A stretch of DNA of 12,899 bases from a bacterium (GTDB lineage Bacteria; SZUA-182; DTGQ01): assembly GCA_040752695.1 (NCBI GenBank), contig JBFMGO010000140.1:1-12899 (forward strand), written 5' to 3'. This document shows positions 1 through 12,899 of this stretch, in pieces (within the stretch, counting starts at the first letter, position 1; each line of letters opens with the position of its first letter). The position numbers and the translations under genes were made by a program. The notes beneath the pieces are model-generated. The model worked only from the letters and a program-made list of their open reading frames with translations, was not told the origin of the DNA and ran no database searches.

Positions 1-489
1 GCTTTCCCCCCTTATGGCTGGTTGCAAATGATACATCAACATGGCACTATACCACAGTATGAAATCAGCGATTATTGGTCAAGTAAAAAAATCTAAAAAC
101 TATTATCGGGGGTGCGGAAGCACGGCTATATCCTTCTCTTCAACCATAAAAACAAAAACTCTAGGTTATCCTCGATCTTGGATATGATTTTACAAATAAG
201 GCATTTATTATATCAAGGCCATAAGGGCATTAGCAATGTTAAATCGATCTATAAGCAGGGCAATTGCATCTAAATTTTGAGATTTGGACATGAGAGGGTA
301 ATTTTGGCAATATAGCCTCCGAAATCGCAAAAAAGGAAGGAAAAAAATACCAATAGCATACAGATCTTTGGAAGGCAGGATAGAGGCAGTCTCTTTACGG
401 GATCAATTAAAAGAGCAGGCAAAGAAGGCTTGTGGAGCAATAACGGCATTAACTGAATGATCTATCTGGACCATCCTGAAGTTGGCTAG

Positions 490-1016
490 GAGCCTGTCCG
501 CGAACAGGTCACAAAAAAGTTGATAGGGCCGATAATTGTTAGTCAGTGAGAGGACCTTGAAATTTTTGAGGAGATTTTTCCCAAGGTCATGACACCGGAG
601 GGGCAATCACCAGTCCCTTTTTATCAATGCAGGAGTATTTTCCTTCCTTTAACTATCCGTTTTTGAGGTACTGGCTTCATTCCAAGATCCACTATTTTGC
701 TCAGAACTGCCCTCACCACCTTTTTGATATTATGCACTGCGCACACAAGAGAAAATTCCCCCTGTGCCTTCTTGAATCCCCGTAAGTGAAATTGCCGGAA
801 ACCACTATTCTTTATTTGGCCAAAGACAGGCTCAACAATCTGTTTACGCTTTTTGTATATCTGCTTTGATGTTTCCTGTTGCATTTTCTCGATCATTTTC
901 TGTCTGAGTGGTTCTTGATCATCAGTGTTGATGGTTCGAGGCTCCCCTTTTTGGGATTTGCAGCATCTCCTCTGGTAGGGGCACTTATCGCAGTCATCTT
1001 TACTGGCTTGATTCAA
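490..1016 (-). mobile_element. IS1182-family-like insertion sequence remnant (3' part of transposase plus one terminal inverted repeat)
   Basis: A transposase C-terminus lies at 624-1016. GAGCCTGTCCGCGAAC begins at 490 directly after CTAG (486-489), which resembles an IS terminus with its target site. No matching second end was seen. Confidence 0.7.
624..1016 (-). pseudogene. Truncated IS1182-type DDE transposase, C-terminal fragment
   Basis: Contains DCxxCPxxxxC followed by YKKRKQIVEPVFGQIK-x2-GFRQFHLRG-x5-EFSLVCAVHNIKK, typical of the DDE_Tnp_1_6/IS1182 C-terminus. Only 130 aa; the N-terminal part is missing. Confidence 0.85.
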
Positions 1017-1436
1017 GACAAGTCACGGGATCATCCAATTATTCATGTGAATTTTCCCGTATGGAATTGGCTTCAGAAAACCTGCCAGATAGAGGAAGCT
1101 TCCGTATTTCCTTTTTCGATTTATTAGCTTCTCGACAGTGATAAGTTCTCAAAGGAAGCTGACCTTTTGAAATTGGCCAAAGTCCATAGATCGAGATTCC
1201 CTAAAAGCGAATTAAAGCATGAGTCGCATGGGTATTGACTTTGCCTAAATTAAAAAGTCCGCCAATACAAGGACAGGTGTTTTTTGCTATGCCCTTATTT
1301 TTGCCAGTCGGTCTCATTTTTGAGACCTGTTTCAGAACTTTTAACTGTCGAGTTAGCTTTTATCACAAATTTAGTGAACCGGCAGGAGGAGAAAGCCGAA
1401 TAATGGGATGGTCCTTTCCATAAAGCATGAGATAAA

Positions 1437-1465
1437 TATTGCATTCTTTTTCATACTATGCAATA
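1437..1465. promoter_or_regulatory. Inverted repeat, candidate upstream activator site
   Basis: TATTGCAT-N13-ATGCAATA lies about 100-125 bp upstream of the -24 element and is separated from it by an AT-rich tract (~1470-1560). Confidence 0.4.
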
Positions 1466-1558
1466 CAATTCAATATTTGGCTATTTTATTTTTTAATTAA
1501 TTAAGTATAAATATAATAATTTATATTATATAAAAATTAAATAAAAATACATAAAAAA

Positions 1559-1576
1559 TTGGCATGATCTTTGCAT
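1559..1576 (+). promoter_or_regulatory. Candidate sigma-54 (-24/-12) promoter of the RiPP operon
   Basis: TTGGCATGATCTTTGCAT has GG (1561-1562), exactly 10 nt, then GC (1573-1574). This closely matches TGGCAC-N5-TTGC. It lies directly after a very AT-rich tract and upstream of the first gene. Confidence 0.7.
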
Positions 1577-1755
1577 AAATTTTTACTGTATCTTATTAAG
1601 CGATGCTCTGCCTGATCAAACCATTGAAGAGATATTGCTGGTTACTCACTACTTCTAAGGATCCGTACCAGTATTCTTCATTTTTGTCACAATCTATCGA
1701 AACATTCTGTCCTATCCTTGTTGTCTTTGATAAAAAAATAGGAGGAATTGATAAG

Positions 1756-1944
1756 ATGACCAAAGCTCATAGATCAATCTTTCGTGAGAGTGCTCTGCAG
1801 CGCTATATGCAAGGTAAGGGTCAACCAGTGTTACCACGGTTTATCTCCCAGCGCATCTTCATTTGGCTGTGGACCTTGCTTGGACTTCTGTTGGTTAGTG
1901 GGGTTATTGTCTCACTAATGATTATAGGACAGCTTGGGGTATAG
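1756..1944 (+). CDS. Small single-pass membrane protein resembling the N-terminus of bacteriocin-secretion HlyD-type accessory proteins (62 aa)
   Basis: GGAGG at 1741-1745 precedes ATG 1756, which is preferred over the 1603 start. The sequence SIFRESALQRY...VLPRFIS is followed by a hydrophobic helix (IFIWLWTLLGLLLVSGVIVSLMII). The stop lies 3 nt before the transporter ATG. Confidence 0.65.
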   Translation: MTKAHRSIFRESALQRYMQGKGQPVLPRFISQRIFIWLWTLLGLLLVSGVIVSLMIIGQLGV

Positions 1945-1947
1945 AAG

Positions 1948-4323
1948 ATGAGCAATTTCAATGCTACTCAAAATAGCCAGAAAGGAGAAGGGGAAGACCG
2001 GAAATCAGCAAGGATATGGCTGAGTGTTTTCTGCTCTCTGCCTTTTACCTTATGGGCTGCTCTGGCCGCTCTGCTTGTTCATCTACGCGGGCGTCGGGTT
2101 CCTGTCATACTTCAAATGAATGAGGTCGAATGCGGTGCCGCCTGCCTGGCCATGATCCTTAGTTTCTATGGCCGGAAGACGCCTATCTCGGAATGCCGCA
2201 CCTTGTATGGGACTAGCCGTAATGGTCTTACCGCCCAAGTCATTGCTACAGCGGCACGCCATTATGGATTTCGGGTAAAGGGGTTCTCAGTAGAGCTGAG
2301 TAATTTAAAACATATTCCTTTGCCTGCCATCATCCATTGGAACTTTAACCACTTTGTGGTGTTGGAACGATGGGTGCCCAGGAAAGCGGTGATTGTCGAT
2401 CCTGCTGCCGGACGCCGCCAATTGACAGCGGATGAATTTGACAGGGGCTTCACCGGAGTGGTATTGGTCATCGAGCCTGGTGTTGACTTTGAACAGTGCC
2501 GCTCATCAGCCCGACGGCCCATGTGGCGTACCTATTTGATGTCAATGCTGCGTACACCAGGTGCAATTGGCCTGATGACCCAGATTCTGACTGCCTCCCT
2601 ATGCTTGCAGGTTCTTGGGCTAGCCCTGCCAGCCCTCACCAAGGTACTTATGGACAAGGTTCTCCCATCCCACATTACCCATATTATGACGATCTTGGGG
2701 ATAGGGATGCTTATTTTGGCCCTGACCCAGGCGGTAACCAGTTATCTACGGTCTCTCCTGTTAATCTGTCTTCAGGCGCGTCTTGATTCACACATCATGC
2801 TTGGCTTCTTTGAGCATGTGCTCGGCCTCCCTTTCCAGTTTTTCCAGCAGCGAAGCAGCGGAGACCTGCTGATGCGGCTTAGCAGTAATATGACCATCCG
2901 TGAAATGCTCACCAGCCACACGGTATCTGTTATCCTGGATGGCGCTTTCGTGTCCGCGTATCTGGTCATTTTGCTCACTCAGGCACCCCTCTTTGGTTTG
3001 ATCGTCCTTGGGATAAGCCTGCTTCAGGTCGCACTGTTAGCGGGTACGGCCCGGCACATGCATGGCCTGACTCAGCGCAACCTCTCGGCCCAGGCAGAAT
3101 CACAGAGTTTTTTGGTCGAAACACTGACGGGGATGGTAACTTTGAAAGCAGCCGGCGGGGAAGATCGCGCTTTCGACCATTGGTCGAATCTGTTTATGAA
3201 CCAGTTGAATGTCTCTCTTCACCAAAGCCACTTTTCGGCGTTGATTGAAACAGCCCTAGTGACCCTGCGCACCCTTAGCCCTCTCCTGCTGCTATGGATT
3301 GGGGCAGGTTGGGTCCTGAATGGCAGCATGAGCCTTGGCACAATGCTGGCCCTGAACGCACTGGCCGCATCCACCATGTCGCCCCTAGCTACTCTGGTGG
3401 CAATGGGACAGCAATTACAGACAATCGGTGCTCACCTTGATCGGTTGGCTGACGTGATCGAGGCCGAGCCGGAGCAGGATGTGCAGGCAGTTCAAAAAGC
3501 GCCGCTGATCAGTGGCCGGATTGAAGTGAGAAACATGAGCTTTCGCTATGACCCCAATGGCCCCTGGGTGTTGCGCAACATCTCCTTCACGGTCGAGGCG
3601 GGACAGAAAATCGCTCTTGTCGGCCGCACCGGGTCGGGCAAGAGTACTCTGGCCATGCTCCTTCTGGGCCTGTATACGCCAAATGAAGGAGAGATTCTCT
3701 ATGATGGCATCTGCCTGCAACATCTGAACTACCGCGATCTCCGGAACCAGTTTGGAGTAGTGCTGCAAGAGCCATTCCTGTTCAGCGACTCCATTCGACG
3801 GAACATCGCCTTCAACAACCCCGGCCTCTCGTTTGAGCAAGTGACAGAGGCTGCTCAACTTGCTGCAATTCATGATGAGATTATGCAGATGCCCATGCAT
3901 TACGAGACAAAGATTGCGGAGGGAGGCAGCGGGCTGTCAGGCGGACAAAGACAGCGACTTTCCATTGCCCGGGCTCTGGCACACAAGCCTGCCATACTCC
4001 TGCTGGATGAGGCCACCAGCCACCTGGATACCGTCACCGAGCATCAGGTCGATAATAACCTGAGCCAGTTCGCCTGTACGCGGATCGTGATTGCGCACCG
4101 GCTGAGTACGATCCGCAACGCAGATATGATTCTGGTCCTCGATGAGGGAACCATAGTCGAGCAGGGCAGGCATGAGGAACTGGTGGCAGAAGGAGGACAT
4201 TACGCCGCTCTGGTGAATAGCCAGTTAGAAGATGAGGCCAGTGGCAGGGTCCCCGCTTCGAATGTTGAACAATCTGGTGCGTATAGTGTATTTTTCTCCC
4301 GTATTGGCGCTGAAAGGGGGTGA
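1948..4323 (+). CDS. lanT: Peptidase C39 domain-containing ABC transporter (PCAT, LanT-type)
   Basis: C39 motifs QMNEVECGAACL and HWNFNHFVV...VDP; multi-helix membrane domain; Walker A GRTGSGKST; signature LSGGQRQ; Walker B LLLDEATS; H-loop IAHRLST. Confidence 0.96.
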   Translation: MSNFNATQNSQKGEGEDRKSARIWLSVFCSLPFTLWAALAALLVHLRGRRVPVILQMNEVECGAACLAMILSFYGRKTPISECRTLYGTSRNGLTAQVIATAARHYGFRVKGFSVELSNLKHIPLPAIIHWNFNHFVVLERWVPRKAVIVDPAAGRRQLTADEFDRGFTGVVLVIEPGVDFEQCRSSARRPMWRTYLMSMLRTPGAIGLMTQILTASLCLQVLGLALPALTKVLMDKVLPSHITHIMTILGIGMLILALTQAVTSYLRSLLLICLQARLDSHIMLGFFEHVLGLPFQFFQQRSSGDLLMRLSSNMTIREMLTSHTVSVILDGAFVSAYLVILLTQAPLFGLIVLGISLLQVALLAGTARHMHGLTQRNLSAQAESQSFLVETLTGMVTLKAAGGEDRAFDHWSNLFMNQLNVSLHQSHFSALIETALVTLRTLSPLLLLWIGAGWVLNGSMSLGTMLALNALAASTMSPLATLVAMGQQLQTIGAHLDRLADVIEAEPEQDVQAVQKAPLISGRIEVRNMSFRYDPNGPWVLRNISFTVEAGQKIALVGRTGSGKSTLAMLLLGLYTPNEGEILYDGICLQHLNYRDLRNQFGVVLQEPFLFSDSIRRNIAFNNPGLSFEQVTEAAQLAAIHDEIMQMPMHYETKIAEGGSGLSGGQRQRLSIARALAHKPAILLLDEATSHLDTVTEHQVDNNLSQFACTRIVIAHRLSTIRNADMILVLDEGTIVEQGRHEELVAEGGHYAALVNSQLEDEASGRVPASNVEQSGAYSVFFSRIGAERG

Positions 4324-4465
4324 CGATGAAGGAACTAATGCGCTCTCAAGCCGGTTAAGAACAGCGGCAGGTCTATTGTGGCCTATTCGGCCATTGTAAC
4401 TAACTTTTATACAAAGGATGCTGTTCACAGGGGAAAAACTGTGAATAAGTAGTAAGGAGACAAAC

Positions 4466-4654
4466 ATGAAAGACGATAACCGTAGTATGCAAATGTCAGA
4501 CAAAAACAATAAACTTAAGCTGACTGAATTAGACTCGGATGATCTTGGTATTGTCAGTGGTGCAAGACCGCGGCAGTATCCATGCAGTTGCTGCTGCATG
4601 GGTGACAGCAATGTCTATTTCGATTCGGCTTACACTCCTTCTACGGCCTCATAA
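4466..4654 (+). CDS. RiPP precursor 1: double-glycine-type leader with Cys-rich core; probable radical SAM substrate (TIGR04149-like)
   Basis: RBS AAGGAG at 4454-4459. The leader ends ELDSDDLGIVSGA and the predicted core is RPRQYPCSCCCMGDSNVYFDSAYTPSTAS. It lies between the PCAT and the rSAM gene and is followed by a hairpin. Confidence 0.88.
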   Translation: MKDDNRSMQMSDKNNKLKLTELDSDDLGIVSGARPRQYPCSCCCMGDSNVYFDSAYTPSTAS

Positions 4655-4669
4655 AATGTGAACAATCAT

Positions 4670-4702
4670 ACCCTGGACATGTGTTTTTCACATGTCCAGG
4701 GT
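4670..4702 (+). terminator. Stem-loop after precursor 1 (attenuator or mRNA stabiliser)
   Basis: ACCCTGGACATGTG-TTTTT-CACATGTCCAGGGT: perfect 14-bp stem with a 5-nt loop and only a weak U tail. Confidence 0.75.
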
Positions 4703-4739
4703 GTTTCCTATCAGTGGAGGAGAGAGGAGAAGATAAGAT

Positions 4740-6269
4740 ATGTACAGTGCAATTGCCTTTAAGACCAAGAACAAGAGCACGTATTTCTTCGATATCAACA
4801 AGAACAGCCTCGTTCTCTGTCATCCGATCCTGTTCGAGATTGTACGCATGGGATCGCGAATGGCCAAGAGTGGAGAGATCCTCAGCGGCCCCTCCTGGAC
4901 AGATTCTCTTTCTCAAGGGGAGTTCGGTTCGGTACCTAGGGATATTCTCGCTTTCTATGTGGAGAAGTATAGGCTATTGCAGAAAAATGGTTACTTTAGA
5001 GAGGTCGACAAAAGCAGTAAAACTTACCGCATTTCGGCATATACTGTTCGTGATTCGCTTGCAAATACGCATCAAATCGTCTTCGAGGTAACGGGAAGGT
5101 GTAATCTATGCTGCGAATACTGTGGATACGGCGATCTTTATTCTCAGGTTGATAAAAAGAGGAGTACACGTAACCTCGACACAAAATCTGCCATGCGCCT
5201 CATTGATTACGTTTTAAAACTCGTTGTCTCTCCATACAATCACTCGGCTGATAAAAAACTTCATATCTCGTTCTACGGTGGAGAGCCTCTGTTGCGCATC
5301 GGATTCATAAAAGAAGTAGTAGACTATGTGCGATCGTGTATGGGACACGGGATTTCGCTTACGCTTGGAATGACGACGAACGGGACGTATCTTCGCAAGT
5401 ATTCGGATTATCTGGTAAAGAATAACTTTAATCTTCTCGTAAGCCTGGATGGAAATGAAAAGAACAACTCATACCGCCTGTTTCACAATGGCAAACCTTC
5501 CTTTCAGGTTGTTCTCCAAAACATCAAATATCTTGCCCGCACCTACCCACGATATTTCGAGAAGAGAGTGTCTTTCAATTCGGTGTTCAATGGCCGGAGC
5601 ACGTTGTCTGATGTCTGTGAATTCTTCAAATCCGAATTCAACATGAAGCCAAAGATAGCGGAGATTAACCTACATGGAATCTTGCAAAGCAAAAGAGCGA
5701 TCTTCGAAAAGATGTACAAAAGTGTCGTGGATGCTTTGACTGAAGAGGCTGAAGGTGAGCGCTATGAAGAGGAGATGCCTTCTGTATTTCCAAGGACAAA
5801 CACCGCTATCAGATTCGTTCACCGGTGTAATAGCGCTATGTTTGAGGACTATGACGACCTCCTCGATCCGGTCGATAATAGATCGAGCTATATCACGGGA
5901 ACGTGCCTGCCGTTTGCGAAAAAGATCTTCCTCTCGGCGGGCAGGAACATCTTGCCATGTGAAAAAGTATCGCAGGAATTCGTTCTGGGAAAGGTTGAGG
6001 ATTCGGGAGAGGTAGCTATCGACTTCGAAAGTATCGCTGCACTATATAATGGATATTACAGGAAAATAGAGGAGTTATGCAGCAATTGTTACAATCTCCT
6101 CTGTCCCCAATGCCTGTTTCGAATGAATATCCAGGATGAACGTGTTGGCTGTCAAGATTTTCTGGCCCTTGACGGGGCCGCAAAGCGGCTTGCATCTATT
6201 GTGGGTTATTTCGAGGATCGTGGTCCAGCCTTATACAACAAGTTCATAAAGGAGGTTTGGATTGAATAG
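4740..6269 (+). CDS. Radical SAM/SPASM peptide maturase (resembles the GG-Bacteroidales family TIGR04148)
   Basis: FEVTGRCNLCCEYCGYG (CxxxCxxC), FYGGEPL, TTNG and SLDG motifs. C-terminal Cys set: GTCLPF...LPCEKV...CSNCYNLLCPQC...C. An N-terminal extension of ~110 aa may be an RRE. Confidence 0.92.
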   Translation: MYSAIAFKTKNKSTYFFDINKNSLVLCHPILFEIVRMGSRMAKSGEILSGPSWTDSLSQGEFGSVPRDILAFYVEKYRLLQKNGYFREVDKSSKTYRISAYTVRDSLANTHQIVFEVTGRCNLCCEYCGYGDLYSQVDKKRSTRNLDTKSAMRLIDYVLKLVVSPYNHSADKKLHISFYGGEPLLRIGFIKEVVDYVRSCMGHGISLTLGMTTNGTYLRKYSDYLVKNNFNLLVSLDGNEKNNSYRLFHNGKPSFQVVLQNIKYLARTYPRYFEKRVSFNSVFNGRSTLSDVCEFFKSEFNMKPKIAEINLHGILQSKRAIFEKMYKSVVDALTEEAEGERYEEEMPSVFPRTNTAIRFVHRCNSAMFEDYDDLLDPVDNRSSYITGTCLPFAKKIFLSAGRNILPCEKVSQEFVLGKVEDSGEVAIDFESIAALYNGYYRKIEELCSNCYNLLCPQCLFRMNIQDERVGCQDFLALDGAAKRLASIVGYFEDRGPALYNKFIKEVWIE

Positions 6270-7530
6270 CGTGTCTGGTTGGATTGTCATTGATCCTTTT
6301 GTCCATATCGCAGTAAAGGGCGACTCATGTCTCCTTTATAATCCGCTCAATGGCAAGATACTAGAGTATGGAGATTCGCTGGTCGTCGAACTGGTCCGCG
6401 ATTTAACTTCTCCTGAGAATCTTCTTATCAAAAGGATTTCTTTAAAGGATCGTGCGCTCCCTTTATCAGTATTCGGCTTTATCGAAGATCTGCGCTCTGC
6501 GTTTATGGGAGATTTTATCGAGGCAGACGCCTCGGCGGTTCGTCCCATTCAGTTCCCTCCCGTCGTTCAGGTAACGAGAGCTGTCGAATACATCAGGAGC
6601 GATGAGAACCGTTCGGTCGGTGAGTTTGCTGTAAAGTATTTGAATAGACTTTTAGTTTATGTAAACAGCGATTGCAATTTCGACTGTGATCTCTGCAAGT
6701 CTGCTTATAAACAAATCAATTGGTGTACGAAGGCAAACCAGGGGACACTTGATATCGCGGTTCTGAAATCAGCAGTCGAGAGCATTAATTGCGCTCGCCT
6801 GCGATCGATCAGTATACTCGGTGGAGACATCCTTTCTTATCCCCATATCGAGGAGCTATCCAGATTCCTTGGGAAGAAGCCCACCCATAAAATATATTAT
6901 TTACACTGCGAGAATCTCATCCGCAGCGATAAGTGTTTGCGCACCCTCGAATTGCAGGGTTCAAGGCTTTGCGTCCTTGCCACCCCGCAGGTGACAAGAC
7001 CGGATCTATCCAGGGCAAGCCAATCGCTTAGAGATCTGCAGATAGATCACGAGTGGCTTATTGCGGTCCGTAGTGATAAAGAGTTCCTTGAGATAAGGAG
7101 CGTGTTCGAGTCCCTGAAGATTACGAATTATAGGATAATGCCCTGGTTCAATGGTCTTAATATCGAATTCTTCGAGGAGATGGTCTTCATCGATGTGGAT
7201 GATCTTGCTCGCTCGGGCGTTTCCATGAAGGAAATATTTGCCCACCAACGATTGAACAAGAGGGATTTTGGCAGGCTGATTATTCTCTCAAATAGTGACG
7301 TGCATGGCAATGTGAACCATCACAGGCTAGCTCGACTTGGGGAGCAGACCATAGATGATGCGTTGCTCGAGGAAATGCGATCGGGCCAGAGCTGGTTTAG
7401 GGTAAGAGGAAAACTTGTTCCTTGTCGCGACTGCCTCTTCGAGGCACTCTGCCCGCCACCATCGAACTATGAGATCGCGATCGGGAGAAATAACTTATGC
7501 CATATATGGGATAATCACCAACCTCCTTAA
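6262..7530 (+). CDS. Pseudo-radical-SAM/SPASM partner protein (TIGR04150-like)
   Basis: TTG start with AAGGAGG RBS (6249-6255), overlapping the upstream gene by 8 nt. Motifs: N-terminal LLYNPLNG; CNFDCDLC-x9-C; degenerate GGD in place of GGEP; C-terminal CRDCLFEALCPPPSNYEIAIGRNNLCHI. Confidence 0.85.
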   Translation: MNSVSGWIVIDPFVHIAVKGDSCLLYNPLNGKILEYGDSLVVELVRDLTSPENLLIKRISLKDRALPLSVFGFIEDLRSAFMGDFIEADASAVRPIQFPPVVQVTRAVEYIRSDENRSVGEFAVKYLNRLLVYVNSDCNFDCDLCKSAYKQINWCTKANQGTLDIAVLKSAVESINCARLRSISILGGDILSYPHIEELSRFLGKKPTHKIYYLHCENLIRSDKCLRTLELQGSRLCVLATPQVTRPDLSRASQSLRDLQIDHEWLIAVRSDKEFLEIRSVFESLKITNYRIMPWFNGLNIEFFEEMVFIDVDDLARSGVSMKEIFAHQRLNKRDFGRLIILSNSDVHGNVNHHRLARLGEQTIDDALLEEMRSGQSWFRVRGKLVPCRDCLFEALCPPPSNYEIAIGRNNLCHIWDNHQPP

Positions 7531-7762
7531 GCATTTTGCGATCGACGTATTCTATGAACTTGCCTCGACTTTCAGTTGAGACGACGATGGGTTTCATGCT
7601 TCAGATAGCTTTCGGATTTTTCGCAGACAGCAAGATGCAGATACTACCACAATTCTAAATGCAGCGATTTTCAGATGCTCTGGGTTACCCAATTCCTGGA
7701 ATTTTTAGACTATTTTGGGGGATCAATGAAGATGATTATGAGTGTGTGATAAATACGAGGGA

Positions 7763-7802
7763 CTGCCTTGAAGCTCTTTGCCGGCAAAGAGCTTCAAGGC
7801 AG
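7763..7802. repeat. Perfect 40-bp palindrome upstream of lanA
   Basis: CTGCCTTGAAGCTCTTTGCC is followed immediately by its exact reverse complement GGCAAAGAGCTTCAAGGCAG. The ORF track shows the same peptide CLEALCRQRASRQ on both strands here. Confidence 0.95.
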
Positions 7803-7859
7803 GTCCAGGATGGCCTGTCAGGCCACCGGAAGTCTAAAGAAAGAAAGGAGGTGAACGAA

Positions 7860-8084
7860 ATGTCGAAGGTAGATATCATTCGTGCCTGGAAAGACGAGGA
7901 GTATCGGTTGAGTCTGAGTGATGCCGAGCAGGCCATGTTACCGGCCAACCCGGCAGGCATCATCGAACTGACAGGAACGGAGTTGGATATTGTTGGAGGG
8001 GCAAGACCTAACTTATCAGCAGCTACGACATGCTATCATGGTTTTTGTTCTAATTTTTGTAGTGCTGCTCCACCATGGTGTTAA
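7860..8084 (+). CDS. lanA: RiPP precursor 2: mersacidin/lichenicidin-family class II lanthipeptide precursor (74 aa)
   Basis: RBS AAGGAGGTG at 7845-7853 precedes ATG 7860. The leader DIIRAWKDEEYRLSLS...LPANPAGIIEL...IVGGA is characteristic. The core RPNLSAATTCYHGFCSNFCSAAPPWC has 4 Cys and 5 Ser/Thr. It is adjacent to lanM. Confidence 0.95.
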   Translation: MSKVDIIRAWKDEEYRLSLSDAEQAMLPANPAGIIELTGTELDIVGGARPNLSAATTCYHGFCSNFCSAAPPWC

Positions 8085-8129
8085 ATGAAATACGTTCTAC
8101 ACGACGCGTCGGCATATATCCTTTCAGAG

Positions 8130-8154
8130 GGGGTGGATCATTTTGATCCACCCC
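8130..8154 (+). terminator. Stem-loop between lanA and lanM
   Basis: GGGGTGGATCA-TTT-TGATCCACCCC: 11-bp perfect stem with no U tract, so more likely a stabiliser or attenuator than a true terminator. Confidence 0.65.
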
Positions 8155-8310
8155 ATAAAGGGGTAAATACTAGGTCCTGCCTTGCTCTTTTGCCTGCAGG
8201 AGCAGCGGGAGGGCCCACGGTGTCCTTATCCGGTCCTCAGCGGCTCACACCATGTATGGGTAATATCAACAAGTATAAATACACCTCACCTGCATATAAG
8301 GGATTGATAT

Positions 8311-11300
8311 ATGGATAGTATAAGCAAGAGATCTTTTCAGGCTCCTGAGTGGTACCAGGCTTTCACCTTAAAGGAACGTAGAGCTTCACTGGTTGCTGCT
8401 CAGCATACAGAGCCCAAGGTTAAAATAGATGCTGATCTGGCAGAGCGAAAAATGCGTCGCTGGCGGTCACAACCGCCATTTACGACAGGTTCCTTCTTTA
8501 CCCGGCGATTGGAAATGGAAACTCTTACCGAGGACGAATTCCTCCATTTTCTCGGCGAGCCCATCGAAGCTGTCCGCGACCGTTTTCCGGCCATCCCGGG
8601 ATGGCTTGCTAAGTTGACTCAGGCATTTTCCCACCCACCGACATCAGAGCCGCTGCCACTTCCGGAGGAACTCCGGAAGCAGCCTGAAGCAGGGTTCCTG
8701 GCTGCAATAGCGCCGCTCATCCACCAGGGCCGTGACTTCCTACGTCAGGGCATACAAAGCATCTCCCAGACACGATACGATCTGCCCTTCGATCCCGGCA
8801 CAATCGAAGATATCCTCTTGGCAAATCTACCGTATCAATTGATCATGATGATAAGCCGTACTATGGTTCTGGAATTAAATATAGCCCGTCTCCAAGGGCT
8901 TTTACCTGGAGATACTGCTGAGGAACGCTTTTGCAGTTTCCTGGAGCGGATATGCCAGCCCGACCTTGTGCTCGCCATCTTCCATGAGTATCCTGTCCTG
9001 GCGCGTCAACTTGTTGAACATATCGATATTTGGGCCAATCTTAGCCTCGAATTTCTCCGTCACCTGTGCTCCGATTGGGATGAGATCAGGACCACCTTCA
9101 GCCCAGGGAGTGATCCGGGTGTGCTTATACAGGTTAAGGGTCATGCGGGCGACAGTCATCGGGGCGGGCGATCGGTATTAATAACCACATTCAGATCCGG
9201 CCTTAAGATAGTCTATAGACCGAAATCGCTGGCTGTGGACGTGCACTTTCAGGAGCTATTAGCCTGGCTCAATGAGCATGGTGATCATCCGCCATTCCGG
9301 GCGATCAAAATCCTCAATTGTGGTCTCTATGGCTGGGTCGAATTCGTGGCTGCCGAAAGCTGCACCTCTCAAGAAGAGATCAAGCGTTTCTATATACGTC
9401 AGGGTAGTTATCTGGCGCTGCTCTATGCACTGAAGGCAACCGATTTTCACTTTGAGAACCTCATAGCTGCGGGAGAGCATCCTGTTTTGGTCGATCTGGA
9501 GACGCTCTTTCATTCATCTATCCATAAAATTGATCCAAGACAATCGAATCAACTTGCTGGCAATACACTCTATCACTCCGTTTTGAGCATTGGCTTGCTG
9601 CCTCAGCGTACCTGGGCTAATGAAGAATCTGAAGGTATTGATTTAAGCGGTCTGGGTGGTACAGGCGGCCAGATCACGCCCTTTGGTGTCCCGCAATGGG
9701 AAAACGCGGGTAAAGATGAAATGCGGCTGATCCGAAAGCGGATACCTCTCTCAGGGCAGCAGAATCGACCGACCTTGAATGGTACCGAGGTCTGTGTTCA
9801 AGATTATACAGAGGAAATCATAGCTGGATTCACCAATATGTATCATTTGCTGCTGAGGCACTATCAGGAACTCTTATCGGATAACGGTCCCTTGACCCAC
9901 TTTGCAGAGGACGAAGTGCGTGTCATTCTTCGCTCCACACAGACCTATTATAGGTTACTTTATGCAAGTTTTCACCCCGATGTCCTGAGAAATGCTCTGG
10001 ACCGTGACCGCCTGTTTGACCGGCTCTGGGTCAGCGTCGAGCAGATTCCCAATTTAGCTAGAGTGATTCGGGCAGAGTGTGAAGACCTGCGGAAAGGCGA
10101 TATTCCATTCTTCAGTACACGGCCTGGTTCGTGTGACCTGTGGAGCAGCGCAGGTGAACGCATCGCTGACTTCTTTGACGAACCAGGTCTGAGCCTGGCC
10201 CGACGCAGGCTGCAAGGACTGAGTGAGGACAATCTTAGCCAGCAGCTCTGGTTTATCCGTGCCTCATTGGCTACGCTATCCATATCTACAATATCCATGA
10301 ATGCGAGTCGCGTACAGCGGCCCAATTATCATCCCACTGAATCGCAGTCTCCGGCAGACCGCGATCGGCTCCTGACTGCAGCCCAAGCCATTGGCGATCA
10401 GCTGGAGAGGCTGGCTCTTCGTGGCGAGCATGACGTTTCCTGGATTGGCTTGACGATAAGCAAGGACCGGTATTGGGCCCTCCTGCCTGCAGGAGTAGAC
10501 CTTTATGATGGCCTGGCGGGAATTGCTTTCTTCCTGGCGTATTTGGGGAAGATCACCCGGCAGGCCCGGTATACGGAACTTGCCCAGGTCACTCTGGCGA
10601 CCTTACGAAACCAGGTGACGAACAATCAGTCATTCATCACCTCAATTGGTGGCTATAGTGGCTGGGGCGGGATCATCTACACCCTCACTCATCTGGGTTC
10701 ACTCTGGGATCAGCCCTCATTGCTCGATGAGGCTGAAGCCATAGTAAAATTGCTGCCGCCGCTCATCGAAAAGGACGAGAGCCTGGATGTAATCGCTGGT
10801 GCGGCTGGATGCATTGCCAGCTTAGCCTGCCTGCTTCGCTGCAGGCCATCCCCAGATACGCTGGCAGCAGCTATCCAGTGTGGTGAGCGGCTCCTGGCCT
10901 GTGCCCAATCCATGGAGCAGGGCAGGGCCTGGACCATCACTATGTGGACAAAACCGCTGGCTGGATTCTCGCATGGCGCTGGTGGCATAGCCTGGGCACT
11001 GCTGGAGTTAGCCTCGCTGACGGGTGAGAAGCGCTTCAGGGCAATGGCGCTTGAGGCTATTGCTTACGAACGCAGCCTCTTTGACCCCAAGGAAGGGAAT
11101 TGGCAAGACGTGCGCGAGATGGAAATAGCAAACCAGGCAGCGAATGGCCATCAAGCCAGCTTTATGTCCGCCTGGTGCCACGGTGCGCCCGGCATAGGCA
11201 TGGCTCGCCTGAGTTCTCTCAAGTACATGGATGATCCTGCGATCCGTGAGGAAATCGATATAGCCCTTAAGACCACTCTGTCAAAAGGATTTGGCTTTAA

Positions 11301-11583
11301 TCACTCGTTGTGTCACGGCGATTTAGGCAATCTTGAATTGCTGCTGCTGGCCAATGAAACTCTGGAAGATGGCGAACAGTGGCGCGACCAGGCATACCGC
11401 ATCGCTGCCATTATCCTTGAGAGCATTAACCGGGATGGATGGATTTGCGGGGTCCCCTTAAGGGTTGAAGTGCCCGGGCTTATGACTGGCATAGCGGGCA
11501 TTGGCTACGAACTGCTGCGCCTGGCAGAGCCAGCCCGCGTACCGTCAGTGCTCGTGCTTGCACCGCCGCTTAAACGTTCATGA
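8311..11583 (+). CDS. lanM: Class II lanthipeptide synthetase LanM
   Basis: Dehydratase (DUF4135-type) motifs EYPVLAR, GDSHRGG, KIVYRPK, DFHFENLIA, VDLETLF and RVILRST. LanC cyclase motifs LYDGLAG, GFSHGAGG, WCHGAPG and LCHGDLG. Length 1090 aa. Confidence 0.98.
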   Translation: MDSISKRSFQAPEWYQAFTLKERRASLVAAQHTEPKVKIDADLAERKMRRWRSQPPFTTGSFFTRRLEMETLTEDEFLHFLGEPIEAVRDRFPAIPGWLAKLTQAFSHPPTSEPLPLPEELRKQPEAGFLAAIAPLIHQGRDFLRQGIQSISQTRYDLPFDPGTIEDILLANLPYQLIMMISRTMVLELNIARLQGLLPGDTAEERFCSFLERICQPDLVLAIFHEYPVLARQLVEHIDIWANLSLEFLRHLCSDWDEIRTTFSPGSDPGVLIQVKGHAGDSHRGGRSVLITTFRSGLKIVYRPKSLAVDVHFQELLAWLNEHGDHPPFRAIKILNCGLYGWVEFVAAESCTSQEEIKRFYIRQGSYLALLYALKATDFHFENLIAAGEHPVLVDLETLFHSSIHKIDPRQSNQLAGNTLYHSVLSIGLLPQRTWANEESEGIDLSGLGGTGGQITPFGVPQWENAGKDEMRLIRKRIPLSGQQNRPTLNGTEVCVQDYTEEIIAGFTNMYHLLLRHYQELLSDNGPLTHFAEDEVRVILRSTQTYYRLLYASFHPDVLRNALDRDRLFDRLWVSVEQIPNLARVIRAECEDLRKGDIPFFSTRPGSCDLWSSAGERIADFFDEPGLSLARRRLQGLSEDNLSQQLWFIRASLATLSISTISMNASRVQRPNYHPTESQSPADRDRLLTAAQAIGDQLERLALRGEHDVSWIGLTISKDRYWALLPAGVDLYDGLAGIAFFLAYLGKITRQARYTELAQVTLATLRNQVTNNQSFITSIGGYSGWGGIIYTLTHLGSLWDQPSLLDEAEAIVKLLPPLIEKDESLDVIAGAAGCIASLACLLRCRPSPDTLAAAIQCGERLLACAQSMEQGRAWTITMWTKPLAGFSHGAGGIAWALLELASLTGEKRFRAMALEAIAYERSLFDPKEGNWQDVREMEIANQAANGHQASFMSAWCHGAPGIGMARLSSLKYMDDPAIREEIDIALKTTLSKGFGFNHSLCHGDLGNLELLLLANETLEDGEQWRDQAYRIAAIILESINRDGWICGVPLRVEVPGLMTGIAGIGYELLRLAEPARVPSVLVLAPPLKRS

Positions 11584-11710
11584 AGAAGTTTTTTCACCCC
11601 CGAGGATGAAAATGTATTCTAGCTAACCCTATGATTTGATAAACTATGAATATGAGGTACAAGGTCAAAAGGAGGTCGATGGTGTTTATGGTGGCTGAAA
11701 CAAATTCTTC

Positions 11711-11748
11711 TAACCACAACGCAAAAATGTAACCACAACGCAAAAATG
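11711..11748 (+). repeat. Perfect 19-bp tandem duplication
   Basis: TAACCACAACGCAAAAATG occurs twice, at 11711-11729 and 11730-11748. Confidence 0.92.
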
Positions 11749-11892
11749 AACGTTCGTTTTTATTGCCCTTCTAAATAGATGAAACCGATTGACTAACTTC
11801 TAACTACAGTGAAAAAATAATTCTTTTTTGACCTATACTTTTGCACTTTTTAGCAACTGATTGGTGTACCTATAGTTTCGTAATGTCTACCC

Positions 11893-11963
11893 GTCATTTT
11901 CGCGAAGGCTTAGAATCCAGGTTTTTCAAGAGCTTCTGGATTCTAAGCCTTCGCCGGAATGAC
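11893..11963. repeat. REP-like long inverted repeat of the GTCATT...GAATCCAG / CTGGATTC...AATGAC type
   Basis: 28-bp arms at 11893-11920 and 11936-11963, 25 of 28 positions complementary, with a 15-nt spacer. Confidence 0.8.
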
Positions 11964-12005
11964 AAAAAGTGCAAAACTATAGTTTTGACGTTTTTTCAAT
12001 CACCT

Positions 12006-12188
12006 TTATTTGTTATCATTTCTCCTCTCCTCAGCACACCTGCTGCATGGATTATCCTCAACCTACCAGCACGGATGCCCTTGGCGGCAATCGCTGTCTG
12101 TGCAGCCGCAAACGCGGCAGCGGCGCAATTTTGCCCGCAGGGCCTGCATGCGGGCTATATCTTCGTTGCTGATCAACGGATTATTCAT
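12006..12188 (-). pseudogene. Phage-like small Cys-motif (Zn-finger-like) protein gene interrupted by an in-frame TAG
   Basis: Manual translation gives MNNPLISNEDIARMQALRAKLRRCRVCGCTDSDCRQGHPCW*VEDNPCSRCAEERRNDNK, with a GAGGAGG RBS upstream. The TAG at 12063-12065 falls where WW is expected. Not in the ORF track. Confidence 0.65.
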
Positions 12189-12652
12189 TTTGACCTGCCT
12201 CCTCAATAAAAAGTGTGCGGTTTGGTGTGCGGTTTTTTCCCTGATCGATCATATTACAGCTGATTAGATCAGGTTAAACTCTGCTAAAAGTGCCATTATT
12301 ATCAATAAGTTATTATTATGGACAGCTCAAATGATTCCCGTGATCAATGCCCTTGTAACCGATGCCCTTGGTTTTGGGTCTTTCGGGCGTGCTGCTTCAG
12401 GTTTTGAAGGTACCGGGCTTGTAACTCTCAAGCCCTGATTCTCTGATAAATGAGAGTGTCGCATAGAGGTTACACCAAAAGGAATGAAGAGTCCCTGCCA
12501 ATCCCGTTTTTTCCCGAAAAAATGAGAAGAGTTGATTGCAAGCTGATTTTATGATATCATAGCAGTTTTTAGCGAATAATTACAACTTCTTCTCTTCACA
12601 GGGAGAAAAAAATCGGCCAACAAAGAACCTGTCACAATATGGAATTCTCTCT

Positions 12653-12899
12653 GGTAGTGATAAACAAGTAATGCTGGAGGATTTTTCCGGATAGAGTGAG
12701 GAAAGTAGACGACAATTCATTAGAGTTACTTCTAAGCGATAAAACTTCTGAAAAGGAGCCAATAATGAATTTTCCTTCCTGTGGATCTGTAAACATAAAG
12801 AAGAATGGTCATATTCATAATGGGAAACAGAATTATCAATGCAGAGATTGTGGCAGAGAATCTGTAGCAGATAAGCAGAAAAAAGACATCACTCAGGCA
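12653..12899 (+). mobile_element. IS1-family element, left end (runs off the window)
   Basis: GGTAGTGATAAACAAG at 12653 resembles IS1-family GGT-starting termini and is followed by an InsA-like ORF. Confidence 0.7.
12765..12899 (+). CDS. insA: IS1-family transposase N-terminal zinc-ribbon (partial, probably degenerate)
   Basis: RBS AAGGAG at 12753-12758. Translation MNFPSCGSVNIKKNGHIHNGKQNYQCRDCGRESV... matches CPxCxS-x3-KNG-x4-GKQxYxCxxCGR, except that the first Cys is Phe. Confidence 0.8.
   Translation, partial: MNFPSCGSVNIKKNGHIHNGKQNYQCRDCGRESVADKQKKDITQA

Follow-up and report, generated by a model that had tools for sequence, protein, structure and literature searches.

The window, which is the whole of the 12,899-nucleotide contig C140, carries on its plus strand a run of a short ORF, a PCAT/LanT exporter, a first precursor (precursor 1), a radical SAM/SPASM maturase (rSAM), a TIGR04150 partner protein ("pseudo-rSAM"), LanA and LanM. 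The first-pass annotation had described a co-oriented lanT/precursor 1/rSAM/pseudo-rSAM/lanA/lanM run, and this was borne out: one exporter accompanies two precursors, and a 3.4 kb cassette (precursor 1, rSAM and partner) is nested between lanT and lanA. The enzyme genes are free of stops and frameshifts, and the products of the rSAM, partner, LanA and LanM genes each score above curated family cut-offs in profile searches. At each of its ends, the contig matches the ends of further contigs in this assembly at 99-100%. IS remnants are found on either side of the run. The contig has no dedicated protease or immunity gene, and the cluster has no outer-membrane channel gene.

The lanA gene (7860..8084, plus strand, RBS AAGGAGGTG) encodes a mersacidin/lichenicidin-family precursor (TIGR03898, 65.7 bits, cut-off 23.5). 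In brief, it has a 48-aa leader and a 26-aa core with 3 Ser, 2 Thr and 4 Cys, 2803.18 Da unmodified. We found 216 relatives of this LanA, and their very diverse cores suggest tolerant LanMs. The LanM class II lanthionine synthetase (8311..11583, plus strand) scores 1058 bits against TIGR03897 (cut-off 304), its nearest relatives stand at 66%, and its alignment to LicM2 (6ST5) has a value of 5e-149. The dehydratase motifs and the cyclase residues His888, Cys956, Cys1001 and His1002 are present. LanM motifs, a LanA with leader and core, and a C39 exporter are together consistent with a class II lanthipeptide cluster. Like the class II clusters of the mersacidin/lichenicidin family (LicM2, MrsM), the locus has an intact LanM, a LanA and a C39 exporter, in the PCAT-LanA-LanM order that is also found, free of any cassette, at locus L246. 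Unlike them, it has the rSAM cassette in the lanT-lanA gap and a single LanA.

The rSAM gene (4740..6269, plus strand) encodes a TIGR04148 maturase (412.6 bits, cut-off 300) with an N-terminal RRE-like domain. Cys121, Cys125 and Cys128 (CxxxCxxC), GGEP and seven Cys of the SPASM region are invariant among 91 sequences; compared with 39 relatives, one residue is missing between Cys450 and Cys455, and the branch is long (1.15) in the tree. The structure model (pLDDT 91.5) has CteB (5WGG/5WHY) as nearest structure, at an identity of just 16-17%, and the nearest other families are CcpM, lachnocin, RumMC and PapB. By analogy with these, we infer radical Cys-S to carbon bonds in the product of precursor 1. 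A literature search in which subscription papers were mostly outside coverage gave no chemistry for any TIGR04148 enzyme. The annotation had cited the trio as described for Bacteroidales; the cassette here is not specifically of that type, as the named top rSAM matches are Aminicenantes.

The partner gene (6262..7530, plus strand; TIGR04150, 345.3 bits, cut-off 250) starts with TTG and has its first 8 nt in common with the end of the rSAM gene. Its product has an intact CX3CX2CX9C motif, which is kept in 71 of 122 relatives and lost in 51, and is modelled with an RRE, a barrel and a SPASM-like fold (pLDDT 92.7). The modelled rSAM-partner complex scored 0.89, against 0.00 for the best of three controls; the mark for such scores, which 116 of 157 solved pairs but 2 of 215 mismatched ones attain, is roughly valid here, where our own alignments were used. 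At least 96% of contacts recur between runs, the partner pLDDT is at least 89 and both N-terminal domains take part in the interface. The two proteins are thus predicted to bind as a heterodimer.

Precursor 1 (4466..4654, plus strand, RBS AGGAG) is a 62-aa product called from its own-profile score and leader analysis. It consists of a 33-aa leader and a 29-aa core of 3208.28 Da unmodified, with Cys7, Cys9, Cys10 and Cys11 as an N-terminal CxCCC cluster, 5 Ser and 2 Thr. Of the five families named by the annotation, four were recovered by their models and one, TIGR04149, was not, precursor 1 giving no match at E <= 0.1; this model is narrow, for of 7 precursors taken from genuine cassettes only 1 passed its cut-off. 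On a profile built from 86 precursors of related cassettes, precursor 1 scored 19.4 bits, beat 1000 of 1000 shuffles and, out of 84,833 short frames in the genome, ranked first; the runner-up (19.3 bits) is Cys-free. In wider respects it also looks like a cassette precursor, being upstream, of double-glycine type, with a KLKL-type front and a CxC core. Its Cys precede most of the Ser/Thr, an arrangement common to all 86 CxC-bearing cassette precursors. An atlas lookup placed precursor 1 with Bacteroidota clusters (0.91), which we treat as a lead only.

The leader of precursor 1 is a mosaic of a cassette-type front half and an acidic, LanA-type back half. The front motif [KN][LIF][KN][LI] is present in precursor 1 and in 54 of the 86 cassette precursors, and is missing from the resident LanA and from all 119 LanA relatives. 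Conversely, precursor 1 lacks the N-terminal [IV][IV]RxWxD motif found in 119 of 119 LanA relatives, and gives no TIGR03898 match. Positions -13 to -1 (net charge -4) favour the LanA type over the cassette type by +13.4 bits log-odds, a score that exceeds those of 39 of 101 LanA relatives and is reached by none of 99 cassette leaders. Among the latter, only that of L032 is positive (+1.4); it adjoins the same PCAT type, and neither LanM nor LanA was found in its genome. The result was unchanged when one rule was used for both families and 27 precursors were added, the 12 of 119 LanA relatives that have no site under the rule being left out.

The predicted cut site, GA|RP, is identical in the leaders of precursor 1 and the resident LanA, and both have hydrophobic residues at -12, -7 and -4 before it. 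Around the predicted cut 9 of 15 residues are identical, including the RP beyond it; the resident LanA has as many as 9 residues in common with only 2 of its 107 relatives. A candidate gene conversion between the two precursors at the DNA level (25 of 45 nt) was not convincing.

The exporter gene (1948..4323, plus strand) encodes Pfam Peptidase_C39, ABC_membrane and ABC_tran domains. No NCBIfam model scored above cut-off, the best being TIGR03796 with 679 of 853 bits. Cys62, His135, Asp151, Walker A/B, signature and H-loop are intact. The closest relatives of known context (57%, L009 and L032) adjoin cassettes rather than LanMs, suggesting that the exporter may have arrived with the cassette; exporters of LanM loci reach 45% at best, in a comparison that did not extend to the loci of the 60-66% LanM relatives. 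A quick tree leaves the origin undecided, the relevant grouping being unstarred. Elsewhere the same PCAT type adjoins cassettes without LanM, and in the rSAM tree (59 of 123 rows) such cassettes do not fall into a single group (3 changes).

The short ORF (1756..1944, plus strand) is a 62-aa remnant of an approximately 200-aa accessory protein, comprising the N-terminal part and a membrane helix. The full-length protein precedes the same PCAT type elsewhere and belongs to no Pfam or NCBIfam family. The remnant was recognised by tblastn (L009, 42%, 4e-11; L032, 35%, 7e-9), and the remainder of these two proteins had no match within the window. An atlas lookup for the short ORF gave a lead only.

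Upstream of the run is a host-native element (1384..1654, plus strand) with three paralogous copies, on C115, C27 and C187, at 70-75% identity. It consists of the inverted box ATTGCA-N15-TGCAAT (1438-1464), an AT-rich tract and a site at 1560-1575 that fits the sigma-54 consensus pattern and is presumably a promoter. The pattern has no other match in the window and occurs 42 times in the genome, against 5.7 expected; the site scores 22.4 bits by matrix, the next best in the window 9.4. RpoN is encoded in the genome. We suggest that a host-type sigma-54 promoter heads the whole run, which would then be co-transcribed. Three intergenic structures, all on the plus strand and without U-tracts, lie within the run: a strong hairpin 3' of precursor 1 (4669..4703, z -5.2, 0 of 200 shuffles), a perfect 20-bp inverted repeat upstream of lanA (7761..7804, z -5.5) and a hairpin 3' of lanA (8117..8165, z -3.0, 1 of 200 shuffles). 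An Rfam search gave no match.

Codon use is alike within modules (PCAT and LanM, p 0.29; rSAM and partner, p 0.36) and differs across them at p 0.0002-0.054, although among 438 pairs of adjacent genes such differences rank only at the 72nd-94th percentile. These two codon-use groups back the proposal that two modules of different origin have merged.

The annotation had also proposed a synteny search for rSAM, pseudo-rSAM and LanM. A conserved hybrid system is not supported, no second case having been found in the loci examined. Cassette loci were taken from the rSAM alignment as the best 80 of 593 on genome contigs and the best 80 of 572 on metagenome contigs. The partner was present in 144 of these 160 and LanM or LanA adjoined none, with at least 3 kb available downstream in 87 and on both sides in 65. 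In a sample of the class Aminicenantia, 19 of 201 genomes encode TIGR04150 and none LanM; 40 regions from this class (most of 48 matches, some repeating earlier loci) contained no full LanM. Combined, LanM adjoins 0 of 200 cassette loci, in a sample rather than a census. LanM was found in 13 of 401 genomes (14 places) in the phylum of G043, in 3 of 386 (4 places) in that of G1006, in 0 of 251 in that of G041 and in none of the 19 other genomes of the host phylum. None of 20 LanM places, two cyanobacterial plasmids included and three regions shorter than 9 kb, adjoins a cassette. Two further phyla, sampled with 401 and 61 genomes, each had a single genome with TIGR04150 above cut-off, in each case the one on which the search was centred. 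The genome searches covered sampled phyla other than Cyanobacteria, Chloroflexota and Myxococcota, in which close LanMs and PCATs occur. The partner protein alone, used as query against genome contigs, gave no relative, and no viral contig with LanM was found. A weak test, comparing the top 119 rSAM with the top 119 LanM relatives, gave no apparent common contig big enough for both; by the same test the LanA and LanM lists have three apparent common contigs. The combination is a single case, with no sign of selection holding the modules together.

Based on these observations, we lean slightly towards a reading in which two separate maturation lines have promoter and exporter in common. In the order of assembly and division of labour that we infer, the cassette would have entered a class II lanthipeptide cluster at the lanT-lanA gap, and the entire run would be read from the host-type sigma-54 promoter. 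LanM would dehydrate Ser/Thr of the LanA core and form at most four (methyl)lanthionine rings. In the other line, the rSAM and the TIGR04150 protein would heterodimerise via their N-terminal domains, the partner helping to hold the leader while the TIGR04148 subunit performs the radical chemistry. The CxCCC Cys of precursor 1 would be linked to carbons of downstream residues by thioethers of the sacti or ranthi type, each with a loss of 2 Da. The single PCAT would recognise the common acidic helix, cut both leaders at the putative GA|RP site and export both peptides. According to the available text of PMC10885120, PCATs recognise their substrates by hydrophobic residues at -4, -7 and -12 and can serve diverse cores. 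On this reading, precursor 1 has a LanA-like second leader half because it must fit the PCAT, not because LanM modifies precursor 1; with this leader having come to look like that of the resident LanA, a single exporter probably serves two peptides cyclised in different ways. The 9 of 15 identity around the predicted cut appears to exceed what export alone obviously needs, and so counts against this two-line reading.

A neutral or decaying mobile patchwork, in which a chance landing left one or both lines silent or unexported, is unlikely. It would explain the IS remnants, the absence from all 19 other host-phylum genomes (10 of them at least 90% complete), the truncated accessory gene, and the long branch and deletion of the rSAM. 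It is at odds with the intact catalytic motifs in all four large genes, the strong RBSs and the host-native promoter element in front, and a LanA-matching leader would be hard to gain without time under selection.

Rather improbable, in our judgement, is cross-modification, in which the chimeric leader of precursor 1 would be read by the rSAM pair at its front and by LanM at its acidic back, giving one 29-residue core with radical thioethers plus dehydrations or lanthionines. The annotation had left the choice between co-exported and doubly modified peptides open. Co-export gains from the common GA|RP and hydrophobic positions, and double modification gains, only indirectly, from the acidic LanA-like end of the mosaic leader. 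The 4 Cys, 5 Ser and 2 Thr of the core and the presumably tolerant LanMs also fit the latter. In the accessible parts of the respective papers, acidic positions close to the end of the leader are important for MrsM (PMC9127955) and DprM (PMC12537861), and engineered chimeric leaders function (PMC10373908). On the other hand, the DprM study (PMC12537861) reports that both leader ends are required, and precursor 1 lacks the front motif of the LanA relatives; the resident LanA, for its part, lacks that of the cassette. The acidic-leaning L032 leader adjoins the same PCAT type without LanM, the Cys come before most Ser/Thr, like those of ordinary CxC cassette precursors, and the arrangement did not recur.

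We give little credence to a mixed-class two-component agent, in which the two lines would run as in the preferred reading and both exported peptides act jointly. Co-orientation, one promoter-like site, a hairpin after each precursor and identical Arg-Pro N-termini after the predicted cut are compatible with it; the pair is not conserved, the cores are unlike each other, and the LanA core lacks the mersacidin-type TxTxEC motif, as given in the available part of bioRxiv 2020.03.13.990614. An assembly chimera of two unrelated clusters is very improbable: this is one contig of a metagenome-type assembly, but neither junction carries a repeat, the common GA|RP leader ends flank the second junction, and PCAT and LanM, on opposite sides, are alike in codon use.

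The locus is a compact, fully clonable test of RiPP pathway merging, in which one leader has apparently been adapted to an exporter of foreign origin, and perhaps to a foreign synthetase as well, paralleling the chimeric leaders of engineers. Cross-modification, if true, would mean a new RiPP class at its birth, hitherto obtained only by engineering, with an ordinary lanthipeptide co-exported. Merger aside, the predicted heterodimer gives a testable answer on the role of the widespread pseudo-rSAM, from a cassette which many gut Bacteroidales and Aminicenantes carry and the chemistry of which we did not find in print. The weight of these points is that of a single case known from sequence.

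The cassette resembles the GG-Bacteroidales rSAM cassette in having TIGR04148 and TIGR04150 above cut-off, in gene order and in the upstream CxC double-glycine-type precursor. That cassette was described in silico, its pseudo-rSAM being given no function in the available text of PMC4573289 and PMC10352776. The present one differs in its approximately 40% identity to nearest relatives, in a precursor outside TIGR04149, in an acidic LanA-type GA|RP leader end where the other is basic (K/R-GG), in another PCAT lineage (approximately 30% to Bacteroidota ones) and in the LanA and LanM downstream. In the thuricin system, according to the accessible text of PMC12093266, TrnC and TrnD bind via RRE domains, only the radical cluster of TrnC is essential, and the two peptides are of one class with enzymes common to both. 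By analogy, the rSAM and partner are two adjacent RRE-rSAM-SPASM proteins with a predicted N-terminal-domain complex, and one radical cluster may be dispensable, given that 51 of 122 TIGR04150 relatives have lost the motif; the complex here comes from a model, and the likeness is one of architecture that does not imply homology.

The annotation knew of no characterised example of such a combination. This needs qualifying, as PMC10028609, in its available part, describes a natural LanM (OspM), a radical SAM epimerase (OspD) and an arginase (OspR) acting on one precursor in the single landornamide cluster. There one precursor is epimerised, whereas here there are two precursor families and an rSAM pair of probable cross-linking type. 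A LanM with a TIGR04148 cassette was not found in print, in a search with subscription papers mostly outside coverage; Table S11/Figure S9 of PMC7268733, a listing of radical SAM genes within lanthipeptide clusters, could hold an example. In the accessible text of PMC10352776, the table of a survey of 1,136 genomes has no rSAM + LanM class. The same text describes Bacteroidales rSAM, pseudo-rSAM and LanC-like clusters (BGC3-5), in which a cassette of the same kind adjoins a lanthionine-cyclase-fold gene; unlike here, they have no dehydratase, and their LanC-like proteins are missing key residues. A LanC-fold gene without a dehydratase also lies 7.5 kb from the cassette in one Aminicenantia region.

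The gene run lies on the forward strand and comprises a 62-aa ORF (1756-1944), the exporter PCAT (LanT; 1948-4323), precursor 1 (4466-4654), a radical SAM protein, rSAM (4740-6269), its partner (6262-7530), the lanthipeptide precursor LanA (7860-8084) and the synthetase LanM (8311-11583). An HMM search placed rSAM, partner, LanA and LanM above the curated cut-offs of TIGR04148, TIGR04150, TIGR03898 and TIGR03897, as expected in the first-pass annotation. The TIGR04149 match expected for precursor 1 did not hold up, since no family, TIGR04149 included, matched this peptide. The gene arrangement is real, intact, unusual and so far unique; literature searches found no cluster joining LanM with TIGR04148/04150, and the annotation knew of no characterized example. 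The available parts of PMC4573289 and PMC10352776 note the cassette in silico only and give no function for the partner; the latter describes cassettes with LanC-like clusters that have no dehydratase, and its available part lists no rSAM and LanM class. The accessible text of bioRxiv 2020.03.13.990614 refers in general terms to radical SAM genes found in lanthipeptide clusters, and that of PMC8939145 just names TIGR04149.

The enzymes look alive. LanM aligns along its length with LicM2 (5e-149) and keeps its dehydratase and cyclase motifs, and PCAT keeps the Cys/His/Asp triad and ABC motifs, all called with consensus patterns. The rSAM retains CxxxCxxC, GGEP and seven C-terminal cysteines, which are invariant across 91 sequences; its closest relatives are only ~40% identical, the named ones being Aminicenantes. 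Its predicted structure has an RRE-like N-terminus, and its nearest structure by both sequence and fold is the thioether-forming enzyme CteB, at 16-17% identity. Predicted structure and fold comparison give the partner the same architecture, with GGD at the position of the rSAM GGE. The accessory gene is shortened to 62 aa in the window, and export past the inner membrane may therefore be limited. That the run is a neutral or decaying patchwork is, in our view, unlikely.

The rSAM and partner probably form a heterodimer. The complex model supports binding, with a score of 0.89 (best control, 0.00); the mark for this score, roughly valid (own alignments used), is reached by 116 of 157 solved pairs and 2 of 215 mismatched pairs. 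The runs have at least 96% of contacts in common, the partner is modeled with a pLDDT of 89 or more, and the interface includes both N-terminal domains. Structure comparisons found no close solved complex, and the model could pass by likeness. In thuricin CD, TrnC and TrnD bind via RRE domains and the TrnC radical cluster alone is essential (PMC12093266, available part). An essential cluster in only one of the two subunits fits a partner family that has lost CX3CX2CX9C in 51 of 122 relatives; the motif is kept in 71 and intact here.

Judged by its sequence, precursor 1 is a real precursor with a mosaic leader, cassette-type at the front and LanA-type at the end. On a profile of 86 precursors gathered upstream of related rSAM genes it scores 19.4 bits, beats 1000/1000 shuffles and ranks first of the genome's 84,833 short frames. 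A Cys-free short ORF on contig C18 (near 15540, reverse strand) scores 19.3 bits, which may be chance. The front motif of precursor 1 is common to 54/86 cassette precursors and is found neither in 119 LanA relatives nor in the resident LanA; the N-terminal motif carried by all 119 is missing from precursor 1. Its last 13 leader residues favor LanA-type over cassette-type by 13.4 bits, a score that tops 39/101 LanA relatives and that 0/99 cassette leaders reach (smaller set: +14.5 bits, 0/72). Both resident precursors have Leu, Leu and Val at -12, -7 and -4 before the predicted cut GA|RP, positions read by PCATs according to the available part of PMC10885120. Around this cut 9/15 residues are common to the two. 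The best agreement of precursor 1 is 8 residues among 107 LanA relatives and 6 among 104 cassette precursors; for the resident LanA, 2/107 relatives come up to 9. The pattern G[GA]A?RP occurs in 3/119 LanA relatives and 0/86 cassette precursors. Four peptides with TIGR03898 leaders (P0260, P0262, P0281 and P0313) have CxC-rich cores resembling cassette cores.

On balance, we lean towards two maturation lines that share a promoter and an exporter, the leader of precursor 1 having been re-fitted to the exporter. In three loci representing two independent cases (L009/L085; L032), a cassette adjoins the same PCAT type (57%) and a ~200-aa accessory gene, in convergent orientation. LanM is absent from these loci, and neither LanM nor LanA was found in the two host genomes searched. 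The L032 precursor has the sole positive leader-end score among 99 cassette leaders, though at +1.4 it is small. Acidic leader ends can therefore accompany this PCAT type where LanM is missing, which favors fitting to the exporter. Processing of precursor 1 by both the rSAM pair and LanM is rather improbable. Acidic residues near the leader end are used in LanM recognition (PMC9127955 and PMC12537861, available parts), but the L032 leader has such an end beside this PCAT without LanM, the case in PMC12537861 needs an N-terminal element as well, and precursor 1 lacks the LanA N-terminal motif. Hybrid chemistry on one peptide is the less likely reading. In landornamide, LanM and an rSAM epimerase work on a single precursor (PMC10028609, available part), whereas the window has two precursors of different kind; chimeric leaders are described as an engineering method in the accessible text of PMC10373908. 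That the two exported peptides act as one two-component agent we regard as quite improbable.

Cassette and LanM modules occur mostly in different lineages. LanM lies beside 0/160 cassette loci (best 80 of 593 and best 80 of 572; 87/160 have at least 3 kb downstream) and 0/40 Aminicenantia cassette regions (some duplicates), and the cassette lies beside 0/20 LanM places. The synteny check proposed earlier thus gave no recurrence of rSAM, partner and LanM in the sampled loci, with Cyanobacteria, Chloroflexota and Myxococcota genomes outside its scope. One class has TIGR04150 in 19/201 genomes and LanM in 0/201; partner, LanM and a close PCAT are absent from 19/19 other genomes of the phylum. Large Aminicenantia genomes (regions L201-L240, class of genome G043) encode as many as five TIGR04148/04150 cassettes apiece; the cores vary widely, and most cassettes have no PCAT in their vicinity (present in 8/40 regions). 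In locus L255 (12473-16222; genome G579, contig C13), a 649-aa LanC-fold protein that lacks a dehydratase domain faces four near-identical double-glycine precursors rich in Cys and Thr; genomes G043, G044 and G045 encode similar proteins of ~685 aa.

GC content is 0.54 for PCAT and 0.53 for LanM, and 0.45 and 0.47 for rSAM and partner. Codon use is alike within each pair and differs across pairs (p 0.0002-0.054), though these differences rank only at the 72nd-94th percentile among adjacent genes. Together with the PCAT-LanA-LanM order present without a cassette in locus L246, this suggests that the cassette was inserted between lanT and lanA. Against this, PCAT's closest context-known relatives adjoin cassettes (grouping unstarred in the tree), so the exporter may instead have come with the cassette. 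A putative sigma-54-type site (1560-1575), the sole match to the pattern in the window, heads the run; the genome encodes RpoN and has 42 such sites (5.7 expected). The site is part of an element of 270 bp that has three paralogues elsewhere in the genome, so the acquired cluster is predicted to be now under a host promoter. Copies lie at 1384-1654 of the window and on contigs C115 (16460-16726), C27 (13811-14025) and C187 (5194-5416), with a weaker one on C109 (1910-2056). The family has an inverted box, an AT-rich tract and the sigma-54-type site, with 80 nt conserved downstream; on C27 and C187 the GG at -24 is degenerate. Behind the C115 copy come an 849-aa protein and what is presumably an exosortase/EPS cluster. 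Hairpins lie 3' of both precursor genes and upstream of lanA, with no U-tract on the forward strand.

The ~200-aa accessory protein (L009 5317-5934; L032 5746-6378) is a short membrane-anchored protein of no Pfam/NCBIfam family that precedes this PCAT type. The shortened ORF is in frame with PCAT, with one TAG stop and one codon between them (1944-1948), and the first 50 residues of PCAT have no match in relatives. A frameshifted scrap on contig C128 (15860-15923, reverse strand) resembles the 62-aa ORF and may be chance.

The assembly is 6.05 Mb and 96.6% complete, and the window is its entire 12,899-bp contig C140. The ends of C140 match other contig ends of the same assembly at 99-100%, which places the contig in this genome. 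An assembly chimera is highly improbable. The run is bordered on both sides by IS remnants, an IS1182-family transposase remnant (624-1016, reverse strand) and the start of an IS1-like element (12696-12899, forward strand). A 19-nt tandem duplication (11711-11748) lies before a REP/MITE-like palindrome (11833-11982; hairpin z -8.2), where matches to 38 other contigs begin.

Follow-up and report, generated by a model that had tools for sequence, protein, structure and literature searches.

RiPP pathways are thought to diversify mainly through their cores, under a fixed leader. The locus studied here raises the question why two precursor peptides that appear to belong to different enzyme systems should carry nearly the same leader end. 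In a window of 12,899 nucleotides (the whole stretch of DNA that was analysed), precursor 1 (62 aa, 4466..4654) and precursor 2 (74 aa, 7860..8084), both on the + strand like all features given below, contain the motifs ELDSDDLGIVSGARP at 4526-4570 and ELTGTELDIVGGARP at 7965-8009. The original prediction was that two unrelated precursors share an identical cleavage junction, cut in both after Gly-Ala so that each core begins with Arg-Pro, and that this reflects either co-adaptation to one C39 peptidase-ABC transporter (PCAT) or shuffling of leader segments.

The locus is a standard PCAT-lanA-lanM cluster in which a TIGR04148/TIGR04150 pair occupies the slot of the tandem lanA copies of its relatives. 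A 62-aa membrane-anchored ORF (1756..1944), typical at the 5' end of lanM clusters, is the abbreviated version of an accessory protein of ~190 aa; its homologues lie upstream of the PCAT in 4 of 8 lanM loci (35-47% over ~40 aa), and the accessory ORF takes a 187-aa form in lanM locus L287 and a 69-aa form in L290. The PCAT, of LanM-cluster type (1948..4323; Pfam PF03412, PF00664, and PF00005), is followed by precursor 1, a strong hairpin (4669..4702; 14-bp stem, fold z = -5.2, 0/200 shuffles), a radical SAM (rSAM) peptide maturase (4740..6269; TIGR04148, 412.6 bits, cut-off 300, CxxxCxxC at 121-128), and the adjoining pseudo-rSAM partner (6262..7530; TIGR04150, 345.3 bits, cut-off 250). TIGR04148 and TIGR04150 co-occur, and the pseudo-rSAM has no assigned function in the available parts of PMC10352776 and PMC4573289; the literature searched held no characterisation of the chemistry of the pair. 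When a complex of the pair with precursor 1 was predicted, the control scored too close. Precursor 2 and a class II lanthipeptide synthetase, LanM (8311..11583; TIGR03897, 1058 bits, cut-off 304, WCHG and CHG zinc-ligand motifs), follow downstream. A promoter and terminator scan of the locus gave the same counts as in shuffles.

The lanM loci L286-L289 have the order PCAT-lanA(1-4)-lanM without the rSAM pair. There were no rSAM matches in 38 lanM locus records, and no LanM or LanA matches in 154 rSAM locus records (records overlap in both sets). Among host relatives, 41 genomes were screened for TIGR04148 and 20 (those of the host phylum) for TIGR03898; each model matched once, in the host itself, and these same genomes yielded no orthologous hybrid cluster. 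An rSAM-based scan of genome contigs returned 58 loci, most of them distant rSAMs, and viral contigs gave 24 loci, with no precursor by our filter in the 16 inspected. The host genome lacks SusD and has two further C39 transporters besides the cluster PCAT. It carries TolC-family genes, so the host is probably diderm; no full fusion protein or TolC is encoded within the cluster.

Precursor 2 is a LanA of the mersacidin/lichenicidin type (TIGR03898, 65.7 bits, cut-off 23.5) with 216 homologues; it adjoins LanM, and its core contains 4 Cys and 5 Ser/Thr. Precursor 1 (AAGGAG 7 nt upstream; a 33-aa double-Gly leader and a predicted 29-aa core with 4 Cys and 7 Ser/Thr) has no match in NCBIfam or Pfam, and a direct homologue search returned one candidate, itself. 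A profile built from rSAM-type precursors gives it 16.8 bits, where shuffles reach at most 7.0, and the ESM Atlas gave Bacteroidota clusters at 0.89-0.91, as a lead only. Assignment to TIGR03898 was rejected: there is no match at E<=0.1, the W-K-D block, which together with P-x-x-P-x-G marks the leader of that family, scores -12.4, and the peptide is LanA-like at -13..+2 only. The 5.7 bits that it obtains from the LanA profile are equalled by 25 of 62 rSAM-type precursors. Membership of TIGR04149 was rejected as well, with no match in the contig at E<=10 (cut-off 25 bits). Precursor 1 nevertheless appears to work like a member of that family, given its K[LI]KL[TN] motif, its early CxC cluster, and its position directly upstream of the TIGR04148 gene; it departs from the family in lacking a neutral-to-basic -13..-1 segment with Lys/Arg at -3.

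The junction match is real and beyond chance. The two motifs lie where they had been located and align without gaps, with 9/15 identities at -13..+2 and 6/7 at -5..+2, GARP itself occupying 4559-4570 and 7998-8009; residue -3 differs, so that "identical" was a slight overstatement. When 104 LanA-family sequences were paired with 222 rSAM-type precursors, 28 of 23,088 pairs reached 9/15 and 3 reached 6/7, while 894 of 5,356 LanA-LanA pairs reached 9/15. Against the 104 other LanA-family sequences precursor 1 attains at most 8/15 and 4/7, and its neighbour precursor 2 is the best of all 105. Several of the shared residues are uncommon in the LanA family (Ile-5 in 2/104, Ala-1 in 14, Arg+1 in 7, Pro+2 in 11). 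GG|ARP occurs in 3 of the 104, two of which read ARPR like precursor 1, and loss of a single Gly from GG|ARP would yield GA|RP. The predicted likeness at the DNA level is present as a 17/21 match, though it is one among 56 short repeat families in 1400-8400 and, given both protein sequences, only mildly above expectation (P about 0.03). Identical codons are used at 4 of the 9 identical residues, with 2.6 expected (P = 0.24).

Along its length, precursor 1 changes type from rSAM to LanA and back to rSAM. KLKLT (-18..-14; 4511..4525) is the consensus of the 36 precursors of the nearest subfamily, has a log-odds score (LanA over rSAM) of -15.2 that none of 104 LanA sequences matches, and is inferred to be the recognition site of the rSAM pair. 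Directly after it lies the LanA-type tract (-13..+2; 4526..4570, predicted cut after 4564), whose -13..-1 part scores +14.1, +10.9, and +13.1 against 62, the 36 nearest, and 93 rSAM-type precursors, none of which reaches it. Overall its LanA-likeness is reached by 0/222 rSAM-type precursors, and the best of 129 held-out ones scores 3.2, the search profile including precursor 1 itself. The net charge at -13..-1 is -4, against -6..-1 in LanA, and is positive in 27 of the 36 nearest rSAM-type precursors; position -3 is Ser, where 27 of those 36 have Lys/Arg and none has Ser. The core then returns to the rSAM type with its CSCCC cluster (4583..4597), a CxCxC arrangement within the first 16 core residues being found in 44/62 rSAM-type and 4/104 LanA precursors. 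Residues 1-12 (4466..4501) form an N-terminal extension weakly like LanA residues 10-21 (P 0.012-0.027 on shuffles; 1 of 54 rSAM leaders scores above it), so that 15 residues precede -18, compared with 2-6 in 29/29 short-register rSAM-type precursors.

The GA|RP register fits the hydrophobic -12/-7/-4 rule of LahT, the closest solved C39 domain and the best PDB match of the PCAT (6MPZ, E 1.7e-34). In this register both precursors (precursor 2 tract 7965-8009, predicted cut after 8003) follow the rule for PCAT substrates of Leu-12, Leu-7, Val/Ile-4, Gly-2, and Gly/Ala/Ser-1. A G|A register was rejected: against the -12/-7 rule, position -7 of either peptide would then be Asp or Glu, and position -12 would be Glu. 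The PCAT has the C39 Cys/His/Asp residues (triad Cys62/His135/Asp151), the membrane domain, and the ATPase motifs, and as the sole PCAT of the cluster it is predicted to cut both precursors after Gly-Ala. It is 50-55% identical to lanM-cluster PCATs and at most 31.8% to rSAM-cluster PCATs. At C39 position 104, inferred to lie on the leader-binding helix, it carries Arg, as do 7/7 lanM-cluster PCATs, while 30/31 rSAM-cluster PCATs carry Glu; this charge contrast compares two clades and hence counts once. Residue 101 is Thr, where Lys is usual. LahT tolerates Lys at -3, -5, and -8, which may weaken the need for an acidic leader swap as an explanation.

The precursors were also said to be unrelated outside the junction. 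The cores indeed do not align (378/500 shuffles score at least as well), but a diverged intergenic element of ~80 nt lies upstream of both genes, as a decayed copy A (4342..4420) before precursor 1 and as copy B (7746..7851) before precursor 2, the latter with a perfect 40-nt palindrome (7763-7802, fold z = -6.7); copy C (8160..8235) precedes lanM. The A-B alignment scores 49, reached by 0/500 dinucleotide shuffles and 4/2,460 intergenic pieces of the genome, and B-C scores 54.5, reached by 0/500 and 0/2,460; A-C is not significant (28/500 shuffles). The whole region from the element to GARP scores 70 (junction included), which 0/1,500 random genome pieces reached, and no alignment is seen across the stretch that separates element from junction (268/500 shuffles score at least as well). 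The A-B pair went unreported by genome-wide blastn at E<=5, and a genome-wide mobile repeat was rejected since no further copy appeared at that threshold. The element has no Rfam match and was not clearly present upstream of 14 lanA genes of the Chloroflexota phylum (best z 3.6 to copy B, unconvincing). With the mosaic leader, the shared element, and the weakly LanA-like extension, calling the precursors unrelated was probably wrong.

We lean, by a little, towards reading precursor 1 as a mosaic that took its cut-site segment from a sister of the precursor 2 gene as an rSAM cassette entered the PCAT-lanA-lanM cluster, with the cluster PCAT predicted to cut both peptides after Gly-Ala. Between the two causes originally offered, the stronger case is for shared descent or segment shuffling, given the mosaic leader, the upstream element common to both genes, and the slot that tandem lanA copies occupy in relatives. 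Among tandem lanA paralogues in L286 and L292, 5-7 of 7 junction residues agree, and most pairs have upstream DNA in common. Co-adaptation explains the acidic -13..-1 segment, not readily RP. The ancestral cluster would have held at least two units of element plus lanA, the cassette landing in the first, and the resident cut site would have reached the cassette precursor by recombination or conversion over a short tract (about 15 codons), the 12-residue extension being a remnant of the former lanA start. The event is probably old, since synonymous sites have drifted; a recent gene conversion was rejected on the codons, whose sharing does not exceed chance. Target-site duplication at GARP was also rejected, as its product would carry the leader of precursor 1 on the core of precursor 2, and because the leader middles differ. 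The mosaic would have been retained for its fit to the resident C39 domain, whose basic helix is that of LanM-type PCATs: an acidic segment would suit a helix with Arg, where rSAM-cluster PCATs carry Glu. KLKLT would address the rSAM pair for cross-linking of the Cys-rich core, and LanM would modify precursor 2. This model takes at least two breakpoints and draws on one genome.

Convergence seems unlikely, if still a serious contender: precursor 1 would have arrived whole, point mutations would have made -13..-1 acidic for the resident PCAT, and Ile-5, Ala-1, and RP would match by luck. No indel is needed, as KLKLT adjoins -13 in 13 of the 36 nearest precursors too; the C39 charge contrast supplies a selective reason, the codons are shared no more often than chance would give, and if precursor 1 is taken as merely LanA-like, 9/15 or better has P = 0.035. 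Under that same null, however, 6/7 or better in any of three junction windows has P = 0.002, the element and the unique extension would need a separate cause, and about eight substitutions separate precursor 1 from the nearest native leader (L119). It is rather improbable that precursor 1 simply belongs to an unsampled, acidic-leader rSAM branch and that the match combines a generic double-Gly motif with coincidence among many windows. Identity to the closest rSAM homologues is no more than 35-41%, which leaves the donor branch unsampled; natural acidic leaders exist (P0249 has KLKLT and then an acidic segment, and 3 of the 129 have charge -4), of the nine identities, five (E, L, L, V, G) fall on positions of the motif, and the -5..+2 window was picked after the fact. 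Against this, none of the 222 rSAM-type precursors is as LanA-like, 9/15 or better has P about 1e-4 under rSAM-family frequencies, and element and extension are independent signals. Similarly doubtful is a natural three-address leader, made by a 15-codon recombination and seen in one genome, in which KLKLT would recruit the rSAM pair and the lanA-derived -13..+2 both PCAT and LanM, giving the core rSAM cross-links and lanthionine and making the product a hybrid RiPP of two classes. LanM action on precursor 1 is argued against by its lack of an intact LanA-family W-K-D block; a motif search of papers for that block returned noise.

On the mosaic reading, RP would have hitch-hiked as what is left of a LanA "GG-ARP" start and would not be a required signal. 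The expectation that homologues conserve RP did not hold: it stands at +1/+2 in 0/104 LanA-family and 0/93 locus-derived rSAM-type precursors, and in 2/148 further profile hits, there as GG|RP. An Xaa-Pro N-terminus, suggested to block aminopeptidases, is common anyway (11/104 LanA, 4/36 nearest rSAM-type). That RP is itself selected, because the PCAT prefers Arg-Pro at P1'-P2' or because the cores depend on Xaa-Pro either for protection from a peptidase after export or for trimming by one, is highly improbable. MrsT, a PCAT of the same LanA family, does discriminate at P1', where it accepts Gly or Ala for cutting but not Asp or Cys; leader removal in two steps is frequent in the LanA family, and in a probable diderm with neither a full fusion protein nor TolC in its cluster the cores may meet periplasmic peptidases. 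LahT, however, tolerates many P' residues and PCAT1 makes no specific cargo contacts, which, MrsT aside, also leaves co-adaptation weak for RP, and no peptidase gene was found on the contig, the host genome giving a weak partial DPPIV_N match only. For RP, survival as a relic is more probable than selection as a signal.

If true, a naturally occurring leader that passes abruptly from the recognition segment of one family to that of another would be one way for an incoming modification cassette to connect to an exporter already in place, much as engineered systems do on purpose. The system would allow PCAT specificity to be tested cleanly for its dependence on leader charge and on the Arg/Glu position of the C39 helix and, within one uncultured genome, would be a compact entry to TIGR04148/TIGR04150 chemistry. 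According to the accessible part of a 2026 review, mix-and-match among maturation enzymes is not commonplace (PMC13500794).

Class II lanthipeptide clusters (TIGR03898, LanM TIGR03897, and a PCAT 50-55% identical) have the same short ORF-PCAT-lanA-lanM order, as in L287, L288, and L293, and a double-Gly leader; here PCAT and lanA are separated by an rSAM pair together with another precursor, the mosaic one, an arrangement unseen in the 38 lanM locus records. The GG-Bacteroidales cassette (TIGR04148, TIGR04150, precursor TIGR04149) shares the order precursor-rSAM-pseudo-rSAM, KLKLT, and the CxC core, and both enzymes pass their cut-offs, but precursor 1 falls outside TIGR04149, has an acidic -13..-1 segment and the extension, and comes without a Glu-type PCAT of its own. 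In Bacteroidales BGC3-5, as far as the available text of PMC10352776 describes them, the same rSAM pair lies beside lanthionine-synthetase-like genes, which are LanC-like proteins without LanB, whereas here a full LanM has its own LanA. The solved C39-leader complexes of LahT150 and PCAT1, in the excerpts available from PMC6363468 and PMC6959990, have the same triad spacing and substrates with Leu-12, Leu-7, and Val-4; the several substrates of LahT are paralogues of one family, while in this cluster a single PCAT would handle the products of two enzyme classes. Engineered chimeric leaders (Burkhart et al. 2017, as summarized in part of PMC11048544) fuse the recognition segments of two pathways in one leader in the same way; the fusion proposed here would be natural, and its second segment would address the protease-transporter.

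On a single strand of the window, which is contig C140 of host genome G000 in full, lie a 62-aa ORF, a C39 peptidase-ABC transporter (PCAT), precursor 1, a TIGR04148 radical SAM (rSAM) gene, a TIGR04150 pseudo-rSAM gene, precursor 2 (a TIGR03898 LanA) and lanM. The PCAT gene and lanM have a GC content of 0.53-0.54, the rSAM pair one of 0.45-0.47, and the rSAM gene has the codon usage farthest from that of the genome. TIGR03898 occurs in G000 alone among 20 genomes of the phylum, and TIGR04148 in G000 alone among 41 sampled genomes; several TolC-family genes but no SusD gene were found in G000. Because of this restriction among sampled relatives, taken with locus composition and the lack of SusD, both the lanM and the rSAM modules look acquired by the host. 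The match of the 62-aa ORF (1756-1944) to an accessory protein of ∼190 aa from the lanM locus L287 is confined to the N-terminus of that protein, and a short form occurs in L290 too; a full fusion protein and TolC are absent from the cluster, though the host looks diderm. An IS1182 transposase fragment (624-1016) lies on the upstream side, a genome-wide repeat (11730-11900; copies on contigs C8, C12 and C52) follows lanM, and the contig ends in an open-ended Cys-rich ORF (12696-12899) that resembles an IS zinc ribbon. The pseudo-rSAM (6262-7530) keeps CxxxCxxC at residues 138-145, these cysteines falling outside the near-invariant columns of the pseudo-rSAM alignment.

As originally described, the two precursors share a gap-free 15-residue match; it has nine identities, six of them in positions -5 to +2, and GA|RP is the sole predicted cut register that fits both. 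For comparison, a LanA set was drawn from the 119 other hits listed of 216; 118 were anchored, and 104 were left once duplicates and seven sequences without an in-register GG or GA had been dropped. The rSAM-type set combined 70 precursors taken from rSAM loci by motif filter, two atypical ones omitted (62 unique), with 36 nearest-subfamily precursors, most of them found in the class of genome G1257, for a total of 93; to these came 148 profile hits among 446 (137 placeable, 129 new, 11 judged by eye only). Among 23,088 cross-family pairs, 9/15 was reached by 28 and 6/7 by three. The best match of precursor 1 is its neighbour, above every one of the 104 other LanA sequences, a conservative test since the LanA set is skewed towards precursor 2. 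Under a LanA-like null, P was 0.002 for the junction, a stretch picked post hoc with three windows allowed for, and 0.035 for the full 15-mer. At the DNA level the match (P about 0.03 given the protein sequences; 4/9 shared codons vs 2.6 expected) adds little beyond that of the proteins.

Position-specific scores separated the LanA and rSAM-type families well, and placed positions -13 to -1 of precursor 1 towards LanA (+14.1, +10.9 and +13.1; left-out rSAM-type precursors at most +1.5, held-out ones at most +3.2). Positions -18 to -14 read KLKLT, the nearest-subfamily consensus, and this motif directly abuts -13, a placement shared with 13 of the 36 nearest-subfamily precursors. An early CxCxC core like that of precursor 1 is present in 44/62 rSAM-type vs 4/104 LanA precursors. 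Precursor 1 fails the TIGR04149 profile and is therefore not assigned to that family. It has 15 residues ahead of -18, compared with 2-6 in 29/29 short-register relatives, and by BLASTP its first 12 residues align weakly to LanA residues 10-21 (P 0.012-0.027). Judged by its sequence, precursor 1 is a mosaic of rSAM-type and LanA-type segments. P0020, P0022, P0041 and P0073 join LanA-family leaders to CxCxC or CSCCC cores much resembling rSAM-type cores, and are possibly reciprocal chimeras.

An element of ∼80 nt precedes precursor 1 (A), precursor 2 (B) and lanM (C). The A-B and B-C matches exceeded all 500 shuffles, while A-C was equalled by 28 of 500; among 2,460 pieces of real intergenic DNA, an equal match was found in four for A-B and none for B-C. 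No further copy was found in G000 by a genome-wide search too insensitive to recover the A-B pair itself. The presence of the element in front of both precursors is an independent sign of a lanA sister copy. Element B contains a perfect 40-nt palindrome without a loop (7763-7802), which may serve, in front of the lanA message, as a stem for RNA stabilisation or processing. Strong hairpins lie straight after both precursor genes (4669-4702, z -5.2; 8130-8154, z -3.6), have no U tails on the coding strand, and could raise precursor RNA relative to enzyme RNA.

LanA homologues were found in 15 of 401 genomes of the phylum to which G344, recorded under Chloroflexota, belongs, and gene order in the lanM loci L286-L289 is PCAT-lanA(1-4)-lanM. 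Tandem lanA copies in L286 and L292 have 5-7 of 7 junction residues in common, and upstream DNA is common to 6/9 of these pairs; the L287 copies are more diverged. An rSAM pair was seen in none of 38 records of lanM loci, and LanM or LanA in none of 154 records of rSAM loci; records overlap, and their flanks range from a few kb up to 10 kb. Within the class of G1257, five genomes (G1369, G1385, G1405, G1415 and G1433) hold 4-5 TIGR04148 copies each, and a C39 transporter is missing from most of the fetched TIGR04148 flanks.

The C39 domain, which keeps Cys62, His135 and Asp151, is closest to LahT among 12 PDB sequences. Leu-12, Leu-7 and Val-4 are important for LahT, charges at -3, -5 and -8 are not, and P' is tolerant (PMC6363468); specific cargo contacts are absent in PCAT1 (PMC6959990). 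From the PDB alignment (residue numbers shifted by three), a C39 helix was mapped to PCAT1 Ala55/Ile59. Arg occupies position 104 in the window PCAT and in 7/7 lanM-cluster PCATs, and Glu does so in 30/31 rSAM-cluster PCATs, a contrast that mirrors leader charge but counts as one phylogenetic contrast. Position 101 is Thr in the window PCAT, Lys in the seven lanM-cluster PCATs and Asp or Glu in 27/31 rSAM-cluster PCATs. Since helix charge mirrors leader charge, it offers a plausible reason for retaining an acidic tract in precursor 1. Over residues 101, 104 and 111 (window PCAT numbering), the helix is basic in the lanM-cluster PCATs of L286-L293 and acidic in rSAM-cluster PCATs, in each case opposite to leader charge, and a general specificity code is possible. 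Elsewhere in G000, a second system at L220:5522-13064 (contig C18) has a Cys-free double-Gly peptide (22.7 bits on TIGR04149, below cut-off) next to a gene of the TolC family, a C39 transporter of 1074 aa whose 104 equivalent is Glu, and a 546-aa gene.

We consider it somewhat probable that the cut-site tract of precursor 1 descends from a sister copy of lanA. A GG|ARP start occurs in 3/104 LanA precursors, and loss of one Gly from it would give GA|RP in register. Against shared descent, codon identity is without excess, the DNA from element to junction is unalignable, and the case is a single genome without a replicate locus. An acidic leader also occurs natively in the rSAM-type precursor P0249, in which KLKLT is followed by an acidic -13 to -1; it is the natural case most like precursor 1, and a LanM-type PCAT may be encoded nearby. 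GG|RP recurs in P0294 and P0308, which likewise speaks against shared descent. So do the unsampled donor branch, the closest rSAMs being 35-41% identical and those named being Ca. Aminicenantes or unclassified, and the two further C39 transporters that G000 encodes.

The same tract might have arisen by convergence, which we regard as unlikely yet the most serious of the rivals. Chance is improbable. Selection for RP itself we hold to be more doubtful still. MrsT discriminates at P1' (PMC9127955) and two-step leader removal is frequent in this LanA family (PMC10885120), so RP may have a role; the P' tolerance of LahT weighs on the other side. Most aminopeptidases are blocked by an Xaa-Pro start, but aminopeptidase P and dipeptidyl peptidase IV act on it.

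No natural mosaic leader like that of precursor 1 is described in the full-text literature searched, which lies mostly outside subscription journals and includes PMC10352776, PMC4573289, PMC11048544 and PMC13500794, although the supplements of PMC10352776 could list such clusters. Nor does that literature describe a TIGR04148/TIGR04150 cassette inside a lanM cluster. Each part of the locus is of a known family; new, as a variation on these, are their arrangement and the mosaic leader.
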